DNA of 58,431 nucleotides, the filler included, from Sphacelaria rigidula (lineage: Eukaryota), in NCBI GenBank assembly GCA_964200075.2. It is 9 parts of 9 records of this genome, joined end to end, with 100 filler letters (N's around TTAATTAATTAA, not from the genome) between each part and the next. Parts side by side here need not be neighbours in the genome. Positions count along the whole stretch, not along the records: positions 13,009 to 19,412 come from CAXNAA020020282.1; 8 more parts are not named here. One strand, given 5' to 3'. Position 1 is the first letter of the stretch. Each line of letters starts with the position of its first letter. A model generated the notes under the pieces. The model had not been told where the DNA came from, did not search any database, and saw nothing but the letters and a program-made list of their open reading frames with translations. Position numbers and translations under genes: made by a program. Below, piece by piece: positions 1-58,431 of this stretch.

Positions 1-46
1 GGTCAATGGTCTGATTACTATGGCATGCATGATCATGAGTACACCC
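1..46 (+). mobile_element. MITE terminal-inverted-repeat fragment (same family as 53361-53756), cut by the window start
   Basis: GGTCAATGGTCTGATTACTATGGCATGCATGATCATGAGTACACCC matches the inner TIR of the complete element at 53361-53756 and the reverse complement of 4988-5034. Confidence 0.8.
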
Positions 47-1182
47 TCGCTCCCCCCTCAAAAACTCGAATCTTCGATCTTGAGGCCTACGTATCCAGAA
101 ATTGATTTCGGAGACCCTTGGGATTACACATTACACATGTTTTCGTGCACAAGTGACATAATTGCACCGGACAGATATGCAGACAAATAGACAGACCGAG
201 ACATAAGGCCTGAGGCAAACAGGAGGAGAAGAGGGACGGACGGACGGACGGACCCAGAGACGAGTAGAACTACACAGGCGAAGATACACGGAGGGAAAAG
301 ATGAAACAATGGAGAGAGAACGGAACACACGGAGGAAGAGAGCCGCAGAAAATTTTCATACAAAGCTCGTCGTGTCGACAAGCCGAGATCGATTACCTCT
401 ACCGCACTCTGTACAGAGTACTTGCAGCCGTACGGGAAGCGTATCACGTGCATCGCGTCTTTCTTTTCCCGACTAGCCTCTCGGGGAGCATTCTGTGGCA
501 TTCGACGATCCGACGATCTGACCACAACCGATGATTTTTGTCAAGTGTCACTCCTTGCCTGATCATTGGTAAAGATTTTGCCCTCCGTCCGCTTCAGATT
601 TGTCCTGACTTTCCCCAGATAGTTCCCGTTCTTCTTGCTCAGACGCTGCTATGCCACGGAAAATACGTAAGAGTGCAGCCAGATGGCTCCGTGTCAAAGT
701 ACACACATGCACGCACACTACGTGTGAAAATACCTTCCGAAGCTCGCAGGTATGTAACTCTTGCGCTACCGAGAAAGCTGGATTTTCCATCCGACGCGAT
801 AAATGTGCTCATGCGTGATTTGCGTCAGAAGGTGAACGGTGCGCATTGCGTCCAGATTGTTTCGTTGCCAATGGTGCGTGGCAGCACCCGAAAGCTTAGC
901 GTAATATCTACGCGTACATATATAACGATAGGAGCATTTCAGTTTCAACATCTCTGATGAAACTCCATATTTCTCGCAGACTTCTCAGCTATATCGGCTA
1001 ATGTCCGCTTGTAAAACTTTGGGGTGTTGTTCGAGCAGCCTACAGGACAAAAAAGGCGATTGAGAGGTTGAACATCGCAAGGTGCCACCGCGCCTCGGTG
1101 GTGAAAATTAAATTGGCACAACTGGCACCACTGGATCGGAAGAATAACGTCGGTTTGAAGCCAGCTAGATGTGTCTGGTTTG

Positions 1183-1432
1183 GACTGCTGCCGAGATAGC
1201 CCCCCCCCCCCAACCGGCCCCAAAGGTGCACGGAGGCGATGGTCATAAATGCCGTATAGCTGGTTTCGTGCTGCACGACGCAACTCATTTGGGCGTTATA
1301 TCTCATTTCGGACTGCTACACGCCTTTCATGTGGGTGAAATTGCTGCAAACGAGTCCAATAGTGGGATCGCAGCCGGTTTGTCGAATGGTCTCCGGTGCA
1401 CTTTTGGTGGGGGGGCTATCTCGGCATTAGTC
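1183..1432. mobile_element. 250-bp MITE with GAC...GTC termini and 4-bp TSD (Sola-like)
   Basis: TIR GACTGCTGCCGAGATAGCCCCCCC / GGGGGGGCTATCTCGGCATTAGTC, flanked by TTTG on both sides. A second copy lies at 35627-35875. Confidence 0.85.
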
Positions 1433-2242
1433 TTTGACTTTCCTAGAAGTACCTAACTCCCGTCGTTGAAAACATGAGGACGTGGGTATTGCAAAAAGAG
1501 CTTGTTTAACGGGATTTGTTAGACAACAGTCGACGTAGTGCGGAAGTGCTGGTCCAATCCGCGATAAAAGAAGTGTTAGACCGTCTACTGGGGGAGAGAT
1601 GGGTTAATCTCTTGAGATCACGGACTCGTCTTGAGAAAGGGAGAGATGCTACGGTAGGGGTGCAGAGATATTATCCAAGGTTAGAATTGTTAGGAGCCCT
1701 TCATCTCATGCAAAATGCGACCTATGAAAATATGTGAAAGTACGCCAGGATTACTACTCCAATGTGCTGGGGATAGCCCGAATNNNNNNNNNNACCCATA
1801 TTTTTGTGCATCTTGAATCGTTAGGAGCCCCTGAACTAGACATAATTTGGCGAAAAAAGTGCACCCCTACCGTAGCATTGCTCAAGGGAAAGGGTTCAAA
1901 TAACGACAAAAAGAAAAAAAAGCGGGGGCAGCGTGCGGGGATTATCTCCAGTGATGTCTATTAATATTTTGAAGTCGGACCTATCTGGGGAAATATTGGT
2001 GGAAGCTATAATGCTATCGAAAACTTGTGTGGGTGGGAGACGATCTTGTCGAGATCTGCCCATGAAGTGGGTCCTCGTAGCGGCACCGGGTCTGGCGTCT
2101 CCTCCTCCAACAGTCGAGGCGAAGTAGAATGAGACCGTGAAGGGCGCGGGGACTGTCAGAAATATACGTATAGACTAGTGTACATATAGTAACGCCTGAT
2201 CGACCCTGCGTTTTGAAGTTTCTTTTTTCCCAGTCTTCTCAC

Positions 2243-2389
2243 CGTCCCGATGCTTCCTCGCCGCATGTCGAACACGTGGTAGTTGCTCGTTCGATTCTTG
2301 CTGCGCTTCTGCGCTACCATTACGACCGCATCCTCGCTTCCGGAGAAGTACAAGACGTACTGCGGATAAAGTCGATTTAGCCCAGTGCG
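2243..2389 (-). CDS. Internal exon of a Tubby-domain (TULP-like) protein
   Basis: Translates as RTGLNRLYPQYVLYFSGSEDAVVMVAQKRSKNRTSNYHVFDMRRGSIGT, matching the Tub-domain pattern (R.G..RLYP.Y.L...AxKR...TSNY). It is bounded by a TTTGCAG acceptor and GTGAGA donor, 147 nt, phase 0/0. Confidence 0.85.
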
Positions 2390-2825
2390 CTGCAAAGGAT
2401 GAAGGCATTGGCGGACGGCGAAGAGGAAATAAACCGAAGCCGGGTCGAGGCGGGGCGAGATGTGTCATCCCTGATAGCCTCAGCACAGTATCAGCTGCTG
2501 ACTAATTCATAGTGTGAAAAAAACGGCACAAAATCGTCGAGCAGCGCTGGTCGGACGCTTTGTCGACTGCTGAACAATACGCTGTACTCGGCGGAAGCAG
2601 GACCCTCTAGATACGTATTTGGGGCTCACGAACCCGGCATGCGTTTCTTGTTGGACAAAACAAAATCATGGCCTCCAGGAGTTATTTTGTCGATCGTTCG
2701 GTACTATTGCTGACAGGTTGGTGGAGCGTTTGAAGGGAACATTGCGGCCGCACAGACGTTGCCATGACCTTTGCGAAGTACAGTTGCAAGCAAAGCACAC
2801 ACACACGAAACAACACGGCGCTCAC

Positions 2826-4750
2826 ATTTCGGACGATGTCACACTCCATCATTTCCGTGTTCCTACCCCTCTCGTACGACAGCATGAGACAGCTACGTAT
2901 CTGAGGGCTTGCATTCCGCCACACCCCTCCACCGGCAGCACAGTATGCCAGCGCAGCCCATCCCCCAACGCCGCCCGCCGCCGCGTCCGCGCTGTGCTGT
3001 TCTTGCTTCGCGCCATTTTTGCCGGTGGCCCTATGTTCCCCGGTGCTGTGGCTACTATTCCTCGTAGAGGTGCCATGCAGCTGACGGCCGCCGCCGGAGT
3101 CGGCAGAAAATTCAGAGGCAACATGACGCCCCCCCTCGTATTTATCGGCCCATTCGCCGGTTCTACTTGCATGCTTGGAGAGTGGTAGGTCTTCTGCCGC
3201 ATCATATCGTCTTCTACTAGACACGGGTTCCAACCGACCGCTAGTGGTCGTGGTTGTTTTAAACCACCCACCCTCTGCTGATGTCCTGACCCCTGGTGAT
3301 GTATCGCTTGTTCTGTTGCCCCTTTTACTGCTACTGTTATTGTTGTGGGGTTTTGTTGCATCGGGTAGTACATATTGGCTATCGCCGTTGCTTGGCCGGC
3401 TACGATTTCTGCCTTCTGTTCGACCTCGGCCCGACGAGGCGTTGCGGACTGATGAGGAGTGGTCATTGCTCAACGATGAACAACGAAGTGCATCATGAGC
3501 TCCCATTCCTGCACGCTTCCCGCCATTCCCGCGCCCACGACGGTAGGTGTTTGAGGCAGTTGTGCAATCTTGTTTGCCCCGTCGACATATCCCCTCTCGA
3601 CAAAATGCTTCGCCTGACCCCGCTTCCTGTTTCTCTACAGCAGCGGCATTTGACCAGTTCTCGTCTGCATTCCGGCATCGTTGATCGCTGCGGGTCGAGG
3701 TTAGCGCCGAACTGTCGTTACCCAGGAGCGCAGTGCTGCTTGTTCTTCGATCCCCTCGAGCTGTTCGTCCACTACAGTGGACTCTGGAGCGCTTTTTCCT
3801 AACGTTTCGTTCATCTTGTCCCAAACTGCTGTTGCTGCTGCTGCTGTCATCACTAGTGAGGTGACTACTCCTTCCCCTGACTACAACCCTCCTCCTAGCT
3901 CCCCTGCTATAGTAGTCCCCATCGGCCGATCCCCGCGCGCTCCTGCATTCATTATCCCCATTATCATCATTATCATTATCATCATCATCATCACCATCAC
4001 CATCACCGTCCGCGCTGTAATTGTCACCACTATCGTCGTTGTCACCATCGTCGTCATCAGAGACATACACGAAACGAGAAATGCGCGGACTGCTATCATC
4101 CCCACACGAGCCAATAGTGGTCTTGCTAGTACTGGACGACGAAGACACCTTGTCAGACAACTGCGATCCAGGTCTTTCCAGAGTTGTTTCGCTAGCGTGA
4201 TTCACCCAGGCGGCGATGGCGCGCTTTGTCGTGATGTCACCGCCAGCACCGCCGTCGATATCGCCACTACCCGCATCTTCTTCGATCGAATCTTCGAGAT
4301 GGGGGGGAGGGGGACATGTCGCGGATATTTCCGACTCGCACGCTTCAGCCAGCCGGAATGATCGTCGCGACTGTTCTACGATGTTAGCATGCGATTCACG
4401 TCGATTGCATTCCCCGCCGGAATACTCAATGTTACCCGTAACTCTAGTTTTAACACCAATACCACGGTCTTTGCATCCGTGGGTGGTGTTGCCACTCTTC
4501 GTGTTGCGGTTGGCGGTGCTTCTGTGTTCACCCGTATGTCGGTAGATACTGTCGTTGCTTTCTCGGAACTGGTGATCTTCGCTGCTGCTATCGTCGGTGT
4601 CGTTGTTGCTGTTTTGTGTTCTTGATGCTCCCCAGTAACGATGGCTCCTGGAATCATCGCCCTCGACCCGACACTTGTTGTTACTGTTGTAGTTAAACTT
4701 TCTTCTCCTTATGGCGGCACAAGAATCGGCAAAATATTCGCTGCCGCCAC

Positions 4751-4781
<31 letters not shown>

Positions 4782-4919
4782 ACCGCTGCCGTTGCTGCTA
4801 CTGCTGCTACTATTGCTGCTGCTGCTACTTCCGCCTTTTGGGCGATGGCGGACCCTGGTGCGTCCCCACCTCACAACCTTGTTATTGCTATCGCCTTCTC
4901 CCATAACGTTAGGTCTCAT
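2826..4919 (-). CDS. Large exon of the Tubby-like gene: long Ser/Asp/Gly/Arg-rich disordered region ending at the start of the Tub domain
   Basis: Part of the 785-aa ORF 2682..5039. It ends ...SPQIRSCLMLSYERGRNTEMMECDIVRN at a GTGAG donor (phase 0), in frame with exon 2243-2389. The 5' boundary is uncertain; the ATG at 4919 is used. Downstream Tub exons were not found in this contig. Confidence 0.7.
4741..4830. repeat. (GCT)n-type trinucleotide repeat encoding a poly-Ser tract
   Basis: Run of GCT/ACT triplets read as SSSSSNSSSSSSNGSGSSSSSSSSSSGGG in the minus-strand ORF. Confidence 0.9.
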
Positions 4920-4987
4920 CTTGCCGTGCTGCTCTGATGACAGTGGCCTTGATGGCGAATCAACATGGAGCGGAGATGAGGGGTGAA

Positions 4988-5039
4988 GGGTGTACTCATG
5001 ATCATGCATGCCATAGTCATGAGACCATTGACCTCGCAT
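4988..5039 (-). mobile_element. MITE TIR fragment (family of 53361-53756)
   Basis: GGGTGTACTCATGATCATGCATGCCATAGTCATGAGACCATTGACCTCGCAT is nearly identical to the right TIR at about 53657-53708. Confidence 0.85.
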
Positions 5040-5422
5040 ATGTCGGGCGTCGTGAAAACAAGGGGGAGCAACAAGTAAGAACCGATATGGTCGTAGGCCG
5101 ATCTTACTTGTGCGGGAAGGCTAGGCACAACGATGTGCTCTCTTCTTCATATTTCCTCATGTAATGCCATCATGTGCGTGATATCGACCTTGAAATCAGC
5201 GGACAGTTACCACCGTAGTGTTGGCGCGATGCACTTATTTTAGGAGCCGCTCCACGACCAATTGAGTATCGTGCTCAGGGGCGTCGCCACGAGCATCTTC
5301 CATCGTAAGGGACAGAAAGCCCGTTCGTAGATTCCTCTATGTATTATTATTTCCACAAACATGACACACGATCCTGGGAAACCATGCACACAGTGATAAG
5401 TCAAGGTTCAGGACTGACTCAC

Positions 5423-5744
5423 CTGGGCAATGTTGTCGGTCCTTCCGTCTTCGTGACCACGTTGCTCTCACTGCTGCGGCCAGCACCCACCTTCTCCCGG
5501 CTAAGAACATGGGACTCCTGAGGCAACGATGGTGGCGAATCCGTGGGAAACACTTGTCGCCGCGCGCTCGACGACCTCCGATCGATCGCGTTGTCGTCGC
5601 CGCAGCCATCGACGTCAGCGCGAGAAGCAGGCTGGGATGGTTTCCGTCTTGGAGGTGTCGTCCCAGTATTGTCGCGGGCTACCGATCCTTTTCTCCTTCT
5701 GAATATTCGTGTAGTGGTGAAGTGGCAGCGGTGGGGTTTGTAAA
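5423..5744 (-). CDS. Candidate upstream exon of the Tubby-like gene
   Basis: Open frame ...RRKGSVARDNTGTTPPRRKPSQP...TEGPTTLP between a CCACAG acceptor and a strong CAG|GTGAGT donor. Composition resembles the large exon, but there is no homology support. Confidence 0.35.
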
Positions 5745-6404
5745 CTGTGGGCTATGTCATTCCGCACTGCAACGAAGAATCGCGGGTGTAGCTTGATGCC
5801 CCTCTCAGCATCAAGTTCGGTTGTTGCGCATTTGCGCGGCTTGTTGAATACTCGGATGGCGACAGACGTAGCCGTTGTTTTAGACAATAAGTACAAGCTG
5901 GATAAAGGTCTCGGGTGTTCGGTTATGTGAACCACGAGGCAAGCGCCAAAACGCGGCCTTCTTCAGCGCTTTGAGATGGGGCAGGTACACTTGGTCATAT
6001 GCAAGCGTGCATGATGTGTCGAAATTCCTATCATGGTGTTCATCACATGAACAGCGATAGCTTCCTCCGTATCGACATAGCGCGAAGGATGTAGCATCGC
6101 AACTGCGGATAACATGGACAGCAGGATTCGTCTTCGGCGTGATGCACTCTACATACAACAGTGAGAGAAGAACAAACTTACCTCCCCCACCTGGTTGGGA
6201 TGCTCAACATCCCTGATCCCCTCAATGCATACAACTCCTTCATTCGGGAGAGATCAAGGGTGGGTTGCGAAGATACTAGTCACTCCCAAAACATTGCCGA
6301 AGTCGAATCAACGAGATGAGCAGGGGGGAGGGGGGGGGGGGCGGGGCGGGCTCATTTTTTCGTTGGCTTAGGTGTGTGGACCGTGACCACGCACCCCCTC
6401 CCGG

Positions 6405-6504
6405 NNNNNNNNNNNNNNNNNNNNNNNNNNNNNNNNNNNNNNNNNNNNTTAATTAATTAANNNNNNNNNNNNNNNNNNNNNNNNNNNNNNNNNNNNNNNN
6501 NNNN
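6405..6504. other. Artificial contig linker
   Basis: N44-TTAATTAATTAA-N44 (stops in all six frames). Confidence 0.99.
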
Positions 6505-6570
6505 CTTTTTTCCTATGAATTTCCAGCAACAAATGGCCCAAAATCCCCCCCCCCTATCGTAGGATGACTC
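6505..6570 (-). mobile_element. Terminal fragment of the GAG...CTC MITE family (see 21284-21532 and 50519-50761)
   Basis: ...AAATGGCCCAAAATCCCCCCCCCCTATCGTAGGATGACTC is the reverse complement of that family's left end. Confidence 0.85.
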
Positions 6571-9090
6571 CTCTGATACACTCGACGTTCGCACCCTGCG
6601 CCGCCTCCGACGCGAACGTACGCGAGCAATAGCACTTGCCCCCTCACCATCCTCACCTTCTCGTCCCAGCTGCCCATCTGTAGAAACTGCCCCAGTAATA
6701 ATACCCATCTACTCTGTCGCGGATACGAGTCACCAGGTAGAGTCGAATTTATACCGTGACTCTCCTGCCCCGTTCCATTTTTTCCCACTAAGCTGCCCGT
6801 ACATCATCAGATACCAACTCTTTTCTACCACCACCGGCAATGTATCAGCGTGCACCCTTTCGCTACACACACCCCGCCGCATGTGCCGCCGGCATGTTAC
6901 TCTTCAGTACCTGATGTTGACCGTCTCTTTCTGTCTCAAAATATGCTCACCATGCAGCACATTTTATTTTTGTGCCCAACCTGGGGGTTGACAGTACATT
7001 ATCCGACCCCACCCTGTACCATGTATGTGAACCAAACATCCGTGATAACACTACAGTACCACCCTCTTCCCAAGGTCCTGTGTGTGTGAGTTCCACATAG
7101 TCTCGGCGGACGATATGTTGCGGACGGCGAGGTACCGTGGTGTGCATACATCGTTACTGCTGCACTATCTGAACGAAATCATCTATATTGCATTGTAGAT
7201 ATGAGAACGGCGCGGATATAGCGGGTGTCGAGTGTTCTTCGTGTACTACGAACGATTTGACGTCGGTACAGGACCACTGACCCGATCCGCCACTACCCCA
7301 CGCAAAGATAATATGTACCTAGTGTGCCACCGTGCATTTTGTTGTCTGAGCTTTGTACGCTGCTGTTGTACTCCACTACATACGAGTATTACGGTGGTGC
7401 TTGTACATTCTTTACTGTTTACCTGCACGATAATACGTCATCGACCCCCGACTCGGCGATTTCCCGCGAACTACGCGGCACTGTAATGAAAATCGCCAGC
7501 AGCGCTAGTATTGCCTCTAGACACACGGCATCCGGTAGTTATATTTCTTTTCTCAGCCTCCACGTGTTCTCAAAATAGCGCTGAGTGGTTTCACGTTGCT
7601 GTTCGCTGCATCCGACACGTCTATTCCTTCGTGGAATGCCGGTTTGTTAATGCGCTGTTGCGCTAGTGACAGACACTGTATGTCTGTTGACTGTGACACC
7701 CTTCGTTTTCTTGTCTCTTGCTGCTACAAGTTATTCCAGCACACACACATAGATTTGTTGTGTGCCTTCGACATATTTATATATATATGTATGTGTATTT
7801 TTCCCTTTCGTCCGCACCTAATTAAAAAGGTGATATACCGCTCCATGTGCGGAGTGCGCGGACCTACATTTCGATCGAAACCTGTCGACAGTACCCTGCC
7901 ACTATGTTTCTTTTATTTTTCGCCCCGCCTCAGTCCATAACAATTGTGCTGTCTCCCACAACGAAGCGTAACACTTATACTTCAAACGCCATTGTCGACC
8001 ACAGGTCCACAGTCGGGCCCCAACAACCTTCAACAATACACCCGCGGCAATATATTTTCTTTCACTCAGCCAGTGCACCACCACCACTTAACAAAATCCT
8101 CGTCGGCCAGCGTGGGTTCTCGCTTGTGGTGTGGGTACGCTGGCGATGACCGTTCTGTCATGATGGGTTCCATGACAGCACAGTCCCGTGCAACATTGCA
8201 TGACTCCCAAATGCGCAATGACCAACCCCAGTGTTTTCATACTGGATCTGATCACCCAGTTGTATTTCCGAGTGGTAGTAATCAATGCCAGTTGGATCCG
8301 ATCGCCCCGCGGAATCGGCAGTCATGTAGCGTAGCGCCTACCGCCTTAGAAGCAGGAACATCTTCTGATACGGTAGCTGCTACCCCTACGACCGTTCATC
8401 GTAGGATGGAACGTTTACAGAGACTCCCCAGCCCCGAGAAGGACTCAGGAGTCCAGTCGAACACGGTAACACATGCGTGCGAAATTCCGCGTGTGCCCGG
8501 TCCCCTTTTATTTGGTGAGCGTAATTTTTCGTGCACTACGCGCGCCAGTGCCGAACCCTTGCTTTCCGTAGCTCAGCGGATTGGGAAGGAACCTCAAGTG
8601 ACAGTGCCGACCAAGCACCACGCGTGTAGCCACGAACGGACTGACCTTGTCAACTTCCCCAAAGCCACTGGAACAGCCGGCTCTAGAGTGCGCTATACGC
8701 GACACCAGGAGAGGGCTCTTCCGGATGAAACCGTACATAAACCTGTAGTTGCCGCTGCATCCCCCACCAAGAAGGTGCCCGGGTGCCGGGCACAACGGAC
8801 GAAGGTCTTGTCGTAGAACAGGTCGGCGTTTCCCAGATCCCGAACAGATCAGCACCGCTTCCTGCCGACCCCTCGGAATCTATGTTGAAGAATAAAGAAG
8901 CGTTGACAACTGTTGGGATAGTAAACCCGCTGCGCCCTGCATGTATGTCTCATGGTGCCGGACAACCCCCGGCTGTACCGTCCAAATTACAGTCTGATGG
9001 AACTGTTTCTCCCCTGTTTCTCACAGCTCCAAACAATTATCGCAAACATCCACATCCACTTCCTTTCCTAGGCGTCGTCCATCCCTGACT

Positions 9091-12000
9091 GTGTACGAAA
9101 TCCAACTTCCGTCTACTGCCCCACTCACCATGCAAAACCCCCCGTGCCACGACGGCCCTTCGGAAAACACATTTGCTCCGGAGGATCAATCTCGAGTCTA
9201 TTTTAGTACCATTGCCCAACAACACAAGAGCGATGTGGCTGCAGATCACTTGTCGGAATACGGACCCGACTTGGTGAGTGGAACTGCACTCATGGATGAT
9301 GCCTCCTTCACAACCCGAATAGGTATAGATAGTGGAGTGCATGCAACACGCCCTTTGATGGCCGTTGCCCTGCCCGACACTGGCTCACCACAAACTTTCA
9401 TCACAGCCAGCTGCTGGCAACACATGATGAACGCTGGAGCGGCAGACAAACATTGCCTTTCTACTGTTCCGCCTCGTGTTTTTGGCGGGTTTGGTACCTC
9501 CACTCCCCTTACGGTTGATCAATCAGTACGACTCAGTGTGCAGTTCTTCGATGACACGGGTCCCACTGCACGATTAGCTGTTTGGGCACTCATTGTGCCC
9601 GATGGTTCCATGTCGGTTGATGTTCTCTTAGGACGTGATAGCTGGCTACGTTTTTCCACACATACGTACACGACGAACTCACCTGTTTTGAACCGACCAC
9701 TGACAGGCAGATTAAAATTGGGACATCACGACGCGGATCCAGGGGCTCAGGCCTATGTCGATGACCCAACAAAAACAGGCGATACTTTCCGACTGTATTA
9801 TGTTGGAGACCACGTCGTCTCTCTGTCCCGTGAACCTCAACACATTCATGTGAATCTTGTGAGACGGAACGGATCCCCCGCCCTCACTGGACAGTACTTG
9901 GTCGACTTAACCAATCCCAACCAAACCCCAGACCGTATTCCCCCCCTTTGATCAGACCGATGTATTTGTCCATGAGGGTCGGCAATTCATACCCCTCACG
10001 TCCTCTGTATGTCTCGATGTCCTCCCTGGTCAGTTGTTGGGTTTTGCTCAAGCGCCCCTCCTACGGGCAGCCTTGTTCAATATATGTCTGAAGGTGCCAC
10101 CGCAAACATCATCAGACAGCTCGGAGACCAGCGGTTCCACTTCGTTCGACAAGACTGACCCCATGGTTGTAGACGAATCGACTGATGCGCCTGACACAAA
10201 CCCTCCGACTGCCTTACTAGATACATTCTCGCCAGAGCAACGTGTTAGTTTTCAACGATTATGGGATGAAATTCCCCCCCATTTGAGACACACTGCGTTT
10301 GATTTATCTGGTGAGAGTTGGACACCCACGGTGATTGATCGGTTGCGCTCCATTTTGATACGATACTCTGAACGGTTTTCCCAATCGTCAACAGATTCAG
10401 GCCGCTGCAACACTATACCGTTCAAAATCAACATTCCTGATGGTACGACACCTATCGCCATGCGTCCGTACCGTACAAACCCTCTCCTAGCGGGTAAAAT
10501 TCAAGTAATTCTCGACGAATACTTGTCCGCCGGGTTAATACGGCACTCAACGTCTCCGTGGGCCTCGCCTTTGGTAGTCGTCCGGAAGAAGAAGGGTAAG
10601 ATCCGACTGACCGTCAATTATCAACGATTGAACGCAGTCACCAAAATCGCACGCCTACCTTTTCCCCGGATAGATGAAATCATCGACTCCCTCGGCGGGG
10701 GCAAAGGTTTTTCGAACTTCGGCATGCAGTCCGGTTACCACCAACTGGTGATGGATCCGCACTCTATCGAGCTGACGGCGTTTTTCACCCCGTCAGGTCT
10801 ATATGAGTGGCTGGTCACTCCACAAGGTGCCGCCGGCGCCCCAGGAGCGTTTCAACGTGTGAGGTTTCGCGTCATTGATGGACTGTCCAAATGCCGCATG
10901 TACCTCGACGATGCGGTGGTTCACGGCAGTACACCTGCTGAACACGTCGAACATCTGGCGTCCTTCTTTGCTTGTTTTGAACAACACAATTTGAAGCTCG
11001 CCCCATCCAAATCCCGCATGGGAGCCACGCGCATTGAGTTCCTAGGCCATTGTATCAGCCCTGAAGGTCGTAGCCCCAACCTCGACAAAGTTGCCGCACT
11101 TAGAGAGATTCCCATGCCACGCGATGTCTCTTAACTGCGCTCTTTACTCGGTGATTTGAGTCACTACCGTCAATATCTGCCAAATTTAGCCCAAGCTCTG
11201 AAACCCCTCACCACCCTCCTCAAAAAGGGGGTGAATTTCGTGTTTACGTCGGCAATGAAAAAACTTGTACGAGAGCAGCTCGACACATTGTCAAAGCCAC
11301 CAATTCTGTTTTTTTCAGGCTGGCCAGCTGCTAAAAATGGCTCCCGTCCGTTCCGACTGCACACGGACTCTTCGAAAACTGGGTTTAGCTGCACACTGGA
11401 ACAGGAACAAGATGATGCTAGTGTTCGCCCCATTGTATATCTGAGCCGAACCACCTACCCAAACAAACAGAACTGGTCCGTAATGGAACAAGAAGCAGGT
11501 GCAATTGTTCGGGGAGTGCGACGACTCCGGCAATACTTGCATGACCTCCCGTTTGTGATTTATACAGATGATAAGTCTTTTGGAAAACCTCGCCAAAATG
11601 GCGGAACACAACGCCCGGGTTCAACGCTGGTTTGAAATCCTGTCTTCCTACAGCTTCACGTTGGAGTACCGCACAGGTTCCCAAAACGCAAACGCCGACT
11701 TCCTGTCACGCTTGCCCGTACCAGCTCAACCCATCGACAACTCCGCCTTGGGTCGCATCACAGACCCCACCGAAGACTTTGTATATTTCATAAGCACAAA
11801 TGGTCATCGCGGACTCTAAACACCACTCTCACTGAACCCCAACTCGGCATTGTTTTAAAATAAGCTGACGCCTTCGGCCCACGCTTCTGTACTGGGCAGT
11901 TTGGCCCCACGATTGTTGTGTTCAGTTAGGAGTGAAATTCGTGCAACTATCGGCGGGTATGATCAATTTCGTGCGTCTGGTCATCGGATGGTTTGCACTG

Positions 12001-12850
12001 TAGAGCCGGTTTCTACTGACTGCGTCCTCCTGGTTCAAGTCCGAGACCTCATCCCGAGCCGGACCCGAGGACGCCGGGCCGCGGAAACGGTTGCCGCCCT
12101 GGCAGCAGCCGGCCCATCCCTCCCAATCCCCAACCCCATTCCAGTCCCCGATAGCCTCCTTGCGCCCCCGCTACCTCCACGGCGCAAAACCCCCAGACAA
12201 TCGACACCTTCCAAACCACCTCTGCCCACCATAGTCGAGACCTCGACTGTGCCTCCTCCACCCCGTGATGGTACCACCTCCGGTACCACACCATCCGACA
12301 CCCTCCACAACGTAGGAATAGAGGTGAACGTTCCGTTTGAGAACACACTGACCACCCCCTTTGACCTTGATCCAAATAACGCCTTGTGTCCATTCCACAG
12401 CGATTCGATCCCCTGCGTTTTGGACAACCCCTCCGGCAGTGTATTCAAGGAACTGACCCTCTTTTCTCACGCCGATTGGGCCCGGGAACAGCAAGCTGAA
12501 CCTGCTTGTAGAGCAGCTATACATTATCTATCCAAAGGATGCCCCTCCCCCTTTCCAGAAACTGAGCTCCTTTTGCCAGTAGGGCCCCACCGAGCCCCCA
12601 CACAGGATGAAGTTACTGAAGTATCGCGTCAAGGCACGCTTTATACGGATGATGATGGCGTTGTTCTTTGAGTTCACCGGCCCCCCACGAACCCTCGTGG
12701 AGGGAAACCTACAAGTAGTCACGCCCGTTTGTTGGGTGATGCCCCCGTACGTATTTATGTTCCGATGCTTCTGCGTCCATGGGTTCTCCATGAATGCCAC
12801 GCACAAGCATCCACACATCTGGGCGTCGCTAGGACCTATAGCCTCTGCCA
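9091..12850 (+). mobile_element. Degenerate Ty3/gypsy LTR-retrotransposon pol (protease, RT, RNase H, start of integrase)
   Basis: Protease ALPDTGSPQTFI (DTG at 9376-9384). RT motifs IRHSTSPWASPLVVVRKK, GYHQL, TAFFTPSGLYEWLVTPQG and YLDD. RNase H FRLHTDSS, RPIVYLSR, FVIYTD, NANADFLSR. Integrase His-His start HECH...HLG at about 12789-12824. Order is PR-RT-RH-IN, with stops and frameshifts between ORFs. Upstream ORF 7944-8816 may be gag-derived but is not recognisable. Confidence 0.93.
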
Positions 12851-12908
12851 GACGATCTGGACAAGAGGGCTATTCAGTGAGGGACTTCTCCAGAATCCAC
12901 TGGCCTCA

Positions 12909-13008
12909 NNNNNNNNNNNNNNNNNNNNNNNNNNNNNNNNNNNNNNNNNNNNTTAATTAATTAANNNNNNNNNNNNNNNNNNNNNNNNNNNNNNNNNNNN
13001 NNNNNNNN
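12909..13008. other. Artificial contig linker
   Basis: N44-TTAATTAATTAA-N44. Confidence 0.99.
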
Positions 13009-13481
13009 CCCCCGCCAGGGCATAATCAACAAAACTTCGTGGACCAGATTTTTTTCCATCCACTCTTTCACTGGTTGAGGGCGTGCTAGTATGGTCAAGA
13101 CCATTTCTTCACGAGAATTAGTGTGTCGACGTTCATGTAGCCCTCTGTTGGAAACATAAACCAACGGAGAAAAGCTAAAAATTCTCATTTCAACGAGATT
13201 TGATTCGCGATACGTTGGAAATGGCCCAAGTTTCAAATCGCACTCATAACAATCACGCTGTGAGATTGAGATAGGATCCAACAGCGTGCTCATTTCTCCT
13301 CAAAATTGCCCTCAAGAAAAAAAGCCGTATCCCACTCCCATCATGCACAAGCGGTTCTCCATACGAAATTGATGGCATAAACCTCGAAAACTGAGATGCG
13401 GTCTCCAGGTTTTTATCATCTAGTGACGTTGCTAGTAGGAAGTCGTCTTGTGTGGCAACCAACCCGTACGCACACACTGAC

Positions 13482-13827
13482 ATGAGAATTCAAGTCCGTC
13501 CGAATCCGATGTTCTCACCTGGATTGATTTTTCGGACCCCAGTCCGTTGGGCGATGTTTTTCGCCTAGCTCCAGGGAAACAACACTAATTCCGCGATTCT
13601 CTGGACGTGGACTCTTGGTTCATCACCTTTCTGCGCAGATCGGGAGGCCCCTGTATTTCCGCCGAATCTGGGCGACCACAAGGATGGTGGACCAAGAGTC
13701 AGTGCCCTGAGAATCGAGAAGTGACCTGGTTTCATTTCACCTGGGCGAAAAACACCTGTTCATTTCACTGGGGTCCGAAAAATCAATCCACAGGAAAATC
13801 GGATGCAGACGGGCTGGAATCCTCGTA
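13482..13827. mobile_element. About 345-bp MITE-like element with long imperfect TIRs (possibly Tc1/mariner-like)
   Basis: Perfect 24-bp inverted pair 13520-13543 / 13767-13790 within about 90-bp imperfect inverted arms. The right end reads CCTCGTA (TACGAGG on the minus strand). Confidence 0.6.
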
Positions 13828-14176
13828 TTTGTACAAACACGGATTGGTTGCTTTACAAGATTGTCTGATACACTAATTCAAGTATGAAACCTCATGTGCG
13901 CCGTGTCTCGAAACCACGAACGCGTCCAGGCCGACGATCTCTGCTGCAACACCCCAAACATGGGATTGTCCCTTCAGCGTCAACAATACTTCCGACGGAA
14001 CACAGGCTTGTACAGTCAGTTCAAAACAAATAAATCAGGGCTCCACATACCTGGACGCTAGTCTCCATTCTTGTGTTTCAATGGAATCAGGGCGCGGATG
14101 TTTCTCCAGGATCTTCGCCGAGTATCTTGCACAGATGAATCATAACGAGGGGGCGTTTTTCCTTCTAGGGGCGCGG

Positions 14177-14202
14177 GTGGTGTTGAGTAAACACCAGGGA
14201 TT
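14177..14202 (-). promoter_or_regulatory. Histone 3'-UTR stem-loop element (H2B)
   Basis: Minus strand AATCCCTGGTGTTTACTCAACACCAC, identical to the H2A copy. The stem starts about 78 nt after the stop. Confidence 0.8.
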
Positions 14203-14273
14203 GTGTTGTTTGGCAATACTCTCGGTGGAAGGACCGGGCTGCCCGCTGCTCGACTACATCGTGAAAGGACAGA

Positions 14274-14624
14274 CTAGGACGAGGTGAACTTGGTCACAGC
14301 CTTCGTGCCCTCGGACACGGCGTGCTTGGCCAACTCTCCGGGAAGCATCAGACGCACGGCCGTTTGCACCTCGCGAGAGGACAGGGTGGACTTCTTGTTG
14401 TAACGAGTCAGCTTGCCGGACTCCCCCGCCACGCGCTCGAACACGTCGTTGATGAATGAGTTCATGATGGACATGCCGCGCTTGGAGATACCCGTGTCGG
14501 GGTGCACCTGCTTGAGCACCTTGTAGATGTACGACGAGTACGACTCCACCTTCTTGGCCTTCTTCTTCTTGTCTCCGGCCTTCTTGGGGGCCTTAGCAGA
14601 CTTCTTCGACGGTGTCTTGGCCAT
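14274..14624 (-). CDS. H2B: Histone H2B (116 aa, intronless)
   Basis: [11 protein letters not shown]...[42 protein letters not shown]...[25 protein letters not shown]. The likely start is the ATG at 14624, not the upstream start in the ORF track. Confidence 0.98.
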
Positions 14625-14962
14625 CGTGCGAGGTGTCGATCTCTGAGGTAGGGTAAGATGAGATGTGGTTGTGTTGGAGTGGGGCGAGTTGCTCAACGGT
14701 TCCGATTCAAAATTGGTCGTGAAGGAGGCATGTCTGTTTGATATTCCGGTTCATACCTCACGTGTGTGCTTGTGCCCAATCGGCGATGTTAGTAGGATTT
14801 GGGCAGAGGCGTTCTTGGTTTGTTTTCGAATTTTCCGATGACCGATGACTTGATGGATTTCAACTACGGCCACAGGCAGCGAGACAAGGCCACCGCCCCA
14901 ACAGCCTAACATACCACACCTCATCATCCCCACAGGAAAGCAGCAACTGATACCAATCAACC
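14625..14962. promoter_or_regulatory. Putative bidirectional H2B/H2A promoter region with 5' UTRs
   Basis: 338-bp spacer between divergent start codons, containing CCAAT/ATTGG motifs. Function is inferred from geometry. Confidence 0.65.
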
Positions 14963-15340
14963 ATGTCTGGCAAGACAAAGGGCGGACGTGGTGAGGGCAA
15001 GAAGTCTATCACCAGGTCAGCCAAGGCCGGCCTGCAGTTCCCGGTTGGTCGAATTGGCCGTTTCCTGAAGAAGGGCAAGTACGCATCTCGCGTGGGCGCC
15101 GGTGCCCCCGTGTACCTGGCGGCTGTGCTGGAGTACTTAACTGCCGAGGTGCTTGAGCTGGCTGGCAACGCCGCACGCGACAACAAGAAAGCCCGCATCG
15201 TGCCCCGCCACGTCCAGCTTGCTGTGCGCAACGACGAGGAGCTGAACAAGTTGCTCGGGGAGGTGACGATCGCATCCGGCGGTGTGTTGCCCAACATCCA
15301 CGCTGTCCTTCTGCCCAAAAAGGTGGCGAAGAAAGACTGA
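14963..15340 (+). CDS. H2A: Histone H2A, canonical type (125 aa, intronless)
   Basis: [97 protein letters not shown]. There is no C-terminal SQ(E/D) H2A.X motif. Confidence 0.98.
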
Positions 15341-15414
15341 GCGCCCCCGACCTACTTGTGCCCGCGGCTTAACCCAGACACATTGTGTCTGGCGAAAGGC
15401 ACATTCGAAAAACA

Positions 15415-15440
15415 AATCCCTGGTGTTTACTCAACACCAC
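15415..15440 (+). promoter_or_regulatory. Histone 3'-UTR stem-loop element (H2A)
   Basis: AATCCC-TGGTGTT-TACTC-AACACCA-C. The stem starts about 80 nt after the stop and the motif is identical to the H2B copy. Confidence 0.8.
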
Positions 15441-16039
15441 TCGTTTCAAAAAGGTTGGCTGACCTCACGGCATGGGCAGCATACCTGTTGCACAGGTTAC
15501 TAAAATGGCCCGTACTGCGCAGTCGTGCTGACGGTGCATCGTATGATGGACCAGTCCCAAGGCAAATAGCTCATGTTCTCGGGGCGTTTCTGCAGAAGAG
15601 TGGTTTCCATGCGACTGCTTCCGGCGGAGCAGACAGGAGCAAGGGTACGAGAACAGTGACTTGATGTGCCGATACTCCATTTCAGGTGCTCTGCAATACT
15701 CGTCTTGAGCTTATACTCCGCAGGTAGCTCTGAATACTCGGTATATTTGGCGGTCGATATCTCTAGATTCTCTTCGAATTCTGAGCGCGAAAATGATCTG
15801 AAACACTGTTGAGTCACATCGAAGGCCAGAGGGGGCACTTTCAGACAGCTGCTGCAATGGCGGGAGGAGGCTCATGGGAAATTCATCGTAATTTTATTTT
15901 CGTTTCAAGCACACAAAAAGCTTCTCATAATTTTTAATCTCGCCCTCAGCTTGAAAATAAAAAAACTGATTGAGGTCGAAAAAAACAAGTAGAGCCAAAC
16001 TTCATGCGCGCATACAAAGCAAAAGCCTAACCATGTCCC

Positions 16040-16520
16040 TGTACTCCGAAGGAAAGCTCTTTCCTACTGTCATCTGCAGCTTTGCATTGATCGTAATCTC
16101 ATATCTACTCCGCCACGCCACCCGAACGTTGCCGTTGGTGAACACCCTCGCTGAATCAAATAACCAAACCCACGAAGCCTCAGCGGTTACTCTGTGGCCT
16201 CCTATCCTAGGTATAAATACTGCATATATTTGCACACCGTGCAACCGATCTACTACAGCTATACTCGCAAGCGCAACTTGTGAGCACTGCGGAAACGCCC
16301 AACACACAGGAGCAACTTGGCTACTGCGGAGACTGCTCATGTGGAAGAGCGCAACTTTTTCGTGGACTTCGGGTTAGAACGATCCATGTACCATCCCCCC
16401 TACGTTTCCCGTGACGACGGTTTCGAGAAATTGGGCTGATGTGACGAAAAAGGGGCCAATTTCAAGCGTACCGATATACGATATACGATATACGATATAC
16501 GATATTCGATATCGATACAT
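16040..16520. repeat. Dispersed repeat (probable non-autonomous DNA transposon) with CGATAT subterminal repeats
   Basis: Homologous to about 52180-52600 and ends in (CGATATA)n. Confidence 0.7.
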
Positions 16521-16739
16521 ATTATACTCACTCATCCCAAAAGTGTCAAACTCCTACCTCCCTTTCGGGGCTTGAAACGGCGAGGAATCAAAATGATTTT
16601 TGATTACAGGGCTTCGCCATAAGGCCACTTTTTTATGTAGAAAAAACTCTTGGTTGAGAGGTGCCTTTTTGATCCTTCTCCGTCGTTATGCGCCCGAATA
16701 GGGAGAGTTTACCACACATCGGACAGACCGGCTCCCTAA

Positions 16740-18160
16740 AGCTTGAGCTAGCTCTTTTTCAGCTTAGCTACCAGTGAGCTTTGAGAGCTACATGAGCTAC
16801 ACATGTTTACCATACGTGAGCTGCCAACCCGTATCTCATCAGCTCAAATTCGTCCTGGGTGAGCTATTGAGAGCTGCATGAGTTACACATGTTTGCCCTG
16901 GATGAGCTATGAGAGCTACATGAGTTACGCATGGTTGCTCCAGATAAGCTTAAGAGCTGCGGGAGCTACGCCGATCTTGGAGTTGTTTCTGTTCCGATGC
17001 TCATCCACGTTGATATTGTACGTACGTGACGATGGTTAGATGTCAACACACCTGTGTTCCCTTTCGAGTAGCGATGGAACTACTTTTTGTAAACATCAAC
17101 ATGGCTACATGAGAAATCATCCGCATCATAGCCACCACATACGCACACACAACGACACACACACAATTCGCCCTGCATGGTGACCGCGGGGGGCAGCAGC
17201 TGTAGCGGCGCTTCAGTAGGAAATGACTGCTTGATCCTCCACGTCCTTTGTATTTCCAAAGCAATCGCGACGTTCGTTGAAGTTCGAGTCGTTGTTAAAT
17301 ATTTCCAGGACTCCTTCTGTCCTTCCTGGCCGCAGTGGCGTTAATATGAAGATCGCTGTGTATCTCCATCCCCACAGTCCGGGTACAGTATGGCGGTACC
17401 CCCCGGCATGAGTAATTTCTCGTTTTTTTCTGCTGCACGAGTATGGGCACGCGTGCATGATGTTTTGCTTCTTTCCTTGCCAAAAGGAGGAAACCTGATT
17501 CACAACAAATCGGTTCGTGTGCGGATTGCCGACTTATTTTCTTTCTATCGCTAAGAGTGAGGCAAAACATCACAACCTAATGATATGTGACGCCATTCTT
17601 TCGAACAAAAACGTTATATCATAAGCGACACCGGGTTGCTCAGCGGCGACCTAGGCACATCACGTGAGTGAGCTACGAGCATGCGTCCCTGGAGTGAGCT
17701 ACTGGGCCTAGCTCATCCATTTATGTTTTCCCCGGGTGAGCTATAAGAGCTGCGTGAGCTACACACGTTTACCCTGGGTGAGCTATCGAGCGTATTCATC
17801 CGCATGTGTTTTTTTCCTGGGTGAGCTATGACAGCTACATGAGTTACACATGTTTGCCCTGGGCGAGCTATGACAGCTATATGAGCTACACATGGTTGCC
17901 ATACGTGAGCTGCCAACCCGTAGCCCAATAAGCTCATATTCGTCCTGGGTGAGCTAAGGGAGCTGTATGAGCTACACATGTTTGTCCTTGTTCGAGCTAC
18001 CAATCTGTAGCTCATCAGCTCATATTTGTCCTGGGTGAGCTATGAGAGCTGCGTGAGCTAAGCATGTTTGCCCTGGAGATACGCTTATCAGCTTAAATTC
18101 TCCCTGGGTGAGCTATGAGAGCTGCATGAGCTACGCATGTTTTTCCTGAGCGAGCTACCA
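16740..18160 (+). repeat. Degenerate minisatellite of about 42-bp GAGCTA-rich units, in two blocks (about 16740-16985 and 17660-18160)
   Basis: Repeated consensus GGGTGAGCTATGAGAGCTGCATGAGCTACACATGTTTGCCCT. Confidence 0.85.
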
Positions 18161-18994
18161 AATCTTGCTTTTTTTTTCTCTCGCACTTTGAACTCCTCCC
18201 CTTCCTCGGGATGAGTCCGTGGTCTCAAGGGATCAACCCATCTCTTCCCCGGTATGCGCCTTACATTTTGGTCTCGCAGATTGGGTCAGCACTCCCTCAC
18301 CGCGTCAACTCACGTCGGACAAACTCAGTCGACTACTTTTGTTTGCTCACGTTCTCACGCTTCCCACGGTGGAAATTAGAAACTATGAAGATAAAACCCA
18401 ACGTGCTTTCGCGTGCCACCGATCATCCAAGTGAGCGTTTCATCCCGAAGTTTGGGGATCGGGAGATACTACTAGGCATCCGCTCCACATTCCAAAATAA
18501 GAATCGTCAGACCCACTTCTATGACAACAAATCTCGATTTATTTGCGACCCCGGTTTTGACAAAATCGGGGGGACTCAAATCTGTGAACTCAAAATCGGG
18601 GTGACCGTTTTACGGTATAGACAACAGTACAGTTATCACAGAGTTTTGAAACGGTTCTGTACACAGACGGTCATTTTCTGCACGCGTGAGGCACTGCGTA
18701 CTCGTGCACAAGGGGCCTTACAGACTGGAATAAGTCATTCACCGCCCCCGATTCCCGAAAACCTCATTCTGGGCGACGGGCTGGGGAGGGGGGGGGCTAG
18801 GGTACCCCATTTTGGATGGGTAGGCACCCCCTTGATCAGATGGATAATGACGATCGCAGGTACTGTACTATGAAGCACGTGCATGAACGGCTTTTCCTGG
18901 CTTGTGCCAGACTTATGTACAAGCTGCGCATGCTATGGCTGCACGGCAGGTGTTAAGGGTACGTCGAGCCTTGGCTAAGCAACGTCTGTATTTG

Positions 18995-19240
18995 CTGTGT
19001 CTGTGTCTGTGTTGTCCTCCCATCTGTTCTGGACGCCAGTCTACACCTTTCGGTATATATGAGCGCACGAGCCGGGGTCACACAGGAGGAGGGCCAACAC
19101 AGGACTTTTTTTTTTATTTGTTTTAGTTTTCCACCTCCTGCACCTTCCTGCCGCGGTGCTTACCTGTTTTTCCTTTTATAGACAGAGGGGTTCAGCACTC
19201 CCTTTCCCTCGTCGACCGTGGGGTCGAACTTAATTGCAAC
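18995..19240 (-). mobile_element. SINE body, 5'-truncated (family of 29052-29396)
   Basis: Shares TTCTGGACGCCAGT...GGGTCACACAGGAGGA...GAGGGGT.CAGC...CCTCGTCGA with the full-length copies. Confidence 0.75.
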
Positions 19241-19412
19241 AGATTATGCCAGCATGGAAAAATAATATACAGAACTGTGACTTGTTGGCTAGTTTCTTTA
19301 GCGACACCATCTTCACGAGATTCTCATTTGTTGCTTCTACCTGTTTTGCTGTGCAGTATGCCGACCTTTAGAGATTGCCCCTCGACAGCTGTTCGGACGC
19401 GGGCACTGCCTA

Positions 19413-19512
19413 NNNNNNNNNNNNNNNNNNNNNNNNNNNNNNNNNNNNNNNNNNNNTTAATTAATTAANNNNNNNNNNNNNNNNNNNNNNNNNNNNNNNN
19501 NNNNNNNNNNNN
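19413..19512. other. Artificial contig linker
   Basis: N44-TTAATTAATTAA-N44. Confidence 0.99.
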
Positions 19513-20519
19513 CGGTGTGATTGCGATCGACGAGGTGTGCACCCGCGTAGACCTGCGTGCGTCGTCGTCAGGAGTGGGCTTTTCTCGGATCCTATTATTC
19601 TCGTTTCCCCCCGTAGACGTGATCGTGCCCAACAACTCCTAGGCGGTTTTTGTGTTGCACTGTTCGGTTTTATCTCGGGTATGTCACCATGTGACCACGG
19701 CTGGATCCCAGGTGGGCCAGTTAGAGTGCGACTGTCTATCAGTCAACCATTCAATCAATCAACCAATCAAAACTGTTTGTGGCTGTGTGAGCACTTGGTG
19801 CTGTCCCTCTTGGTCGTACTAGACTTTTCTACCGTACCATGATTGAGTGTGCTACTTTCCCCCCCCGCCTTGTGCAGCTTGTCTGATTATTTCAAAAGGG
19901 ACTTTTGACGGGGAGGGGGGCAGGTCCTTTTGGTCAAATTTTCATTTTGCCCACGTGTGCTTGCCTTCATGCGTGTTCTCCTACAGCTGCTGCGGAAGGA
20001 AAATGAGTACGCACTTCGAACGAAAGGTGAGCTCAACAGCTCAGCATGAGCGAGGTGAAACAAATGGGCGGCGCTTGTATTCCTTTTTGGGCACACAACC
20101 TATGGCCCTCGAAGGAATTGCGCTGAACCCACTTCTTTCACGCGCCGGACAGCTCGTGGGCTACACAAATATCACTTCTTATTAGTGTACTGACCTCAAT
20201 ACCGTCATGAGCTACGGTAGCTCGTTCGTCCCCTTAATCCACATTTGCTCCCTGCAGCACGGGATGCCGAGTACGGAGAGTAGCGCGAAGGTAGGGCTTT
20301 CTCGTCCCGGACCCGATGTCACGTGCTGCTTTGCTTTTTGAAGTTTTGGACAACGGATCTGGGAGTCCTCTTGGAATTCTTGTTGTATTTTTAGGTAGCT
20401 CATGAGCTATCCGACATGTGACTTCTTCCGAGACAGCACACCGTCGAAGAGCTGCTGGCAATACAGGCCGTACTCGTGGCGCAAATATGACGATAAAGTG
20501 GTGAGACCTACACACCCTG

Positions 20520-22505
20520 GACAATAGACGGCATCTATTGCAATAACAATAGAACCTGCTGCAGTAGATGCTAATACTGTCGTCCGTAATGGCCATCGAT
20601 AGACCAGTTTCCCACATTCTTGTCTGGGCAGCAGTCTGCTGTGGCCCTACGCCGAAAACTATTGCGGCCGACCACATGCATCGGTCGATAGCTTTCCATA
20701 TCCATTGATGACCACAATGGCTATCGATAGACCGCGTGCCAAATCTATTGATGACGACGATGGCTATTGACAGATTGCAAACCAAACCTATTGATGACGG
20801 CAATAGCTACTGATAGATTACGAATAAATCTATGCATGGCGGCAATGAGTATCGATAGACACATACCAGAATCTACTGTGGTATACAATGCCTACCGGTA
20901 GATCTTCTCCGTCGTCTATTGCCACATCTACATCGCAATATTCTACGTACAGAGTATATTATACTCCGTTAAGGTACGGTCGAGAAGCCGAAGGTGGACA
21001 TGCAGTAGGTATTTCATGATGCTACTTGTGAATGTATGACATCGCGTTTCTACGATTTTGAAACGCTTGCATTTTGTAGGAATCCGCAATATGTGTGGAC
21101 AAGAGTTTACAACTTTCGTTGTTGGTGAGGTGTTGGTACTTATGATTATCCAGCTGATGGACACGAACGCTTATTATAGTACTTTTGTGTGTGGGTGAGA
21201 TGTGCTTATACCCTGGACAATAGACTACGTAATAGAACATTGGCGTTGCAATAGCCCCGGAAATTTGACCGCCAATGTCCATTGAGTCATCCTACGATAG
21301 GGGGGGGGGTATTTTGGGCCATTTGTTGCTCGAAATTTCCAGTCAGATCGTCGTTGAAAGCAGTTACGGTTGTTCGAACAAGCTTTTTGTGGATTAATAA
21401 TGCTCATCCATACTGCCTGAAACCGTTTGGAACCAAATACAAGCGCAGCGCAAGTCTGGAAGGATGTCTGATACACTTAAGAGCCTATTTTTCGTGCAAC
21501 CAAATACCCCCCCCCCAATCGTAGGATGACTCCAATGTCAGTCATAATCGACTGGCATGAATGTCTATCGATAGCTATTGCAGGCGACAAAGGACTCGGG
21601 ACACGGGATAGAATGCATCATCGCCGTGACAATGGAGGGGCCAAGTTGTCTATCGATATATTTATTCTGTTGCAATAGGCTCTGGATTGTGGACACCAAT
21701 ATATGTTGCTAATCACAATAGGATCTGCCACGCGGCCATCAATACATATTGTTGCTTACAATAGGATATCAATTGCGCCCAGCAATGTCTACCGCTGGTC
21801 ACAATGCCGTCTGAATCGCGGTCACCAATATCTATTGCTGACTACAAAAGTAGCTGAATGGCGTCGAATACTAGCTCTATGTATGCACATATTTCGATGT
21901 ATGTCTCCACCTCATGCAACAGAAGCTATGGCCAGCTATCGCCTCAGGTCGTTGCGTGTTCTTGTGTGAGGGGTATTGCCGTTGATGTCATAAGACCACT
22001 GCAGTGAACAATGTACTTTTCATAACCTATCATTAGTGTCACTGGCTATCGATAGGTGCTCCCGAGAATAATCGATTGCTGACGGCGATGCCCATTTTGA
22101 TAGATACCGAAAAATTGATTGTTGGCGGCAGAGGCTACCGATAGATAGCTCGACAAATCTATTGATGACGGTAACAGGTATTGATAGATGGATCACCTAA
22201 TCCATTGACGACGGCAATGACTATCAATGACTGGCTCACCAAACCTGATGATAACAGCAATGACTATCGATGGATGGCTCACCAAACGTTTTGATGACGG
22301 CAATGGCTATCGATATATACATCCCAGAATCTATTGCGGTACACGATGTCCATCGATGGCGAGTGATCCTCATCTATTGTAATTGCCATAGGCTATCGAT
22401 CGACTATTGCAACATCTATTGTCCCTTGCAATGCATATCAATATTTGTTTCTCACCATCTAACGTTTTCGATAGTATATATTGATAGATTTTCCCCGTGT
22501 CTATT
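20520..22505 (+). repeat. Degenerate ATCGAT/CTATTG-rich repeat region with units of about 40 bp, in two related blocks
   Basis: Units resemble GACGGCAATGGCTATCGATAGA..AAATCTATTGAT. Segment 20840-20925 aligns with 22297-22390. Confidence 0.7.
21284..21532. mobile_element. 249-bp MITE with GAG...CTC termini (Sola-like)
   Basis: TIR GAGTCATCCTACGATAGGGGGGGG / CCCCCCCCAATCGTAGGATGACTC. Flanks CATT/CAAT give a TSD with one mismatch. Confidence 0.88.
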
Positions 22506-24461
22506 GCTGAAGCAACGGACTATTATTGTGCCCATTGTCCAGAGTGTGTGTGAAGACCTGTGTTGGAAGTTTTTTCGTCAAAGTGTGGCGGTGTTCTGTT
22601 ATATTATTCCGGATCACGTCATCGCACAGTAGAATAGACCACGGCCATCCTGGACCCGTTGGCGTTGTTGTCCTGGCATGCAGATACGCCTGTACACTGC
22701 CTGACGCTTTACAAGGCACAGCACGGTATTATCAATGGCTATGTTGCGAACACCCCATCCGATGTAGGGCTCGAGCATGCTCCAGACCGATGCTTCGAAA
22801 AGTTATTTCTCTTGCTGATACATTCTGGCCGTATGAGGGCTTGCCAGTACTCGTACACAAAGAGAAACGCCCATCACCCTTGAACGGGTCGAAATTACTT
22901 CGTTCGTGCGGTAGAATGGCCGTCTTCGGGTTTTGAAATTGCAAAGCCGACGTGGGAATGACAATGGAAGACACGAGAAACCGATGTTCTCTAGACCTAA
23001 CGCGGTGTCAGTGCCGCTCATTCGTCGTCCAAGAGTGTCTAGGGCAGCCGGGAGAGTACGGTTAAAGAGTATTTGAAATGGGGGCATGTTGGAAGGGATG
23101 GATGCATCTGGGAGCGTATGTTTGGTCCAACACGTTGGGTCTACGTACCCATCCCACTCGTCCCTGCCCTCTCAATGGTACCTTGACCTCCTGGGTGGTT
23201 TGCGGGACGGTAGTCCATCGATACCTTAAGTAATCTACATAAATACCTCACTCATGTTGCTGCAGGCTCCCCCCTTTTTGGCTGTAAACTAGTCTAGGAA
23301 TAATGAATCTTTGACACAGGATCAATAGAAGGATGCAGGCCGTTGGTGTCGACGTTTTCGTCGGTCGGGAGTAGGCAAAAGGGTTTTGGTGCCCAGTCGA
23401 TAACCTGTGGTATGTATCGAATACCGGACGTATATATGCAGTGAGTATTCTGGAAGTCGATCTCCAGTATCAATCAGGGTTACAAAAGACAACTCTTCTG
23501 CATCGTTATAAGTTGAGACCGGCCTTTTCCCAGCGTCTGTTCCCGTATGATCGAGCGTACTCGCGGTAGTCTCTGTTCGTCCTGTTCGAGCAGAAATGAC
23601 CCTACAAAAATAGTATGGTGTGTGCTAGTTCAGTGTGCCCGTATTCAGTGTGTACCAGTGCTGTCACGTCACAAATCAGTTGTCGCTGAATGACTAAACT
23701 TGACATATCACCGCTCCTGAGAAACAGTAGCACTCGAACCCCAACCCCGTGCATAGCTTGGAGCAGCGTTTCCACTCGAACACTCGCTCCTCGCGCCATG
23801 AGTCCAGCTACAGCTCCCACCCTCGTGGAGCCGCGCAGCTCGCCACTAACCGGTACATCTGCACCGCCAAACCAATGCGACAGATCCTCCGCCCCAACAT
23901 ATGCTTGCGCATTTGCAAACGCTCGTTCTTCAGTCGCTTTTTCAGACCGAACAGGAGGCGAAACGGAATCATCTACACAGTCCCGAACAGCAACGCCTCC
24001 TGATGGTATACTATTCTCCTCAAACACCAAGCGGCGAAACAGTGGAGACACCTCCGCCATCGCCGCCAAATACGCCAAAGCTGTCCATGTAAACAGCAAT
24101 GCACACGACCACCCCAACACCACGCGGCGCTCGTTGTCGCCGTCAGAATTGTGATCGCTAACAGCATCACGAGCTTGCAGCTCGCTCTGTGTACCCGCTT
24201 CACGCGGGTCACACGCCCCTGTTGTTTCGATCATGCACGGCGTATCCACAGCTACGCGCTGCTCCGGCGACAATTCCACCAACTCGGCATCCACCTATCC
24301 TTCAAGCAGACACCCTTTCAAATCATCTGAACGATCTCCCGCTATGTCACTGGCGCAGATAGATTCATCATGAGCACGGCAAGCTCCTTGCTCACCCTGC
24401 TCGTTCGCAATACGCGAATAACACCCCCCTTCAGCTCCAAGCATGCGAGGAGTATCTCCAG

Positions 24462-25535
24462 CTACGCGCTGGTCCAGCGGCAACAAGCAACTTGGACCTC
24501 CGCCCACCAGTACTTGCTCATTGGCCTATGTAGGCCCCGCCCTCTCAACATCGCCAACAGCAGCGCAGTATCACTCATACTCGCTACAGCCGCCACCTCC
24601 TGCCCAGCTTGCTCTTTGGCGGCAATAGCGGCAACGCCTCTAGCGCTCTCGTGCCTGTCCCCTTCGACTAGCGATGGCTGTGTGACTTGTTCGCCTCTTC
24701 CAACAGCTCTGCCAGGGGCTGCTATTTCAGCACCGACTACTGTTCTCTCACTGTTCTTGCTGCCCAGTGCGTCTCTTCGGACAGACACATGCGTCGTCAC
24801 CTTCTCTGCACCGCGTTGTTGCTTCAGTCGCGGGCGAGCTGTTTCTACTACTGCACGCTCAGCAGTTGCACTATCGTACCTGTCCCCTCGAGAAGATACA
24901 TGCTTCTCAGCTTTCACAGTGCAAGCATCTGCCCTGTATCGTTGTTTCAGACGCGGACCACCTACTGCACGTTCGGCGTGTGCACGGTCGTGCCTGTCTC
25001 CTCGGGCAGACACATGTTTTTCGGCTTCCACAGTGCAAGCAGCTGCCCTGAATCGTTGTTTCAAACGTGTACCACCTGCTGCACGTTCGGCAGGCTCACG
25101 GTCGTGCCTGTCCCCTCTGATAGACACATGCTTCTCGCCCTTGACAGTGTATGCGAGAGCGCTCTCATTCCTGTCCCGTCTGACAGATACGTGCTGTGTG
25201 ACAAGTGCGCGCTTCACAGTGCGATACACCCCACCGGGCGACGCATACTTGCGCAACGCGAAAAGCAGCTGCTCGCTCTCAACATCATGAGCATGTTTCA
25301 AGAACATGTCACACAGACATTTCGCAATATGTTTCGGCATGAGGTCAGAAACTTCTGCCACCTCAGAGAGGTTTGTCCACCGTGCGTTCACCTGATCTAC
25401 ATCTCGCACATATTGCTCGTATTTTCGAAAAAACTCGGCCGATTTTTCGCTCGAAAAACTGCGGCCATAGTACGGCACCTCTAGCGCCAGTACAGGAACA
25501 ATACGACCATCGACGATGACATATTCCTGCGCCAC
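24462..25535 (-). mobile_element. Gag-like ORF of an LTR retroelement, with an internal 38-aa tandem repeat
   Basis: 357-aa ORF just downstream of a PBS-like TGGTGGCTCGGCGC (25589-25602, minus) and LTR-like sequence running to the contig end. A possible protease remnant (TLIDTG) lies at about 23463-23480. No RT was seen. Confidence 0.55.
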
Positions 25536-25916
25536 ATCATTTTTAATAGTCGGACAGGCTTTGCCGCTACCTCCACGCTACTTATCAAGCGCCGAGCCAC
25601 CACGACATGTGTACATGGTGGAAACTCACGAAGGGACACCTCAACAGCTCAATAGCGGTTCCGGAAAAACCGGCGGTGTTTCTCTATCACAGAAACAACA
25701 ACGTTTCATACACCAAGACGCGCTTGGTCACCAAACGACAATGGCCACAGCGCCTCTTCCTCACGCAGCTCTCACCACGTGTTTGAAGTCCTTAGACTCC
25801 TCTTTTTGAACACGGTTGGCCAACCTCGAACCAGCCCTCTCGCAATTCTCCCGTCTCAAGTAGTAATTGCGCCGCGTTTTTTGGAACGCTCACGGGCTCG
25901 CCAGCTGTCGATCAAC

Positions 25917-26016
25917 NNNNNNNNNNNNNNNNNNNNNNNNNNNNNNNNNNNNNNNNNNNNTTAATTAATTAANNNNNNNNNNNNNNNNNNNNNNNNNNNN
26001 NNNNNNNNNNNNNNNN
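25917..26016. other. Artificial contig linker
   Basis: N44-TTAATTAATTAA-N44. Confidence 0.99.
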
Positions 26017-26165
26017 TATGAGATGTCCCAAATACCGGTACCGGGTACCTACCTTACCTACGGTGCCTGTGGAAAATACCGGATTGGAGTGGTATCGGTA
26101 TGGTATGAGATGTCCTAAATACCGATACCGGGTACCTACCTCACCTACGATGCCTGTGAAAATGT
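26017..26165 (+). repeat. 87-bp tandem repeat (about 1.7 copies, cut by the contig start)
   Basis: TATGAGATGTCC.AAATACCG.TACCGGGTACCTACCT starts at both 26017 and 26104. Confidence 0.85.
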
Positions 26166-28246
26166 CCACTTTTATTTAGACTATAGCCCCAGCTCGTATG
26201 ATAGCGCACCTTGCTGGAGCGTAATTTTGTGAACTGTCAATTCAAGGATAAAAGGCGGAGGCGATAGTCATCGAGACCAAAAATAAAAACCGGGAAAATA
26301 AGCAAGCACCCAGCACCGTAAAGCAGCGCGTGTTGATTAGTCGTTGCAACCAACCATGGACCCCCTCGGCGATCAATGAACATGCTGCTTTTTGATACGT
26401 GCTCCCTTTTCGGCTTCTTTTTCGGTCTCGATAAGACACGGCCTATGTTGGGAAGGCCTGACAGAGCATAGGTCCCTGTTGTTTTGCCTTTTCTGCTGAC
26501 ACTACACCATGGAAAGCTTTACAAAACACGATCCAGCAATATATCCAACGATATATTAAAAGATCGCGGGTCTACTCGGAAGTGGTGAATTAGTTGTTTG
26601 TCGTTGTGAATAACCATACAGTACCAAAAGTGAAGAAATGAAAAGATTGCGAGTATACCCGGAAGTGGGGGGGTTTTGGTTGGCATTTGAAACCATGCCG
26701 AAATGTTTACGAAACATTCCGGTTTGGTCCGACAAGGTATATCGAGCGTTCTTGTCCGAACAACCCAGTATTATTCGGGAGGGTACTCACCAATGAAATA
26801 CCTCTCTTCATACTCTAGTAAATTCTAGAGTTGTAGCTGGTAAACCGTACTGAGCATAACGTTTACGAGTATATATATATATATATGCTGAACGAAGCAC
26901 ACGATGTAAGGGGAGGGCAACGTTACTACGGACTAATCTAAAGAAACCGAAGCGTAATGCACCAAAGAGGATTTATATTTTTATATATTTTTTACGTATT
27001 GTTCTCTAAATGCAATCGGTTCATTCCAGAAATTCTGCTCCCATGCACTTTGTTTCGCCGCAAAAGGAGAGAACTTGAGTGTAACAACGCGTACGAAGGG
27101 ACATGTATTTGTACATACACCGTGGCCGGCGGGATAAAAGTCTCACTTATGCATGTAAGACGTACACGAAAACCACACGCATGGAACTACGCAGCGGTGA
27201 GCTTTTCCTTCCCACGAACCGCTGCTTCCATCAACGGTTACGCGCTGCTCAGTGTGGGCAATTACGGCCAATCTTGGTATGTTCGACTGTAAGTTACTGT
27301 CAAGAATGCTGACCGGGAAAGCAGAGTTGTGAGATACCTCTACAAAGACAGACTCTCAACCATCGATGAAAACTATTCACGGCAAGAAATCTATGACAAG
27401 CGCGAATGTAAGTCCGTCAGAGTTCGGGTCTGTTGTATTGATAGTTGATACATAGAAGGGGTGGCCCCGAACTGGGACAAACCCTGCTGCTTCGGAAGGC
27501 CCGACGACCAATGAGCGGTCATCTACGCCTCCGCGACAATTGTTTTACCATCCTCCACGAAGCTTCGGAACTATCAGATCAACCAGTTGGGCGCAGGCGC
27601 GCAGGCTCCAAAAGGGTAAATAGTAATTAGTACTATTACAGGAGGCAGCGACATCGACGGCTTCGGCAGTTGGGTGTTCGGTCACTAGTGGACTACCCGT
27701 GGATGCAGGTGAAATCTGAAATCATGCCGTGTCTTTCTGTAGAGGATCACCATCGTTGTCATGTCCAGATTTTGGCGTACTTTATTGTACTTCAGATATC
27801 TATCGAAAAACTGTTCGTTCTTGAGCGCCCGCCATTACCGCCACTTTCAACGTAAGAGTAACAAAAACAAGAGCAACCCAGGCAGTATAAATGCTTCAAG
27901 GCCATCATAGTAAGTAGTACATGCATATCAACACCCACAACTGTATGCTTGTTGCTGAACAGCTGGAAGTCGCGGCGTACTCAGCGGCAGGTGTTTATAT
28001 CGCATTCGGGATGCGTCTAGTTATCAAGGCGGACATCCGCGGAGGTTTCCTTTGCACCCCTAAGAGCTAATTGAGCAGGATATACATGGGCGGACAAACA
28101 CGCGGAAGTGATATTCACAGGTCCTCAGTCGTATGCTTATCCTTCCCGCAAGGCCCTGGTTCTACCAGCGGCTATTTTCGACTGAGCCTTCGGGAGGCAT
28201 TTGCCTGTGATGGACCACAACCCGCCCTCTCAACCATGTCAAGCTC

Positions 28247-28380
28247 CGTGTGCGTATGTTTGCGTGTAGCCATTCGATCTATTCTGGACGCCAGCCTACA
28301 CCAATCGGTATACGCGGGCGCGTCAGTCGGGGTCACACTGGGGAAAGGTCAACACACGAGTTTTGTTTTGTTTTTTTGTC
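28247..28380 (-). mobile_element. SINE 3' fragment
   Basis: TATTCTGGACGCCAG...GGGGTCACAC motif shared with 29052-29396. Confidence 0.65.
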
Positions 28381-28687
28381 TGCAATCCTTGTACAATCCA
28401 ATAAAAACAAAACTCGTCTGTAGCTGATCTGTATCTATTAAAGTAGTATGTAATGGTTGCTGTGGTTGTCGAGTGCTCTGGCATCCTGGCCCTCATGATA
28501 TACTCCCAAGACTCGGCGGAGAAATCAGATGTGCTATAATAATTATAGTTGGCTGTGGGCGCTAACAGCCAGGGTAACGTCCCCAACCGTATCGCTATAA
28601 TGAAGCTCAGCAGCTGCCCTCCGTTTGAGTGTGAAGACATGTGTTCTGTGTGTAAATAATGTGTGTGCTGTGGTCCTCAAAATAACA

Positions 28688-28983
28688 ATGTTTTCGTGAG
28701 ATGGAGAGTAGAGGATGCGATTGAATGAGAAAGGGTCAATTGATCAGTGAATGCATCGTTTCAGTTCCGAGATGCCCCTCCACAAGGCCCGATATCCTTT
28801 CTGCAGTAGCTTGCTAGTGAAGCCCTTCTGATATTCCCGAGTAGGATATCGACGTGAAGCTATAGGAAAACGACAGTGATCCAGGCAGAGAAAGGCACAC
28901 CCGGAATAACAAATTGGCCAAGTTCAAGCGAATGATGACGCCCAATCTCAATCAGCGCTCTACTCTCAATCTCACGAAAACAT
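28688..28983. mobile_element. 296-bp MITE with TIRs of about 26 bp
   Basis: ATGTTTTCGTGAGATGGAGAGTAGAG / CTCTACTCTCAATCTCACGAAAACAT. A second copy lies at 57748-58037. Confidence 0.85.
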
Positions 28984-29051
28984 GTTTAAACCCAAACTCA
29001 CCTGAAAACATCCTGGTCACCAAAGTCACCAAAATCATGGGCTGTGACTAC

Positions 29052-29396
29052 TGTATGTGTTATCGCCCCGTTTATTCTGGACGCCAGTTTACACCTTTCG
29101 GTATATGTGGGCGCACCAGCGCGGGTCACACAGGAGGAAGGCCAACACGATCGGTTTTTTCTCTTGTTCGAGTACTTTACCTTCCTTCTGCGGTGGTTGC
29201 CCTCTGTTTTATCCCGAGAGGGGTCCAGCGGCCCCTTTTCCTCGTCGATCGTTGAGTCGAATTTTGTGTACGTACTATGACATGGTGCATGGTGTGAGGC
29301 AAAACCTCAGATCGGGGAACCTCGCCGAGATTCGCACCCACGATCCAATCGTCAGGGGGTTTCGAAGCTACCAACTGAGCCACCGGGGCTACCGGT
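29052..29396 (-). mobile_element. tRNA-derived SINE
   Basis: Minus-strand head CCCCGGTGGCTCAGTTGG (A box) ... GGGTGCGAATCTC (degenerate B box), followed by the family body and a CA-rich tail. Confidence 0.85.
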
Positions 29397-29681
29397 CTGG
29401 ACAACTTCGTATCGTCATTTAAACGGTAACAGGAATTAAAACTGAATCTAGTGATGCCGGCGCCAGTGATCCAGCTTGTTCGAGCTACGAATGCCGTTTC
29501 CGGCTATGGTGCATACCAATTTTAGTACAGGGATCGCATAATATATTTTGGTTTCTTCGGCTAGCCTGTGACCACGGAAGGCGTCCGCATAAGATGCCCA
29601 GTACCATTGTACCGCGCAGACATCGGAACGGCTTTTAATGTGAAGACAACAACAACAACAATAATGGAGATGTCCACATCA

Positions 29682-30288
29682 GTACCCCGGTGGCTCAGTT
29701 GGTGACCTCGACACCTTTTACTGGTCTGGTCGTGGGTTCAAATTTCGAAGCGATCTTGGATTTTTTCTCACACTGCCCAACAACAGTACAGTGTAGAGCG
29801 ACTATGTCGTGGATAAACAAAATTCGACTCGAAAGGAGAGGGACTATGTCGTGGATAAACAAAATTCGACTCGAAAGGAGAGGGACTATGTCGTGGATAA
29901 ACAAAATTCGACTCGAAAGGAGAGCGACTATGTCGTGGGTACATGAGATTTTACTTGGTGGTCGACGAGGGAGAGAAATTACTGGATCCCTCTTGCGACA
30001 AAAAGAAAAGGCGACAGACGTCGAAGGAAGGAAACTGCTAGACCCCTCTCGCGATAAATAAAAAGGGCAACCACCGCACAAGGAAGGTGGCGAATGAGAA
30101 GAAACAAGAAAGAAAAAACTCCTCCTGTGATGGCCTTTCTCTTGTGTGACCCCGGCTTGTACGCCCACATATTACATACCGGAAGGTGGATATATAATTT
30201 TTGCATCGTTCCTGTTGCGCCCAAATATACGGAAAGGTGTAGACCGGCGTCCAGAATAGATGGGACGACAGCAGACACACAACACACA
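29682..30288 (+). mobile_element. tRNA-derived SINE with an internal 42-bp tandem triplication
   Basis: A box TGGCTCAGTTGG (29691-29702), B box GGTTCAAATTT (29735-29745), body homologous to 29052-29396, and an ACACACAACACACA tail. Confidence 0.85.
29795..29938 (+). repeat. 42-bp tandem repeat, about 3.4 copies
   Basis: AGAG(C/G)GACTATGTCGTGGATAAACAAAATTCGACTCGAAAGG at 29795, 29837 and 29879, partial at 29921. Confidence 0.95.
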
Positions 30289-30660
30289 TCGTTCACCGCA
30301 CATCGGAGCATCATTATTAACCAATTTGGGGCTGGGCCTCCAGAACGACCGATGAGGCTGTTTAGGGATTACGCGTCCTGCACATGCATGAAACACCAGT
30401 GGTCTCATGTCGCTAAAACTCCACATATGTATGTAACCGCACAGTTAGAGGAAGACCAAAAGTTTCATCCAATCCGATATTTTCAAGTGCAGGTACGAAC
30501 TATCTGTACTATACGAGTAGTAATTCGGGTGTTGTGCTCGTCAGGTAATGTACAGATATATCAAGCAGTATGAGTCGCCATAAGGAGCCTCCAACAGGAT
30601 GTGGCAACCGCTGCCAGCCGCTTGTGGCCTTGGATATTGTCCCCATCACCTTGCCATAGA

Positions 30661-31495
30661 GGGCCTATCTTAGCCCTTTTTTTTCGATCGAAAAAATGAG
30701 GCGGTGGAAATTACTTAGCGAAAGTTTCTCGTTTTGATGCAGTTGGGTCCGGATGGACTTTCAAGCTTTCGATCCAAAAAATACAGTGAAATTCGTGAAA
30801 CGGTACATGGTCACTCGTGTACCGTAGTACCCAGTAGTACAGGCAATCTGTTTTGTCTGCACTGCTTGCAAGCAGGGTGTCTTGAGTACGTATGTACGTG
30901 TTTCGTGCAGGAGTATGTAACGGAGAAGCGGGCAATGTGCAGTGCAGACAGCCTAGGACCATCAGTTCCCTCTGCTTATAATGCAACGTGAAAAGGACTT
31001 CAGCAACGTGCAGCTTTGTACTGCCTGCACTGTCCATGGGCGTGCACGCAACTCGTTTGCCCACCGTACCACGCAGTTCCGTCCTTGATGCCTACCATGA
31101 GAGAAGATGCGCAAGTTTTCGCCAACAAAAAATAAGCATAGCACATCCGACTGCTGTAGTGTATTCATCCCTGTGCTCAACTTGTGCTCTATGCTGCAGG
31201 GTTGTGGTGGTAGATGAGAACGAGTTGGATGGAGTTTACATTGTCCTCTGGATAGGTGTTATTTCGCGTGGTGGTCGGTCAGGTAGGAGTCAAATGCCGC
31301 TTCGTGCCTTTCGACCGCATGTTTTCGATCGAAAACAATTATGTTTCACCTCGTTGCATTCTTCTCCGTGCGCCGCTAATTACAATTTTGAGTTGAAGCC
31401 TTCAAGGAACACAAATGCGGTGGACCTATGAGATCGGCAAAAAAAAAAATCGACCGCACTTTTTCGATCGGAAAAAAAAGTGCTGAGACACGCCC
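30661..31495. mobile_element. Non-autonomous PIF/Harbinger-like element (835 bp)
   Basis: Imperfect TIRs of about 35 bp: GGGCCTATCTTAGCCCTTTTTTTTCGATCGAAAA / TTTTCGATCGGAAAAAAAAGTGCTGAGACACGCCC. The right 170 bp or so are shared with 39965-40135. Confidence 0.7.
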
Positions 31496-32271
31496 ACAGC
31501 CCTTTGCCCTTTGTGGTCTGGACGGGCCGCGATTTCCCTCTTTGTTGCAAGCGGCAAATTCTCTTCGAACGGCATGGGCGTTGCGCCGCAGATGCGGTAC
31601 AGTGCAGCACGCCTTTCCGAATGCTCTGGGCAGTTCCCTGCGACGGAGATCAGCTGCCTCAACGCAGCTTGCTCGTTACAGTCGATTACACACGACCTCA
31701 CCGCCGCTTGTACCGCTTCGACAGGGGGATATACGCAGAACTCATGCCTCTAGCTCCATCTCTCGTCCCACAGAGTTGCCAGATTCAGTCGCCTTTGTGA
31801 ACATGATCACATATAATATAGTAGGGTACATTTATTCCCCAATTTTCCCCGAGCACTACGAGCTGGGCCAGCCTAGAGCCGAATTTGAAGTTTGCAGGCC
31901 CATGCTCCCGCGAATATTTGAATATTTCTGTGATTACCTCACTTCCACTTTGGCCATGTGCTGTGGATTATTTGACGATCTCACCGCCTGAAATGTATGG
32001 AAATGTATTACACCCTAGACAAGAGCCTTCTACAATCAGTACTCGTATACAATTTAAAAAGCATGAACTGTGCATAATATGACTTCAAGACAGTGTAGAA
32101 ATCTCCACGCGGTATGAATTGTTACAGCCGGCTTGCGCCCCATAGCGGCTGTGCTACCATGTAGCTCCGCTCAAGATACAGGCAGGAATTATAGCGGAAG
32201 AGGCGACCTATTACTCTTGCGTGCGCCACCTAGGGCGAATGCACACTTAGCTGCAACACCGACCGCTGTAC

Positions 32272-32401
32272 AGCAATGACTCGAGTGCTCGACCTATTCA
32301 TTTGTTTCCACAACGAGCGATGACTCGAGTGCTCGACCTATTCATGTTTTGCACAGCGAGCGATGACTCGAGTGCTCGCCCTATTCATTTTTTGAAAAAC
32401 G
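32272..32401 (+). repeat. 43-44-bp tandem repeat x3 with internal inverted motif TCGAG-TG-CTCG(A)
   Basis: AGC(A/G)ATGACTCGAGTGCTCG(A/C)CCTATTCAT... at 32272, 32316 and 32359. Confidence 0.92.
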
Positions 32402-32419
32402 AGAGGCAGTAGGGGGGTC

Positions 32420-32519
32420 NNNNNNNNNNNNNNNNNNNNNNNNNNNNNNNNNNNNNNNNNNNNTTAATTAATTAANNNNNNNNNNNNNNNNNNNNNNNNN
32501 NNNNNNNNNNNNNNNNNNN
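32420..32519. other. Artificial contig linker
   Basis: N44-TTAATTAATTAA-N44. Confidence 0.99.
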
Positions 32520-32849
32520 GTACGCTGAAGAAGTATCGACGCGATCGAGGGGCATCAGGCCGACAAAAATGTCATTGGGCACCATCGCTGAAGGTGTGGG
32601 GAAAGCACTGTTTTTGGCTTGAACCTCATCTCGGAGTTGAACCTCAATTCGCGCAATTTGTTGTTCCGTGTAGACCTTGCTGTCATGCGGTGTGAAAAAA
32701 CGATACCTCTGGGGGTGACTTGAATCTTGCTGGCGCGAGCATCGTATTTTCTGATCGACGCTGTTCTGCGTTCAAACAATCACGTGCTCAGCTGGGTGTG
32801 TGTGTTGCATCGGTGTCTGTCGCAGGAAATTGACTTGTGAAGGGTCATC

Positions 32850-33050
32850 CAAAGCTGAGGCTAGAGATGGTTGGGAACGAGGGTGCTCTATAAATGACCA
32901 TCTGTCATTATATTCGTGGCCCACGTCGTTAAGCACTGACCAGGAAGGCCTTGCCTGAGAATGACTTTCGAGCAACGTACAGGCAGTAGTCTGCAGTACG
33001 TGACGCCCGGATGATTACTGTAATTTCGTTGCTGCATGTACTGGCTGCCT
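32850..33050 (+). repeat. Diverged direct repeat (second copy at about 34765-34965)
   Basis: Shared CTGACCAGGAAGG..TTGCCTGA and ATTACTGTAATTTCGTTGCTGCATGTACTG. Confidence 0.75.
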
Positions 33051-34964
33051 GGAGCAATTCGATTCTACAACTCTTGTAAGGGACAAGGGTAATCTCTTGT
33101 AAGGGAGAAGGAAAATCACAGTAGAATATTCACCCGATAAATAAAACCGGTCCTTGCAAGCTGCCAGAAAACGCATTTCCCCTTGCAGGTTGTGCTCGTG
33201 CGGCATGTGAAATGCGTTGTTGCACACTTACAAACGTCGTCAACCCGACGATACCTGTGTGCCACGCGGTTCCTCGCAGCGCATGGCACTAAATACAACC
33301 TGCCCCCGTGTGTTAAGGCCACGATTTGCCTGTCGTATCATCGCACAAATCACAATCAGATCTACGGATATCTGAGGTTCAACCACGTTTTGCACAAATG
33401 AAGGCACCACGAACACGATGTTGTGCAGAAAACTCATTTCACTGTGGATTGGAACGCAACGAGCGCGACCTGACTGGCTGCTGTATCATGCCCACCACTG
33501 ATTTCCAAGGCTCTTCGTTCGAGCGACCTTGTAGACGAGCTTTTTACGTTTCTATTACCCTCAGCAGCTCCAAGGATGCTCATGCGAGGTTTTCACTGCG
33601 TTGCCGGCTAATCAACAGCGGTCATCCGAGACTTGTCCGGAGTGAAACAATAGTCACCGACATGATCTTCACTCCCATTGTCCTGTTCAAGGATGACTAC
33701 GAGATAATTGTTGTGCCCGCTTCGAAGATGGCTGTATGGCAGCTTGCCTCATACATGAAACGCTCGCTGAATTTCTGGCTGCTTCAGTCGTGTGACTTTT
33801 GTTGTGCTCAACAATTCTCGTTGTGTTTTCAGGATATCAACGGCGACATCCACACGTCCCTGATCTTGATGTCAACTCTTCACGCCCTGATTGGTGTAGC
33901 TGCCATTTACAGCCGATTTAAAATTTTGGGGTTCAACAATGAAATGCGGTTCGACCCCAATTCGAAAACTCGAGAATTCACGCCAAATCATATCACCACG
34001 GGAAAGCGTTTTCGCAGGCAGAGTTTATATTGCAGTTACGCTGGTGTGGTTGGGTGCACTGAGTGAAAGCCGTGCACACACGTGTCGATGACGATATCAC
34101 CAGAGGAGCAACGGCGGAGAGGAAGCTCCTCGCCGGTGTCGCATTCCCAATCGCTGCAGAGATTGGCATCATATTATAGTATCAGCACATACCCAGGTTG
34201 TCATGTATGTGCAAGCGGGTTATTGTAGCACAGCCGCGGAAACAAGATTGCGGGACGCCCCGGTTGTCGTCTCCTGTCTGTTGCACTAACCAATGCAAAG
34301 CTCGATTCCTCTCTGCCACTCTGCTTGGACCAGAAGTGTCTCTATGCGCAGTAGAACACGTCGTCGAAAAGTAGGGTGATGTTCTCGTCACCGCTACTGT
34401 TCTCTCAACCACACATGCGAGCAAGGACGACTGCGCTCTTGCGGCAAGATCGCATAATCGGACGCTGGGAGATGTTATTGCAGTCGTTGATTTCACCCGA
34501 CGTCTGCGAAACGAGGACGACATACCGTCTGCCACATCCCAGTCGGGGGGATAGATGTATGGGAGATCAAACACTCGTGTTGAGCTTCATGGTATTCAGA
34601 GTGAAAGAAGATGCCTCATGCGGGTGACTGAGCTCGTGCTGGCGTGACCGAAACGGGGGCTGAAATCCTGCAATTGTGCTTCTCCGCTGTCAACCCGTCG
34701 CATGCATGGTGTGTGTGTGTCGGGGGGGGTGTCCGTCGCAAAATATCGTTTTGTGAGGAGAGCCATTCTAAGCTGGGGCAAGATATGGTTAAGAACAGGG
34801 GTGCCCTATGATTAATCACGTACCGTTGCATTCCTGACCCGCGCCGTCAAGCGCTGACCAGGAAGGTTTTGCCTGAAAACAGCTTTCGAGTAACGACAGT
34901 AGTAGTAGGCAGTCGGTCCAGCGCGGAAAATTACTGTAATTTCGTTGCTGCATGTACTGACTGT

Positions 34965-35626
34965 CTCCTTTAAAGACGTTTCTGTTCCTGCTCCCATTGG
35001 AAGGCTTCTAGAACGTGTAGCTACAGGGCTTACTCTCGACGTACTTCCAGATCTAAGCTGTGGAATTCCTACATCCTGTCGCTGCCTAAGCTCATAAGTT
35101 TCTTCGGGACGATTTCTGCCGTTAATAATTCCCGAAATTCCCGGATGTGTAAGAGTAACTACTTCACGAATGGGCCGTTTCCATAAGAAAATTTGTCCCG
35201 TTAAACTTACTGAGACTCTCTATGACTTCAGTAACGGATGGCTCTCCAGATAAATTCATCCGTTACAATCTGTGTTACTTCTATTCACACTTCAATGTCT
35301 CTTCACCTCAGATTTCTTCTTCGTCTTCGCGATGGAACTATATCATCCACACCTCAATTTTCTCTTCATGCCCTCGCTGATAGGCGGGACGACCGCGCTC
35401 CTTCCCTGCTGCAGTTCGAGGTCCTCGATGGAGCGTCCTGGCTGCTAGTGCCGAAAACTACGGTACTATACTGTAGTCACACAATAAAAGCCTGTTGACG
35501 TAGCGAGGCCCATAACCTGTTGAAAGCATATGGCTATCGTGACTTGTGTACAGCAGTCTAATGATGGTGGTGGACAGACAAAATGGTGCACATTGCACAG
35601 AACAGCCAACTATGATAACACGGAGT
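34965..35626 (-). mobile_element. 5' part of a Ty1/copia element: LTR end, PBS and frameshifted gag N-terminus
   Basis: On the minus strand, ...CTTTCAACA is followed directly by GGTTATGGGCC (35507-35517), the copia-type internal tRNA-iMet PBS. The ATG at 35259 gives ...SKFNGTNFL/WKRPIREVVTLTHPGISGIINGRNRP, like a copia gag start. Confidence 0.8.
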
Positions 35627-35875
35627 GACTGCTGCCGAGATAGCCCACCCCCGAACCGGCCAAAAGAGTGCACGGAGGCGATGAGCATAAATACCGTCAG
35701 AGTTGGTAGTGTGCTGCACGACGCGATTCATTTGGGCGTTATAGCTTATTTTGGACTGCTACACGCCTCTCATGTGGGTGGAATATCTGTAAACGAGCCC
35801 AATAGTGGGATCGCAGCCGGTTTGTCGTACGGTCTCCGGTGCACTTTTCGTGGGGGGGCTATCTCAGCATTCGTC
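35627..35875. mobile_element. 249-bp MITE with GAC...GTC termini and perfect GAGT TSD (Sola-like)
   Basis: Homologous to 1183-1432 and flanked by GAGT on both sides. Confidence 0.88.
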
Positions 35876-36067
35876 GAGTGTAGGAGTCAAAATAGGAAGA
35901 AAGGTACAGGAATCAATAATGGCAATGTCGGGCACAACAGTGATGTCGTGCATAGTAGCAATCTGGAACATGAACATCAGCAAGTAAACACAGTTACCCT
36001 GGACACAAGTACATGTTCAGACCATACAAATGCACAAGCTCTTCATGCAAGTGCATCATCGGCATAA

Positions 36068-36470
36068 GTGGTAGATAATTCGGCTACAAGCGGGATGGGA
36101 ATTACCTTTCTCACAGAGCCTATAGATGATGACAGTAGAAAAGTAGTCATGTCAACCTTGTTTTCAGTAATAATCGACTCAGGGGCAGCCACTCACTGCG
36201 TGGACAGTAATTTACTACCTGGTATAGAGCGGGAAATGTCAGATTATGTCGAGTTCAGTCCCCCAATAGGTATACGAGCAACAGGAGGACACCTGCTATA
36301 AGGAACAGGTGAAGGCGTTATACACACGATAGTGATAGATATCAATGGCTATGAGCGGTCTGTGCGTTTATCAGCCATTGTAGTACCCAAATTAGGTTAA
36401 AACTTATTTACGCCCTGCAAAGCATTCAAGAAGGGCGTGGGTACTATTTTTTCAGCAGATCCACATGTAA
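36068..36470 (+). pseudogene. Ty1/copia aspartic protease remnant
   Basis: VIIDSGAATHCVD...IRATGGHLL*GTGEGVI...IVVPKLG*NLF, with in-frame stops. Confidence 0.8.
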
Positions 36471-37498
36471 ATTTGGGAGATTTTCAAGTTGCAATGAATG
36501 TTAATAACAACGGGATATTAAGGAGTATCAGTATGAAAATCATCCATGAGGGTAATTCAGGTAGCTCAACGCTAACAACTACAGTAGTATCAGGAAAATC
36601 AATAGGCACAGCTTTGCTACAGTGAGAGAGCAAAAGTAGACCAAGATGCGCGTAGGAAGCAGAAAAAGAGCAGTGAAAGTAAGATGTCCTCGATCAAGTC
36701 CAAGGCAGTAGATCAGTATGAGAGTAGATACCACTCTACAAGTAAAAAAAATAACAATTTCCACCAGCACAGTAAGAAGCAGCAACAACAGCAGTCATCT
36801 TGACGACAAAAAGCAGCATATATCCACGAGATATTGGGGATGAAGGGTGTAGTAGATTCATTATTAGGGAAACAAGTTCGTCTTGAGCAGAAGAAGGCAT
36901 GTTTAGCGAGTAGTAACAGGAGATCATTTCAGTCACCTGTATCCCTGAACAGTAGATCGGTAAAATCGCCTGCGTACATTAACAGCAAGGAGGATACACA
37001 TGAACGTGAAATAGAAGAGGCACGATCGCAAAATGTTTTTATCTCCAAACCACCTCGAGTAATGCAAACAGCAGGATTGTCAATTTCCGGCGACAAGGAA
37101 TTACGGACCAAGGACAGATCCGAGAAGCATTCGATCGTCATGGACAACAGCGACGACGTCAACACCAAGAAGCAGCAGACAAGCATACTACGAACTAATG
37201 TTGTGAGTATAACGTAGAGAGTAGTAAATGGTAGAGAATAAGCATCATCAACGACGGCGTAGTGTAGCAACGATCGAGTGAGGACAAGAACAGAGGAGAG
37301 CAACTTGGACAACATCAACGAAGTAGGACTCAGTGAGCCCAGTAGATGCGATCATTCGATTCTTTTTAATGGAAGAGTATATGAGTAGAGTACAGTAAGG
37401 TACAGTGAGGTACAATATAGTACAGTAAAGTACAGATGGAGTACAGTATACACGTTGGATAGGAATGAGTGTGATTATATATATTCGAAATATCATTT

Positions 37499-37680
37499 CG
37501 GAGGGCGTGTTGGAATTTGAGAAATGACAATTCCGAATATTCATACTCGAATTAGCGTTAGAACCAGTCACGGTCCATCGTTAGAAGAAAAATCGTAGTA
37601 ATATACGAAGGAGTGAATGTTTCGTCCTAAAATAATGAATAGTTCATGTACTGTGTAGCTCGTATATAGACAGTCAGCAT
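37499..37680 (+). mobile_element. Possible polypurine tract and start of a 3' LTR
   Basis: GGGAGGGCG is followed directly by TGTTGGAA at 37508. The LTR end is not defined. Confidence 0.45.
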
Positions 37681-38922
37681 ATGATCAGAATACTGAAGGG
37701 TTGAGTACGAAGAGTCTAAAGTATCAACAGTTCGGATAAACAGTTTTAAAGTGTCCCAGAGTTTTGTCGACACAATGAAATAGCCCCAGGCTATTTACTC
37801 TCCAAAACGATCCACTTCAAGGAAGCCTCCCAGCTTATCATCAGTATTATGTGGAATAGAGACTGATTGTGTTTAATTTGAATAACGCCTAGATGAAGCG
37901 GCAAGTTTGGCCATTATTTTCTCATCGCACAAGCAAGTGTTTAACCAACACTGTGCAGCCTCCGCGAGCTCTCTTGTCAGAGCTGGGTTCACCAGTTGAA
38001 CCGATTGTTCCTGTCAGGTCGACAGTCGAACGTTGTGTATTCAGTATACAAGCCACGATAGCCACACATATATGTCAACATGGTGCTGTTGGACGGGTGT
38101 ACTTTGCGTGGAGTACTCGACTGTATATGACCCCCGGCATGTTTCCACCTTTGGAAGAGCAAAAATATTTCATTTCAACTCCTTGTAATTAACGAGCAGC
38201 CGATACAGTTTCCGTCATTCAGCTCAGGTACAGCTTGATGTTCAGGAATAGTATGCGGGGAGGAGGAACTACTCAAGAATACCTGTGGCCTTTCCTGCCA
38301 CGAATAGGTATGCGGGAGTTTATGACAATTGCATGACCGTTAACTCAAGCGTCTTTATCGCGGCATGGCCTGTACCTGTTTGCCGCCGACGAAACGTCAC
38401 AGGTATACCTCGACCTGTCGTCTACCCTTCAAGGGATAGAGGTTGTCACTGGACGTTTGGGCGTGACAGGGCGGATATGTTCGTCACACCGGATGCCACG
38501 AGACGGAGCAGGGCCAGTTTCCCGACGCAAATAACGACGGAATAGAGCGAGGTCTTATCCCTCCCGCTTCGGGACGGAATGGGAACGTTTCCGGTCGCTA
38601 CGAAAAATATTGGAGAGCACGGGAGGTCTCGGGGATCATTGGGACGGAACGGGACAGGACGGCATTTTTAATCCCGTGCCATTTTTACGGGAAGCAGGTA
38701 CACGACCTGCCCGAACAAGACGCGCTGACAATACAGATAGTATAGTGCAGCTGTGCTTGGACACGTCCACGAAGAAACAATCGTCGCCTTTTACGTGCAA
38801 GTCGTGATGGTATCAATTGAATCGAATCACGATATAGACGGCAGATACGGCGAACAACAGCCGATTTTATATTCTGGGGTTCATACAAAATATGAGGATG
38901 AAGTGGCATATCTCTCTTGCAC

Positions 38923-39022
38923 NNNNNNNNNNNNNNNNNNNNNNNNNNNNNNNNNNNNNNNNNNNNTTAATTAATTAANNNNNNNNNNNNNNNNNNNNNN
39001 NNNNNNNNNNNNNNNNNNNNNN
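38923..39022. other. Artificial contig linker
   Basis: N44-TTAATTAATTAA-N44. Confidence 0.99.
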
Positions 39023-39564
39023 GCCACAGCTGCTCAACTGCTGCGGACATTCGGGGGGGAAGATGGCTTCGCTCGGTCGTACGTGTTTCGCGTCTTCCCT
39101 GCAAGAGAGAAATGCCACTTCAACCCCATATTTTTTATGAACCTCATTCTCTAGGATCCACTGTTAAAAGACAACAACTACACACTCTACAGCACCACAC
39201 ATGTGCGATGAGCAACTCCCGGTTGACACCCCCAGCCAACAACACTGCATCTGGACAGCAAGCAGTAATGAAGCAGTGGTAGTTTATAGAAGATGCACGC
39301 CCGCCTAGCTTATAGTCCTTTGTGGTGTGGAGAGTGAAGATGGCTGGATTTGTGACAAAATGTTTGCAGCGTGTTGCCAGGTGGTGGGGGTTTAGGCGTT
39401 AGTCGGGATGGCAAAACGGAGACAATGAGAGGGTTGCAGGTGGACGCATGGATTTATATCGTGGTTCAACAGGCTTTTTGGTTACCGTGAGAAAGACGAC
39501 TGTTTGACGTGGTAGGCGCCAACAAATATTATAAGAAGGAAAAAACACCAACTACCGTCACTTA

Positions 39565-40135
39565 GGGCGTGTCTTGTTTATACTTGTTTGCTCTGCTTCT
39601 TGGCGTTTGAGCGTTTGGGCGCGCCGTCCCTCTAGCGCTGTCGTGTGTGCCTCTATGCAGTATGCCCGGCACGTTCATAACTGTATGCAGCTCAATGATT
39701 ATACATTTAACTCGTCACTCGTTACAGACACATAAATAACATTAATAAACTACACCCTCAGAGTAATCCTGTATAATCTGGACGAATCGTTCCTATCTCC
39801 AGAGATACCTGGGGGGATATCGGGTGCGATCTCGGATACGCATAGAATAGTCCTAATATCCGGATATGATATTTCTTATGCGAGATTGAAGATATATGCG
39901 AGAGTTTTACCCAATATATTTATACCCTATTGGGACCATTTTCAGATCCAATACCGAACTCTAATATTTTCGATCGAAAAAAAAGTTTTTCACTCTTTGC
40001 ATTCTTCTCCGCGCGCCGCTAATTATAACTTTGAGTTGAAGCCTCGACGAACATGAATGCGGTGGACCTATCAGATGGGCCGAAACAAAATCGATCGCAC
40101 TTTTTCGATCGAAAAGAAAATGCGAAGACACGCCC
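39565..40135. mobile_element. PIF/Harbinger (Tourist-like) non-autonomous element, 571 bp
   Basis: TIR GGGCGTGTCTT / AAGACACGCCC with a perfect TTA target-site duplication. Confidence 0.8.
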
Positions 40136-40332
40136 TTAACGGTGCTAATCGGGGCAAAAAAAGTGACTGGGCTGTTCGAGGAAATCACATCGACCACAGG
40201 CAAGAATTCCCCTTTTCCTTTTTTGGTTCTGGGATGCTCCGCCCAAATACACTTGTTTCTACAATCCAATCTCTTTACGGGGCGATCGCAGGGGCAAGCA
40301 ATGCCCTCCCTGTCCCCTACACTCTGTTGCTG

Positions 40333-40625
40333 CACGGGTGTCCACTGGGGTCTATAACCTGGCCATTTTGGGACCTTATCCACCTTCGGCAAGGTCCGCG
40401 GGTTGGGTAGACAACTGAAGAGCATTCGCACAGCATGGAAAGGATCGAAACAAAACATGTCCCAGTCTATAGGCGGGTGACTCCCCTGTAGACTGGAACA
40501 TGCTTTGTTTCGATCCTGTCCATGCTGTGCGAATGCTCTTCAGTTGTCCACCTAATCCGCGGACCTTACCGAATGTGGATAAGGTCCCAAAATGGCCAGG
40601 TTACAGACCCCAGTGGCCACCCGTG
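40333..40625. repeat. 293-bp near-perfect palindrome (foldback)
   Basis: Arms of about 145 bp with about 13 substitutions (counted by eye), no indels and a loop of about 3 nt centred at 40479. Termini CACGGG...CCCGTG are flanked by TG on both sides. Confidence 0.95.
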
Positions 40626-41499
40626 TGACCATCCATACGCACCCGATAGCAGTGGCCTTGTCCTCCTCCTTTGAAGGCGAACCCTCTAAACCTGAACAAA
40701 GCGTATTATTTGAAAATAATTTCCGGCTTACTGATCTGACCGCGGGACGTGCCCTGAAATGGCCACTGCAGCGTGATGCATTGGGGTTGGGAGCACCCAA
40801 CGCAACAATCGGCACCCGAAACGCACACGTGCACTCGAAACGCACACGTAACCGTGGAGAACCGCCCGGATGAAACTTATCAATCGATGGAGTACGTCGT
40901 GGGCGACGCGCCATCCCCAAGAAGTTCAAGTGAAAAAAAACCATAGCCAGAAGGGGCTCGGGGAGAAACGTCGGGGTGCAGATCTGAATCGGTCGCGGAG
41001 TAACTTTACTTCAGTGCGTACGCATGTGCAAATATAAAACCCCGAGACATTTTCTGCTGGGGAAAGCCTCGCCGCTTGTGTACACAGCTGCACAAGGAAC
41101 CCAAGGTGAAAAGCATTGCGTGTACTGGAGCAGACAACATCACGGTGACCGAATAGTGCTTTCCTCTTCATCTGTGTTGTTGATTGTATTGGTACCGCCA
41201 TGTTCGCCGTACCACACTACAGCCTCCGTCCGCTGCAACTTGAGCTTGTACATTGGGAATACACCGACAAATGTCTCTCACACTCCACTCAACCCATGGT
41301 CAGGCATATGTCGTATCGGCCTACTTTTCACTTGAAAAATGAGTGCAAAACCCACATGACCTAAACAGGGGTCCGAGAGTTCAACTTTAGAGCCGGATAT
41401 TTGTGGGAAGAGGCGACCGTCCCCAGATATTCTGATTTGAAAAATGAACACAAGACGTCATCCTGGCGATCAAGCGTCACTTTTAGAGCGGGCGGCAAG

Positions 41500-42220
41500 A
41501 GTGACGATCTCCGAAGGAGTAATCCGATACTCGACTGTTCCCACAGAAGAAGGGAGAAATGCGGCGGGGGGCACAGAGGAGGTAGCATTGTACTGTACTG
41601 CGCTGCGCTGTACTGATTGTACTGCGCTGCACGGTGCACTTCGGCTTTGTCTATTTACACAGAGAGCAGCCACCTCATGATGGGCCGGTTGTGTTTGTTA
41701 TGGGAGAGCTATTTACTTCAAAAATGAATACCCACCACAGCCCAAAAAGCTTTTTCTGCAACTGGACGCAGGAATAACGGTGTCGGAGAGTTTCGTGTAG
41801 TCTGATCCTTGGTGATACCCATAGACGAACGGAACGAACGCAACGGGTGGAAGAGAGAAGACAACACTGTACTGTAATGTAGAGCATTCCACTGCTGTGC
41901 TCTACTGTGCGTTTTCGATTGGCTTTGTCTCGACCCGTATAGAGGGGTACCCCCAGGGCTGGTCATCTGTGTTGCAGTGTCACAGTTTCGGCGTGAACAT
42001 GAATGATAAACAGACCGTACCGGCGATGCAATGCAGCAGGGGCGTGTACGTGTCATGTGTCATGAGTGCAGATGGCCTTCTGCACTTCTTTTCCCGACCG
42101 ACCGGGCGGCCCAGTCGCTTCTTCGCCGATCGCCTGGGCGTATCATTCCCATCTCATTGGCTTATGCGATTTTCCGTCAGGAAGATCCCGGACACGTTTT
42201 GCGAAAAATTCCTATACATT
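41500..42220 (+). repeat. Modular dispersed repeat with (TACTG)n-like segments, homologous to about 45850-46580
   Basis: Shared GAGAGAAGACAACACT, GGTCATCTG, GGCCTTC, CCGACCGG and TCAGGAAGA.CC.GGACAC...TTCCTATA. Confidence 0.65.
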
Positions 42221-44703
42221 TTTGCCCCGAGTAGCACCTCCAGCAGTATAGCAGTTCACAGCATCGCAATGCACTGTTGTAGGGTTCTGTATTGCACTCT
42301 CTGTACTGCACTGCACTCCACGCTGCACAGAACTATAGCACTACAGCACCACAGACAGTGTCCTGTAGTGCGCCGTAGTGGATTGAAGTACTGCGGGTGC
42401 AGTGAAAAAGCGTAGTGTACAGTATGATGCGTACGGTATCGCAGTGTACAGTACAGCCAGTGTTGTGCCGGTCTATGCCCTTTTGAAGTGGACGCTGGTC
42501 GATCGTAAATTTGGCGAGGCAACCTGCGGCCAATCACAGCGATAAAAATAATGTACGTCAAGCCACGTCACATCAGCTTACGCTATGAGCTTTGAAACGT
42601 CCACTATGAAGTTTCGAAAAGCTTCCACTCTGCACTCTGACTATGATATAAAAAAAACATCTTCCGAAACTCTCTAATGCAGTGGGGGCAATACGGGAGC
42701 CCTCGTGCCGGCGACAGCAATGGCACTGAATTGCGAAGGCTTGCAGGTGGTCGCAACCTGTTGGTGATTACGTTCGTCCTTACATATCAATGCAAGCAAA
42801 TGAAGTCTGACGTTGACGGACTGACGTCGACACACGTCAACAGTCTTCCAACTTGTCGCCCTTGAGCTCAAGCAGGGGGAGATCCAAAGATACCGTCGGT
42901 GCATTGGATAGTGATCATGCCGATATACTCATGAGACTCACCGAGACGGTGCTTTTATATATGACCCGACGGTCCCGTGTACAAGGGTGATTCGAGGATG
43001 CTGCGATCCGAGCCGAAATCGGGAAGGCCTGGAAAGAGTAGAAGAGGAAGAGATCGGCGATGCGATTAGGCCCAAAAGGTGGCTCCGCATGCCGCACCCT
43101 GCGAACGATGCGCAGGAGGTCGAGCGAGGTGACCCAAGCTGGGTTGAACGGGTGCTTGGATGTGTATGAGATTAAGTTGGAGGAGCACGCAGGCCCGGGC
43201 ACATGAGAAGCTGGTACGGGAATTTGGGGCACGGATGAAAGCCTTAGAGAGCAAACACTACTAAACGTCGACCGTGAGGAAACTGCTACGATAGCGCAGG
43301 GATCACATCTGTCGTAGACGGAAAGGGCAGTGATCCAATTTGCTGACTTCATCTGCAACTCTCGATCGAGTCATAATCTACATCATATTACTAGCCGAAA
43401 GGTATATCTGCCATAGATCCACCAGTCCTGTATAAATCAGAAGAGGCGCCGAGAGCTGTGGCTTTCGGTGGAACAAGAGGACCGGATGAGCTACCTACTC
43501 AACTCATTGAGTCCGGGTTGATCGGAGAGGTTCGGAGATCCTGACTCCGCTTGATGTCCGACGAGGTGTCGCAGGAGTGAAATGTCCCGCTCTCAAACGT
43601 CTTCACGGGAAGCACAAAGGGCGATTGGGGTCAGTATACGGGCGGCTCTATCGTGGTGTATTGTGATCAAGTTTTTCTCGATATTTTAGTCAGCAGGCTC
43701 AGTAGTTTTTGGAACTATGATGGTGGTCCCTTGGCTCTTCAGACTAATGGAATCGTGAAACAAGATAAAGGCCATGCGTCTGTGGTTCGTGCCAAGCTCC
43801 CCCAAGATGGATCTGTGCTCTCTGGCGGCAATCCCGCGGTACCCATAGGCCATCGACTTTGTCTTTCTTAGTGATAGCAGCGAAGACACAAATATTTCGG
43901 TCGACATGATGCGATGCACCAGCCCTGCGTGGGCACGCCTCCGAACGTACAGCTGCCAACTTTTCGACGGATTCAATGCTCAGCTCTCGTCCGGAATCTG
44001 GTTGCTCAAAGGGAAGGAAGTGGACACTGTGCTGTGCGGGTGTCCTAGGTAAAGGCTGTGCCCACAGCGCCCCGAGTGTCTTTTCGGGAAGGATTGCGCT
44101 GACATGAGCTCTCGAATGAAAAGGAGGTGACCATATACGAACAAACGGAGGCAATGATCTGAAAGTGTCGAATTTGATCATCGGGCGTCCTCGTCTGCAG
44201 GATAAAAGACGTCTCTCAAAGTGCACCATGTTCGGACGGTGGACTCTAGAAGGGCTCGAAGAGGTCTGGCTGGTCTTCGAACTACTTGGGTGATGGGGAA
44301 CTGTCTCTGGGAGAACCTGCGTGCCTCGAGGGCTGTTTCCAGGACTAGAGCAAGGTTCTACGGCCTAGAGGTCTTGCAAGATTGGGATCCGAAGAGCGCG
44401 GACAAATGGCACCTGGTGGTCGAGATTGGGTGAAGGAGTAGCAACGCGTACTTCGGCCAATCCAACCTAGGTGACAAGCAAGAGGCTTTGCGATGAGAGC
44501 CGCCACAACGAGGGTCACTGCCGCTGATACAACAGCAGTAACATCCTGCGAGGAATTCAAGATGGACGAGATCGAGAACATGACGCTCTTTGTCTCGAGC
44601 TAGATATGAGGAGGGGGAGGGGGAGAACACGGGAAGTAAACCCCTGCTATCCTACGGGCTATTGACTCCTCTCCTGGGCTTGCAACTCTGGCGATGTCCC
44701 CTA

Positions 44704-45074
44704 CAAGCTGGGCCAGCCTAGAGGCGGATTTAAAGTTTGTAGGCCCATGCTCTTTTATACATTTCGAGTTGGGCCCTGAAATTTGGTATGGATAATGCAT
44801 AAGGCATGAGAAAAATAAAAACTTCGGTACCAATTTGTTTTTATTTTCTTCATGAGTTAGGGGCATTTTACTGATACCTGAAAACCGATTATTGCCCTCA
44901 ACTCATGAAAAAAAAGCACTTTTAGTACTCCAGTAGTTTTTTTATGCCCTATGCACTGTCCATACCAAATTTCAGGGTCCAACTCTAAATGTGTAAAAGA
45001 GCATGAGCCTATCAAAAACCGGGTCGGTAGAAATTCAAAACAGTTTTCTCAGGCCACTCACCGGCCCACGTTTG
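44704..45074. mobile_element. MITE with internal inverted arms of about 75 bp (related to about 31858-31910 and 56389-57581)
   Basis: Left end CAAGCTGGGCCAGCCTAGAGGCGGATTTAAAGTTTGTAGGCCC, with inverted pair 44741-44815 / 44938-45010. Confidence 0.7.
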
Positions 45075-45425
45075 GTTTTCGTGTATTAAAATCTGGTATG
45101 GGCGCTTTCTATTCCATCTTTTCGTCTTACTTGTTGTCTGTGCTCTTCTTCCTGAGTTCCTGTTGCTTTTACAAACTAGCGAGGGGATGTTAGTGTTCAA
45201 ACAATGAGATCCTCAAGTAGCTGGCTCGCAACCTGGATTCACGGCATTTCTATTGTTTGTTGTGCTTGTTCCTTACCTTACGCCCTGGCATGGTCTGTCG
45301 CGGTTTTCTCGAGACCGGCACTAGATCTTCGCGTGGTGTTTCGTCTTTATTACACCCAGCCACATAAAAAAAGGGGTCAAAGGGTAAAAAAAGAAAGTGA
45401 AAATAAAAGGAGACGAAAAACTAAA

Positions 45426-45525
45426 NNNNNNNNNNNNNNNNNNNNNNNNNNNNNNNNNNNNNNNNNNNNTTAATTAATTAANNNNNNNNNNNNNNNNNNN
45501 NNNNNNNNNNNNNNNNNNNNNNNNN
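45426..45525. other. Artificial contig linker
   Basis: N44-TTAATTAATTAA-N44. Confidence 0.99.
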
Positions 45526-45830
45526 CAGAGACAGCCACGGCTTATACACTGCCTTATGGATGTCTCACCATTTAAACACCACGTAGTACGATCATCCCCA
45601 TTGTGCGGGGTTGAGGTTCTCCCCCGCCGCACAACATGATCCAGCTCGGCTACCATCATGGTTACCGCAAAAAAACGCAAGCGCGCCAAACAAAACGGTA
45701 ATCTGGTTGCCTAGCTTACGCAGTGAGTGGCGTGTTTTCACAGCGTTATCGCAAACCGACGCCAACCCCATCGGGGGTCCGCCCCCACAAAGCCGGGACG
45801 GAGCACGCCGGGTTCTCGCCGGACCAGGCT
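45526..45830. mobile_element. Non-autonomous element: body of the 53902-54197 family with the terminus of the 53361-53756 family
   Basis: 45526-45780 aligns with about 53917-54170. 45787-45830 (ACAAAGCCGGGACGGAGCACGCCGGGTTCTCGCCGGACCAGGCT) matches about 53713-53756. Confidence 0.75.
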
Positions 45831-46579
45831 AAACAGGAACGCATGGGGGGGGTGGAAGAGACGACAACACTCCTCTGAAGTGTACCGTGCTACATCGCTC
45901 ACGCTCTCCAGAGGTTTCTTGTCATCTGGTCCATGGCGGTACCCACAAATCATGAAAGGATGGGAAGGAACGCACGGGGGGACGAGAGAGAAGACAACAC
46001 TCTACTGAACTGTACCGTACTGCATCGTACTGGATTGTTCTGTAGTGTACTGTGCCTTGTTCTGCTTTGTCTGTCTATGTACAACCACCTGCAGGGCGAG
46101 TAATCTGCTGTGCATTGGCATAATTTTGAATTTAAAGATGAACGCAAGAAACAGGTGACCCACCGTGGAGGCTCACAGGCTCAACGCCTTTCAATGGTTT
46201 CGTGTAATCGGATCATTGGTGGCGCCCGTAGAAGAAGGGAAGGAAAGCAGCGGGGGAAGAGATGAGAAAATATTGCACTGTATCACACAGCGCTTGTACT
46301 GCATTGTACTGCTGTTGCTGTTGTACTCCGTTTCAATTCGGGTTTGTCTACAGTCACCCCGAGGGTGGGTCATCTGCATCGAATAGCCTTTACTTGCTGC
46401 TTGAAAAATGAATCATCAGTACGATCATGAACACTGCACCTGCGGCAATTTGTGTGATCTGCGCAGAAGGCCTTCCGGCGTTCTCTTGGAACCGACCGGA
46501 CGGATCCTTTATTTCTGACTGACTAGCTTGGTTTGTCCATCAGGAAGAGCCAGGACACTTTGGGGCGGAATTTTCCTAT

Positions 46580-47890
46580 ATGTTTTGTGAGCGATTCGCA
46601 CCCCTAACTGTCCCAAAAACTTCTGGAAATAGTTTGGAATTTTCCCAATACAAACACGAGCTAATCAACTCCGCGAGCAGCGAGGGAGTTGATCGAGTAT
46701 TCATCATGTCGGACTATAGTTCGCATGACGTGGAGGTTGGGAACACGGAACTGTCCGTGCGTCTCCTAGAGGCGAGGCACGGGGAAAATATTGTAGTCGC
46801 AAACATTAAAGCAAGACAGATGTGGGTGGTGAGTCTGGACCACAAACGGGACCGAAATACTCTGTCCCGAATTCCTTCTCCTGCAGCTGTATGGCGTGAA
46901 TCGAACGACTTCTACAGTCCCAAGACTCACGGGGCTAGATTAGCACGCCTGGAAAAGTATGATCATGTGAGAATTGGTGTTCGTGATGACACAATTCGAA
47001 ACCTGATCGAGATTGAAGAAGTGGCAAGACAGTTGAAATCGTATGACACCAGCATCGACCTGACTGAGGCCCAAACCCTCCTCAATTCGTCCATGCCCTC
47101 CTCGCGGAATATAGCTTCCAGAAGCAAGCGCTGAAGAAGCGGGAGGGCCCACTCTCGAGGTAAATCGTGGTGGGGCCAATTCGAAAACGTTTCAAGTCGG
47201 AAGTGTTCAAGCAGGAACTCGCCAAGGGGGAAACGACTTCTTTAGGCGACCAGGCCCTTGCTGCCAAGGGCCAGCCTGGCAAGCTTAACGGCTCACGTCG
47301 GAAAGGAAAACCGGGGAAGAATCAGGACCCAGATCGCGATGGCGACGAGGACCAGGGTAAAAACAGCCAGTCGCGGACTTCACCGTCAAACAGCCAAACG
47401 GGGGCCGCGACGACGTAGCGATGCCATATCTGTCAAACGATGACGACACATCGGTCGAGAGGGTGTCCGGACAGGTACCACGGCAAGTGCGGCAAGAGAG
47501 GGCATCAGCTGCTCGACTGCCCGAAGACTGGAGAGAACGTAGTGATGGCAATGGGCTTGGTGAGCGACTTCGTCGACGACGACTCCATATGCTCGGATTC
47601 TAATGCGGAGGCGCTCGCCAGCATCGACCTGACGATGGCCGAAGACACCACAGGCGAGTGTGCCTTTGTGATTGAGAAGGGGGTGTAAAGCAGCCAGATT
47701 GGGGCGAACCGTGGGTGTTTGACACGGGGGCACCCGGCATTTTTCGCCAGATTCGAATAAGATTACGGATTATAAAAACTCCAGGGGTTGAATACTGTGG
47801 TGTGCAGGCAACGGTACCTTCCCGATCGTCGGGAGAGGAAAATTGACTCCGGCTTTTCGATCTGACGGACGTGATGTAGTTTTACATATG
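46580..47890 (+). mobile_element. Degenerate Ty1/copia gag-protease fragment
   Basis: Gag-like ORF 46580..47134 (SPAAVWRE..DFYSPKTHGARL), zinc-knuckle remnant KCGKRGHQLLDCP (about 47485-47523) and protease EPWVFDTGA (about 47706-47732), all frameshifted. Confidence 0.8.
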
Positions 47891-47899
47891 AAATATGTA

Positions 47900-49830
47900 G
47901 ACCGAGTTAGACGGCATTATGCACTGTTTCCCCCCAAAGCACTACCTGTTTGTTTTAATGGACGCTAACGCAAGGAATGGACTACGAATAGGCGAGGAGG
48001 AACGTAAAGTTGTAGAAGTACACGGCCGAGACTCCCGATCCAACGACAGTAACGGCATATCTCTAATACAATTTGCAGGCGACAACAGGCTTTCCCTGGT
48101 CAATACCTTAGTTTCCACCCCTAAGGAGAACACCTCGCGTACGTTCAACGGTGTTGCGAATCGCCCCGCGGACAGAAAACGCATTGACTACATTATCACA
48201 CGGCGAGATCACCGCAGGTTCGTTCTTAGTGTCACCGTCCACCTTCAACCCACCAACTCGCCGGACTCTGTCCAGAACATGGTGTGCGCCTCAGTACCGC
48301 TCCTTCGTCACTTCGCACACAACAGACCTAGACGAATCCCAATTGGGCGTACACCGATCGACAGACGGCCAATAGTATCTGATCCCGTCAAAAGTGAGCA
48401 GCTCACCAAGCTCATCATCAGCGAGCTCGAACAGAGTATATCTGGTGATACAGTTAGTTCACTGGCTACGAACTCTGCCGACGTACTCTCGAGTGCCGCT
48501 GAAAAAGTGGTACCCCATCTGACCCGAAAGCCACGTATACCGGGGTGGTTCGAGGATGCTGACATCAGAACGGAATCCGAACTTTCCTGGATGGAGAGAG
48601 AAGGGGCGAGATCAACGGTGAAACTGGGGTAATCTCTAGATAAACTCGCATGGTGAACATTGCGAGCAGCATGAAAAAGATCAAAAAGGTTATCCAAGTT
48701 GGGGTTGACAAATATATAGATGTGTATGCTGGAGAACTAGAGAAGTATACTCGAGCGGGGGACATGAGAGGGTGCTACAGACATCTCAACGGAGGGTGGA
48801 AACTGTCTGGACGACGAATCGAGAGTAAACAGTGCGTTCGAGATGAGGACGGCAACTTACTGCGGGACAGAGGGTTGATCAGTGGGAGATGAGGACGGTA
48901 CTGTTCTACATTGCTGAACGCCATATCGGCAACTATCGACCGCACCATCATCGAGAAGATTGCTCAACGACCAACAGCGTTGTCACTAGGAGACCCATCA
49001 AGCCCAAGTGTGAGCCCAAGTGAACTGAGGAGGTCCTGAGAACTATGTCGAATGGCAAAGCAACGGGTCCGGATGGTATTCCTGCTGAAATCCTGAAGCT
49101 TGGACTAAGCGGGAAGGCGTCGGACATTACGTACCACTCCCACGACGTCGTCTCTGCGGTTTGGACATCTGGCGAGGTGCCGCAAGAATGGAAATATGTC
49201 GCCATCAAAGTGCTACACAAAGAACGAGATACGACCCAGTGTAGTAACTACAGAGGCATCTCACTTGTGGCACGTACTACTAAAGTTCTCTTCAAAATCG
49301 TAGCCAACAGGCTCAGTGATATTTGTGAGGAAACAGGTGTCTTCCTGGAAGAGCAGTGTGGATTTTGGCGCCAAAAATCGACCATAGACGTGATGCTTGT
49401 AGTACGCCGACTCCAGGAGTTGGGACGGGAAAGCAACATCCCAATGAGCATGCGTTTTCTCGATCTGCAGAAAGCCTCCGATTCTGTAGACCGCACGCTC
49501 CTGTGGGAAGTGCTTGCTCGGTTCGGAGTCCCGTCGCGAATAATCGTGATCATCCGTATGTTTGACGACGGCATGCGAGCTCGAGTGTAGCTACATAGTG
49601 GCGAGCTATCAGGGTGGTTCGACGTCTGTCAGGGACTCAGACAAGGTTGCGCTTCGTCTCCGCCGCTGTTCAACATCTTCGGAGCAGGCTTGGTGGAAGT
49701 GATCGTCCAGCGGTTTGCGGCGGACCCAGTCATCGTCTCAGACTTGGTCTTTCTAGACGACGCGCCACAAGGTTTCGATGGTGAATCCGTGGGAAAGACA
49801 CTACCAGAAAAGGTGCGATGTGCGTAACGG
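47900..49830 (+). mobile_element. Degenerate RTE-type non-LTR retrotransposon (APE endonuclease and RT), truncated at both ends
   Basis: Endonuclease motifs LMDANAR, LSLVNT, KRIDYIITR. RT motifs GKATGPDGIPAEILK, NYRGISL, EEQCGF, FLDLQKASDSVDR, GLRQGC.SSP.LFNIF. In-frame stops are present and no YADD region is reached. Confidence 0.92.
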
Positions 49831-49853
49831 GAAGCCTCATGCACCGGGTGCAT

Positions 49854-50088
49854 TGTCGGGGGAAGTTGTAGGCCTGACATGGCCAGTTGAGAACAGGTAT
49901 TATTTATGTAATTAATTCACCCATATTTGCCCACTCACACACACATAACACACACACTAACTGAGCGAACACTGAATGAAGTGGGGCGGGAAATCTTTCA
50001 TACAAAATCACACGTCATAATCCCATATTTTTGCCACGCAAGAAGGGCGTGTGCCCCCAGTAGCTGTGTACTGCATGCAAGCACTACA
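49854..50088 (-). mobile_element. Possible LTR (TG...CA, 235 bp) next to the LINE truncation point
   Basis: Minus strand TGTAGTGC...TAAATAATAC...TTCCCCCGACA. There is no partner LTR in the window. Confidence 0.4.
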
Positions 50089-50518
50089 TCGGGTATACCT
50101 CAAACAACAGGACTAGTCTATTTTTCGTACTTCCCCTGTATGTCATGATCCAATCTTGATATCCATTTCCCTTGTATCTAGGCAGATCCTGGAGTGTAAG
50201 TATAATCGATTAGCCTTCCTGCTTACGGCTCTAGGACTGATAGCTCATCCTGAACACATAATGCCTCATTCTAAAACGGGAAAACAGTTCATGTTCTTTC
50301 ATACATGAATCCAACACTATATTACCAAGAACTGAAAAAGAAAACCCAATCCCGTCAGGAAAAAAACCTTTCCAGCCACGCACAGACGTCGCAAACTCGT
50401 CTACTTTTGTAATCGAAAGCTCAAATCCTGAATATAATCAGTTCTTCGTAACCTATCCATGCTCCATTCCAACAGTTGTTTGCGTCAGTCAGCAGAAAAC
50501 AAATAGATATATGTGTAT

Positions 50519-50761
50519 GAGTCATCCTACGGTAGGGGGGGGGGGGGATTTTGGGCCATTTGTTACTCGAAATTTCGAGTCAGTGAAAGCAGCGACGGTT
50601 GTTCGAACAAGCTTGTTGTGGATCAATAACGCCCATCCATACTGCCTGACACCGTTTGGAACCAAAGACAAGCGCAACGCAAGTGTGGAAGGATGTCTGA
50701 CACACTTATGAGCCTCTTTTTTCGTGCAACCAAATACCACCACCCTATCGTAGGATGACTC
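50519..50761. mobile_element. 243-bp MITE with GAG...CTC termini and perfect GTAT TSD (Sola-like)
   Basis: Homologous to 21284-21532 and flanked by GTAT on both sides. Confidence 0.9.
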
Positions 50762-51240
50762 GTATCAATCTCAACCATTACCAGTTCCCAACTCTCCCTT
50801 GGAACAACCGAACCTCACACACGAATGCACAGTGGACGTCTTTTCATACTCCTCAGTTTCCATGATAGCATCCAAGAAACACACGCAATCTTCCAATACT
50901 TGAATCCGTCAAAAGCGCGCTATTCTCATGGTAACAAGATGTTGTTGTCTATGTGAAATTCGATTCAACATACCGTCTACAACACGGTCTACATCAGGCG
51001 AGTGTCTACAGTCAATATGCTCAGTGACCGAGATATCATTCCACTGAACAATAACATGACTCCTCGAAATAGTATGCAAAATGAACACTGCAAAACGAAA
51101 ACTTGCAGTAGTGTTGTGTGTACCACTTCCCCTCGAGTTCGAGAACAAAATGTAAATTCAAATCGAATCAATTCAATTTCAAATCGCTAAAACTAGAGGT
51201 ATGCTCGAATACAAAAAAAAAGATAGATTTCCCATCTGTC

Positions 51241-51332
51241 CCAGCATAAGAACACAAGATCTGCTTCTGTTCGTACCACTCTGTACCAACATAAGAACAC
51301 AAGACCTGCTTCTGTTTGTACCACTCTGTACC
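51241..51332 (+). repeat. 45-bp tandem duplication
   Basis: CCA(G/A)CATAAGAACACAAGA(T/C)CTGCTTCTGTT(C/T)GTACCACTCTGTA twice. Confidence 0.92.
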
Positions 51333-51928
51333 CTAAAAAAACATCATTAGCCTCCCTGATGTCGACCATCTATCAACTGCCGAAAAAAGTTGATATAACC
51401 CACATCAGTGAAACTTGAAAGCTTGGATCCTTTTATGTCAGAACACGAAAAAATCTCTTTCGAACCCTAATCCTCGAATACCCAGAGAAAATTCATGTAC
51501 CAGTACACTCGTGCATTTCATAACGACTTGTACTGCTTATACCATATCAGGGAGAAACTCGGAACATAAAACCAAACTCTGTAAGCACTAAAAATATTGT
51601 AACCAAAATTAGCGGTTGATCAATCCACTTAATTTCGAATTACTGATCTTTGATGCAAATTTCGCTCGTCATCCGGCCCGATAAATTCCCAAAATCGTCA
51701 AACTCATCGTCCCACTCTTACAATAGGTTTTCTTTCACAAAACAATCAATCCCTGTACACCAAAGTCCAAGTGCATGCAAAGAAGTCAAACTAGGAGTTA
51801 CTCTGCATAAACAGGACTATCACCCCAAATATATCAGGACGGATAATACTCGTTAAATAAACGCCACACCCTGAGAGAATATGACATAAATTGCTCCATA
51901 TTAAAGCCCCCTCCCCCCCCCCGATCCC

Positions 51929-52028
51929 NNNNNNNNNNNNNNNNNNNNNNNNNNNNNNNNNNNNNNNNNNNNTTAATTAATTAANNNNNNNNNNNNNNNN
52001 NNNNNNNNNNNNNNNNNNNNNNNNNNNN
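51929..52028. other. Artificial contig linker
   Basis: N44-TTAATTAATTAA-N44. Confidence 0.99.
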
Positions 52029-52179
52029 TTACTTTATTTTATGGTATCGCCACTTCCAGAGACAGCCACGGCTTATACACAGCCTCATGGGTGTCTAACC
52101 AGACTAAAGGATGGGGGGAAAATAAACCCAGCACTCGTCAAACATGAAGGAAAGTCGAAGCGACACGACCACCTTCTCA

Positions 52180-52815
52180 TACCCTGAAGGACAGCTGTTT
52201 TCTACTGTTATCTGCAGCTTTGCAGTGATCGTGACCTCATATCTACTCCGCCACGCCACCCGTATGTTGTTGCTGTTAAACACCCCCGCTGAATCAAATC
52301 ACCAAACTCATGAGGCACCAGCGGTTACTCTGTCGCCTCACTTCCTACGAAGAGATGCTGCATCCATTTGCACACCGTGCCACCGCTTTACAACTACACT
52401 CGTGGTGTGTGGTGTGTGCAGACAACCTTCTAGAGTGGCGGGGGGTGAAGCTGAATCAACTGGGGGTCTGCCGTTGGGGAAATACCACCCCCGTACATTT
52501 CCTGTGACGACGGTGTCGAGAGATAGAGCTAATGTGACGAAAAAGGGGCCAAATATCAAGCGTATCAATATTCGATATTGATGTTCGATATTGATACCTA
52601 TCATATATATATCGGTTTTCTACGCTCCGATACCGACACTGCGTATCGCCAATGTTTACCGAAATCGCATCGATTATCGATATCCGATGTGCAACCCTGC
52701 TAGATAGCTCCCAGCCAAAAGTTCTTACGTTGGTGAAGATGTTGTACGGCCTCTGTAGAGTGCGCGTCTCTGAACGCAGCATAATTTATCGTTACCGATA
52801 CCGAGGGAAATCTTG
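52180..52815. repeat. Second copy of the 16040-16520 repeat, extending into CGATA-rich subterminal sequence
   Basis: Direct alignment, e.g. CATATCTACTCCGCCACGCCACC and GTGACGAAAAAGGGGCCAA. Confidence 0.7.
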
Positions 52816-53360
52816 ACAAGAAGTATGATATTTTTCTCTACTGTGGCACACATCAACGATACCACTATAGTTCGGGAAGTTTTTTTTTTTTTCATTTTAC
52901 GTTCATTTCGTGATCAATAGTGACACCACTACCGTGATGCGACTCAGAGAGAGACAGGAGAAAAAAACAAAAGCACGTGTACATCCTCAACAAAGTATGT
53001 TCATTCGTATTCATTCGTACCCACTACCAAAGTATTGAGTAAAATGCAATGTCTTTATTTGTATTGATATTATGTCACGACGTTTATCCGTGTGCTTATC
53101 TGAGAGAAAAATAAAACTTTGTCTGATTTTTGGCCGATGACATGACACACACAGAAGCCCACGGCGCCGGCGACCCTGCTGGCCTCCTGGAAAGACGTGC
53201 TGTTGGACGCTTCGGGCGTTCCAGAGGGAGAAGAAAGGGCAAGACGATGGGAAGGCCAGGTATCGAACAGAACCCGCATGACTATCGTAGTATTTCACGT
53301 TTTGGTTATTGAATCGCAGTTTTTTTTTTTTGGAGTATAACTAGCCCCCCCCTCTCCTTG

Positions 53361-53756
53361 AGCCTGGTCCGGCGATAACCCGGCGTGCTCCGTCCCGGCT
53401 TTTTAGGGATGCGATGTCAAAGGTCTTATGACTACCGCATGCAAGATCACGAGTACACCCCGCTCTTGTTGTCGGGAAGAATCGAATCCGCGTCGAGAAA
53501 GATCAATCCGTCTTTTCTCCTGGTGTCGACCTTTTTTTTCTTGTCCGTAACTGCATGGGAACAACACTCACGTACTTGTACTCCAGCCTGTCAAGAGTCC
53601 AGTCGAAATATATATAGTTTTTGCTTATTTGGGAAGGATGAAGAGGGGAGGGCGGGCGGTGTTCTCATGATCATGCATGCCATAGTCATGAGACCATTGA
53701 CCTCGCATCCCTACAAAAACCGGGACGGAGCACGCCGGGTTTCGCCGGATCAGGCT
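53361..53756. mobile_element. 396-bp MITE with TIRs of about 100 bp (AGCCT...AGGCT, Harbinger-like)
   Basis: AGCCTGGTCCGGCGATAACCCGGCGTGCTCCGTCCCGGCTTTTTAGGGATGCGA... is the near reverse complement of ...TCGCATCCCTACAAAAACCGGGACGGAGCACGCCGGGTTTCGCCGGATCAGGCT. The TSD is not clean. Confidence 0.88.
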
Positions 53757-53901
53757 GGTACTCAATCACCAAGCGCGAAGCGCCGTGATGTGTTCGGCAA
53801 GTCGCATGAAGGGTGAGCTGCATTGTGCTGAGATTGTTCGGCCCGAAGCTTACTGATTATCTTGCATTTGGATGACAGCCTTCAATGAGCTGTTTTATTC
53901 T

Positions 53902-54197
53902 CTGGTATCGCCACGTCCAAGGACAGCCACGGCTTACACACTGCCTCATGGGTGTCTCACGATTTACACACGACGTAGTACGATCATTCCCATTGTGCGG
54001 AGTTGAGGTTCTCTCACGCCACACAGCATAATTTAGCTTGACCACCATCATGGTTACCGCAAAAAAACGCAAGCGCGAAAAAAATACGGTAACCTGGTTG
54101 CCTAGCTTACGCAGTGAGTGGCGCGTTTTATAGCGTCATCGCCAACGGACGCCAACCCCATCGGGTGTCCGGAGGGGGGGATGGTTGCAGATACCAT
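53902..54197. mobile_element. About 295-bp repeat with short imperfect TIRs (TGGTATC...GATACCA)
   Basis: Other copies lie at 45526-45780 and 52041-52100. Confidence 0.7.
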
Positions 54198-55024
54198 TAA
54201 AGGTGTATTTTGTCCCCCCCCCCCTTTTTTTTGCGTGACCTTTGTCCACACCTGATGAATAGCTAGATACTTCTGCTTTTGTTGTTTCCTACCTTTCAGT
54301 TATACGGCATATATCATCGGCACCTGATTCTCGCCGCTGATTCATTTGGCATGAACCTGCGTGCGCGTTTCTCATCCGTCATCGGTGCGGTACCTATCAA
54401 GGGTACATGCGTACATTTCCCCCACCCTTTTTCATACTCATGAACCAAATTGACAGTTTTTTTTCTCACCTATCATTCGTGCAACGTGAACCGAACGCAT
54501 GTTCTCCCGGTCACCATTTTCATGCGCCAGGATTCTTTGCTTTGGTGCAAATTCCGCAACTGGCGTCTATGAGGCATGACTCTTTGGTTCGTTTTCCACA
54601 CGGTCACTTCGCGCGACACAAGTTGTAGGCATTGCGATAAACCTAAACGTTATGATTCACGTCTGTCATATATTATGTACTTGCTTATACTCTTCTGCAG
54701 AAGATGAGCTTGTTGATCATTCGGCACTGATTGATGAATTAAACCCCTTGACCGTTAGGATAGTACGTCTGTTAGGTCGGCATCATGTTTACTCTAAAAA
54801 TAAAAATAAAAATATGTATGAGCCAGATGACCCCCCCCCCCGTGCGTGCACGGGTAGCCATGATGGCCAGTGGAGATCATGTGGTTCATACTCGTTCATT
54901 CTGCGAGGGAAGATGATGACGATTTAACAGATCAGCTGCTCTGGCAGCAAACGGGTTCATCCTTTCACCGCAAGAGAATGATATCTGTTGACTAGTCATC
55001 ACATTCACTTGAAAATTCCAAGGA

Positions 55025-56115
55025 TATGTTCTGTAGGGTATGGATATATTCGGTAGGGTATCAGATTCCTTACAGAACTCACAGAACTATCGGGTACTGG
55101 CATGTAAGTCTCGCAAAACTTGCAGAATCTGTCGGGTAGGGTATGGGAGGCTTACAGAAGTCACAAAAGTTGTTGCGTAGGGTTCGAACATTGCACAGAA
55201 AACCGAACCCGCAACCGGGTATTTTTACATGGGTATGCCCGAGCCCCGGATAAGGGTAAAAATACTTGCACAGAAGTTACCGAACTATCACGTACCGGCA
55301 TGGAAGTCTTACAGAAGTCACGGAACCATCGGGTGCCCGGGAAAATACCCAAGGTATACAAAAATCGTACCCTACAGAACACAACTTTGGACACGACCAC
55401 CATCGAGGTGGATGACCTGCACCTTGCTACTTGATCCCCCCCGTGGGCGCAGATGAACCGTCCCCACTCGAGGTACCTCTCGAGTCTGGCAGTAATCCAT
55501 CCTGACGGCCCGGGTTGTTGCTCATGTTGTGTGTTTCCACTCAACGGTACCCCGTTACCCGTCAGTGTGCGACGTTTACCTACTCGAAATTTCGTGGTGT
55601 GTGTGGTGTTGAGTGAACGAGGGAGGTTGATGAGGGTTTGGGGTACTTATTCAGGCTGTCATATTTTCTTGGGGTTGAACGTGTATCCATATCTCCCGAA
55701 GGTATATTTACAAGGGTATACACTAACCCCAGGGAGGGTAATGAAGGGTTTACACACCTTTTACAGAACTACGGGGTACCGATATGAGAGTCTTACAGAA
55801 GCTACAGAACTGTCGGGTACCGGTATGAAAGTCTCACATAAATTACTGAACTTGTCGGGTGGGGTATGAAGGTTGCACATGAAACCGTACCCGCAACCGG
55901 GTGTGTTTATCAGGGTGTACCCGTGCCCATGGTAAGGGTATGGGGCGCTTATGGAACTCAGAACTATTGGGTAAGGGTATGGAAGTCGTGCAGAAGTTAC
56001 ATAGCTGTCGGGTACCGGTACGGAAGTCTTACACAGGCCTCAGAACTGTTGAGTACAGGTCATACCCGAGAAAATACCTCGGGTGTATAAATGATCCGTA
56101 TCCTACAGAGCACAA
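55025..56115. repeat. Two copies (about 55025-55385 and 55690-56115) of a GGGTA/TACAGAA-rich MITE-like repeat
   Basis: Left end TGTTCTGTAGGGTA, right ends TACCCTACAGAACACAA and TATCCTACAGAGCACAA, with internal ACAGAACT.TCGGGTA units. Confidence 0.75.
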
Positions 56116-56388
56116 TCGTCGTAAATTCATGCATGATCTACATGACCTAGCCCTGGCGACCAAAGGGTTACCGCGCGAGAGTTATGAAACGCCGATCATA
56201 CGTGAAGTGTGTGATTGTTTGCAGGAACAATAGTGCGGTTCGTATGAGAGGGGGGATTCGTCCTCGCTTACCACCAGTGATGCATACGGCATGAATCGAA
56301 AATGCATACTGCTCGACAGTCATTCATACGACATGAATCATGCATGCACGTTTCCCACCGACTGTTCGTATGGCATGGATCATGCGTA

Positions 56389-57581
56389 CAAGCCGGGGCA
56401 GCCTAGAAACGGGTTCAAGCTCTCGAGGCAATATCTCCTGGACACAGACGAGTTGGGCTGTGATCCGCATATTTTATTAATCGTCTAATCAAGGGGAAGG
56501 TGCCCATCTGCTCAAAAGTCTGGGCCAATATTTTCTCGTTGATTAAACCCCACGTATAGTAATTCCTATACCTAACGGAGATAGCGTCCATTCTAAATAT
56601 ATATGAAACCCCGAACGATACGCTTAGCGGATGACGGCGATTTTTGGTGTGGACATTCCCTGGAGCACGGGGAGGCGATAAACACCCTCATCTTTTGCCT
56701 AATTCGTTATCTATCTCAGAGATGTGGCGCACGCAAGTTTCGATACTAAAATCAATATATTACGAGCAGAGACACTAGATGCCATGAATGTGGGTATCGC
56801 GTCTCAGTTTTTGAGAATTGTGCTTTGAAATTTCGAACCGGGATGCTCCGAAATTTCGTACGGGGAACCGCTAGTGCACATAAAAATTAATGGTGTATAT
56901 ATTCATTTAATTTTTTTATTGTTCTTAGGGGAGTTTTAGGGAGAAATGAACATTGCTCTTAGGCCTTATCTCACTTTTTCAGCTCAATTTCTAGAATCGT
57001 GCTTCGAAACTTAGCATGGAGAACCACAAAGGTATGTCGAATAAAACAAATGGACCTTCAGTTTTTTGGGGGGGAAAGGTTGGGGCTTTCTCGTGAAAAA
57101 ATGATCTCTATCACACTAGAACGCCCTAAACCGGTGAAAAAACTATAAAATCAACGTGACCCACTTTTTGTTTGTTAATTATGCCCTAGGGACAGCCCAC
57201 GCAAAGTTTCGATACACAAACACCAAACATGGGTCGGTGAATGGCCTGCAAGATACTGTTCCGAATTTCTACCGACCCCTTTTTCACACGGCCCATTCGC
57301 TGGTCACTATTGAGAGTTGGAGCCTAAAATTTGGTATGGACGATGAATAGGGCATGAAGAACAAATTACGTGTGCACCCATAGATTTTTTTCATGACTTG
57401 AGGGCAACAATCAGTTTTCAGACCTATATCTCATGATGAAAATAAAAACTCTGAGTGCGCACGTCTTTTTTATAATTATTCCCCATTTATTGTCCACACC
57501 AAATATTAGGGTCCAAGTCTAACTATTGGCCGGCAAATGGGCCTGCAAACTACAAATTCGCCTTTAGGCGGGCACAGCTCG
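56389..57581. mobile_element. 1.2-kb non-autonomous DNA transposon with TA TSD (Tc1/mariner-like), inserted in a CATGAATCATGC minisatellite
   Basis: TA|CAAGCCGGGGCAGCCTAGA ... TTTAGGCGGGCACAGCTCG|TA. Removing it restores ATCATGCGTACATGTTTCCCAC, like the neighbouring repeat units. Confidence 0.75.
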
Positions 57582-57747
57582 TACATGTTTCCCACGTGGT
57601 GTTCGTGCGGTATGAATCATGTGTAAATGCTTCTAATATGCCATTCATACGGCATGAATCATGCGTACACATAGTTCCCACTCGTGATTCGTGCGGGATG
57701 AATGCAATTCATATTTTCCCCACCATTGATATGCACAAGAACCAACA

Positions 57748-58037
57748 ATGTTTTCGTGAGATTGAGAGCAGAGGATGCGATTGAGAGTGAGAAACGGTCA
57801 CTTGATCAATGAATAGTTTCAGTTCCGAAATGCCCCTCCATGAGGCCCCGATACGCTTTTTGTAATGGCTTGCCACTGAAGCCCTTGATTTCCCTGAGTA
57901 GGTATCGACGTGTGGCTGTAAGCACACGGCAGTGTTACCGGCAAAGAAAAGCACACACATAATGAAAAAATGGTCGAGTTGAAGCGAATGAAGAAACCCA
58001 ATCTCCATCAACGCTCTACTCTCAATCTCACGAACAT
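57748..58037. mobile_element. Second copy of the 28688-28983 MITE
   Basis: Same TIRs and internal sequence. Confidence 0.85.
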
Positions 58038-58431
58038 TTTGTGAACCGTGATTCGTGCATATTCCTTCTTTATTTTTGTACGACACTAACCCGAATGTAT
58101 AATGTTCTCATCCATGATTGATCCGGGATGACTGTTTGGCACATGGACCGCCGGCAACACTCGGGAGGGGTCAACCCGTATAACTCTGACTCGTCGTTCG
58201 TCAGAACCTCGACTTATTTTACGGTAGTTCCAGTATCTTCTCTGCCTGAACAGTCATTACTTGATTTTTTTCCTCTTCAAGCAAAAATAAATTGAATCAA
58301 GTTCACCACATTATTCTTGTTTTCCCAAATAACATCATACATCACAAACGTCCTTATTCGTAAGTTGGAAGAGACGACAACACCGTGAGCAAAGATGAGT
58401 TCATGCGGAAGAGATTATCTCCGGTGTTTTG

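Follow-up and report, generated by a model that had tools for sequence, protein, structure and literature searches.

The stretch of DNA analysed here (hereafter, the window; 58,431 bases from the brown alga Sphacelaria rigidula) contains one pair of histone genes, H2B and H2A, which are divergently transcribed, intact, and intronless (Table 1). The window holds no further histone gene, with H3, H4, and H1 all missing there. The H2B protein is present letter-for-letter in protein collections, where its 90% cluster includes named proteins from brown algae (Ascophyllum, Ectocarpus, Scytosiphon, and Hapterophycus) and from Phaeothamnion and no named ones from elsewhere, and the representative of the 90% cluster of the H2A protein is named from Sphacelaria. 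In a language-model protein atlas, the nearest H2B cluster is assigned to Bacillariophyta. We assign the window to a brown alga or to a closely related sister lineage among the ochrophyte stramenopiles. The H2A query against viral contigs matched 12 giant-virus loci with 32–57% identity, which is uninformative.

Table 1 Features of the H2B/H2A locus and retroelement-derived ORFs in the window (positions count along the whole window).
Feature	Position	Strand	Description
Retroelement ORFs	9911-11632	plus	Pfam RVT_1 (8.7e-23), then RT_RNaseH (1.9e-22)
Purine run AGAAGGAAAAA	14156..14166	minus	11 nt past the H2B hairpin; candidate HDE-like site
26-nt shared element behind H2B, AATCCCTGGTGTTTACTCAACACCAC	14177..14202	minus	Hairpin 14196-14178
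Histone H2B gene	14274..14624	minus	Uninterrupted ORF, 116 aa + stop; Pfam PF00125, E 3.5e-18
Intergenic region	14625..14962		338 bp between divergent start codons; presumed bidirectional promoter
Histone H2A gene	14963..15340	plus	Uninterrupted ORF, 125 aa + stop; Pfam PF16211 (2.1e-19) and PF00125
26-nt shared element behind H2A, AATCCCTGGTGTTTACTCAACACCAC	15415..15440	plus	Hairpin 15421-15439, stem UGGUGUU/AACACCA, loop UACUC
Purine run AAAAAGG	15448..15454	plus	8 nt past the H2A hairpin; candidate HDE-like site
RVT_1 fragment	49024-49587	plus	Pfam (4.5e-09)

Rousselot et al. 2025 (PMC12459048), in the portions of the article used here, describe brown seaweeds as being without a classical replication-coupled H2A, and H2A.E as a set of multi-copy, mostly intronless H2A genes that lie in tandem with H2B within histone clusters. 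The H2A of the window fits an H2A.E-like type, as judged from its N-I-H docking domain, the absence of an SQ[D/E]Y tail, its H2B partner, and its lack of introns; this assignment follows the features given in the text of PMC12459048.

Elsewhere, the window has few genes and many repeats. Excluding ORFs over the H2A/H2B locus, Pfam matches were found in three of the 88 ORFs of at least 110 aa, and an 812-aa ORF (2685-5120, minus strand) had no Pfam match. Minisatellite arrays from several families, with periods of 42–43 nt, occupy 16776-18186, 20661-20852, 22075-22395, 29753-29955, and 24848-25189, together with a tandem repeat of 114 nt, the three copies of which lie within overlapping long ORFs. 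No tRNA was found in the window. Paired runs of 44 N, 12 bases apart, recur every ~6504 bases (6405-6504, 12909-13008, 19413-19512, etc.), and there is a single run of 10 N at 1784-1793 (714 N in total in the window). These N runs resemble traces of masking or scaffolding rather than anything biological.

The two histone genes share a 26-nt element in their 3′ flanks. The sequence-only reading had reported an identical 26-mer behind both genes, and this was reproduced exactly: two copies were found in the 58,431 bases, one behind each gene and each sense-oriented relative to its own gene, and there was no third copy in the window even when up to three mismatches were allowed. None of 100 dinucleotide shuffles contained two matches to the 26-mer (mean 0.00). 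A repeat search lengthened the shared pair to 29 nt at 97% identity. Beyond the element, the two flanks are as unrelated as had been claimed, since ungapped matches anchored on the 26-mer (20/75 upstream, 24/100 downstream) are at the random level. A protein query with the spurious ORF that spans the 3′ flank of H2A, aimed at the flanks of relatives, had no match. The distance from the stop codon had been put at about 78–80 nt for both genes; it is 80 nt for H2A, whereas for H2B the first paired base is slightly nearer (77 nt). An element in sense orientation soon after the stop codon lies behind both histone genes of the window (2/2, H2A and H2B only).

The element is thus a sharply bounded island of identity within two unrelated flanks. 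Because neither flank is a duplicate of the other, such an island implies selection on every position, including the loop and the 5′ flank, and the extension of identity over the loop and six bases of the 5′ flank is a pattern typical of a site that is read by a protein, like the animal stem-loop. The two copies are identical (n = 2), and therefore provide no covariation. We considered whether the element could be a functionless trace, left either by gene conversion over a short tract or by the insertion of a small palindromic mobile sequence behind both genes. The presence of only two copies and the richness of the window in repeats and retroelements are in keeping with such an origin. However, 58 kb contained no additional copy even at three mismatches, no target-site duplication was seen at the ends of the arms, the matched spacing after the stop codon and the common sense orientation would have to be coincidental, and gene conversion between non-homologous flanks requires a pre-existing shared element. 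We therefore assign this explanation a very low probability. The element was also considered as the terminal inverted repeats of a transposon that carries the gene pair, and this candidate was rejected (no target-site duplication; each arm is itself palindromic).

A 20-mer of the hairpin was compared with other sequence collections. Two matches were found in metagenome contigs, inside bacterial coding genes, one for an acyltransferase (PF01553) and the other for a YwiC-like protein (PF14256), two in prokaryote genome contigs, within long ORFs of Gallionellaceae MAGs, and none in viral contigs. The matches in bacterial contigs are due to chance (about one is expected in 596 billion bases) and are uninformative about the alga. 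In the PF01553 gene of Gallionellaceae-type genomes, this 20-mer, which is the core of the hairpin, lies by chance inside the coding sequence, and its reverse complement encodes part of a conserved stretch, which we take to be the region around the HX4D motif.

The shared element had been proposed to fold as UGGUGUU/AACACCA around the loop UACUC, and structure prediction bears this out. In 51-nt contexts, the MFE and centroid structures are both this hairpin (7 bp, 5-nt loop, −7.4 kcal/mol), and it is retained in the folds of both 130-nt flank contexts. The anatomy described in the sequence-only reading likewise holds, including the GG start, the U-A closing pair, the AC-rich 3′ flank, the 5-nt loop, and the intronless state of the genes. 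The second stem pair is G-C in the 6-bp and the 7-bp register alike, U occupies positions 1 and 4 of the loop, and C occupies position 3. The bases that follow the 6-bp core stem are ACCCG behind H2B and ACUCG behind H2A. The folding energy is unremarkable when compared to shuffled sequences (z = −0.87, with 37/200 shuffles folding as well; z = −1.92, with 8/200); the element stands out from chance by its exact identity, its position, and its orientation, and not by its folding energy.

Two further inverted structures occur at the locus. A second perfect hairpin (CCAGACA/CATTG/TGTCTGG; 15374-15392, plus strand), which can be drawn with 7 bp or with 8 bp and a 3-nt loop and which persists in the 130-nt fold, lies 33 nt past the stop codon in the H2A flank, and no counterpart was found in the H2B flank. 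A 14-nt inverted repeat (86%) that includes TTCGAA connects the shared promoter region (14823-14836) with a position just before the H2A element (15398-15411); this is probably due to chance.

A structure of this kind might also act as DNA. The sequence TGGTGTT-N5-AACACCA is a perfect DNA palindrome, and its two copies form an inverted repeat of 29 nt placed symmetrically on either side of the gene pair, so they could be a site for a dimeric factor, with a role as an enhancer downstream of the genes, as a boundary or terminator, or in the replication-coupled regulation of the pair. Because the copies are identical, covariation cannot separate an RNA from a DNA reading. The conserved block, however, is asymmetric (a 6-nt 5′ flank, AATCCC, and an asymmetric loop), and its orientation is constant relative to transcription, which is not needed for a symmetric DNA site. 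To our knowledge, the DNA sites that regulate histone genes are found in promoters and not in 3′ flanks, and the location of the element also differs in this respect. Taken together, a DNA-level site seems improbable to us.

The sequence-only reading had likened the element to the metazoan histone 3′ stem-loop and had suggested scoring it with the corresponding Rfam covariance model (Histone3, RF00032). This part of the comparison failed, with neither copy being matched by the model. At the gathering threshold, Rfam gave no match anywhere in the window, and at E ≤ 10 RF00032 was not found in 14100-15520; searches with 51 nt around each copy (E ≤ 10) returned no RF00032 either, although unrelated matches of 6.9–12.3 bits appeared. 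The shared hairpin differs from a 6-bp stem with a 4-nt loop in having 7 bp (a 6-bp GG core plus U-A) and a loop of 5 nt, and the odd number of bases between the arms makes a 4-nt loop impossible. Given the 5-nt loop, the 7-pair stem, and the C at loop position 3, the element cannot be filed under RF00032. The interpretation given in the sequence-only reading is supported in part: a shared hairpin with an SLBP-like mode of working is the best reading, and a hairpin of the SLBP type itself is unsupported.

A feature-by-feature comparison was made with the metazoan RF00032/SLBP/HDE/U7 signal, the consensus of which was taken partly from the text of a preprint (Zhao, Bond and Ni Leathlobhair 2026; 10.64898/2026.10.14.759114) and partly from general knowledge. 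Both signals lie, in sense orientation, in 3′ flanks of cluster-type histone genes that lack introns, have a GG start, a G-C second pair, a U-A closing pair, and U as the first loop base, and are followed by a C-rich 3′ flank beginning with AC and by a purine-rich run ~10 nt downstream. In both cases the sequence is invariant across different histone classes (here, H2A and H2B). The Sphacelaria element differs in its 7-bp stem (6-bp core plus U-A), in its 5-nt loop UACUC with C at position 3, in a purine at the fourth stem position, and in the UCCCU that separates the A-rich 5′ flank from the stem. The distance of 77–80 nt from stop to stem may be a further difference.

According to the text of the same preprint (10.64898/2026.10.14.759114), a G-C second pair and a U at the third loop position are conserved among histone stem-loops, and the latter is termed diagnostic; the hairpin described here has the former, and C in place of the latter. 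The non-animal scan in that study used solely a 6-base stem/4-base loop/6-base stem pattern with one mismatch tolerated, unlike the 7-bp/5-nt hairpin found here, and its stramenopile stem-loops were reported to be further from the stop codon and less conserved. Its script missed 36 of 44,646 Rfam stem-loops, including some with 3- or 5-nt loops, which implies that such loops are real but rare. We applied the 6-4-6 rule to the 300 nt past each stop codon in the window: the shared hairpin was missed, and unrelated weak hairpins were selected instead (at +136, +195, and +276 behind H2A; at +68 and +185 behind H2B). If the brown-algal element is general, this rule could contribute to the greater downstream distance and the lower conservation that were reported for stramenopile stem-loops. 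The same preprint reports that LSM10 and LSM11, which are Sm-like proteins specific to U7, are present in stramenopiles, e.g., in Ectocarpus. In the literature seen, neither a histone hairpin nor an SLBP was described from brown algae or diatoms beyond this survey, as represented by its main text, which makes no statement that an SLBP is present in stramenopiles.

Two other non-animal systems provide points of comparison. The 3′ palindromes of Chlamydomonas and Volvox belong to divergent algal gene pairs, like the pair described here, and the mRNAs of those genes end in stem-loops (PMC13525598, as far as its text was available). In Physarum polycephalum, stem-loops lie behind canonical histone genes and also behind some variants, and most histone mRNAs have a poly(A) signal in addition to the stem-loop (PMC8600027). 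Among the table rows seen from that study, the stem-loops are located 30–51 nt from the stop codon, and SLBP and LSm10/11 are present. The stem-loops of Physarum belong to the 6-bp/4-nt type, and AAUAAA or AAUGAA often comes after them, whereas the hairpin in Sphacelaria has a 5-nt loop and neither signal within 400 nt.

Downstream of the hairpins, the first purine run of at least 7 nt begins at +108 after the stop codon in both flanks (Table 1). Based on the density of such runs in the window (626 runs on both strands), the chance of finding one is 0.104 per 20-nt span and ~0.011 for both flanks, a value that was calculated post hoc. Rfam snRNA models had no match in the whole window. A search for poly(A) signals (AATAAA, ATTAAA, AATGAA, TGTAA, AAGAAA, AATAAT, TATAAA, and AGTAAA) found none within 400 nt downstream of H2A or H2B, and the earliest variants of this type, TGTAA at +417 and AATGAA at +510, are both behind H2B; the motifs sought are AATAAA-type variants, which may not be the signals used by this lineage.

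These observations bear on a further alternative, in which the histone mRNAs are polyadenylated and the element is a regulatory 3′-UTR hairpin that acts on stability, translation, or the cell cycle and does not define the 3′ end, comparable to Physarum. The identity, position, and orientation of the element fit this explanation equally well, the distance of 77–80 nt and the failure of RF00032 would suit a non-canonical role, histone mRNAs of Physarum do join a stem-loop to a poly(A) signal (PMC8600027, in the part of the study considered here), and certain H2A.E genes do appear in RNA-seq data, e.g., in sperm. In contrast, there is no AATAAA-type hexamer within 400 nt (bearing in mind that the signals of this lineage may differ), and a purine run just past the stem in both flanks is better suited to a cleavage module. 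On balance, we regard a hairpin in polyadenylated mRNAs as unlikely.

TruSeq mRNA kits select poly(A)+ RNA. In the Phaeoexplorer project, libraries were prepared with the TruSeq Stranded mRNA kit or with the NEBNext Ultra II Directional kit, according to the portion of 10.1101/2024.02.19.579948 consulted, and most of the RNA-seq data in PMC12459048 were taken from that project. In the passages of PMC12459048 that deal with expression, the H2A.E genes that lack introns, occur in multiple copies, and are paired with H2B are mostly 'not expressed' in RNA-seq, with some detected, e.g., in sperm, whereas the intron-bearing variants are expressed ubiquitously. Histone mRNAs that are not polyadenylated would produce this apparent silence of H2A.E, which is a lead and not proof, and it could equally be explained by multi-mapping among near-identical copies or by low proliferation.

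We propose that the element is probably a lineage-specific variant of the known histone 3′ stem-loop signal, for which the support consists of two copies. More specifically, we favour a lineage-specific hairpin at the 3′ end of histone pre-mRNAs that is SLBP/U7-like in action and differs in loop size and in a key loop base, and we rate the chances of this explanation as about even. Under this model, the 26-nt element would be a histone-gene-specific cis signal in the 3′ flanks of the divergent, intronless H2B/H2A.E-like pair. It would most likely be transcribed into pre-mRNA, where it is predicted to fold as the 7-bp hairpin with a 5-nt loop, and the hairpin would be read sequence-specifically by a protein, for which an SLBP-family RNA-binding domain with an altered loop preference is the leading candidate. 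The purine run 8–11 nt downstream may be HDE-like and could serve as a pairing site for a U7-type snRNP. Together, the hairpin and the purine run would direct cleavage a few nucleotides past the stem, and the expected product is a histone mRNA with the hairpin at its end, presumably without poly(A), and with a level that would be coupled to DNA replication.

The favoured 3′-end hairpin draws on the 26/26 identity, the matched positions (77 and 80 nt), the sense orientation, the MFE/centroid hairpin, and the features shared with the canonical stem-loop, as well as on the purine runs, the absence of AATAAA-type hexamers nearby, the reported presence of LSM10 and LSM11 in Ectocarpus, and the apparent RNA-seq silence of H2A.E. 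Counting against it are the existence of two copies only, the lack of a match to RF00032, the 5-nt loop, the C at loop position 3, and the UCCCU spacer, in addition to the unexceptional folding energy, the post hoc nature of the purine-run statistic, and the distance of 77–80 nt from the stop, as stem-loops further downstream are reported to be less conserved in sequence in the available text of the preprint (10.64898/2026.10.14.759114). A broader version of this model can be put forward tentatively, and we consider it rather doubtful: in brown algae and their sister lineages, cluster-type histone mRNAs (H2A.E, H2B, and probably H3.1, H4, and H1) would end in a lineage-specific 7-bp/5-nt hairpin without poly(A), with ends that are made by an LSM10/LSM11 U7-like snRNP and a co-evolved SLBP of altered loop recognition.

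If this broader version is true, the stem-loop pathway would extend to a third lineage with complex multicellularity, and its form there would escape RF00032 and 6-bp/4-nt scans. The 'not expressed' state of most H2A.E genes in mRNA-seq would be accounted for as well, and the reported sperm-specific H2A.E signal might mean a switch to polyadenylation rather than one in transcription. If the hairpin marks histone mRNAs that lack poly(A), surveys that use RF00032 or scan only for 6-bp/4-nt hairpins would undercount or misplace stramenopile stem-loops. An SLBP/U7-type pathway with a different loop size would then exist in brown algae and would offer a natural experiment on loop recognition by SLBP. 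Poly(A) selection of libraries would also have biased the published expression profiles of brown-algal histone genes. The identity of the replication-coupled H2A in brown algae would then become testable using total RNA.
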